From: Haliotis rufescens
Taxonomy: Eukaryota
Assembly (NCBI RefSeq): GCF_023055435.1
Contig: NW_025963802.1
Span: 42,470,001 to 42,534,000, forward strand
Length of the DNA: 64,000 bases
Reading direction: 5' to 3'
A model generated the notes under the pieces. It was given only the letters and a program-made list of their open reading frames with translations, was not told the DNA's origin and did not search any database. Positions 1 through 64,000 of the stretch are shown here, in pieces. Position 1 is the stretch's first letter, and each line of letters begins with the position of its first letter. The position numbers and the translations under genes are program-made.

Positions 1-320
1 TCACCATCCCGCCATTGGCCTCTGTCTTATACCCCGAGGATCGTGAGGACTTCTCGCTATGTCCAGTCAGAGCAGAGGCTGTGTATCCCCATCTCCTCAG
101 TGGTCAACTCTGAGGTCTTTTGTTGCAATCAAAGATCCTCCATGTCTACAATTTTGCTGATATACCTCCGCCTCAGATGTTTAACCCTCACGAGACGAGA
201 GCTGTGGGCCTCCATGATGGCACTGCACAGTAATTGCACCCTCAGCGCCATCGTGGAGGGATGTTTTTGGTAGTCATACACAGTATTCGCTTCCCACTAC
301 CTACGTGATGTCTCTGTAAG
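1..320 (+). mobile_element. DIRS-type retrotransposon tyrosine recombinase C-terminal remnant
   Basis: Frameshifted translation gives SLCPVRA ... FNPHETRA ... CFW*SYTVFASHYLRDV, the RHR..Y end of DIRS1 YR. Confidence 0.75.
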
Positions 321-504
321 TGATGTACAAATTAATTGATAATAACAAGAAGGCACACTGACAGGCTGTTCTGTTCTAAAAAAAATAAGCAATAAAATCC
401 TTTCCATAGCCAATAGGAATCTCTGCATAAAGCAGAGTTGATTGTACTATTCAGACTATATCATGAGCATGTGTTTATGATTCACTATCAAATAGTAATT
501 ATAC

Positions 505-980
505 CAGGTGTCGCGAAAAGGTGAGCATATCCTGCCCCACTAATGGCACCTGTCACAAAGACATGCTAAGTCAAGTCAATCATTCACCTGAAAAAACATG
601 GGACCATATGATACAAGTCAAAATAGGGAATTGCATCAGACATGATTTTTGTCACTGATGCATCAAATTTGGAAATGTCCTCTGCATGTCTACCATAAAA
701 CTTTTTGAAAGGTTTTCTGAGGCATTTGAATGTTGTAACCTTGGTCAAACAACTTCTGAGGAAGAGTCGTATGAAGCTCTTTGAAATCTTGGTAGCATGA
801 AAATGCTCGATTGTACCTCAAAAGTTGTGAAATGTAAACACCAAAGGCTGGAGCTGCTGGAATATTGCTCAACATGAAGGGAAAGTTGACTATTGGAAAG
901 TTGAAGTCATCCCTCTTGTCATACAGTCTTGTGGAGAATGTTTTGTCACTCTGAATCTTTATGCATAGATCCACCACTTT
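505..980 (-). mobile_element. Penelope-like retroelement 3' fragment (RT thumb region, Naiad/Chlamys-like)
   Basis: ORF 690-977 LYDKRDDFNFPIVNFPF..SNIP..PAFGVYISQLLRY is typical of the PLE RT C-terminus; followed by a self-complementary 3' element at 505-555. Confidence 0.75.
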
Positions 981-1592
981 GGTCCTGGCTCAACAATTAA
1001 CAAGGTGTTCTGGCTTGTTCCTCAGTATCTTAAAGTTTAATGTTGTTTTGAGCAAGTTCTTAGTTCTCTCAAGGGTATATTTGGCTGTCTAAACTTCTTC
1101 TCCCCTGAAATTGCCACACCGAATGAGATAAACTTTGACATGTGTGTTTGTCCCTATGATGATATGTATTGTTGGAATGAATAGATTTTAGTGTTAGTAT
1201 TTAGTCCCTGGTATTAATGGATGAAACATTTGAATATCAACTTTTGTTAAGTGTCTGTCTTTGTTGACATTTTAAACTGTTGACCACATATCCAGGTGAG
1301 CAACATTTGCTGCTGGGTGAACTGAGGATTAAGGATGGCCACTGATCCATATTAAGAATACCTACCTTCTTCTGAGAGAGATTAAATCTTTAACTGTTGC
1401 AGTGAAGAAAGGAGAGAAGTCATATCAGGTGGATTACATGCAGAGGTGATCTGAGTATTGGTTCATTTGTGCAGCATGTGTTTCTCACAACTGGAATATT
1501 GTTATCAGACTGGAGAGACATTGTGATTGGTTATGATTTTGAGAGCTTTGAGGAAATTGCGGTGATGGGGATGCTCAAGTTTGAGCTCCACC

Positions 1593-2188
1593 CAATCTCA
1601 TTAAAATCAGATCTTAGTTCTCGCTATCGCTAAACAAAGATCTGAGGAAATCCCATTACGGGTCACGTCAGAACGCCCTTTCATCCAACCAATCAAAACA
1701 TCGCTTACCAGATCATGAAAGTGACAGTTGGAATGTGTTTTCTCATCATGCAACCTCGAAAACGTTAACACTGGGTATTCCGAACGACAGTTACGGCCCG
1801 TACAACTGATTCTGTCAAAATTATCGTTTATTTCTCGCTTCCGTGGGTCAAACATTTGAACAGAGGAGACGTTGCACAGTACATAGGAAGTACTGTCATA
1901 CAATTTCAACCATATATTAGACATTCCCGAATGTTCGTTTGTTCAGTTTTCAAAATTTTAATCGAGAACTGTGACAACATATTTTTCAAACGTATTCTTA
2001 AATGGAACTCGCCAGGTTGAAACGAGTACCTCAAAGCTCGAGAAAGCTGATTTCTAATTGGCTGATGTTTGTCATTTCAGTGGTTGGTCAATGTTCGCGA
2101 AAGGTCGTTCTGACGTGACCCGTAATGGGATGTCCTCAGATCTTTGTTTAGCGGCAGCGAGAACTTAGATCTGATTTTAATGAGATTG
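1593..2188. mobile_element. Non-autonomous TIR element (MITE), ~85-bp TIRs, 9-bp TSD (Mutator-like)
   Basis: CAATCTCATTAAAATCAGATCT... mirrored by ...AGATCTGATTTTAATGAGATTG; AGCTCCACC duplicated at 1584-1592 and 2189-2197. Confidence 0.9.
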
Positions 2189-3399
2189 AGCTCCACCCCA
2201 CAGTTTGTTTTTTCTGAGCCATGTGCTGATGACATATGTTACAGACTTCACATTTGATATGTCTCCTATACATCCCTGGAGAGTTTTTTTCTCTGGCATC
2301 CAAAATAGGTTTGTTTACACAATTACTTGAGTAGTTATGATTGGATTTTCGTGACTTGGTATACATAATCATTATGGAAGGGTCTTGATTGCATTAACTC
2401 TTGAATGACTGTATAAGGTCAAGATCACTAAGAGTCAAATGAAGTGTGGCACAAATTTAAGGAAATTTCAGATTAACTTGAATAAAATCTTTTAGCAACT
2501 ATCTCATATGCTAAAGAAAACTATATAGCAAATAACACCCATCATATGTCATGAATGTGTCAAATGTGAAGATCATTTACACATGAAAATATTATCTGTA
2601 TGATATGGAAATCTCCTAGTAATATTGTAACACCACCTTAGTTTGCAACAAGTAATGTTTTCGCATGTGATTTGATGGCAATGAAGGTCAAGGTAACTCA
2701 TTGTGATTAAGGCATTGAAAAAAATATTTACATTAGCTTGTTATTACATTCTGCATTATTCTTTCATCTCAATGCCTGATGGAGGCCAAAACACCCTGCT
2801 ATTAAGGCCCTCAGTACTTCCCTTCTTCAATATGGTCATGCTTCTCAACGTTTATGTTCTTTAGCCTCTTTCATATATCTCCAAAACATCCACAGTTCTA
2901 GTGATTTGTTTCCAACTCTTTGGTTGCATCTGGGTGTTTTAGTCGTGTCACTTGTTTTTGTACCTTTGAAATGTGCTGTTTCTATTGTTTATGTTATGTC
3001 TGAGCCTCCCAAGATGATCAATACCCGGCCTTCCAATATCTGTCTGATTTGCATTCTACCCTATGGATTTATAAGACATGATTGGGATTCTTAGATGTTG
3101 CCTGTCTACTGAGAAGCTGTAGTAAGACACCTCATCAGCCTGTAACGTTTATGACAACGTACCAATGCATGCTGCTTCACTGAGTCTGCGCCCCCTGCAG
3201 TTTCTGCACTTGTCCATGACTGTGGATCCTCCTGCATCAGCCATCCACAATGTTTATCCCTCACCTCCTATTTTTCCTGCAATCTGCCTCCCTGCACCTG
3301 TGATTCTGGCTACTTCTGCACCTGTGTTCATAATGAATCCTCTGTATTTGTCTCTTGTGCATCTTCGATAAAAGAATTATTGACACTTACGTTACTTCC

Positions 3400-5660
3400 T
3401 CAAGACATGCTTGCCATAAAAGGCGTCGTTACAGCGACAGAAACATTTTAATGATGAGTTACATTCAACCCTCTAAACAGAAGATAGGTTAATCTGCCTC
3501 AACCTGCAAGAAGCCTCATTTCCATGAATCCATTCATCTGGGGTCGTGAAAGTATCTACTCAGTGACATTAACGGGAGATGCAACAAGTTCCAAGTCATT
3601 CTGTTTGGATTATCAATCGCACCTTGTCCATTCACCAGGATCATGGCTCACATCACCAACTTTGCAGCATGGTTACCTGGATGATTTTCTCGCAGCAGAT
3701 TAAGACATATCTCAGATCCATCAAAACATGATGTCAAACAAGTCAGAGATAGTACCAGCACAGAACATGGTGAACATTGGGGCCTAATTTCAACTACTTG
3801 TTGGACATCTCTGCACCTCTGTAACTACTCAACCCACATGATCTCTTTCAAGACTTGACGTACAGAGGGAGTTTGAGATTATGGCCACTCCAAACCTGGA
3901 TCAACACACTGTGATTGCAGACCTTGGTCTCTCTTGCAATGATGCCACATGATCTGATACTGGAATTCGGTTTGTGGACTTTGAGGTCATTATCACCTTC
4001 ACCTTTTTGCAGATGCCATTGACACAGGTTGGGGAGCCCACATGTACAATCTCAAGATCCAGGGCTTAAGGAATGCTTCCAAAGAAGAACTACACATCAA
4101 CTGCCCAGAGATGAAGGCAAACATTTACACCCTCCAGATTTGGTACATCCAGAAACAAAGACGAACCAAATCCAGCTCCTTGATGAACAAGACTACAAGA
4201 TTGTTTGTCTTGCCAGACTGGTGGATGGATGTAAGACATCTTTCAGGGAATTTCAACATCCCAGCGGACAGGCTTTCTCGTGGAGGGAGAATGTTGACGA
4301 CTTATGGTCATTTCATCTGAAGGCATCTGCCCGGAGATCCCCACTATGGGACAGGCCACAATCTCTTCGTGATCTGTCTGAACAACCAACTACTGGTTTA
4401 TGACAGCCCAATACAAGACCTGATGGCTATCCAAGTGGATGCAGTATTGATGGCTTGTAGAGGACTCTATGGATATGAATTCGAACCTTGGTCGCTTCTA
4501 ATCAAGGTAATTAGGAAGCCAGAGAACACAGATAGTTTGACCATCTTGATAACTCCAGTTTGGTCAAGCATGACATGGTTTCACAGACTATTTCCACTGT
4601 TTATGGAGGTCCTATCCACCTACCATATGTTCATAATCTGCCCAGGTTGGACATATTCTTCAACAATCTACCTAGTTTTCATCTAACAGCCTGGAAGTTA
4701 ACACAAAAAAGATGCAGCCCTTCATCTTCTCTGAGTCTGCGTCTACAGCAGTTGTAAGGTCTTGAAATCATCCTCCCTCAATGACAACAGATGGGACAAA
4801 TTCAACCGCTGGAGACAAAGACAAGTTTTGATAGATAAAGCACCAACAAACCCATGATAGAGCTGTGATGGAAAGTGCACTATCAAGACAAGTTTGCATC
4901 TTAGAGGGCTATAGCTCGGCTCTATATTCTGTTTTACAACACGATGGACTATCTGTTGGAGAATGTTCGATCACCTTGTATCTTCCAAAAGTGGAACCTC
5001 TCCATTGTAATATCTGTCCTCCTAGCAGAATGGTATGGACCTCTTGCCACAGCTACCTTGCTTCAAAAGCTTGAAAAGTTGCTTTTCTTCTTGCCGTGGC
5101 TGCAGCAGCTGGATTTCGGAAATTCATGTTCAGACTATTTAAGTCTCACTCATGCTAATGACTGGAGCACAATAACCATCAGATGGCTCCCTGGATTCAT
5201 CTCAAAGAATCAGTCTTCTCTTGGTCCATTGAACCACATACATTACACCATTCCTGCCTTAGCCCCAACTTTAGGCCATCCAGATTGTCGCCTCCGTCCC
5301 ATTCGGGGTATCAGGTAGTATCCAGCTGCTTCAAACCCATACACAAGACATAGGAAGAGATTGTTCATCTGTCGCAAGACTCATTCCGACAAAGATGTCA
5401 CTAAATCCATAGTTGTAGGCTGGCTTCTGTCCACTATTGCTGCAAGTTGTCAATAAGCCCAAGATTCTACTCTCAGTCTTGGTTCCTGTTCAGCTCATGA
5501 AATCAGAGCATTTGCTACGACACTTTGCCCTATGGACAAATGTGTCATTAGAACAAGTAGTATTCAGCTGCCTATTGGGTACTCACAGCACTTTCACAAA
5601 CTTCTATATTCCTGTAACAGACTTACAAGGGATCTATTCCCAAGGTCCTTTATAGGCAAT
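3400..5660 (+). mobile_element. Degenerate DIRS1-like retrotransposon (RT-RNase H-MT-tyrosine recombinase)
   Basis: Fragments FGLSIAP..FTR (RT), HINCPEMKA and NIPADRLSR (RNase H), LYGYEFEPWSLL..VIRK..ILITPVW..MTWF (MT), KWNLSIV and LPGFISKNQ (YR); many stops and frameshifts. Confidence 0.85.
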
Positions 5661-5833
5661 TCAAACTTTCATATCTAAATAGATTTCCTCTTATGGAAAA
5701 AAAGGAGAGTAGGGTGGGGATACAACAGCAGCAGCTTCAGAAGGTAAGTAGGCCGTGGACTCATAATTAGCTACTGAGTGTAGGGTAATAACTGAATAAT
5801 GCCCGAAGTCACAAGCATTGATATCAGATTTAC

Positions 5834-6142
5834 AGGAAGTGACGTCATAACTGGAAGTAATATCATAACTGGAACGTCATAATCGGAAGCGACGTCATAA
5901 AATGACATCATTAAAGACCAGAAATGATGTCATAATGATAAGACTAGGACTGGAAGCGATGTCAGAGATTGTAAGAACTGAAATGACATATAATAATCGG
6001 AAAGGACATCATCAAGATTTTTGGTGTTGACGCTAAATCCGGAAGTGACGTTAGAAATGGAAATGACAGGATGACTGGAAGTGACGTCAGAACTAGAAAT
6101 GACCGCCTGATACATGGCATTAGAACATCTGATGACGTCACA
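5834..6142. repeat. Cluster of degenerate GGAAGTGACGTCA motifs
   Basis: About ten variants of (C/T)GGAAGTGACGTCA(T) in ~300 bp. Confidence 0.7.
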
Positions 6143-6504
6143 AATATGAATATCAGCAAATATAATGGTAAATCTAGTGATGCTATGTATCGGTTTTCAA
6201 CAAATATTAGTGGGTAGAATCATAAGGGACCAGTGATCTACTGTCGACTATACAGGGAGTTTAATGGAGGCAGATGTTTGTTACTCTAACAAGCCAAAGC
6301 TTCTTGAATTATTTATTCACTTGTGAGCTATGGAGCGTTGTTGCTCTGTTATTATTTTTATTTTGTTGTTCTAAAATTCATCAAAATTTATTTGTACAGA
6401 CAATGACAACTAGACCAGAAACCTCCAACAGGTCTAAAATTCTTTAATCACTGTATTGAAACATTTCTTTTCTGAGTGATTGAGAAAGACTTTTGTTATT
6501 TCAG

Positions 6505-6968
6505 TTAACCTTGAAGGTTTTGCCAAGACATTCTGTAACGTTACCACAGAAACTATGAAGGAATTGAAATTACCTGAAATCCACATGATTGATATAAATC
6601 CAAAGGTAATAGCAAGTCTGAAGAAAATATTTGATTCTTGTCTCACCCTGGAATCACAAGAGGAGACTATGGACATAGATGTTGCTGGAGCTACTGGAGG
6701 GGAAAAAGAGTGTTCAATCTGCAAGGACACCTGCACAGATCCCAAAATGCTAGAGTGTGGGCACAGGTTCTGCAGTGGATGTATTGATCACTACTTCAAC
6801 AATTACAAGCCTGTGTGTCCAAATTGTGGTGCCATTTATGGGCCAGTGTCAGGAACCATGCCAAAAGGTTCAATGAGAATCAATGTGAACAATTACAATC
6901 ATCTCATGGGACATCCACATGATGCAACGATTTGTATCACATACAACATTCCAAATGGAATTCAAACA
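6505..6968 (+). CDS. DTX3L-like gene 1, internal exon: macrodomain C-terminal half, C3HC4 RING, start of DTC
   Basis: tttcag acceptor (phase 1) and ACA|gtaagt donor; CSICKD..CGHRFCSGC..CPNCG then GTMPKGSM..TICITYNIPNGIQ. Confidence 0.88.
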
Positions 6969-7918
6969 GTAAGTAATATGTGTAATTAATACAATTGTGA
7001 ATGCATTTGTTATGGGTAGCTTAACATCATGTTCTTTCTCAGTTGTCTGTCATCTGTCCATTTAGTTTTACAGGTTTGATGCAGTATTGAAGCAGAAAAC
7101 TAGAATGGATGATTCCCAAAATGGTTTCTTTGCAAATTGCAATATGTTTGTTATGACCCAATCTTGTTTTGTAAATGTCCATAACTGCATTCATTTTGAA
7201 AATGGTATTTTGACCCTTTGCTCGGATATATTTCTGAATATGTCATTATGAAATTTGTAAATAAATATATAATGTAGGCCAGGCCACATGTTTGTGACTG
7301 ACTTGGTCTGACTGTGACCTCTTTTTTCAGTTTGGTGACAAGAATTGTTTAGATACAATATTGTGTTTGGCCAATGGCGAGTTATAATGAAAAACTTGTT
7401 AATGCATTGTGTGGTTATTGTCATACAATCTACTTGTATGTATAATTGAATATCAACAAATATCTGAACACAGTTGTTAGATATTGATTTTGCTACAGGT
7501 TACTCTTTGTGACAAAGCTTCATGTTTCACTGAATTCAAGCACAGACAATACCAGATAATCTTGATTTTGTTTCCTTGGTGTCACTTGCAGTCTGTCATT
7601 AAGGCATAATGATGTTATGGCCAAATATTTGTTTTCATATTTGCCCCCACTATGATGTAGAAAAGAGATTCAGAATCAGGATTTCCCCTGACACAACATT
7701 CTTGTGTCTGTGTATAGTTAAAACTAGCAAACTTTCAGTTAATATAAAACAAAGTGGTATTTTGTATAGATTTCTATAACAGGCAGTCAATACTATAACA
7801 CACTGATTCAGGCGAACAAACATGAGATAACAAACTTGAACAATGGAACTCTGAATCATTTTGCTTTTTTACTACATGTAGATGCTATGATTTACAATTT
7901 CAATTGAATTTCCTGTTG

Positions 7919-8997
7919 GGCTTAAAAAATAAAAGAATTGGTTCTCAGGCAATGGCTTTTGAAAATATAGTGCAGGCGGGCTCTGTTTTGTTTTGTTTTG
8001 TTTTGGGGGGTTGTTCAAACTTGTATTTAACCAATTAACATTTGTGAACAATCACCCTGGGAAAGGGCCTCCCCATATAAATGTATTCCTTGATGAGTAA
8101 AATACTGGAATACAGTATTGGAGTGCCGTTGGACTACCAGCTAGTATGTGCATGATACACTCATACAATGAGCTTTGATTTTATTTCACATTGCAAAGAT
8201 GTTAATGTGAGCAAAGAAGAAGAATGTCAACAAATCCATACTAAAGTATGTAAGTTACTCCTATTATATCACTATTTGGCTATATAAGTATTCATTGTGT
8301 ATCTGGACTTACGTTTGTAATCCATTATATTACTTTTATCCAAGATTTCATTCAATTTTGTTTACATTAATTTCGGCGAAATTGTGTATGAACTGATCAG
8401 CAAATAACATCAATTCACCAAGAACTCGCCTTGAAACAAACATTCGTCGTCAGAGATACAAAGTCTTCAGTCTTCCTGTAACTATATTGAAATTTCTTTT
8501 CAGTTATGATATTGGCCATGACATAAGTATTTCATAAACTAAATCACCCACAGATAGGGGAGAAAATGTGTGAATAAATGATTGCTATTTCCAGCTTATT
8601 TTATGAGAAAAAACACATGTAATCTTAATCTCTGCGTATGAAACATTGTCCGTCATACTGTACTCAAATACCATTGAATTTGTAAATCATTATGTCTAGC
8701 GATGTTTTTTTCCTAAATTTCGTGTTTTCATTGACCAAACGTGCAAACAGCAAAACAAGCACACAAACCACCACGTGCCGCCACCACCTTAAAATGAGAT
8801 GTGCAGTAAAGCAGTGCTAATGTGAGGGGAATATTTGTTTTTAAGTATTGTAGCATTTCACTGCTAGGGCCATGTGTTAGAGATGGGCAACATTCAAGGA
8901 TTTAATTTCCTGTGAAAATGGAAATAAAAACGAAACGTGCGGCTGACTTGATGATGATGTAGCGATGCCTGTGAACCAAGACTATTTTTTTTTAGCC
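7919..8997. mobile_element. Old non-autonomous DNA transposon with imperfect ~40-bp TIRs
   Basis: GGCTTAAAAAATAAAAGAATTGGTTCTCAGGCA vs reverse complement of TGCCTGTGAACCAAGACTATTTTTTTTTAGCC. Confidence 0.5.
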
Positions 8998-9705
8998 TTA
9001 TGGTTAGCATTTTTGTATATGCAGAAATTAAGATCAATGTGTGAAATTGTCTCTTTAAATAAGCAGTTACACACATTTTCTCCATGATCTACCAGTGATA
9101 CAGTTGCCAAAAAAGAAATACACTAACTTGAAAGCATTTTAATGCAATGACTGAAGGAAATAATATCTGAAACTGTTATTGTACCAGAAAACATACATTC
9201 TAATAATATCTTGATATTTTAGCCTTTGCTTTTCCTATATATATGTATTTATTTTTTATGTAAAAAGATAGTAAGGATAGTAGTTTGGAATATTACCTGT
9301 TAATTTGTACATATGGAACAGTTTTATGAGTCACAGTTTCAGAGCATCTAATTGTGACAAGAACACTTCCAGTAGTCCTGTTATTTTGATCATGAAAACA
9401 ATCTATTAATATACACTATTCAAACAACAACAAATGTGACTTTACACGAGGCCACGAGAATTGCTTTTGATACATGTTCAAGTCAAGATGTTTGTAGCGA
9501 TAACATGATTGTGGTTGCAGTAAATATTGGTGACTTTGTGCTATTGATATAAACAACATTGAAAATTTTGAATGCAATTAAAAACAATCTGTTACAAACA
9601 CAAGTTCAAATATAAAATGAACTCTTTTTCATAACCTGATAGTGTAATAACAGGACTAATTTGCATGCTTCACTTAAGATTTGTTGGCATGCCATCGATG
9701 TTTTC

Positions 9706-9833
9706 NNNNNNNNNNNNNNNNNNNNNNNNNNNNNNNNNNNNNNNNNNNNNNNNNNNNNNNNNNNNNNNNNNNNNNNNNNNNNNNNNNNNNNNNNNNNNNN
9801 NNNNNNNNNNNNNNNNNNNNNNNNNNNNNNNNN
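9706..9833. other. Assembly gap
   Basis: Run of N. Confidence 1.
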
Positions 9834-10209
9834 TGTGCACCCCCTCCACACAGTGTTAATATTTGGGGGGAAATGTGCCTTATACACATCAAAATACAGT
9901 ACTCTATTCTCATATATAATGGGTCAAACAAACTGATGTTAGAACTTTTCTACATTTGAAAGTTATGGTCACTCTAAATTCTTGCCTAGCAGTCCCAAAA
10001 CACACTTCACACATTAGGGCACCATTCATTAAAAAACAAAACAATATGATACACATTTTTAAGAGGAAGTAACAGTCATTGTTGTAGTGTTACATGTTAC
10101 ATAAGTTGTTAACTGCAATTATACTTTTGGGACTCAAATCTTTATTTTGACCCACAAGAGTCACCATACTCCCAAAATAGAAATTAATTAAAAAACTTTA
10201 GATAGCTAA

Positions 10210-10434
<225 letters not shown>

Positions 10435-10444
10435 TAAGTTTAGA

Positions 10445-11230
10445 TGTTGGTAAACCTCTGCAGCTCAATTGGTTATGAAACAGAAAAATTTGATAACCCA
10501 GCAAATACAATGATTTAATATCATTGTCATGCTTTTAATGTTGGTCCAATGTTGAAAGATGATATTGGTCCAACATTGTTTGTACTGGGTATATTGTGTG
10601 CTATTCATTGTTGGTGGTGTTCTTGGCTGCAAAGCATTTTAGGGTGATTTTATACTACAAGGGCATCATTAAATTCATGAGATATGTTGTCAATCATCTT
10701 TTTGTTCTCTATCTCTGCTCACACACAGTCATACAAAGAACATAACTGTCCAAGTATACTCTGCCAAAAATGAGAAACACAAAAGTTATTATAGATGTAT
10801 ATTTTTTTATTTCATAATAAACAGATGGTAATCGATTGTTGAAAATTGTTTGTAAGTTTCTGCAGCTCAATTGGTTATGAAACAGAAAATTAGATAACCC
10901 AGCAAATACAATGATTTTATATTAGTGTCACACTTTTAATGTTGGTTCAATGATGGCAAGATGACATTAGTCCAACATTGGTTGTACTGGGTGTATTGTG
11001 TGCTATTCATTGTTGGTGATTTTCATGACTTCAAAGCATTTTAGGGTGATATTATACTACAAAGGCATCATTAAATTCATGAGATATGTTTTCAATCATC
11101 ATTTCTTTCCATCTTACAAAGAACATAACTATGCATGTATACTCTCAAAAAAAAAAGAAACACAAAAGTAATTTTAGATGTATATTTTATATATCATGAT
11201 TAAACAGATGGGAATTGATTGTTCAAAATT
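10445..11230. repeat. Intronic tandem duplication, ~400-bp unit
   Basis: CTGCAGCTCAATTGGTTATGAAACAGAAAA at ~10458 and ~10860 with collinear similarity; each copy ends in a Tc1-TIR-like TATACTCT..AAAAA..GAAACACAAAAGT. Confidence 0.9.
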
Positions 11231-11720
11231 GACACTCATCATTGACCCAGGTTCCATATGGCACAGAGGGACCAGTAGATTTTCAAGGTGAAGGTCATCA
11301 GTTCTCAGTATCTTGTATGGTCACCATTAGAGTCCACTGCAGACTGGCATCGTCGTCCCATGGACGCAATCAGATCGTGAATTGTGGCCTGGGGAATATT
11401 CAGACACTGACACACTGTGTTGTCCTGTTTTCAAGGCATGTGGGATGATGTTTTGTCTTTCAGGACAACAACTCCCATGCTCACCTTGCACGAATCTTCA
11501 ATGCTCACCTCCAGCAGCACAACCTCCATAGAATTCCATGGCCAGCAATGTGCCCAGACCTTTCCCCCATATGTCTGATTGGGAGAAGTGTGCGTCAAGC
11601 CGTCAACGACATGGACCATCTAACCTGTTGGCTAAACTTGGCCACGCGCTGCAAAAGAAGTGGGACAGACTCCCTCAAATTGCTATTGGGTGACCACGTG
11701 CAGTTTGCCTCATTGAGTGA
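11140..11720. mobile_element. Older Tc1-like remnant
   Basis: TIR-like start plus decayed LQDN../PW..MCPDLSP..VW transposase motifs. Confidence 0.55.
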
Positions 11721-12009
11721 ATGAATGATAAAATGTGGCGATATTACGCACTTTTGATGCAGAAAGGGCAGAAATAATTCCTCAAGTCACTGACAAGTGT
11801 CTACCAAACACAAGCTGAATTTGCCACCTGCAGGGTCGCAGTGGAAACACAGAACAACAAAATAGTTGGAAATATATTCAATGTGATTTGGTTGCACAAA
11901 AGACATGTAAAGACTTGTGGTGTAATTAATCAAACAAAGCTTTGATGGTTTGTTATATTTTAAAGAACTATTAACAAATATTTATTGTAAGATAAGTGAA
12001 GTTCATATA

Positions 12010-13762
12010 TACTCAGCAACAAAAGTTCCTATGACACCAATATTTTAGTGTATTTTTCAAAAAAGTAAAGTTTGGTTTTCAATATTGTAGTACATGTATG
12101 GAATCAAGTCACAAAAACGCAACTGCTACAGAAAAGCATGCATTCCATGCAAAAGTGGACTTTATGCAAGCCCCATGCATTTCGCTACCCACGAATTGGT
12201 ATAAAAACATGTACATTAATGGGATTCCATATGCATTGTTTAACATTGTGTTGACAACAACCACTCAGAAAAACAACAAAATCACGCAATCATTCAACAT
12301 TATGAAATGCCACGCCTGTCCGAAAATGAGTGTCTGCGAGCCATTGGTATGCTTGAAGCACAGGATCTTGCTAGAAAATTTAATGTCCACAGAAACACCA
12401 TTTGGTGTTTATGGCAATGTTGGCAACAGACGAATGCAGTCAGAGACCCCCCTCGGCGTGGCAGGCCACTCGTAACCAATAATCAAGAAAACAACTGGAT
12501 TCGAACAAAACACCTACTAAATCGATTCCAGCCAGCAACAGTGACTGCAAGAAGCATTCCTGACCTTCGACAAATATCTTCACAAACCCTCGCCTCAGAT
12601 GTGCAGGGATTGTCGCCAGAAGACCCGCCAGACGTCCCATTTTGACAGGAAACCCACCGTCAAGCATGTCTACAGTGGTGCAGACAGCGTCTACGCTGGA
12701 CGGCCATGCAGTGTGGACAAGTTCTATTCACTGACGAGTCTCATTATCACCTCAGCCACAGCAATGGCTGGATTCGAGTGTACTGACGTCGAGGTGAACG
12801 TTATGTCAATCATTGTGTCATGGAAAAAGATCGGTTCAGGGGCGGCAGCGTTATGGTATGAGGTGGGATTACAGCAAGATGTGAGGTAAGGTGAAATGGG
12901 GTTTAAAGTCGCGTCCAAGATTATTGCACTTATATAGCGACAGGCATGTACGTGTGTGTGCTTGTGTGGCTGCTTGTACTAGTCCGGACTGATGCAGATT
13001 TATAGACCTAGCTCACTGAGATACCATGCCGCAGTTTAAAATGAATACCTCACTCAGACACAGTATACTCTGAGCCGACCAGTCCTTGTTTTAGCCCCTT
13101 AATGCCGAGCGCCAGACGCTCTCCGGGCGGACGCTCTACCACTTCAGAGGACCTGTTTGATAGTGGTAGAGGGAAATCTCAATGGACAGCGCTACCATGA
13201 CGAGATCATCGGCCCTGTTCTACCGTTTTTGCGTCGTCATGGCCCAGGCATTACCTTTCAACATGACAACGCTCGGCCTCATATTGCTTGACTTGTTCAG
13301 GATTCTCTTCAGCAAAACAACATGAATGTCATCCCCTGTCCGGCTCGCTCCCCTGATCTTTCACCAATCGGGCGCGTGTGGGATGAGATGGATCGGCGCC
13401 TTTGACGTCAACCACGTATTCCACAGACACTCCAGGAACTTCGAAACATGCTGTTGCAGACATGGACAGATATCCCACAGGACTTTGTGCGACACCTGGT
13501 CCATTCCATGAGACGAAGATGTGTTGCTTGCATCGCAACCAGAGGTGGACACACACGCTATTGATTTGTAAATTCACATTTTGGCATGTTCATGTTTTTT
13601 GTGAAATCACACATTTTCTGAAGTCAGTATGGCAAATTAAACCATTTGAACACTTGCAGGAGTCTTTTATCTGTTGCAAAACAAAATTATTTCAGATTTG
13701 GTAAAAAACATAACTTTGCATCAAATCTTATTCAATGTCACCAGAACTTTTCTTGTTCAGTA
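12010..13762 (+). mobile_element. Tc1-family transposon, inactive, interrupted by a SINE
   Basis: TA-flanked TIRs (TACTCAGCAACAAAAGTTC / GAACTTTTCTTGTTCAGTA); MPRLSENECLRAIGML HTH, LFTDES, FQHDNARPH and PARSPDLSPI motifs across frameshifts. Confidence 0.92.
12882..13143 (-). mobile_element. tRNA-derived Meta-domain-type SINE, internally deleted copy
   Basis: Matches the copies at 25303-25659 and 30370-30726. Confidence 0.88.
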
Positions 13763-14311
13763 TACAATGTTGGCCCAATATCAGCATCCCAACATTTTAG
13801 GAAACATTGGACCAATATCAGTGTGTTTTGTGTAAGCTTATATAAATATTTATACAAGGAATTGTTTCCCCAGATATTAACATTGAACTATGAAATAGAC
13901 ATTATATAGCTCCTGACAACAGTAATGTTAGCCTTTATGATTGGAATTAAACGAAACTTATACATGATCTGTAGGTTGTGGATGTGATGAGATTTTGGGT
14001 GACCTCAGGTGCCAGGTGTCATGGATATATACAATGTGAAGGTCGTATTCATGAACAAATAGGGCAAGACATGTAGTTTAATTATAAAGTATATGAATAT
14101 TCATTTAACTGACTAAGGTTGGTGGTCGCAAGATCACTCGTTATGACACTGAAAAAATGTCAGACAAAAAAAACATTCCTTGAATTTCTCTATCCAGCCA
14201 GATCAGTCAATCTTAAGGTAATCAAGCAGAGGTCCACCAAATTTCTGCTTTTTATTTGCTATGCATGTCATTGAAGTGTCACATTGTGAGCCTCTTTTCT
14301 TTGTTCTCTAG

Positions 14312-14411
14312 TTATGGCTACCCGGACCCAGAGTACCTGAAGAGAGTCCAGGAGGAGCTTGCTGCTAAAGGGGTGACTGAGGCGGACATTAAGTGGAGCA
14401 CACCAGTGTGA
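14312..14411 (+). CDS. DTX3L-like gene 1, last coding exon
   Basis: Phase-2 acceptor matches the previous donor; YGYPDPEYLKRVQEELAAKGVTEADIKWSTPV*. Confidence 0.95.
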
Positions 14412-15849
14412 GGGTTCTACGTACCCTTTACAATGAGATTTCTCATCATTTTCAACAAGTGTTCAGTGTGGGAAGCCAATTTACATACCATGATGTTGCA
14501 ACTGTGTTGCCAATAGAAGCATAAAAGTTATCTTTGTTATTCACTCTTTCATTTGAGATGTCTATATCAGAGCAATTACCACTGTTGACATTATACATGT
14601 AGCTGCACAGTCTGTTGCAGGTCCCTGAACTTAAATCCCTTATCTTAGTACCTAATTATTTCCAAAATAGGTGGACAGGTATCCCACAGTGTGTTGTTGG
14701 ATATCATGTGGAAAAATGGTGTTCCCTACCAAGATATTATGTGTAACTTCCCTAGAATATATTCTGTGTATAGACATGTACTACAAATTGTATTCCAATG
14801 TTGCTTATGTATGATAGCTAAATTATGTTATATAGTTTCTACTTAGACATGATGACCTTGTTTTGTGTTGCACCAATCATCACATCACACCTACAGGAAT
14901 GGAACTTATGAGTGTTTTTACTGTTTTATTGGGCAACTTTAAAAGTCATCAGACCTTATTCAAAATATATGCCCAATCCTTGCAAAACATGATTTATTTC
15001 ACAATGTGTTGATGGATATGGAATTTTATCTTATCAGTGTCACATGTTTACATGCATTAGTTTCAAGATAACAGGTTTAGAAAGTCACCACTTGTGTTAA
15101 TGTTGACCTTTATGTGTGATGTTCTAATGAAAAAATACTTTCTAAGTAACTATCATGGTTATATTGTGGGTACATTATGCTATGCCTTAACAAAACAGTC
15201 TGTATTCCATGTATGTGTAACTTAAAATCTAACATTTGTAAATAACAGTTCTGCTAAAAAATACTGTGTAGAGTTTAGAGCGTAGGATAACCCATTGTCA
15301 GTAATTATACAGCATTTATGTATTGCCATTGTTTAAGAAACACTTGAATTTTATTCAGCCCATTCTTGTTGTCTCCTACCATTGTATGGCTGCCATAATG
15401 CTACAAGCAGGGTTCATGGTTGTGGAAAAATAATATTTTTGTAACAGTAATATTATTTCTTGTGATATATCAGTCACAGAAAATAAATCAATTCAACTGG
15501 CCTTTTCCAGGTTATTCTAAGTTAACACTTCTCAATACTGAATTGACTGTTTATACATGGTGTAGTACTGCAATTGCTAGTAGTGGTTTCATAGAAATGT
15601 CTGGACTTCTATTACAATGCAATATTTTATTGATATAAGATCACAGAAAACTAGCAGAATACCTTAAAAAAGTCGAGGAAATATGTCATGCTAATAGTAT
15701 ATGAGTCTTGTTAACAAGAGCTGTACCACAGCTCACTTTCACTAATCTCTACCCAGTCGTGACCCAGGTCAGCATCAATCCCTAGAACACTTAAAGTGGA
15801 GCAATGAGTCAGGCTCAGTTTCATGGCTAATTCTGTAACCAGACAGAGA

Positions 15850-16030
15850 TGGATTCTTCTGACTTGGTTGATTCATGTCATCGTATCCCAATTGCGTGGA
15901 TGCTCATGATATCAATCACTGGACTGTCTGGTCCAGACTCGATTATTTACATTTTGTTAGTCACTATTTGCCTGTCTTACACTAGATTATTTACACCCCA
16001 CGTAATACACAGCTGGCATATTGCTGACAT
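15850..16030 (+). mobile_element. SINE fragment (family of 52270-52510)
   Basis: GACTTGGTTGA..CATCGTATCCCAATTGCGT..GTCTGGTCCAGACTCGATTATTTAC. Confidence 0.8.
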
Positions 16031-19000
16031 ATTTATATGTATGTGAAGTAGATATGGTATCATTTTATGTTTTAGCCAGTGTAAATATTTACAGAAAACA
16101 GCTTTCTTACACATGTATCATACTTTCTTCAATTGTACATTTTGTCAAGAGTCAACAGATTCCTACATATATTTAGAAAATATATTTGCTGTGTGTACAC
16201 AATGTTCTTCCATACGCCATGGTGATATCTCTTGTTTGTGCTTCAAGTGTCAGAGATAAGGAAGTTGTCTTGGCCATTTGACAGACATGAGTATATGCTG
16301 AGTTGCATGTCCATTTTTCCAGGTCGTGTTTCCAAGTTTGTGTTTGTACTTCTTTTTTCTTTGTACATAGTTGTACATAGAGACAATTGATGAGTAAGGT
16401 CATTTCATTAGAACTCCAGTATGTAGTTATGATACATTCATTGTTTCCTTAGTTTGGATTTTATCTTTACCTTTTAATCGTCGTTACTGATTTTGGTATG
16501 CAAAGTTAAAGATGATGAATTTGTGAAACTACTGGATGGCAAACTGATTTCTGTCCATCACATGGAGGACATGCATGTCCTATCATTGCTTCGATCAGTG
16601 AAAATTCCTTTAACAAGCCTTCTAAGTTTGAAGAGTTCAATAAGATAGCATTTAGACAAATTGCATGAAAACAGGTACCTGTAAATAGTTGACAGAGATG
16701 TTCTTTAGTTTGAAACCTGAACAACATATTATTGCATAACATTCTGGATTTGATTAACAACTACATATACCGTGTGTCGAGCCTGTGTAGTGTGTTGTGA
16801 CCAGTGTGCAGCAGCTGTAACATGTGTTATGAATTAGTACTTTTTGTGTGGTCATGTAATTATATTTTATTCATAGGTAGTTGTCCCCATAAGTGATACC
16901 TACAGGAAGAAATGGAACCCAAAACTTGAACTACAAAACAAGTTATGTGGACAGAAAGATGTCATTTTCGGGTCCTCACCAAATGTCAGAATGACTTGAA
17001 GTGTGTTTGGCCATATGTAAATAAAGCTTAGTAAATAAGGGGTAAGATAGAATTTATGCATTGTTTGTAAATATTCATGGTAAATATAATATTAATGTTA
17101 AAAATGCATAGCCAAACAATTATAACCTTGTAGTGAATGGAACTGGTTTAAAGTTTATTATCTTTGTTTTCAACTGATCATTAATTGATTATAATCAATT
17201 AGTGCATTTAATGTGTGTGATTGTATGATGATTTCATTTGCAGAAAAACCTCAATTCCTCAACTTATCTGAACTTAAGAGTATTTTGTCTGATACTGTTG
17301 TTGCTAAATTGAATTGCATTTGAATAAAACCTTAAAAATTTAATCTTTTAGCATTTTTGCAACAATCCATTTAGCAATGTTGTTCTTATTGTCAATGTTT
17401 TGATATCAAATATATCAAGATCAGTAGTTAAAAGTTAAAAACTCTAGGCCTTGCCAAGTATTGATGTATTCGATATAAAAAAAGCAGAAGCATGAGATTC
17501 TATTTATCATCCAAATTCATTCTTCCATCTGTTTCAGTTAGTAGACAGTAGTAACTAGTGTCTTGAGTGTACAAAATGTAAGTAACCAGCTTCGGTGTCT
17601 GTACAAAATATATTGTAGTGATAGTAAAAGCTGTTTTGTTATGATAAGATGTATTTTGTACCAATAAGATATTTGGTAATGTATTCAATTATTGTATCAT
17701 GTGAACGTTGTTGGGTTTTTTAAAGTGACGCCTGTGAGTTTCTTTTGTAAAACAAAAACATGCCTCTTTGTAAGATGAGAGCTTGAGCTGAATGTTGTAT
17801 TTATCATTCTGGCAGTTGAATTCTTATAGAGCTGTCCTTTTGTACCAATTTCAATGTTTGTTATATTTACTAATGTACTGGAAAGTTTTTTTATTATTCC
17901 AATTATTTCAGTTATTTAAATACTGAAGAAAGCGTTGACTTATGGATTTCAATGCAACATTTCTCACAGATACTTATATATTTTAGCATGTGGTAAAGGT
18001 TCTAACATCTGAAAAATGAAGAAGTTTATAAATCCACAAGTCAATTCTGTCTTCATTGATACTCGAGCTTCTTAAAGATATTGTACTGAAATAATGAATT
18101 CACAACTTTCAGTGTATGGACCAATGTGATTAACCACTTTCTTATTATAAGCCTGTTATCCACACTTACATTAGTTATGTTGTGATTTGGAAAAAGACCT
18201 CAGTTCGGCTTTTTAATGTGAAGATTAGTTCACTATTGATACATTGTATTGTTATCTTTCCATTATTTAGTTATTAGCTACTGTGATATCATTTAGGATG
18301 TCTGCTGGTCTATATTCAAAATATTTAACATTTCATAATATTGGTGTTTTTGGAATCTGGATGATGTAATCTAACTTTACAATTGAAATTTGAATTAATT
18401 CACATTTTGTTTGATATGTTATGCCATATTTTTGACGATTTCACTTTAAATGTATGATTCTAACCTGCATCGTTTGGGCTTTCTTATTTTTTATAGAATA
18501 ACTTAAAGCATGTTGTAAAAGGATTCCCGATTTCAGTTTTGGTTGGCAGTAAACTTATTCCAGCATTCATCCTTAATTTATTTAAAGTTGTTATGATTAA
18601 TAATATACTATTTGATTTTGTTTATTGAGTATAACCAACCTCATATTTGTATGAAGACTCATATTATCTGATCAAATATATATTTCTGAAACCACAACCA
18701 AAACGGTTCCGTAGTGCTCTGACTCTATAATGGGCATCCATATATCTTTTCCACAATAGTGATATATTCTGTAACTTTCTTCTTCACATAAATGTTTGCC
18801 TAAGTGAAATTTTGGATTTTTTAAGAAGTGATCTAAATTTGAAACTGCTGACTCAAACTGAACAACTCATCACAAGGTTGATATGCTGCTATCGTACTTG
18901 CGAAATATCAATGATGCTAAAATCTATTTTGTACCAATGTTACTGACACGAATATTTGTTTGTTACTAATGTATAACCAGCAAAGGACTACATACCTTGA

Positions 19001-21502
19001 CTTGCTTGTGTGGAGTATTGTTTTGTTTCTAATTCAATTGGTCAATAGTTTATCGGTTTTTGCAATGTCATTTAACAGTTTTTCCTATTAAACAGCAGCA
19101 TAAGTGCTCTCACAATACGATTGTTTGATAATAATTTCTAAATTGTTTGTGTTCATCAGGTAGGACCTACTTCGGGATTTAATTGGAATTGGTTGAGAAA
19201 AGATCCATTGTTTTGATTTCCAGTTGGATTATATGGCTTGATGTAGAGGCCCCTCTTGTTGGCCTCTTAAACAATTCACACCTCCAGAAGTGTTTGAAAA
19301 TAAGAAAGATCAAGCTGAACCCAAATTATTCAGTATTTTGTTGATTTGAAGAAAAAATCATATAAAACAAGTTCCATGTAAAAGATAGAGGATGAGTGAT
19401 GGCACTTTATTGGGATGTAAAGGCACAGTTGCAAGAAGAAAGAGTTAGGCAAAGCACAGCGAAATGCTTGAGTTTCACTTATGCATTGCAGCAGGAATTT
19501 TGAATCATGATTTGTCTCACCAAGTACCAAGCCACACAATGGTAGTGACACAACCCTTTGGTTGTACTTTCAATTGATTCGGTGCTTGGCACTTAGTTCA
19601 GTCAGGAGCAAATGTGTTCCAGATAAAATATGACAAAACTGTGAAAGCAGAACCTTCTAGAACCAAATAGGTAGACTGGGCATATGATCCCCAAGGATAG
19701 GAGAATGCAAATAAATTTATATGGATCAGTTAGCTGGAGAACTGTTGTGTGGAATGAGGACAGTACAAATGTTCATATGATTATTAGGAAAGACAATAAC
19801 ACTTTTCATACAAACATAGTCTATATCCAATATTGACTACAATTTGCCCGTAATATAACTTTGTGATATTCCATATTAGTTTTCAGATTTAGTCATGTAG
19901 ATGATATTATTTGAGGTTGAAATATTCTCTATAATGTAATTGAACTGTAATGGTATTATGATGATTTTCATATACATACAATAATATATTGGTGATACAA
20001 GAAGATATATATGTATTGTGCAAATGGCCTTATCCCTCTGGAAATATTTTATTTAGCTATAACATATCTTCTATGTCTGAAATAATTCATGAAGTATCTG
20101 TTTTGAACAAGAATACAGTAAAGATTCAATATTTCTGTAAAAAGTTGGTATGTATTGATCACAGAGGGATGAGGTGATTTTACCGCGTATTTAGTATTCA
20201 GATTTTTTTTTCTGGTGTGCGGTTTGCTTAAATTATAACTTAGTTAGGAAAATGTCAATCTTACATTCGTGGAATATGCTTACCAGGACGTATGTGATCT
20301 TTAACTAAGTAAGTCACATCTGAACTCATAAAAGCGGTCTCTACGTGCATCTGTGCTGTACTCCTAAGAAGGGACTATTGTCTTGTAAACCATCTGAAGA
20401 AGTTTGTTTTGTGAGGTTGTTACATTTTCCTCTGCTTTGCTTGAATAAAATTTAAAGAAACGGATACAAACTTGCTTGTTATTTATGGATATGAAATACC
20501 TCAATTTTGCAAATTAGTTTCTGTTTCTGAGCGACCATTTAATATTTGGGAGTGTTGGGTTGATCGACTGTTTGTGATAATGATATAAACAAATTATTAT
20601 TAACGTTTTGTTGCTTTCAGGTGTTCACTTCTAATAACATCATGTTAACTCAATGTGTGACAAGCTGATAAGCAAACCGAGAAAACATAGCCTCCTTGAA
20701 AGGACATACATGTCCTCTGCGTGTCCGTTTTAATGGTGTCATTGATAAATTCGCTCTTGGAAGATGAATATTGGTTCAAGTGGCCTTATCCATTCAAAAG
20801 ATATCTCTACTTAAGTGTTTTAAGTCTATTTGGAAGATGCATGTGTTTTCCGGGCAATGGAAATAATTTGGTTTATATCAGTTTGTTTTTAAAGTTATGG
20901 CTTATATTTGGAATGCCGAAAACCATTTCTTTTCTTGTTTCATTTTTAGCAACTTTCAAACGTAGGTGTATACATTCTTTTGCTCCGAAGTTTATATCAT
21001 GAGTGTGTGTTTCGGCAACGGTAGTGGGTGTGGGCTGATGATATACATACCAAATCTCCCAATGCATTTGCCTTGTTACGACGTAAATTGTAATAAAAAG
21101 GTAAATTGTAATACTTGCAGCAAATTGTAATAATTTTGACGTAGATTGTAATAACAACGTAAATTGTAATAAAATTTGACGTAAATTGTAATATGCAAAT
21201 TGTAATACAAATTGACGTAAATTGTAATAATCTCTACTTGCGGTAAAATGTAATAAATTCTTACGTAAATTGTAATAACCTTACTACCGTAGTGTCCAAG
21301 ACGCCAATTGACGAGAAATGATCTTTGTCAGTTGAGCTTGTGTTTCACATGTACAATTCGAGAAATACTGTGTATGATGACAAACGTACAAAACTGTTAA
21401 GTTAGGGATGGTTGGTATAGGCTTTATCGTACAATCGTCATTAAAGGGTGGTATCAACATAGTGAAAGACATTTATTGGAAGTGATGTGATGTTTGTGGC
21501 AT

Positions 21503-21695
21503 GCTATCATCTACGTAGAAGATACTACCATCTGCGTAGAAAATACTATCATCTACGTAGAAGATACTCTCATCTACGTAGAAGATACTTTCATCTACGT
21601 ATATGATAGTATCTTCTACGTAGATGATAGTATGCCATCTAGATACTATCGTCCACTTACATACTTTCATCTACGTACATGATACTGTCATCTAG
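21503..21695. repeat. 21-bp minisatellite (TACTATCATCTACGTAGAAGA)
   Basis: About 8 direct copies. Confidence 0.9.
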
Positions 21696-21775
21696 AGTAT
21701 GTAGAAGTGCAGTCATATATGTGATACCAATGACACAGAGCTCACATTTACTGTCATTACATACACACCTACATG

Positions 21776-21912
21776 NNNNNNNNNNNNNNNNNNNNNNNNN
21801 NNNNNNNNNNNNNNNNNNNNNNNNNNNNNNNNNNNNNNNNNNNNNNNNNNNNNNNNNNNNNNNNNNNNNNNNNNNNNNNNNNNNNNNNNNNNNNNNNNNN
21901 NNNNNNNNNNNN
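21776..21912. other. Assembly gap
   Basis: Run of N. Confidence 1.
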
Positions 21913-22383
21913 CCCAATCTGAGGTTTCTTAGATAGTTACTAGTCTTTTCGTCAGAATTTTAACAAAGTATGTTGTAATTTCATTACAGTGCTTGTTGTT
22001 TGTTGGAATTACTTTAATCCTCTTAAACCCCAGAGGAGGTTATGCTTTCAGGGCATTATTGTCCGTCTCAAATTAGTGATAAAAAATGAAAAACGTATTA
22101 TCTACGAAGAATATACTTATGTCTTTGTTGGACATACTTTTGTCTACGTAGAAGATACGTTTATCTAATGTATTTGCTACATTCTAATTCGTATATCTAC
22201 AGGTTTGTGTTTCTATTTTATCTTTTAAAATATCTTACTTTGTTCATTTGTTACATTTTGCATAACCTTTAATTGCTCATATCAGCATTTTTGTGGGACC
22301 TCTCACAAAGTAGTGTCACTCATCTTTCACTTGGAACTATATGTAGAAGTGCAGTCATAGATCTGATACCAATGACATATAGA

Positions 22384-22577
22384 NNNNNNNNNNNNNNNNN
22401 NNNNNNNNNNNNNNNNNNNNNNNNNNNNNNNNNNNNNNNNNNNNNNNNNNNNNNNNNNNNNNNNNNNNNNNNNNNNNNNNNNNNNNNNNNNNNNNNNNNN
22501 NNNNNNNNNNNNNNNNNNNNNNNNNNNNNNNNNNNNNNNNNNNNNNNNNNNNNNNNNNNNNNNNNNNNNNNNNNNNN
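22384..22577. other. Assembly gap
   Basis: Run of N; flanks resemble those of the previous gap, suggesting an unresolved tandem duplication. Confidence 1.
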
Positions 22578-24129
22578 TATCGGAGATAAATATAATTTGG
22601 TTTCTTAGTTAGTCATTATTCTTTTCATTGGAATGTTAAGATGGTATGCTATAACTTCAATATTTTATTACAGTGCTTGATGTTAGCTGGAATTATTTTA
22701 ATCCTCTTAAACCCCCAGAGAAGATTATCCTCTGAGGTAATTTTTGTCCGTATATATGTCACAAATTAGTGATAACTTATGAAAAACGTAATTATCTGTT
22801 TCGAAAATTATGTACCGCATTATACGAGAGGTACCAAATTTGGTATCAAGGTTGCTTGGCGCAATCAATCAACGATTTGTCGAGTTTAATGATCTTAGAG
22901 TACTCTTCGTATAAGGTCAAAGAGAATATTTACGTTAGTGACAAAACCCTTTTCATTATAGATTTTCCATCCTTTCAATTTTGATCAAAACAAATATATT
23001 TCAGCAATAATTGATTGCCACAAATTTTATTATACATTCTGATGCTCTTTGAAACTCAACAAGACATGCCCGAAGATACCGGATATTAATTTTGTATGCT
23101 TTGAATTATGATTTCGTGCCGTTATCATGATGGATTCTGTTTTTTGTTGTTGGGGCAAGGAGTTATTATCCCAGCAAAAGTTGTCAGTAAGTTGTTGTTA
23201 GTTCTTCATGACATATGAAAGGAATCCAGACAGTTACATTTATTCATTTATTTCATTAAATATACTTCTTGTTATGAAAGGAAATATTTTATGCTATATT
23301 AATTATCCATATGTTAATCATATATTGCTACAAATATTGCATAAGTTAACATGGTTTGCATTTATTTATTATTATTTCTTTATCTGTGAGAAGTTCACAG
23401 AGATCGAGAATACACAATATCTAATAGTATATGCAATGTAGGTAAAAAATATCCACGCCCCTCTTTTGATATTAATAAAAACATTGTATATAATGTTATG
23501 TATTAAGTATTCTCCTTTCCCATGCATGGGAAATCTATGCTGCATTTGCTGACGACTGGTTTTTTTCATTTGACATTGCACAGGAGATTTGTCACTCATT
23601 TGATGTATTTGAATTCTTCGTCAAAATATAATACAAAACACACAGAGTATTTCTCAAATAAATAAGAAAACTAAGTTCATTCTAGTAATTAATCCTCTTC
23701 TGGACAACCATAGAAATGAAATTCCAATGCGTATATATATACATATAATTATACAACAATTCACGATAACGACCTCAATCCTCCCCCACACCCATACTTT
23801 AATGACAATTGTACGATAAACACTGTACAAACCCTGACAAGGATAGGTTCTAGTCATTTAACGCCTTTGACACTAAACTTATAAGGTTATTACAATTTAC
23901 GTAAAAAGTTATTACATTTTACCGCAAGTTGAGATTATTACAATTTACGTCAATTTTTATTACAATTTGCGTATTACAATTTACGTCAAATTTTATTACA
24001 ATTTACGTTGTTATTACAATTTACGTCAAAATTATTACAATTTGCTGCAAGTATTACAATTTACCTTTTTATTACAATTTACGTCGTAACATGCCTGTAT
24101 CCTTTCCTATTTTGCATCAATCCATGTGT

Positions 24130-24680
24130 CATAGTGCCCCGACGACGTGGATCATTGCTCGTAATACCTCACTGGATTGTCTGGTCCAGATTCGATTATT
24201 TGCAGGCCGTTTTCATACAGCTGGAATATTGCTGAGTGCAGCGTTAAGCAAAAAACTCTATTTTCTCCCTCCCGACAATACCTTTAAAGGATCCGTCAAA
24301 CAACAACAGAATTCCAATAAAAATATTTCGACATCCAATGGTGTTTTTGAAATAAAAATATTTTTTGAAACGAATATAATTAGTAGTACTTGTGTGTTTA
24401 TGTTGATAATTCCAGAAATAAAGTTTGTACCGATTGTACATTTTTATGGAGATATAATTCTCTGCATGTGAAGTATCTTGACAATGCTAATAGTACTTAA
24501 CTCAGTGGTCAAACTAGTGACTCTAGTCGACTGAATATGAATGGTAAGCCCTGTATTACAGATAATCTGTCATGATATCAATCACTGGATTGACTAATCC
24601 GGACTCGATTATTTACAGACCGCCGTCATATAGCTTGATTATTGCTGAGCGCTGCGTTAAGCATCAAACAAACAAACAGA
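24130..24680 (+). mobile_element. Two SINE 3' fragments (family of 52270-52510)
   Basis: CACTGGATTG..GACTCGATTATTTACAG..GCTGAG..GCGTTAAGCA at ~24170-24250 and ~24570-24680. Confidence 0.75.
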
Positions 24681-24896
24681 TACTCTGAGGATGTCATATT
24701 GTGATATAATGTGACGCTTAGACCACATACGGCTTTTTCCATTTGACGAGAGGCCGGTCACATGACCGCGAAACTGAGGGTCATAAGCGTATGGACGACA
24801 TATTTTGACATTCAGACACGAGAATGTATTCTTGAAATGACGTAAACACTGACAGACTACATCCACACTCCTGGGGATACCCTGGCGAACAAAACG

Positions 24897-25033
24897 AGTG
24901 AATGAGATAATTGAGTATGGTTTTACGCTGATTTTAGGAATATTCCAGCATTATCACGGAGGGGGACACCAGAATTTCACACATTGTACCCACATGGGGA
25001 ATCGAACCCGGGTCTTCTGCGTGACGAACGAAC
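24897..25033 (-). mobile_element. Short tRNA-derived SINE (CORE-like), 5' truncated
   Basis: GGAATCGAACCCGG B-box reverse complement; matches the copy at 38213-38353. Confidence 0.8.
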
Positions 25034-25302
25034 GCATAAACCACTAGGCTACTTAAAATGATTTGTGTCCATCAATACATGTATGTTGTTCCTGTATGCC
25101 TAGTAAAATTTCTCTCATACAGGAAGCGGTCAATAAAAGTATATCTGATTACTATGTAACCTGTTTTAGTTAACTGGTTAGATAGGTCGACCAACATCTT
25201 AGTGTCTGAGCTGACAGTGACAGTGACATTCACTTACTAAGTAAATTTACAAAGTATTGCTGTCAGTGTAGACTGACAGTGAGAGCCTACCGCAATCTAT
25301 GA

Positions 25303-25659
25303 GGTGAGGTGAGGTGAAATTGGGTTTAAGGTCGCGTCCAAGATTATTGCACTTATATAGCGACGTGCATGCACGTGTATGTGTGTGTGTGGCTGCTTGT
25401 ACTAGTCCGGACTGATGCCGATTTATAGTGCTAGCTCACTGAGATACCATGCCGCAGTTCAACATGAATACCCCACTCAGACACAGTATACTGACTCCGA
25501 GCCGACCAGTCCTTGTTTTAGCCCCTTAATGCCGAGCGCCAGACAGGGTAACAACAAGTACAATCTTTTAACGTCTTTTTGTATGACGCGGCCCGGGATC
25601 AAACCCTGGACCTTCCGCTCTCCGGGCGGACGCTCTACCACAAGACCACGGAGGCGGTC
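25303..25659 (-). mobile_element. Full-length tRNA-derived Meta-type SINE
   Basis: A/B boxes, (CACCT)n tail, TSD CCGCAATCTATGA on both sides. Confidence 0.93.
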
Positions 25660-26899
25660 CGCAATCTATGAAGTTACATCGGAATATATTTGACACATTT
25701 TTATAATCACCTTTCACTGTATAACGATTACTAATATTTGTAATCGCCGCAGGTTCATCAACAACTTCGGATACCTCTCCCGTCACCTTTATCGTGTCGG
25801 GACATTGTAACGTCCCGTTCTAGATGCAAATGTGATGGCAAATTGAGGTAGTTCTTAACATACCATTTTTCCTCTAATGATGTCATTATAAGAATCTCTT
25901 TGTTGTAACCAAACTACAAAAGATGTTATTTACTGTAGAGTAATTTGAGAAAACACACGCTCTCATGTCACCTCTCCTTTTGAGGAACTTTTGTATTCCT
26001 CGAGTCCCCTGGTTGTTGCATGGCTGTTGCATGTTGCCTGAAGTCACACGAACTAAATAAACTGTACACGTATACATCCTTCCAGGTATACAATACCGAT
26101 AGGCTACCACGTTCATACAGTTTGGCCCTCAGTCCATGAACGTTCATGGTCAATCGCACAAAGTTAATGCCATTCTTAACTAATTAGTTTTAGCAGGCAA
26201 GCACTGGTCCAGGGAAATATCAGTGTAACTCCCGAAGGAGGCAAGGGACTTATTAGGCATGGTAAAAAGACATTTAATATTAACTCGCACTAAATTCATT
26301 ACTTGTATTTAAGAAACCCCTGGGTTGTTTTAAAATCTTCAGGGATTGGGAGCGTATCGTGATATGTAACTCATAAGTTCACTACCTCTCATAATCTTGC
26401 TGGCAAAATTGTATCTGAAAAATGAAGCTTCTGGTCTAAGGCTCATTATTAAGACTGAAAATAACAAGTGAAACTTCTACCAGTAGATGAAATATGGCAA
26501 AGCAGAGTAATAATGTAATGAACACACATAGCACGAGCCTAATCACCCCGACACATCAAGCATCTGCATCAACGTTCACGTTGAAGTCAAAAGAAACAAT
26601 GTTTGACATGTGCCACATAAGACCTAAAGATATGTAATAGCCATCGCCGACGTTGAACCACGCCCACATGTCGCCAGACAACCCATTAGTAAAGGAACAC
26701 AGTGAACTGAAAGCTTGTCATTTTCAGCTTGAGTTTGCCTGTCTCGCAGTCCCCGAAACATTTCACTGTCCCTTCAACCCAGCTCTTACTCTAATTTTAT
26801 TGTGCACCGGTACTCCTTTTCAATTGGTATGTCGTTGTTTGTTTCACATACGGCCGATCGGCGAATCACTGAGGTAATATTGCCAGTTAAGTATGATTG

Positions 26900-27633
26900 T
26901 CCAAGGAAATAGTACATTCCATTATAACAGAAACATTGGCAATGAAAACAGTATCAGGTCGTTCAGTTCCATAGCCTCTGGCATCTGACCCGAGGCACAA
27001 CATGTTTCGTGATACTCTAGCTCTGTTTGAAGATGATCCAGAAAGATTCTTGAAACGATTTGTGACTGTGTATGAGACCTGAGTTCACATTTTCCAGCAT
27101 GAGTCCAAACAACAATCAAAAGTGTGGAAACATTTGACATCACCGCCACCAAAATGGCAAAGACTGTCCCATCACCTGGAAAGGTAGTGGCTTCTGTTTG
27201 TTTGAATGCCGACGGTTGACTATTGTCCAAAAGGCCAGACAATAATCAAAGCGTATTATGATGCTTTATTTTGGCAATTACTTTAAGAATAAGAGAATAT
27301 GAAAATGTGTGGCTACAATGTATGATTGTGGCGTTGAACTCCTTCAGCACCCACTTTCTTCTCCTGATCTCGCTCCTCCAGACTCCCATGTGTTCCTAAA
27401 TAGGAAGAAAACTCTAGCTGGAACCCTGCCACTGGAACGATGACATAGCAGTTGTGGACATTGTTTTTGACAGGTAAGAGAAGGCTTCTACGAAACTGGG
27501 CTCAAATCGCCCAAACACCACTGACAAAAGTGTATCTATTTACAATAGGATTTATACTGACAACTAAATCATGTTAATGTCTTTCGGTGAACTCTTTCTA
27601 TATGAGGCTCAGAACGTATCAAACAGCACTCGT
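26900..27633 (+). mobile_element. mariner-type transposon remnant
   Basis: IVTVYET*VHIFQHESKQQSKVWKH and HP..SPDLAPPD motifs; ends in the TIR-like ..CAAACAGCACTCGTA. Confidence 0.8.
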
Positions 27634-28979
27634 ATTTTCATATTCTCTTTGTACTTGTGGCTGTCAAAGTACACGCATTAAGGTAATCTTATAATATGAT
27701 GTCAAAGACTAATACCAAGTCGTGAAATGAGTTAACATTCTTGATAAGCTCACTCCCTTTCTATAACCATGAGTGAGTGAGTGTGCTTCGCTGCAGTCAG
27801 CAATATACCAGATGTATCCCGGCTGCATGTTCTGTCGCAAACCATACAAGAATTAACGCAAATTAAGTTTTGATACTCGCATAAACTTTACAACACTTAT
27901 GTCCATCTCTAATTACATAACCAACTTGACAAGACAGGATGGGCAACTGGAGCGACCGAGGTTCGATTCGATCTCAAGACCAAAAAGACTTAGGCATTTG
28001 TCTAAACCGAAGGTTTTAATCTAAATAAATTTGTTTTATGGAAAATGGAAAGGATATGATTCAAAGATAATTTATATGACAGTCTCAACAATTTAAGCTA
28101 TAGTTTTTTTTATGCTAACTGATGCTTCTATTTCAAATTGATCACAAACGTTGTATGCTAATTTCAACTATTTAGATATGATGTTGTCTAGGACAACTCT
28201 ATACTCTCTGTGTTGTACTGATCGATACCATTATTGTTTTGTATGTCGACCCCGTTTCACTAAAAAATACAATATATAAGTTTTCACAAAGGTTGGATGA
28301 ATCTCACCATTTACAACCTCTACATACAACGGCCTCATCGCAAGTGATATACGATTGAAACATGAAAAACATCAACGGTAAGATATTTAATCTTAATATA
28401 GGACAGAACGTGATTATATAGAAATGTAGAAGTATATAAACACCATTGTCAAATTTTAAATTAATGTGTTCTAAAATACATTACGCGTATGTAAATAAAT
28501 TACGCATATATTTATTATAAGTGCCAGTTTTCATTTGCATCTTACAGTCTCTCGAAAATGTAATAACCTCTGACAGAATAAAACTACCAAATCTAACGTA
28601 AATTTCAATTTATTATCGTTGAAGTTGTCGTTTACTGAAGTGAGGTGAGGTGAAATGGGATTAACGTCGTGTCGCATTCAGTGATTGACTCGTATAAATT
28701 TTCTTATGTGTGTCGGTGTGAGAGGCTACTTTAATACATGCGTTATCTCCTGTCACGTGTCACCTGGGTTATCAACACCTTATTCAGGGCGTATTTTCAT
28801 CCAGCTCGTCTGGTGGTGTCGCGCCGGTAAAAGAGACTCTCTCCATGCGCAGGGTGTGTGCCAGTTAGGTAAGTGTGTGAAACGAACTGGGATACTAATT
28901 GTGACACGCAAAATACAACACGTAAATAAGTGCACATCGCAACATCGTGACACAGTTTGGTATTACCTGACAAGCACTC

Positions 28980-29084
28980 AGTAAATGAGTATTATATACA
29001 ATTCGGGTGTGTTTTGCTGTAAATAGTTACACGTACAGCCATGTCTCCAAATCTTAATCACTTCGTGAATTGAATTCTACGAAG
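28980..29084 (+). promoter_or_regulatory. Candidate non-coding first exon/promoter of gene 2
   Basis: Perfect AAG|GTAAGT donor at 29085 after a locally CpG-richer stretch; the ATG exon at 38898 has an acceptor, so an upstream exon is required. Confidence 0.3.
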
Positions 29085-29859
29085 GTAAGTCCTCTGGTTG
29101 CAGTCCCGATCGATGACTCATCAATTAACTAAACCGAAAGTAGGAAGTCATGTGAGCCCTTATCAGGTGTGTTTTGATAATGTGACTACATTTAGTGGAA
29201 CGAACATGACAATCAAGCAGATTAAATGGGTATTTGTGTGCAGTATTGCCAACCACGTCAGTGCTCATACGTGTGTTAATGCCAAGATCCTATGGGGAGC
29301 AGGTCAAAACTACCTCATGTGAGAACGGCGTCACATGGTAAAGTCACAGGGTGCAGGCTAAAACGGCCACAGAAAAATGGAAAAACGGCCACAATCTATA
29401 GTCATATCGGCCACCACAAAAAGTCATAACGGCTACAGCAAAAAAATCAAAATGGTCTTATTTGGGTCAGAGTTTATTTATAATTTCACATCAAATTGGT
29501 ACACTGGTCAGAGCAGATCAAAGTAAATTGTTGAGATCGGTTACAACAATAAGGGAACTCTACTGGAAGAGATTAAATTGTAATAACAGCCTCTAACATG
29601 TACACTGTACACACCCTAGCAAACACACTGACATCAATCTGGGCCAAAGTTGCAATTGGTTGAATGTTGGCATGCTGATATTAGGCCAACATAGAGCCAA
29701 CATTGTATATTAACTTCTATAATTGTATATCTATATTTATAATATTATATCTATATTTTATTTAATGATACTTTTAAAACTTACAAACTACCAGCTATGT
29801 TAGGTCTTTGAAAGGCATTTAGAAGTGATACACATAAGGAAGTGAATAAATGAATGTCA

Positions 29860-32270
29860 ACTTCTGTCTTACTGTTAAAGGTAGACTTGTTATATCTGTC
29901 TTTCTGTTTAAGGTAGGCTTGTTAAATCTGTCTTACTGTTTAAGGTGGGCTTGTTATATCTGTCTTATTGTTTAAGGTGGGCTTTTTATATCCGTCTTAT
30001 TGTTTAAGGTGGGCTTGTTATATCCGTCTTACTGTTTAAGGTGGGCTTGTTATATCTGTCTTACTGTTTAAGGTGGGTTTGTTATATCTGTCTTATTGTT
30101 AAAGGTGGGCTTGTTATATCTGTCTTACTGTTTAAGGTGGGCTTGTTATATCTGTCTTATTGTTTAAGGCGGGCTTGTTATATCTGCCTTACTGTTTAAG
30201 GCGCGCTTGTTATATCTGTCTTATTGTTTAAGGTGGGCTTGTTATATCCATGTTATTGTTAAAGGTAGGCTTGTTATTTCCGTCTTTCTGATTAAGGTGG
30301 GCTTGTTATATCTGTCTTATTGTTTAAGGTGGGCTTGTTATATCTGCCTTACTGTTTAAGGCGCGCTTGGACAGCCTCCGTGGTCTAGTGGTAGAGCGTC
30401 CGCCCGGAGAGCGGAAGGTCCGGGGTTCGATCCCCGGCCGCGTCATACCAAAAGACGTTAAAAGATGGTACTTGTTGTTACCCTGTCAGGCGCTCGGCAT
30501 TAAGGGGCTAAAACAAGGACTGGTCGGCTCGGAGTCAGTATACTGTGTCTGAGTGGGGTATTCATGTTAAACTGCGGCATGGTATCTCAGTGGGCTAGCA
30601 CTATAAATCGGCATCAGTCCGGTCTAGTTCAAGCAGCCACACACACACACACACGTGCATGCACGTCGCTATATAAGTGCAATAATCTTGGACGCGACGT
30701 TAAACCCAATTTCACCTCACCTCACCTAAGGCGCGCTTGTTATATCTGTCTTATTGTTTAAGGTGGGCTTGTTATATCCGTCTTGCTGTTTAAGGTGGGC
30801 TTGTTATATCCATCTTATTGTTTAAGGTAGTCTTGTTATATCCGTCTTTCTGATTAAGGTTGGCTTGTTATATCTGTCTTATTGTTTAAGGTAGGCTTGT
30901 TATATCCGTCTTTCTGATTAAGGTGGGCTTGTTATATCCATCTTATTGTTTAAGGTAGGCTTGTTATATCCGACTTTCTGTTTAAGGTGGGCTTGTTATA
31001 TCCATCTTATTGTTTAAGGTAGGCTTGTTATATCTGTCTTACTGTTTAAGGTGGGTTTGTTATATCTGTCTTGTTGTTTAAGGTGGGCTTGTTATATCTG
31101 TCTAACTGTTTAAGGCGGGCTTGTTATATCTGCCTTACTGTTTAAGGTGGGCTTGTTATATCTGTCTTATTGTTTAAGGTGGGCTTATAATATCCGTCTT
31201 TCTGAGTGTTTAAGGTGGGCTTGTTATATTCATCTTATTGCTTAAGGCGCGCTTGTTATATCTGTCTTACTGTTTAAGGTGGGCTTGTTATATCTGTCTT
31301 ACTGTTTAAGGTGGGCTTGTTATATCTGGCTTACTGTTTAAGGTAGGCTTGTTAAATCTGTCTTACTGTTTAAGGTGGGCTTGTTATATATGTCTTATTG
31401 TTTAAGGTTGGCTTTTTATGTCCGTCTTACTGTTTAAGGTGTGCTTGTTATATCTGTCTTATTGTTTAAGGTGGGCTTGTTATATCTGTCTTATTGTTTA
31501 AGGCGGGCTTGTTATATCTGCCTTACTGTTTAAGGTGTGCTTGTTATATCTGTCTTATTGTTTAAGGTGGGCTTGTTATATCGTCTTTCTGTTTAAGGTG
31601 GGCTTGTTATATCCATTTTATTGCTTAAGGTAGGCTTGTTATATCTGTCTTACTGTTTAAGGTGGGCTTGTTATATGTGTCTTTCTGTTTAAGGTGGGCT
31701 TGTTATATCCACCTTATTGTTTAAGGTGGGCTTGTTATATCTGTCTTACTGTTTAAGGTAGGCTTGTTACATCTGTCATACTGTTTAAGGTGGGCTTGTT
31801 ATATCTGACTTACTGTTTAAGGTAGGCTTGTTATATCTGTCTTACTGTTTAAGGTGGGCTTGTTATATCTGTCTTACTGTTTAAGGTGGGCTTGTTATAT
31901 CTGTCTTACTGTTTAAGGCGGGCTTGTTATATCTGTCTTACTGTTTAAGGTGGGCTTGTTATATCTGTCTTATTATTTAAGGGTGGTTTGTTATATCCGT
32001 CTTATTGTTTTAAGGTAGGCTTGTTATATCCGCCTTATTCTTTAAGGTGGGCTTGTTATATCTGTCTTACTATTTAAGGTAGGCTTGTTATATCCGTCTT
32101 TCTGTTTAAGGTGGGCTTGTTATATCCATCTTATTGTTTAAGTTAGGCGTGTTATATCTGTCTTACTGTTTAAGGTGGGTTTGTTATATCTGTCTTATTG
32201 TGTAAGGTGGGCTTGTTATATCTTTCTTATTGTTAAAGGTGGGTCTGTTATATCCGTCTTATTGTTTTAA
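29860..32270. repeat. 32-bp tandem satellite (GTTTAAGGTGGGCTTGTTATATCTGTCTTACT), continuing at 34357-34438 and 37342-37405
   Basis: Roughly 60 or more direct copies with 32-bp period. Confidence 0.98.
30370..30726 (+). mobile_element. Full-length tRNA-derived Meta-type SINE inserted in the satellite
   Basis: TGGTCTAGTGG A-box, GGTTCGATCCC B-box, (CACCT)n tail, TSD TAAGGCGCGCTTG. Confidence 0.95.
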
Positions 32271-34356
32271 GGGGCACTGATCTAACGCACTTCCCCGGGA
32301 CTGGTTGTTGCCTTTGTTATTGTTTTTCCCCAGTGAGTACCCGGATGTATAGCATAAATCTAGACTAGTTCGCGACCTCTGCTGCGCCCTTCGTAAGCGT
32401 ATTAGTCACTTTTATGGATACCGGTAGTAACAAGGGCGTATGGTCACATTGATCAACAAGATGAAATACAGTTTTCGAGATAATAAGGAAATGTAGGTAT
32501 CTTTGTGTGTAGCATCGGTAATGTTGACGAAGTTTTGATAAGTCACTTGCTTGGTAATTTTGCGATTTTAGTTTACACTATTTTGACTTGCAACATAAAG
32601 TAAATGTTTCACCTGAGCATTGCTTTTTTATAGTGTGTATAATATTTTACTGTCAAAATGTGTAACATATTTATTAAACGTCTAAATATTCAGTTATTTT
32701 ACAAATTGACTGAAAACATTTCCATCTCTATTAGAATGATAACGAATTCCAAATATTTTGATGTTTAATGTCATCACCAAGAGACTGAAAATGTTACGTT
32801 GAAAAGTACATTTCTATGTTGTTTGGCTTCTAATCCTACATAATGACCTGTTGTGATGTTTGTAGGCCCTTTTGATAGTCTTAATCAATCTGGACAGATT
32901 TTTTAGTCAAAATGACTGAAATATTTACACATTTTATAAATTGCCTGAGAGAATCACATTTTAAAAATTGACGGTAATATATACACGCTTACAAAGAAAA
33001 AGACCTGTGAAAACAACGTCTATCGCGCATTGAAGAATTTTCCAACCAAGACGTAGAGAAACAACAACGAATTATCGGTTCAAATGAAGGAAAACAAAAT
33101 GCAAATACCATAATTACAACCTACCAAATTTATGTGTATAAATTTTAGGCAGCTTCCTTGTTCGAGGAATGTATCCGTGAATATGCACACAAAGGAACAA
33201 TATCCCACTCGTCTGCAGCTGTACAAAGAAACTTATTGATGTCACGTGTCTCTGTAACAATCAAATATTTTAAAAGATATAATATTTATATCGTTTCGGG
33301 ATATTATGACCCGTGTTCGTTTCTCAACTGATCACTTGGATTGTTTCAGGTGTTTCACATAGGTGTCAAGTCTCAAGGGTCGGCTGTGAAAGCACACGTG
33401 ACAACTATTTTCATAACGTCCACGGGGTTCCTAAAAAATCCATTGAGTGATAGATAACAATGAGCAATCAATCAACGTATTATCAGTTAACCCTTTGAAC
33501 AAAGTATGTTGTTTTTACATCGGCACTTCACGCCATGATATGAGTGTATTCCCTTTGTTTGAGTAAACCTAGACATGTAAACACTCACTTTTGACATATC
33601 CACTGTGCAAGATAACAGTGATTAATCAATCAACGTATTTTTTGTTAATCCTTTGATGACTAGGAACGATCCGTTGATTTACAAAAAAAAGTAAATCAAC
33701 TGATCATTCATCTCTTGCTGGGCTGTCACGTGCATATTACATAACACACATTTCACCTCACTTCAAACCTGGATTTAGATTGAATAATTACCCCAGACAC
33801 AATAAATGCCAAATGGGAACCTTTGTCAGGTAATCTAAGTGGTGCTACCACTAATTGTACCTGTAATAAATTCATTAACTGAGCATCAAGTGAATGACGA
33901 CAAATACATGTACACAAGTGTAGGGTTATTCGAGAAAACGTGGATGACAACAAGGGAGTACTAATCGTATTATCGACGCAATCCGAAATCCGAACATGCT
34001 TTCACTGCATGGATACTTTTTTTAGTATTAAACTATAACCATCTCGGGTATTTCCAAATGACGACATCCGATGAGCTCCGCCGTTCTTTTTGTCTGTTTG
34101 TTTAGGCTGAAGAAATTAATTAGCATGCGCCCTTTGTCGAAATCTTTATAGATCACAGTTAACCAATCAGTGTTTATGCAAAAATGCGTAAAACAAATAT
34201 TGCCTCCAGCCTCCAAGTTTATTTAACTGTCCTTGCAGACCGTAGCCCAGTCTCTGGTCACGCTCAGTTGCGTTGCGTATCATCCGGGTACTCACGGGGG
34301 AAAAAATAATAACAAAGGCAACAACCAGTCCGGGAATTGCGTTAGATCAGTGCCCC
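32271..34356. mobile_element. Non-autonomous Kolobok-like DNA transposon inserted in the satellite
   Basis: ~75-bp TIRs GGGGCACTGATCTAACGCA.../...TGCGTTAGATCAGTGCCCC flanked by (T)TTAA. Confidence 0.85.
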
Positions 34357-34439
34357 TTTAAGGTAGGCTTGTTATATCCACCTTATTTTTTAAGGTGGGC
34401 TTGTTATATCTGTCTTACTGTTTAAGGTAGGCTTCTTAC

Positions 34440-37341
34440 ATGTATATACACTTTATTCAGATGTATTGTAGGCCATAGGCCCATGATACAATGGTTACAG
34501 TGTGGTAATGGGAGTTGGAGATCCCAACAGACTTTGCCTTAGATTCATAGCTTTTAGAATATACATGGCTAGTTTCTTAACAGTAAATGGGTTAGTGGAT
34601 GACATTAAAATATTGTACTTATGTCTTGTCGGGAACTCATTATAATGCAAGGATATATATTCTGACCTCAAAGCTTGATAACAATCACAAATTAAAATGA
34701 TACTCATCTTCGATATAACCATGTTTACAAACAGTACAAACTCTTTCTTCTCTAGGTTCCTTATTATGTCTACCTGATTCAATTCTTAGATGATGAGAAC
34801 TACATCTGAAACGTGCCATAATACTTCTAAATTTATCACATGATAGCCTTGTAATATACATTTCAACACCAAATGTTTGCTTATACAAAGAATAATAATA
34901 TGATTTCGAACTTTCACGTATAGCTGAATGCCAGTCTTGATGGTACGATAATTTTAGCCTCACAAAAAAATCCTTTATGAACAAAGGTATATTTGCAACA
35001 CACTGTTGATCCCATATAAAACCAAATCCTGCTGACACAATTATGTGTCTAATTTTGGAAACCCAGTTTACCTTACCATTACTTACAGCTTGCAGTTGCA
35101 TATTATAGCATTTCTTTACATATCTAGATTCTGGCATTTTCAAAATTTTGCACCAATATTTAACAACTCTTTTATAAGCATAAATGTATAGAGGATATCG
35201 GCCACATCCACCTCTTATAATGTGATTTGAGGTGGAGACCTTAACACCTAAAAAGTGCTTATAAGCCATCATGTGAATACTTTCAATATAATTACAAATT
35301 TCAGGACTCAGACCCCATATTTCCGCTCTACATAGCAAAATTGGGCTAATTTTGGTATCAAATATTTTAAAAAATAAATCAAAGGGTATGGGCTTAAAGT
35401 TGGACAGAGATTTCAGTATGCCACATAGTACTTTCTTAGCTTGTAGTGCTGCAACCTTAACATGTTTACCCCATGAAAAAGTTCTTGTAAAAGATAAACC
35501 TAAATATTTGTACGAGGTTACACACTCAAGACTGAAGCCATCAAAGTTCCATTTCTCATACTTTGATAAAACACCACCTTTTTTAAAAAAATGACTTTAG
35601 TTTTTTCCAGATTAACACACAAATGGTAGGTATCACAAAAATATTTTAACGTATCAATACGTTTCTGAAGACCATATACAGTGTCAGAAAGCAAAACAAC
35701 ATCATCTGCAAATAATAACAAAAATAGTTGAATAAGTTCAGGATGAAGCTGTATGCCTGTTGAACAAGAAAATTCTATATCCTTTGCCAACTCATTTATA
35801 AGCATAGAAAATAATAATGGACTTAAGACGCATCCCTGCCTTAAGCCAAGAGGACAATGAAATTCTTCAGAGAAAATATTATTTGACCTTACACTAGCCT
35901 TAACACACTTATATATAGACTTTAAAGAAAGTAAAAACTTGGTGGATACACCCTGCTGCATTAATACAGACCACAATTTAGACCGATCAACAAGGTCAAA
36001 AGCCTTTTTAAAATCTACAAATAATGCATAAATTTTGCCATGCTTTTTTGCTAAATAACGCTGAATGACTGCTTGTAAAATATAAATGTTGTCTATTGTA
36101 CTGTATTCTTTCCGAAAACCAGCTTGGGATTCCACAATTTTATCATATGCACTGGACCAAAAGGATAGCCTGTTATTTAAAATTGAAGTATAAAGTTTAC
36201 TAAATACACTAAATAAAGTTATTCCTCTATAATTATTGGGTAGGGAGGTATCACCTTTCTTATGTAATGGAATTATTATGCCAGTACACCAAGATTGTGG
36301 AAAGCTACCTGAGTCAAAAATAATATTAAAGACAAGTTCAATATATGGTACTAAAATATCCTGAGCAGCCACAAAGAACTCTGGTATTATATGATCCAAC
36401 CCTGCAGACTTTGAACATTTAAGCTGTGAAATTGCTTTTAATATTTCCTCTCGGGAGATAGGTGAATCTAAAATATTCTTAGAGACATCATCAGTTAAGG
36501 TATTTCCACATGGTTTAACAACGTCATCAAAACACTCATTGTCAACTTCACCAGCATCTTCATGTGAGTCTGTCGAATAAACAGAACTATTAAACAAATC
36601 ATTAAAATGCTCATACCACATAATTGAAGATGTAGGTGATATATTATTACTAGATGATAAACAATCTCTCAATATTCTCCAAAAATCTTTAGCATTATTA
36701 ATATGTGACAATAATTTAACTCTAATCTTCTCAGCATAAAGTCTCTTTTTGTTCCTAAGAATAGTTGTGTACAGATTACGGGCTGTAATAAAGTTCTGAA
36801 GAGATATATTGTCCCTGAGTTTTCTGAATACTTTCAAAAGTCTATCTCTTTCCATCCTGGAGTAAACACATTCCTTATCATACCAAGGTTGTGACTTCGG
36901 TTTTATGGCCAGATCCCTTTTCATACAGTCAGCTGCGGAGCATATAGCTGTGGTAAGTTTGTCTATAGCTGCATCAATATCAGTCATAGCTACGTCAGAG
37001 CATGACATTAACATATTTAAAATACCTGGTGTCATAAGGTTGTCCCTAAAATCAGACAGCTTGTCAGTGTCCCACATATATTTATAACTGGCACTTGCAC
37101 CAGCCCGTGCTTCTTGCCTCTCTGCGTGTGCTGCCGACTGAACACGTGATTGAAATGAACATGAGACCGGTAAGTGGGGGGATTCCCCTCTCGAGACAAT
37201 ATTAAAGCTATCACACAACGAAAACAGGTTGCTGGAAGCAATAATATAGTCAATCACACTTGTTCCTGTGGAACTGATATAGGTAAAATCACCTGTACCG
37301 GCATCACGACCCACTCTTCCATTTAATATATTCAGATTCAA
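34440..37341 (-). mobile_element. 5'-truncated LINE (RTE-X/Proto2-like ORF2: end of APE, RT, C-terminal CCHC), two frameshifts
   Basis: SVIDYI..SPHLP, NYRGITL, QAGFR, FVDFKKAFD, GLRQGCVLSP, LLFADD, HHLRIESGR..CTVC..EDEYH; AATAAA near the 3' end; satellite resumes on both sides. Confidence 0.95.
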
Positions 37342-38212
37342 AGTAGGCTTGTTATATCCGTCTTATTGTTTAAGGTGGGCTTGTTATATCTGTCTTATTG
37401 TTTAAGAGAACAAGCTCATAACCTAGATCTCTGTTCTGTGTGCAAATCCTTAAAGTGGATTAAAATATGTTATTGTCATAAGCTATACGTGATTGAAAAC
37501 ACATATCTGATGGATTTAATAATGCTTTTGTAGATATATAATATCCCCTGAAAATGCAGTAATGCCGTGGCCATTCTGAGTTATTTAAAGTGGCTGTTCG
37601 GACCTTTTTGTTTATGGCCGTTAGGACTTTTCTTTGTGGCTATTTTGACGACGGTTTTGTGGCTATTTTTACTTTTCGAGGGGGTCTTGATTATTTAGTT
37701 TTCAGGCCATTCTGACATGAGACTGTTTAGACTACATCTCCCATCCTGTGTACAAGTTGGTTAGGAGCTTACAGGGTGCAGAGATGACCTTAAATCATTA
37801 GTCATGGTACAACACATTTTCAGATCATTTAAGAACTGGCTTCAATCTGTTTTTGCGTTTATGGATATCTTCTGTAAACAATCATTTCAGACCCCTGACA
37901 CACAAATTAGACCTTCAATGACAAATCTGTCAAAACAAATTTAAACAAACAGTGTTAAACTGCCCTTAAGTAATATATCTGTCAGTGAATTTTGATGCGA
38001 TCAGTAAATTGTCAGATTTATTTATATTTCTGGACATTCTTGGTGGGACTTCTTGGTCACTTCGAGAAGGAAACTGGGGACTGTCTTTCATTCAATTATA
38101 AACATGTTTACAGTTGTAGCTCCTGCTATTTTAAAGTGGATTTAGAAAGCTTGGTGATCAATGCTTGCATGAAACATAGCAATCGACCCATTCTCCCCCT
38201 AAGACAGATGGA

Positions 38213-38353
38213 GTGAGTGAGTATGGTTTTATGCCGCTTTTAGCGGGGGACACCTGAATATGGGCTTCACACATTGTACCCGTGTGGGGAATCGAACCCG
38301 GGTCTTGGGCGTGACCAGTCAATGCTTTAACCTCTCGGCTACCCCTCCGCCCC
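38213..38353 (-). mobile_element. Short tRNA-derived SINE
   Basis: A/B boxes, (ACTC)n tail, TSD CTAAGACAGATGGA. Confidence 0.9.
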
Positions 38354-38915
38354 TAAGACAGATGGAACACATTCTTTTATTGAATGACTTTTACCCTGTG
38401 AGAGAGTATTTTAAGATCGCGTGACTTCAACAAACATGTCTTCAACTTACACAGAGTATCGATGGGTTTAATTTGGGATGATTTTGATAAATAGACATAA
38501 GTGGACATGGACACTGTATGAAAGCATAATATATTTGTATAGGATTTTAAAAGAAAATTCCAATGAGGTAGGTGTACAGCCAGGATTTGTCACTTTTTGT
38601 GGCAATGGTTGTGACGTCACTATGGTCCTTTTAGCATTGAATCTATTAATAACCTGTGTGAAAGCGAGGCTTGTTTTCATCTATGAGTGGTATCATGGGA
38701 TGGGCTCACACACTGATCATCAAATATATTCAGAAAAAATAAGAAAACTATCTGTGGTCATCTACGCTATTATTAGAATTCAAGTTCTGCACTTTTCATC
38801 ACCTGATGGCATTCTATAGAAAGAAATACTTATCCAAATGTTTCATAAGCATGTCATTTCATTTCATTTCATATAATTTCTTTGCTTATTCCTCTAGGTG
38901 CAGTTCCTGTGCAGA

Positions 38916-40026
38916 ATGTCCGAACCACAAGATAAAGTTGACGTAGGTAGCTTGAAAGACACATTCCTGGAGTGTCCAGTGTGTGGGGAACATTTCAACC
39001 AGACAGACCGTCGTCCTCGTCTCCTCCACTCCTGCTTCCATGCCTTCTGTACACAGTGTCTACAGCAGCTTCTAAAAAAGGAGGGAAGAGGCAAAATCAC
39101 ATGTCCTCTTTGTCGTACGGTTGAAAAAGTAACCGGAAATGCTGAAACACTAGAAGTGGATAGTCTCAGAGACAAACTGGTGGAGTTCCTGCAAATCAAG
39201 CACGATAAGAAGGTCCTCTGCAGTGAGTGTCTAGAGAAGACAGCGGCAGTGTCACGATGTGAAGAGTGTCAGAGCTATCTGTGTAAGGAATGTGACTTTG
39301 TTCACAGACGTCACCGGGTTAGCAGAGACCACTCGATACTTTCTTTAAATGATGTTTTGAAACAACCAATACAAAGTTTTGGAAAACGTCATTTTTGCCC
39401 CAACCATCCCAAACATCATCTCGAGTTCTACTGTGCAACAGAGGAGAAACTATGTTGTGTTTTCTGTATAGTGTTAGACCACAGGGATCATGAGCTACAA
39501 AAACTAGAGGAAGCTGCCGCAACAAGGAAAGAAGAATTAGACACAAAGATTAAGCAGGTTCATGCTCATGTAAATCGTCTGAGAGAGGAAAGGAAAGATG
39601 GAACTCAAGAGCTAAAATGTATTGAAGAAGCTAAGGCAAGGTCTATTTTGGATATCAACAGAATATTTGATGACCTGAAACAGAGTTTGGACAAACGTAA
39701 ACATGAACTGATTGAAAATGTACAGCGAAACAGTAGCAGTCTGTCTTCGGTTATCAACAAGACGATGGCATCTCATGAACAAACTCTGGCTATGATTGAG
39801 TCTACAGACACATATTTTGCACAAGCTAAGCAGGAAGCTGATGCTGTGGAGATGTTGGAAATATATCCATCAATCAAGAGAAGCATTGATAGTTTATCAG
39901 TTCAATGTCAGAGTTCCAAAACAAGAGGCAATGAAGATGTATACAACCTACAGTTCAAGCCAACGAAGTATGAAAATGTACTGTGTTTGATAAGAGAATT
40001 TGGAACATTTACTAAACTGCCCCAAA
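38916..40026 (+). CDS. Gene 2 coding exon 1: TRIM RBCC (RING, B-box1, B-box2, coiled coil; TRIM45/56-like)
   Basis: ctag acceptor at 38897, ATG 38916; CPVC..CFHAFCTQC..CPLC; CSEC..CEEC..LCKECDFVH..H; CPNH..FYCATEEKLCCVFC..H..H; A|gtaagt donor, phase 1. Confidence 0.93.
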
Positions 40027-40699
40027 GTAAGTTTGTTCTTTTGAAATTTCTTTTTGATTTCTGTCGACTCCAATTCAGTGACAAATCAACACACAGACCC
40101 ACACGTATCTGCCTGTGTGGTCCCAAATGCACAAAATAATCCTAGCACCACAGTTATTGTAATGTTTGTGAAATTTGAAGATCGCAACCTTAGGATTTAG
40201 CTAAAATATATAACCATTCGTTTGAATGCTACAGTTGACCCTACAACTCCTAATATGCACAGCTGATTAGTGCGTACATAACGATCGCCCATCAGAGGAC
40301 TGAGACCTTCAATAGGTTACCTTAAGAGTCACGATTTAGAAAAAAAACTTCATTCATTGTGTTTCATTTCATTGTGTTGTGTAAACAAAACAATCATGAC
40401 AGTCATCGTTAACCAACATTGCATGACGATAAACATTTCCTTTGAAACATAATATTAATGATATCCTTTTTTCCTTAATGTAACTGTAAGGCTGTTGCTA
40501 TTTTCACAATACTGAAATCTAACAATTGTATTTTGAAGCGTGTTTAAATGAAACTAATATAATTTACGAATCCTACCTCTATTAATCCATTGGCATAAAT
40601 CCTGTATTTTGGATGCAATCACACTAAACTTAACTTTCAAATTCTCAACATAAGTCTATGTCAACAATACACTAATTAATTGTGTCCGTAATAGCACCA

Positions 40700-41250
40700 A
40701 TGGCCTACAGCTCAATCGTGTGTAAAGGCGGGAATATCCTCGCTTCTTTCCTGTGTGTGCTGGCGTCAACAAAGTCCGATGTGGTGTTCTCCTCTAGCAC
40801 TTAGTTATAGTCACACTATTCTAGTCTGTTTCAGTAAATAGTTACTTTCGTTTGCTAAAACTAATAGTAGTCTTGTTGGCTGTTTATGATACGTGAGTCT
40901 TCAGTGGGTGTTGGTGTTTCGTGTGACTCTTCAATGATGGCGTCATCTCCCTCTCCGTCGGCGTGTCATAAGTGTGGCCGCTTTATAGTTTCCGGCGACT
41001 CAATGTACCCTGTAGGCAATGTAAATATGTTACCTGCACTGAGGAAAGTCGTTGCGCTTTTCTAAGCTCATTGAGTCTTTCACCAAGGCCAAGAGGGAAG
41101 ATGCGGCCAAGCAAAAAACATAGGTGATATCATGTCTCATCCTGACATGTTACTTAAGCCACTGCCTGATCAACTGACTGCCCCTAAGGCGTATGTACCG
41201 CCGGTACTGTCTGCCGTCATCCACGTCGGTCTGTTGCAGCAACTGTTTGC
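40700..41250 (+). mobile_element. Possible DIRS 5' end / gag zinc-finger remnant
   Basis: MASSPSPSACHKCGRFIVSGD...CTEESRCAF Cys pattern, broken frame. Confidence 0.45.
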
Positions 41251-42140
41251 TCATATAACTTCAGATTATTAGGAATAAAAAATTGATTATCGTTTCATAT
41301 TAAACATGGAGCGAGGTATGAAGATTATGGAGATTACTTCTAAAATTCACATTGCTAATACATCTTTTATTTTTTAAGGATGTTACAACAGGAAAAATAT
41401 AAATCTTGAGTTTGTATTATTAAATTTGTAATATTTTGAAATTGTGACGGATACTTGATAACGTGATAATCAAATGTAAGTAAATTGTTTTTTCAATAGA
41501 TCTTTGTATAGTGTGTCGTCTGTATAGTCCAGCGAGAGCCATCTGGTTACAATTAATCACATGCATTCAATCGCCGACTTGCCTGACCCGGGCAGTGGAA
41601 TGCCCGACTGCAAAGTTCAAAGCTTTCTACTTTTGAGCAAAGTGTTTACTTTGTTCCATATTGTAAACATTTGATATGCTATTTTAAGTATTCTGATTTC
41701 CGAATTGTGGTGTCATCTTTGGTAGTGAAAACATGTGAAGTATTAATGAAGCTTCATTGGACTCATTGGACTCATTATTTCTGAGGAGAACAAGATTATA
41801 TTGGACTCATTATTTCTGAGGAGAACAAGATTATGACAGGTACCGGTCAAACAGGCATTAGCTGACATAACGTTTAGTCAGGTGAGCCAAAAGTAATAAA
41901 TTTGTGTCACTCATGCCAAACATTTATTTCCTTATAATTCCGTAAGTTGCCTATGTTGCACAACAGGGATTGTAACTATTTATTTGATACACAAGAGGAT
42001 TCATGTAATAACAGACAATAATGTCTATAAGCCAAAACCACTGAAAAATGACAGTTCAGTTTTGAGATGGCTAAGAGTACACATTGTTTCTTTTGTTGGT
42101 TTTAGAAAGCAACAATTTAACAACTCATTTTCTTTATCAG

Positions 42141-42199
42141 AAATCTTCACAGAAGATCAAGCACCAACGCATCTGGACAGCCAAACGGCGTTGCCTGAG
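42141..42199 (+). CDS. Gene 2 small linker exon (phase 1 to phase 0)
   Basis: Polypyrimidine-cag acceptor, GAG|gtaatc donor, open frame (K)IFTEDQAPTHLDSQTALPE; bridges the phases of the flanking exons. Confidence 0.6.
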
Positions 42200-45039
42200 G
42201 TAATCATATTTTAGACATGTTAAATTTATGCTTTCACATTTTTTTGTCTTCAATGAAAAGATTTATTTTAGTTACAATATCACACCTTTGGCTATTGTCG
42301 AGAAATATTGCTGTGAATCCTCTTTCAAGAAAATATATTTTCCCCGAAAATGCATGTCCATATGTAACTGGACTGAAGGAAAGGCTGAATTAGTATTGAA
42401 AATCATGAGTTTATTTACATACTTACGTAACACATTAATGAATTGAACAGATATTTGCAGATACAATCTGGCTTGAAAGAATATTTTGGGAACAAACAAG
42501 TGAAGAATCCTCACTTGCAAATACAAAACGCCATTGCAAGGGAATATCCAGTCTTAATTGGCTCATCATAGATTAATGCAACTGAGATTATTATGAAATT
42601 TGGGGAATTAAGTCTACAAGCAGAAACTTCGACCCAGTTCAAGTGAATATAAAACGTCAATGCAATGGAATAACCAGTCTTGATTTGATTATTCATTGAA
42701 AGATGCTACTGAGCTTATGATTAAACTCGGGGACTTTAGTCCACCAGCAGAAATATCGATCCCGACAAGACATCTAACAAATGTGGGTTCATCTTGTTAT
42801 AATTAATTAAGATATCGGTTTGAGAATGTTTTGGTCAAGGTCCAAGGATTTTTCCACTAACTCGATGTACTAATGTATTCCTGTCATAGATACGTGGTCA
42901 ACCGGATTTGGGAAGGTCACGTGTTGTCCCATGTGTCTGATAATGGTTCCACAGTCTTATAATGGTGCTTGGTGATACGTGGAAAAACTTGGTTAAAGCT
43001 GAAGATGATTCTCATGTTTGTAGTAGGTCGATGGCGTTGTTGCATTGGACTTCGGTCATTCGTGGCATGTTTTTTGCTGTTGGCTCGTTGTAAGATTGTG
43101 ATGACATGCAAATGAAAACTCAACGTTTTCATAGCCCAACAAGTGATGTTGCAAGTGCTTGTCATATTGGTGTGTTTCGGTGCCAGACTCTCACATTGTT
43201 CTTTTTTTGCGATTTTTCTATCTTTTCACTATATTTCTGCAGTACCTCATTCTTTCCACACAAATCCATGCAGAAATGACCAATTCGTTTATGGTATTAC
43301 ATTTGTATGGATTTTGGCAACACTATATTAGATAATTACGATTTAACTACTTTTGCGGGGTCGTTTTTGCAGATTACATATAACATGGCCTTTTTAAAGG
43401 AATATTATGTATATTTTTCATTGTTGAAAAGTCACATAACATTTTCGCATGGAAATTCAATGACTTGCACGTGAAACAAAACTGCAACCTCACATCGTGT
43501 TAAGTTTTGTAACCCACTGTTTTCCTACTGAGCCACCAGGGCATTGTTCTATTTTACATGCCTAGACTTCAGATGTGTGCATGCTGCACATTTATCAAAT
43601 TTCTTTCATACTGCCACCTACTGTTTTGTTAAACTATAAGGTATGCTGGTGTTTTCTTTTAATTTTCTGGTATTTCTTACATTTACACAGTTCATAAGTT
43701 GAATAAAATACTCCTCGGTTTTGGTTGAAGATGTAAAACCTCGAGCTCGGGAAAAGCCCTTGCTCATTTTCAACCTAAACCATGTGGTTTATGCTAAACA
43801 TAACACTACATGCTGAGGTATCCTCCGAAAACAACTTCATGTCTTAAAGAACAAAGTTAATGGTCCAGTGGACAGATAATTCCCTGCCTGTTCCCTTTAT
43901 CCCCGAATGTAGGAGACTTACAACATACAAATACAAAAACACTGAATAATTAAAATAGAGTTGTGTTTTCATGAGTCAGAAGATTTTTCTTTAAACATTT
44001 AAAAAAACATACATGTACATGATATGTAACACGTTTGAATGATCATTAAACTAAAAATGTTTGCAATGTGAGTAGCAAGTCAAGCAAGTTGTTGTTGCTT
44101 TAAGTGGGGTCTTTAGCCTTCTCAATAGTTTGCAAACCTCTTAGCCCTGCCTGCTGGATGTATGGAGTATATGCACTGAAAAGAGAGTCGGTGATTTCAA
44201 CCAGAAGAGGCACTATAAAATGGGATAACTTAACCAAAAGCTCCTGACATTTTTAAAAACATGCACGTTAAGACCAAAACGAAAACAGAAAAGTTGTAAA
44301 TTTTCTTGAACTTATACCTGCAATACATGATTGAATGTGGAATGCGTTTCATCTCACTAAACTGTTTTCAATAATCATATCTCCGATATCTTAAATTTAA
44401 CTGAGCTAAAATTCATATATTGTTACTGGCAAACATCACGATGGTAAATTAATTTTTTTTATTTCCATTAGCGTTTGAAATTTTTACAAAGATTTAGTTG
44501 TTTTGGCGACTCTCCATTTTGAAGAAAGCTAAGACAAACAAAAGACAAAGTAACTACCTTCCTACCTGTTCATTGAAATGGTATCGCTAACAGATACCCT
44601 ACTTTGCAGACATACGTCAATAAATTAAAATGATAATTCAACTTGAGTTTCTCTATATTTTTATTCTGCCATGCATATATTGATATTACAACTGACAACA
44701 CACACCATCCAACATACCGATTTTTTCTGTCACATGCATTACTTCTCCATTCTGAAGCAATCTCAGCTACAACAATGTTGTTATCTTCTCTGTGAGTGAA
44801 AAGCAGAAATTCTCTCACCATCATGTGCAGCTGTCCAGGGGCCTTGCAGTTGAACTTTAGATTTTTTAGTACACAGCCTGCGGATGGTGTGGTTCTGTGA
44901 CGACAGAGGGCGCTATCTACTTGAGGGAAGGATGGGAAGGATGTTGCAGCAGCATCGTGATGCAGAAGTCCTTCGTTCTACAGTGTTGACAATGGAGTTG
45001 ACGGCAGTGGTATTTCTCTATGGGTGGTTGTTGGACAAC

Positions 45040-45190
45040 AGGTTCTCATCAGGTGCCAACATTGAAATCTTCCCACTCCATGTCCTATTGATGCATCTCC
45101 AGAGATTGCAGGTCTGGAGGACAACATCTGAAATCTTCCCACTCCATGTCCTTAAAAAGCATCTCCATGAGTGCAGGTCTGGCTGCCAAC
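45040..45190. repeat. Left part of a 63-66-bp minisatellite
   Basis: CAACATTTGAAATCTTCCCACTCCATGTCCT units shared with 48197-48795. Confidence 0.85.
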
Positions 45191-47264
45191 GTTTATTTAT
45201 CTGTCTGCTTTAAATATGTTTCTTAAAGACTGAAAACAGAAGGTTTAACATCTTGTACCAACAACTGTACTGTATTAAAATTGGTCATAGGACCTCTGCA
45301 GATCCACTGAATTAGTTGGTAGTTAGTGTTCATATTACAGGAGGTGGCAGTACAGGAGATCTGTTTCTTGCCCGAGGCGAATGACTATTCCTTCGCGTTC
45401 CGGGATGAGGTGTGACATCCATGTCCTCTAGAATCTGAAATTTGTTGAAAAGTTGGACAGGATCACGTTGACCTTTTGGTATTCGATCAGATTTCTGTGA
45501 ATAGTTGAGTGTCTTGCTGGCATTTACCACAGTGGGAGATGGCGAACGAGATGTTGAACGAGACGGTGATTTGGATGGAGAGTTTGTTTGGGTAGATGCA
45601 ACAGACTGAGTATCGAGAAGTGAATATTCCTTATTCTTAACCCAGGTGATGTCCGTCTGGCATTCAACAGAGTGAACAGATTTGGAGCTTTTTTGAGGTG
45701 TACGTGCAACGGCTGCTGAATATGATACAGCTGCAGTTGGAGTGATAGATGACATTACGAAATGTTTGGCATCTGAAAAGAAATATTCCTCTAATGTTTC
45801 ATATTTACTATCTGGTGTTGTAGTTGCCAGACAGGACTGGATTTTGAAGATGCAACATGATCTCCAAAGCAGTTAGCACATTTCGGATCGTTTGAGCAGT
45901 CTAATGTATCATGGTCAGTGTTTCCACTCGAGGTGACACTTCTTTCTGTTGGTACATGATTGGGCACCAAGCCCAAACTTTCGACATGAGTAACACCGGA
46001 GTGGATTCGGTATGTCCTTGTCCACACCAATATTACAATACCCTGCTTTGACGGATTTTGGTGGAACCGAAACAGAAAAGGTAAAGAGATACGTGTTTAG
46101 CTTTTCAGTTTGACCGTTCTGTCTCTTGCTAAATCGTTTGACACCTGTTACACCCTGGTCTTTCAGTTCAAAAACTATATCATCTTCAGACATGTCTGAA
46201 AGACAACGTTCCCGGTCCCTGACAACGCCTTTAGAACTGTTCAGTGATTTGTGCGCTGATACAGTAACTGGCACAGAAATGTTTAACAGCCAACAGCGTA
46301 GCTGATTGTGAAGCAGATTTACATTCAACTAGTATTTTTTTCATGGTCACGAAATCTCTAGCAATACCATATATTGCTTTGGAAAGAGCAAAGGGATTTA
46401 TCTTCAAAGGTCAATCATCAGATGCTGAGATTAACAAAAATCGAGACCAAAAGACCTTTTCTTTGAAACAGTATCATCATCAGATGTACTATCATCTAAC
46501 GTACGTTTTAGTTGTTTTGGGGGTATCATGGTAAGTGTATAGAGGTTCATCGGCACAGCTCCCCACCCACCACGGAGTATCAATAAGACAATGCAATACG
46601 CCAGTGGGTCTCCGACTGACAGCACCAAGGATACTTGGGCGGTATACTCAAGCAGAAGTATTAATGCAAGAATAATAGATCTACCGGATTGGCCCATGAG
46701 TCACCGCCTTCTGGGCATATTTGACTCTAGGCAATGATTTGTATTCATTTTTTTCAACATATTGAAATTTAATGAACTGAGTGACCAAAACCCCAAAATA
46801 TACAATTAAATATAACATTTATGTGTAAAACAAATATACTTCACATTGCAATTAACCATTATAAATTCAATGAATTTGTCTAAGTTGAAAACAGATTAAT
46901 TGCAACTGTTGACATATCGTAGTTTGTTCAATTTTGTACAAGACAATGTTATTGCACGGGGCTTGGTGTGACCAGCCGATTGATAGAACCGGGCCAATTC
47001 TACCACCCGTCTAGGCGAGGTAAGGGTCGAAGTGGTGTATTGGGCAAAGAAACGCTATTCCTGGAACCAGTGCCCTCAACCACCAGACTACCGTCCTCCG
47101 CCGACACAGGGGCGCAACCCACGGCATACAGGTTGCCCAATTCGGTCGCCTTTTACGACCAGCAATGGGGTGCTGTGGACATATTCTACCCCGGGTCCAC
47201 ACAGGGGAAGAGCTATTAGCGCTATCCAGCACTCACCACGTGGAGGTTGCTCTTCACGAGTGCC
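45191..47264 (-). mobile_element. I/Nimb-like LINE 5' half (5'UTR, gag-like ORF1, start of APE ORF2), nested in a related element
   Basis: HKSLNSSKGVV, IPNPLRCYSCRKFG, CANCFGDH zinc knuckles; ORF2 start IQWICRG..L*ETYLK; 3' truncated. Confidence 0.9.
47207..47264 (-). ncRNA. HDV-like self-cleaving ribozyme (minimal P4)
   Basis: GGCACUC-GU-GAAGAGC-A-ACC-UCCACGU-GGU-GAGUGCU-GG-AUAGCG-CUAAUA-GCUCUUC fits P1/P2/P3/P1.1 with a G1-U wobble and catalytic C. Confidence 0.85.
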
Positions 47265-48196
47265 ACGTAGTGAAGATGATGGCGGAATATAAAGTGAACA
47301 CAAAGTGACCACAATATGCAGCGTAACACGAACTGCAACTGCCTGAAGAGGGGTATTGAGCGGAACAGGGCTCTGAATGGTGCTTCGACGCACCAAAATA
47401 GACGATCCTCCAGAAGCCTTCTCACCATTTCTCTTGGAAGAAAAACGTTTGACAGCAATTACATTTTGGCTTCTTAGTTCATCTAAAATGTCATTCTAAG
47501 TCATATCAGCGAGGAATCGGCCTCTGTCGCGCACAATTCCCTTACTGCTGTTCAGGGACCTATGCGGGGAAACAACAACAGGAACATTAGCAAGGGTCTT
47601 AATAGAGAGAAGACTAACTGCTTGCTTGTGTCGCAAACATCCACTGCATAATCTGTTTGCATCTTCAACATCACCAGCTGTGCCTTGTATAGCAAAGGGA
47701 TTAAGCTTTGGAGGAGTGTCGTCCAAAGGAGAAATCATCAAAACTCGAGGCCAGTTTTCAAATGTAACAGGGGGAGTCCGTGGACTATCATCCTCAGTAT
47801 CAAAACCATCATGTGAATCATGAGAACGTTTTTTTCATTGGGGGTTCCATGTTGGCAGTTATTTTGATTCACCCTCTTGGGTCCCCACCCACCATGGAGT
47901 GTCAACAATGTCATGTGCCTGTGGGTCTCCGACAGGCGACACCAAGGATGCCAAGAAGTTTTACTCAAGCGGAATTATTAATCGAAGATCAATAAATCCG
48001 CCTTCTGGCACTGGCATCTAGGCAAATTTGGAATTTATCAAGTTGTGCAAAAATCAATATTCATGTTTATTCAAACATTTCTGTCATAAATTCAAAAAAT
48101 TCAAAAAGGACATATTCCACCCCGGGTCCACGAGGGGGGAAGAGCTATAAGCGTTACCCAGCACTCACCAAGGGGAGGGTGCTCTTCACGAGTGCC
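47265..48196 (-). mobile_element. Second I/Nimb-like LINE 5' fragment (deleted ORF1, APE piece)
   Basis: KLNPFAI..PHRSLNSSKG; LNTPLQAVAVRV..CSLYIPP. Confidence 0.88.
48139..48196 (-). ncRNA. Second HDV-like ribozyme copy (P3 mismatch)
   Basis: GGCACUC-GU-GAAGAGC-A-CCC-UCCCCUU-GGU-GAGUGCU-GG-GUAACG-CUUAUA-GCUCUUC at the exact element 5' boundary. Confidence 0.75.
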
Positions 48197-48795
48197 GCCA
48201 ACATTTGAAATCTTCCCACTCCATATAATTATATGAAGCATCTCTAGTGAGTACAGGTCTGGCTGCCAACATTTGAAATCTTCCCACTCCATAAAATTAT
48301 GATGCACCTCCAGTGAGTGCATATCTGGCTACCAACATTTGAAATCTTCCTACTCCATGTCCTAATGATGCATCGCCAGTGAGGGCAGGTCTTGACGACA
48401 TTTGAAATCTTCCCACTCCATGTCCTAATGACGCATCGCCAGTGAGGGCAGGTCTGGAGGACAACATTTGAAATCTTCCTACTCCATGTCCTAATGATGC
48501 ATCGCCAGTGAGGGCAGGTCTTGACGACATTTGAAATCTTCCCACTCCATGTCCTAATGACGCATCGCCAGTGAGGGCAGGTCTGGACGACAACATTTGA
48601 AATCTTCCCACTCCATGTCCTTATGATGCATCGCCAGTGAGGGCAGGTCTGGAGGACAACATTTGAAATCTTCCCACTCCATGTCCTTATGATGCATCGC
48701 CAGTGAGGGCAGGTCTGGACGACAACATTTGAAATCTTCCCACTGCATGTCCTAATGATGCATCGCCAGTGAGGCAGGTCTGGAGGACAACATGC
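48197..48795. repeat. 63/66-bp minisatellite, about 9 units
   Basis: Direct repeats with partial 129-bp dimer structure. Confidence 0.95.
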
Positions 48796-49699
48796 CTTCT
48801 ATAAACAACCAACGTGGAGAACCTGAGATAAAGGTTTCTTTGAAGAGAGAAAGTCCACCACCTTCTGAACGCCAGCCATGCGTATACTGTGCCGTGATTT
48901 CACCATATCATTATAGATCAATATTGTAATAACATCTCCACTTAACGTAAAAGAGTTTACTCAGTTATTGCTATTCTCATTGTTTAAGAACATATTTAAA
49001 TAAATTTTAGTTTTTTTTATATCAGTTCAGTCTTGTTACTAAGTGCTTGTTTACGAGCCATTCGTGAGTCTACTGAAGTCTTTGATAGGCATTTGAATTT
49101 GGGAGAACATGAATACATGACACTTTTTATGGATAACAACTTCTTTTTTTCTTTGTCACGTTTCAGAGCTACTTCTTGCTCCTTCATCAGGTGAATGCTA
49201 ATTATTGTATGTACTTATGTACCCAGGTTAATTGGGATGTGACGACCACATGGTGACTATGATACGCTGTCACAATATGCCCTCAGTAAAGATAAGGTTT
49301 ATATCAATTGAGACAAAGTGCACATACCCTCTCACCAGGCAATACGTCCTTATAATACCATACAATGTATATTGTTCAGCAAATTAACGCTCTCCCACTT
49401 TACACTGACAGTAACATTCCCAAAACACACCCGATGACTAAGTAAAAATACCCAGGGATGTGTATCATATTGATATGCCACACCCAATTGTGAGGACAGG
49501 TTGTGAATTGTTTTTGTGTAGAAATCGTTCAACATCTGATATTGATGTATGTACTTCATAATTCTTTAATAAAAGTATATTTTCATAAATACGAAATACA
49601 CACAGAATAGTTATTGTGGTTTGCTACATGAAGTATTGTCATAAAATATTTAAGCTTGATATATTGAATTCCTTTTTTATTTGTATTTGTTGCTGAAAG

Positions 49700-50216
49700 A
49701 TTCCGAAGGTTGAAAGAATGATGTTACCGTGTGGCCAAGGAAAAGAAGCTTCTCGTAGTAAGAGGGGGTTTGCAACTGACATAAAACAACATGGAGATAT
49801 ATCATTTGTGATGGAATCAGGTGCTGCAGTAGCTGAAGGCCGAAGTTTTACTGTGAAAGTATACAAGGAAAGCATAGTAAGTCTGGCACTGGATGTTATT
49901 GTCAATGGGGCAAATGGACAGTTATCACATATAGCAGGTGTTGCTCGAAGCATTGCAAGGGCAGCTGGTCGGCAGCTGGAGTATGAAGGGAACAGCATTG
50001 TTCTACAGAGGGGAGACATTCCAGTAACAGATCTTGCTGTGACAAACTCAGGCAAGCTACCATGTAAGTGGGTTTTCCATGCAGTTGGTCCCAGGTGGAG
50101 GAACTACACCGACAAGGAGAGTTGCCTGGAGGATTTGTGCTGCACCATTCTCAGATGTCTCTGTGAAGCTGTCAACAGATCTTTTGAAACCATTGCATTT
50201 CCATCAATAAGTTCAT
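49700..50216 (+). CDS. Gene 2 exon: macrodomain 1 (PARP9/14-like), N-terminal ~80%
   Basis: VKVYKESIV..DVIVNGANGQLSHIAGVARSIARAAG..TNSGKLPCKWVFHAVGPRW..TIAFPSISS; T|gtaagt donor; acceptor at 49699 is less certain. Confidence 0.9.
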
Positions 50217-50289
50217 GTAAGTTAAACTTATAGTCTACAACTTGTTTTTCCAATGAGAAAAGATGAGGTATGATGAGAGCCCTTTTGGC

Positions 50290-51720
50290 TGAAAGGGTAC
50301 ATATTATTTGTGAATAGAGCAGAACAAAGCATGATGAAACTGTGTACAACAATGGCATGTTTGGGACGTATAATAACACTAAATGCTTGGGTAAGGTTAA
50401 ACTCTCTCAAAAAGAGCTGAGTTTAGAGGTTTTCAGAAAGAGTTTTTCTACTATTTGAACTTGAAAAAGTCTTTGTCCCAAGATGATTTTCTTGGGAGAT
50501 GTTGATAAACACAGCACAAATATGGGGTAAAAACTCATGCCAGAATAAAAATTGATGGATTGGGTGGTCAGGCTCAGTAGCTTGGTTTATTGCATGTCCT
50601 TGTGCCCCTACAGTTTGGATCGTTGCTCATGTCATTTACTGGTTATATTGCTGCATGCAGCATTAAGCAACAAACACACAAACTTGACAATACGTTTAAC
50701 ATACAATTAAAAATTCTATCAAATCTATCAATTTGACCATCACAAGTACTGGCAATGATTTTTCATTTGGATGCTGAAAAAATTAAGATTTAAAAAATGA
50801 GAAAATATTGTGTTATCGATTTCTTCCACATGCCCCGGTCCACAACTTCATATTCCTCAACCAATATTTTCTGACAATCATGATGTAAAACATGTATATG
50901 TCCTCTGTGTCCATTTGTCCGACAATATTATGTCCTGGAACAACTGAAATTGTGTAAAAGGGTACATATTATTTGTGAAAAGAGCATTACAAGGCATGAT
51001 GAAACTGTGTACAACAATGGCCTGTTTGGGACGTATAATAACCTAAAATGCTTGGGTTAGGTTAAAATCTTTCAAAAAAGGGCTGAATTTAGAGGTTTTC
51101 AGAAAGAGTTTTTCTACTATTTGAACTTGAGAAAGTCTTTGCCCCAGGCGGATTTTCTTGGGAGATGTCGATAAAAACAGCATAAATATGGGGTAAAAAC
51201 TTAGATTTTCTCTTGAAGTTTGTATTAGATCATGCCAGAAGTAAAAACATGTTAGTGTAAGAAAGAGGAATGCTTTTCATACCAATATTTCAAATTTGTC
51301 CACAACTTGAACCTTTGACCTTTTCAGTGAGAAAGAGCCTGCATTATGCATTGTGTTCTTTGACAATTATCATCAACTTATAGACAAATCATATGCAAGC
51401 ACTCATCACATTCAAGAGTTCACTAAATTCATCACTATTATTAAGGCAAACACAGTTTACAACTCTTCTTAGACTCTTGACATGCCCCTGATGAGATGCC
51501 AGTTTAGAATCTGTTGGTAATGAGGGCGACTTGATGGATTGGGTGGTCAGGCTCAGTGGCAGTGGCCCCTACAGTTTGGATCGTTGCTTATGTCATTGAT
51601 TGGTTTTGTCTGACTTGATTATTGACAGGCCGCTGTCATACAGCTGGAATATTGCTGCATGCAGCATAAAGCCACAAACACACTAACTTGACAATACGTT
51701 TAACATACAATTAAACATTT
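50290..51720. repeat. Intronic duplication (50290-50720 vs 50955-51720) including SINE fragments
   Basis: AAAGGGTACATATTATTTGTGAA..TATGGGGTAAAAACT and GATGGATTGGGTGGTCAGGCTCAGT blocks each occur twice. Confidence 0.88.
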
Positions 51721-52269
51721 CTATCAAAAACAACTCATAATGGACTAATAACATCTAAAATGGTTAAGTTTGAAACAAAATGTTTAAACAGTCAGTTTTA
51801 ACAAAATGTAACAGGATAATATCCTAAGACTGCATTGTGTCATAATCTTATTGTATATACAAATGTACTAGCAATGGTCAATGATACACTAAACTATAAC
51901 AACACAATTTGTGTGGCTACACGTAATGGTTCATTTTGTTAAAGGGAAAATATTGTCAATATTAAGCATTTTAAAATGATCAATGTATTCTTGAAAGGAA
52001 CGTGGGCCACAACTAAAGTAAAATATTAAGTTTCATATCAATAAACACATCATTTATCAGTCTTGTAATCATAAAGCTCAATTAAGATCAAAATATCAAA
52101 GAGCAATTGTACTTTTTTCATTGCAAAATGAACATTTATTTTGAATTTGTATAGCTGCAACATTTATGCAGAATTAGTGTTTCTGTCAGCTGTAATCAAG
52201 ATAGATATATAGATAGATAGATTCTTTTTTAATCACATGAACTATAGTCATTATTATGATGCAGTTATC

Positions 52270-52510
52270 TGTTGGTTTGTTGTTTTACACCGCACTCAGC
52301 AATATTCCAGCTATATGACGGCGGTCTGTAAATAATCGAGTCTGGACCAGACAATCCGGTGATTAATATCATGAGCATCAATCCACGCAATTGGGATCGA
52401 TGACATGCATCAACCAAGTCAGCGAGCCTAGCCATCCGATCCCGTTAGTCGCCTTTTACGACAAGCATGGGTTGCTTAAGACCTATTCTACCCCAGATCT
52501 TCACGGGTCC
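52270..52510 (-). mobile_element. Near full-length non-tRNA-head SINE (RUDI/V-SINE-like)
   Basis: Head GACCCGTGAAGATC..GTAGAATAGG..GTCGTAAAAGGCGAC; multiple fragments elsewhere in the window. Confidence 0.8.
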
Positions 52511-55325
52511 AATTATCTGTAAAACATATCAAGTATGACATTTTACATATTTTAAGTTATAGTTGATAAATTTCTGTTTTGTGTACTTCCTTTGTGCAAA
52601 AGTTTAAAGTGCAAGTCTCATGGGTATATATACAACTTTGCAGATTTGGATAGATCGTAAATGCAAATAGCGTATTCAAAACATCGAAAGCAGCTCTTAA
52701 TTAAGGTTAATTTGCACTCTTTTCTTGTTTAGCAATTTCAAAGGCTGAAACAAACATATGGTGGAGGCGGAGCCTTTATATACACAGGCTCCATATATGG
52801 TCCTATTGGGGGAAACTACCTCCAAAATAACATGCTTGATCGCACAGGCTACCTCCAGCATTTCACACTTGATCGTGTGACTTTAAATTAACTCACTCAC
52901 TCCCACTTGATCGAACAAGACCACTGCTCCGTTCGGACACTAGCAGGCAATTTACATCACAATATTCGGTGAGAAAACTATGTGCAAAACATGCTATTTC
53001 TTCGGTTGCGTTTATTGTTTGCATTACAAACATTGACACTAGTTTACGAGTTATTATGGACAGTGAATGTTTCTCAGAAGATGAATTGGTGATTTGTGCG
53101 AAAGAAGTACAACTGAACCCCTACCTGTGACCGACAATAGTGACGAAAATGATCAGGATGATTCCCATCTTGGAAACATGGATGACAAGTGATTGCAAAA
53201 CACAGATTAGTTTGTTTGCTTTGTTTATTTCCTCCAAATCACAGTATCCCGTTTGTGTCTTGAAATAGCACATAAAAGATGAAGTGACATGTCATAGACT
53301 AAGTAAATCCGTGTTGCTAACATGTTACATTAGATTATTCACATGGCTGAGTGATTTATGATACCTGGACTGACTGCACGCATACTTTACGCAATAATCT
53401 CCTGCAGTTGCATGTGACATAAGTGGCAGTAGGTGAGATTAGCACTAACTGGCTACAACAATCAATCAATCTCTTTCTTTAGAATGGCACATATTGAGCT
53501 GGGGTGGAACCTGCGCCCCCAAAATTCTAAAATTGAAAGGAAAATATCTTGCAATGTTAATATTATATAATTTGTGTTAAATCAAGGTTACTTGACGCGC
53601 CCGCCACTAGTCAATCGGTTGACATATGTAGAATCCATATCAGTGTTCAGTATAGACACCATAGGTCTCCCCACAACTAATGAAACCATCATGAATATTC
53701 TGTACCAGGCTGGTTGTAGCACCCAAACAGCTTACAGGCCTAGCAGGACATTAGGCCATGCCTTCTTGTTCGTGCTTTTAAGATTCGGTTGGGTTGTTAG
53801 AAATACAGACCTCAAAATATGTACTTTGATTCAACTTAACAGTGCTGTTTTCACACTTTTTCTCTTGGCCATTGTAGTGTATGTAGCAGGGCTACATAGT
53901 GATGTTAGGAAAAATTTTATTGCTATTTTTTCATGATACTTGCACTTTAAGATAATCCAAATTTTGAATACTGCAGTCAGGTCTAATATTACATGACTGA
54001 TATGTGTTCAGTTATTTGATGGTACTGATCAGATCTTGTTAGCAATGATTTACAATAAATCTTCAGGTGAGTAAACCTTGATTTCAAAGCCACATTTTGA
54101 ATACCAGTATATCTGCATTGACGGTCAAAACCTTCTCACTTGACATCTATTTTTTAGTAGTAGCCTGCAACCTCGGGGTATCGCGGTACTTGTCATGTAC
54201 GCTAAACGGAACAAAATGCACTCACTAACCTTTATGATTATTTGTGTTCTCTGTATCAGATATCATTCATGTGATCAAACAATGCATATTTTACTGATAA
54301 AAGTTCATTATTTACATCAGTAGCTCCGAGTAAAAGCCGGGCCTCGCGCTCTGTTTGACAAGGTAGAGAACTCCATCGTATCGCGGTACAGAGAAAAGTT
54401 GTGTATGGAGGTCCGAATTGGACAAAAAGAGGACATAATTCTACCAACCACTTGGTATGATCATGCCAGACATCAGTGATTTGTCCAGACAAGTGCAAAG
54501 ACAGCACAAGTAAAATTCTAAATGTGTTATCAGCAATAGGTATTCAATGCATATTTACCGAAAAGTAAGAGAAAAATATTTATATAAGTCAACATCAAAA
54601 TATCAGAAATGATATTTTAAGATTGTTTAAAAAAGATTGGATGACAATAATTTGTCACAAAATGGAAAAATGTTAAAAGTCAACAATAAATATATAAAAA
54701 GCACTCCTAGTATGCCCAAAGTGTGTATTTATCTTTTGGTGACTAGTGAAGAACGTATTTTTAATTTTGGCATTATGGCCCTTATGATCTCCCAATAGAT
54801 TCTGGGCACCGAGCGGGAAAAAATGTGCGGACTACGTAACTTCCGTTACCTCATTAGTCGCCATGAATATGCAGATGATCTAGTTCAGGTCGATAGAGAA
54901 AGTTTACTTGGGGAACTGCGGGTTATATCGTTGGCCATTGATAGATGGGGGTAAGGCAATATTACAACAGATGCCAGAAATATGTATCAACGGATTAATA
55001 ACTCCTTACTTACAGCAGACAGAACATTGCGAGGAAATTGAAATTGTTTACGAAGTGAGCACTTCCTGGTTACTGATTTGCATTAATAGACAGCCGCTAA
55101 GAGGCGTGTCCCGCGTGAACTATCGGAAATCACAAATGCCGCGATACGATAAATGCCGCGGTACCATGGGGTCCGAGTATATAGGTAATGATGGTTCTGG
55201 ACCACTTCCACTGGAGTCAGATTTATATACAAATACTGCTACTACAGATGGAATTTTTTATGCAAAAATGATCATGCGATCCAACGATCGCATGAAGATC
55301 AAGTTAAATTGGCTCTAGCTCACCA

Positions 55326-64000: not shown

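Follow-up and report, generated by a model that had tools for sequence, protein, structure and literature searches.

A P4-less HDV-like ribozyme fold at the 5′ ends of an I/Nimb-like LINE family in the abalone Haliotis rufescens

What are the two similar stretches of 58 nucleotides on the minus strand of this Haliotis rufescens locus, each lying where a retroelement begins? The original prediction was that both are minimal HDV-like ribozymes, marking the exact 5′ ends of nested I/Nimb-like LINEs. Our analysis of the window (the whole stretch of 64,000 nucleotides), of the family to which the two elements belong and of related LINEs from other animals leads us to the following reading, to which we assign a probability of about 0.8: two decayed LINE copies, A and B, begin with these stretches of 58 bases, and the minimal HDV-like fold likely cuts RNA before the first base (G1), converting read-through transcripts to unit-length element RNA. 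The arguments are presented below, together with the alternatives.

Ribozyme B (47207..47264, minus strand, G1 at 47264) is an intact minimal HDV-like fold, as judged from descriptor scans, Rfam and the family tally. Its P1 (47264-47258/47234-47228) comprises 7 bp, including the pair G1-U37; J1/2 consists of 2 nt, P2 of 8 bp with one bulged A (7 bp had been predicted), P3 (47247-47245/47237-47235) of 3 bp and P1.1 of 2 bp, with its GG at 47227-47226, while L3 (47244-47238) is the 7-nt UCCACGU. The position of P4 is occupied by a 6-nt linker (47225-47220) between P1.1 and the catalytic C, with no P4 helix, in agreement with the expected reduction of P4 to about 6 nt, and J4/2 is CUAA, with the predicted catalytic C at 47219 (C46). 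All four helices of the nested double pseudoknot (P1, P2, P3 and P1.1) are paired in the 58 nt of B, and its HDV-like signature is complete (the G1 pair, U...CG in L3, CC/GG in P1.1 and C-x-R-A in J4/2; features according to a passage of PMC6326823). Ribozyme A (48139..48196, minus strand) has the same head, identical to that of B over the first 16 bases, and carries three core changes: the first P3 pair, at which its fold fails, is a C-U mismatch (48179), L3 is UCCCCUU, its conserved G being gone (48171), and J4/2 is CUUA, its purine being gone (48149). Matched by neither the strict nor the relaxed descriptor, A is predicted to be inactive on the grounds of the descriptors and the family tally. 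Hence, from the predicted pair of ribozymes B holds, with all of the quoted motifs but the length of P2, whereas A, altered in P3, L3 and J4/2, does not.

The strict descriptor found in the window B (score 18.9) and one weak match (11.8), and in 20 shuffled windows two weak matches, the better of which scored 14.1. Rfam at the gathering level gave no ribozyme in the window, its sole match being tRNA-like and located elsewhere. The best Rfam match for B was HDV-F-prausnitzii (RF02682; 47264-47208, 25.5 bits, E 0.028), below the gathering score of 44; this model represents one bacterial ribozyme with a P4 and also missed the eight homologous folds described below (within 10 loci scanned). For A the values were 19 bits and E 0.89. 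Nested thermodynamic folding of B gave a z of -1.0, the method being uninformative for a double pseudoknot. The best non-pseudoknot fold of B (-17.2 kcal/mol) sequesters the P1 3′ strand with the linker and the catalytic C; this competing hairpin is strongest in the G43 variant, represented by 49 of 112 copies, B among them, and, according to the folding model, may slow the variant. Of the young copies, L064 carries G43 and L079 A43.

The first 20 nt of the family have 1,104 exact matches in the genome, where the search for the family yielded 2,280 candidates, 40 of them scored. Its elements are mostly 6.0-6.25 kb long, encode ORF1 of about 450-500 codons and ORF2 of about 1,230 codons, end with an (ACTC)n tail and are flanked by target duplications of 12-14 nt. 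Pfam domains found in ORF2 of one copy (L064), Exo_endo_phos, RVT_1 and RNase_H, correspond to APE, RT and RNase H; zinc knuckles of ORF1 were seen by eye, and Pfam gave none. The designation I/Nimb-like is derived from this domain layout and the shared head, rather than from a tree with named references. A limpet homologue is 66% identical, and a search of the H. rufescens genome for a second family with the same core and another P1 gave 0 matches. A 200-nt 5′-only (3′-truncated) copy with a perfect 17-nt duplication (L008, 1506-1720) is likely a product of internally primed reverse transcription.

In a sample chosen regardless of the 5′ end (the 30 first-by-coordinate matches of an internal 20-mer), the element starts at G1 in 28 cases, is about 5 nt short in one and is another element in one. 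A more distal motif, whose sample overlaps the former, gave a start at G1 in 25 of 30 matches, one short copy and four copies starting at the LP head (see below). A duplication of at least 9 nt was found in 32 of the 37 copies spanning G1 to the tail; it abuts G1 exactly in 26 of the 37 and is mostly 12-14 nt long. In two public runs, 63 and 66 contigs have unrelated loose ends at G1. The sampled copies, duplicated loci aside, have no shared sequence upstream of G1, and the comparison of copies showed no family 5′ ends running past G1, the observation which, according to the original prediction, would speak against it. The claim that G1 is the first base of the element, made for both copies, is thus confirmed by the family, and so, given the fold in B, the boundary counts and the ORF2 domains, is the broader claim that an I/Nimb-like LINE family begins exactly with a P4-less HDV-like fold.

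The same sharp boundary would arise if G1 were the start site of an internal promoter; in this case the 58 nt would be conserved as DNA, and the fold would be a relic or too slow a cutter. The existence of the competing hairpin in B agrees with this, as do two precedents: the LP ('LINE promoter') head, situated here behind the ribozyme, has been proposed to be a promoter (in a passage of PMC4758252), and the first 77 nt of L1Tc are described as promoter and ribozyme at once (in a passage of PMC3383444). The pattern of variation bears on this directly. In 114 distinct copies, variants common to at least four copies occupy 0 of 38 paired and 6 of 20 unpaired sites; at positions 21-58, which lie outside the motif used to collect the copies (positions 1-20), the tally is 0 of 20 paired vs 6 of 18 unpaired sites (p 0.007). 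The shared variants affect the free base of L3, two bases of the linker, the position following the catalytic C, the bulge of P2 and, in scattered copies, the L3 G; all of them are positions that HDV-like folds leave free, which argues against a promoter. On the other hand, invariance extends to J1/2 and to several bases of the linker, as a promoter would allow. All but one of 112 ungapped copies retain the catalytic C, and the fold is wholly intact in 77 of 114. ORF2 is open (1,227-1,236 aa) in 15 copies, and the fold is intact in all 15, while none of the nine copies with a damaged fold has an open ORF2 (partly an effect of age). As judged from sequence variation, these tallies show that the paired sites of the fold are under selection. 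No covariation of the ribozyme helices was found among the copies of the family compared, and therefore the structure rests on their invariance and on distant homologues.

Such homologues were sought in 69 loci obtained by an ORF2-alignment scan of metagenome contigs. The strict descriptor proved too narrow (one weak match in the 69 loci); the relaxed one, widened after homologues had been noticed by eye, scored 45.7-58.9 in eight of them, the best shuffled score being 35.4 in 913 kb, and a control with the catalytic C replaced gave no new locus above 42. Seven of the folds (L186, L192, L195, L197, L204, L207 and L214) are located upstream of ORF1 in the sense orientation, and the eighth (L215) is on the opposite strand. 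All of them possess a P4, and the sequences of P1, P2 and P3 are all different. They include several oddities: one J1/2 of 153 nt, one insertion in L3 (a hairpin of about 35 nt, in the fold at L204 125) and two flipped P1.1 pairs (in the folds at L186 308 and L214 79, which begin with C and have L3 UUGCCGY and CU after P1). Locus L194 retains the 3′ half of an HDV-like fold only, and L234 and L185 start with the LP head and have no ribozyme; many metagenome contigs end early. In the ORF2 tree, built of unnamed relatives only, L204 (with a ribozyme) is sister to L234 (without one), which means that the presence of the ribozyme is patchy. The homologous folds, each known from a single contig, probably mark the 5′ ends of their elements. 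Since related LINEs keep the fold though every helix has changed, and since G1 coincides exactly with the predicted cut site, we consider it unlikely that the conserved 58 nt are just the start of a promoter.

According to a passage of PMC4758252, the LP head is a 70-nt sequence common to two Nimb LINEs, an RTE and mollusc LP-SINEs. In B it occupies 47138..47207 (minus strand) and was recognized by eye from its likeness to the Nimb-17-homology head (Matetovici 2016) and to the head of the H. rufescens LP-SINE: family positions 58-125 contain a C-run, a hairpin around a GTAGAAT loop and a second short hairpin. The test for a Nimb-17-type head was this by-eye likeness to the supplementary Fig. 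S2 of PMC4758252, and the same head type occurs also on an RTE element. In the described elements (Nimb-17_LMi, I-3_DR, RTE-9_CPB and mollusc LP-SINEs; passage of PMC4758252) LP makes up the first 70 nt, whereas here it is preceded by a 57-nt ribozyme. The H. rufescens LP-SINE is about 255 nt long, has an (AAAC)n tail and is represented by 23,648 exact motif matches; 30 loci with LP-SINE-type heads (L101-L130) have no ribozyme in front. We rejected the identification of the published LP head with the ribozyme, as LP begins after the ribozyme and these 30 loci lack one.

Among 20 copies of the family picked for lacking the exact first 20-mer, eight start at the LP head, seven have a mutated ribozyme and five are truncated. 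The LP-start copies are old and deleted, with 64-87% identity to the nearest neighbour, while all young copies, with nearest neighbours up to 100%, are among those that have the ribozyme. The eight old copies indicate that the clade can transpose without a ribozyme; either they predate it or they arise from an inner start. The order of gain and loss did not emerge from a tree of the heads with 44 rows, in which 5 of the 37 branches were starred.

The excess of young copies among those with the ribozyme would also be expected if the ribozyme is active but mainly serves something other than release from read-through transcripts, namely protection of the 5′ end, completion of cDNA or translation of transcripts initiated at the element's own promoter; IRES-like and protein-binding roles have indeed been proposed for the R2 and L1Tc ribozymes (in a passage of PMC6765202). 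However, the family forms dense clusters with copies within copies, a setting in which co-transcript release helps: in 58 long loci we counted 10 extra heads on the same strand and three on the opposite one. Five copies (L077, L083, L085, L086 and L090) show self-nesting with a duplication, and L069 and L070 are head-to-tail fusions without resumption of the outer copy. These roles and release do not exclude each other, and a main benefit other than release seems to us improbable. As for a chance resemblance to the HDV fold, the sub-threshold Rfam score and the absence of a folding z-score signal leave some room for it, but the descriptor controls, the coincidence with the 5′ boundary and the pattern of variants make it next to inconceivable. 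Four of the copy-into-copy junctions (47265 of the window and those in L077, L085 and L069) fall in two tight spots of the APE region (reference positions 2189/2195 and 2289/2292), which may be hot spots, though the cases are few.

If, as we suppose, the ribozyme releases the element from longer transcripts, the J4/2 cytosine (47219 in B) would cut 5′ of G1, leaving a 5′-OH at G1, and the element RNA would thus be freed from transcripts started upstream, among them transcripts of copies that adjoin or surround the element. Reverse transcription up to the cut end would then produce copies with a sharp boundary and a target duplication touching G1. The ribozyme was presumably added in front of the older LP head, which may still act as a promoter.

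The heads of the family are more similar than the bodies (median identity 92% vs 79% in RT). RT identity is below 85% in 11 of the 25 pairs whose heads are at least 98% identical; for instance, heads of L070 and the inner copy of L082 are 98-100% identical to that of L173, the RT only 76-83%. As far as can be judged from sequences, this points to an exchange of heads between LINE lineages. In one small-RNA run (X23) 135 reads matched the family, of which 127 were antisense, about 30 nt long and with one start inside the LP head (L064 327-357); they are piRNA-like and possibly copies of one molecule. Another run (X22) gave 0 reads on the family.

Behind the LP head lies a conserved 5′ UTR RNA module of 150-200 nt (in B, 46962..47139, minus strand), retained in 14 aligned LINEs of the clade (alignment A2). 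Double-sided changes support 25 of its 45 pairs, in addition to which there is an invariant 4-bp pseudoknot; the structure was derived from the same alignment, and invariant pairs alone prove nothing. Neither the module of B nor those of its homologues have an Rfam match, and a loose literature search revealed no prior report of it. The module is a candidate for an IRES-like or catalytic RNA and, in the former case, could answer the question of how uncapped LINE RNA is translated, by providing cap-independent initiation. A wider scenario, which we put forward as tentative and rather doubtful, is that the 5′ region of I/Nimb-like LINEs throughout animals is a cassette of modules that can be swapped: an exchangeable HDV-like ribozyme (repeatedly gained, lost or replaced), the LP head and this pseudoknotted RNA, which would be catalytic or would allow the uncapped, self-cut RNA to be translated independently of a cap. 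In this scenario one head, by acquiring the 57-nt ribozyme, was able to sweep several LINE bodies in H. rufescens.

As to the locus itself, both A and B are dead as elements. Element A (47265..48196, minus strand) consists, by BLAST to copy L093, of the head, a part of ORF1 following a deletion of about 270 nt in the 5′ UTR and, after a further deletion of about 1 kb, an APE fragment (47265-47427). Element B retains, behind its module, a broken gag-like ORF1 (45330..46529, minus strand; zinc knuckles by eye) and the APE start of ORF2 (45197..45333, minus strand), which ends abruptly at about 45197. Outside G1 of B lies the APE sequence of A (from 47265), and outside G1 of A a 66-bp minisatellite (48197..48793), both as had been described. 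The minisatellite resumes after B (45050..45194), returning at 45194 10 nt ahead of the register of A's G1; its first 10 nt there match the 10 nt before A's G1 at nine positions, possibly a target-site duplication of the whole A+B block. Neither a tail of B, nor a duplication of its target, nor the remainder of A was found at the locus, and searches for an empty site returned only other arrays of the minisatellite. With B so incomplete, A not resumed and the minisatellite back at 45194, the nested arrangement that had been proposed is not directly visible here; it is plausible by analogy with the five self-insertions mentioned above. Either B inserted into A and the 3′ parts of both were lost in a later deletion reaching as far as A's duplication, or a single insertion was primed within B's RNA and, on arriving at the 5′ end of that RNA, switched to a second template. 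The antisense orientation was borne out by the closest exons of the plus strand (RING/B-box, 38898-40136; macro, 49697-50230), which belong to TRIM- and macro/Deltex-like genes; a minus-strand transcript could still be a substrate of B's ribozyme, and the host RNA of the plus strand would be spared.

The use of an HDV-like fold by LINEs to cut their own 5′ ends is an already known strategy. A list of 2018 (in a passage of PMC5786205) names the clades R1, R2, R4, RTE, Ingi/L1Tc and LOA (Baggins), I and Nimb being absent from that passage. With these clades our family shares the fold at the exact 5′ end, the cut site at the first base and the predicted co-transcript release; it differs from them as a two-ORF, I/Nimb-like family with APE, RT and RNase H. 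In Pr77 of L1Tc ribozyme and promoter overlap, whereas here the ribozyme and the proposed promoter stand in tandem. A P4-less version in a mollusc had been called less familiar; a closer precedent is, however, an HDV-like ribozyme of another abalone, Haliotis discus, with 5 nt in place of P4 (Webb and Luptak 2011, as cited by Eickbush 2013 in a passage of PMC3774820, which mentions silkmoth R2 and an abalone as P4-less forms). There, too, a marine snail has a few bases where P4 would be, 5 nt vs 6 nt here; our comparison relies on that citation, and the passage links the H. discus ribozyme to no LINE clade. The two may represent the same family, because the H. rufescens LP-SINE of about 255 nt resembles a 255-bp abalone family in a passage of PMC4758252. 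The minimal drz and theta ribozymes (passage of PMC10879173) likewise have about 56-58 nt, no P4 and a catalytic C in J4/2, and such P4-less ribozymes are active in phages; but about 99% of them are from phages and often cut tRNA trailers, whereas here we deal with the head of an animal LINE, more than 1,000 copies and a bulged 8-bp P2.

We found no report of a ribozyme in the Nimb or I clade, though figures or supplements of Ruminski 2011, Webb 2009, Webb and Luptak 2011 and Raghavan 2007 may list one. New here are the link of the ribozyme to an I/Nimb-like clade, its position ahead of the known LP head from which older copies start, the swapping of heads between lineages and the covarying pseudoknotted RNA behind. 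If our reading is true, an I/Nimb-like clade has to be added to the LINEs with 5′ ends defined by an HDV-like ribozyme, and animal P4-less ribozymes, whose role is called open in a passage of PMC10879173, receive a genomic home and a likely job. Natural pairs with and without the ribozyme (old LP-start copies; the sisters L204 and L234), together with young intact copies, make it testable what use a ribozyme is to a LINE with a possible promoter of its own.

The window contains several other features. On the plus strand (6480-10434, 38898-40136 and 49697-62663) there are two Deltex/DTX3L-like genes with RING, DTC and macro domains, and the RING-B-box-coiled-coil exon among them may be a part of the second one. 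On the minus strand, a 32-bp satellite harbours another, unrelated RT-bearing LINE (34688-37362), and clustered ORFs (55326-58574) with an integrase core probably represent the remnant of a DNA transposon or a Polinton-like element.
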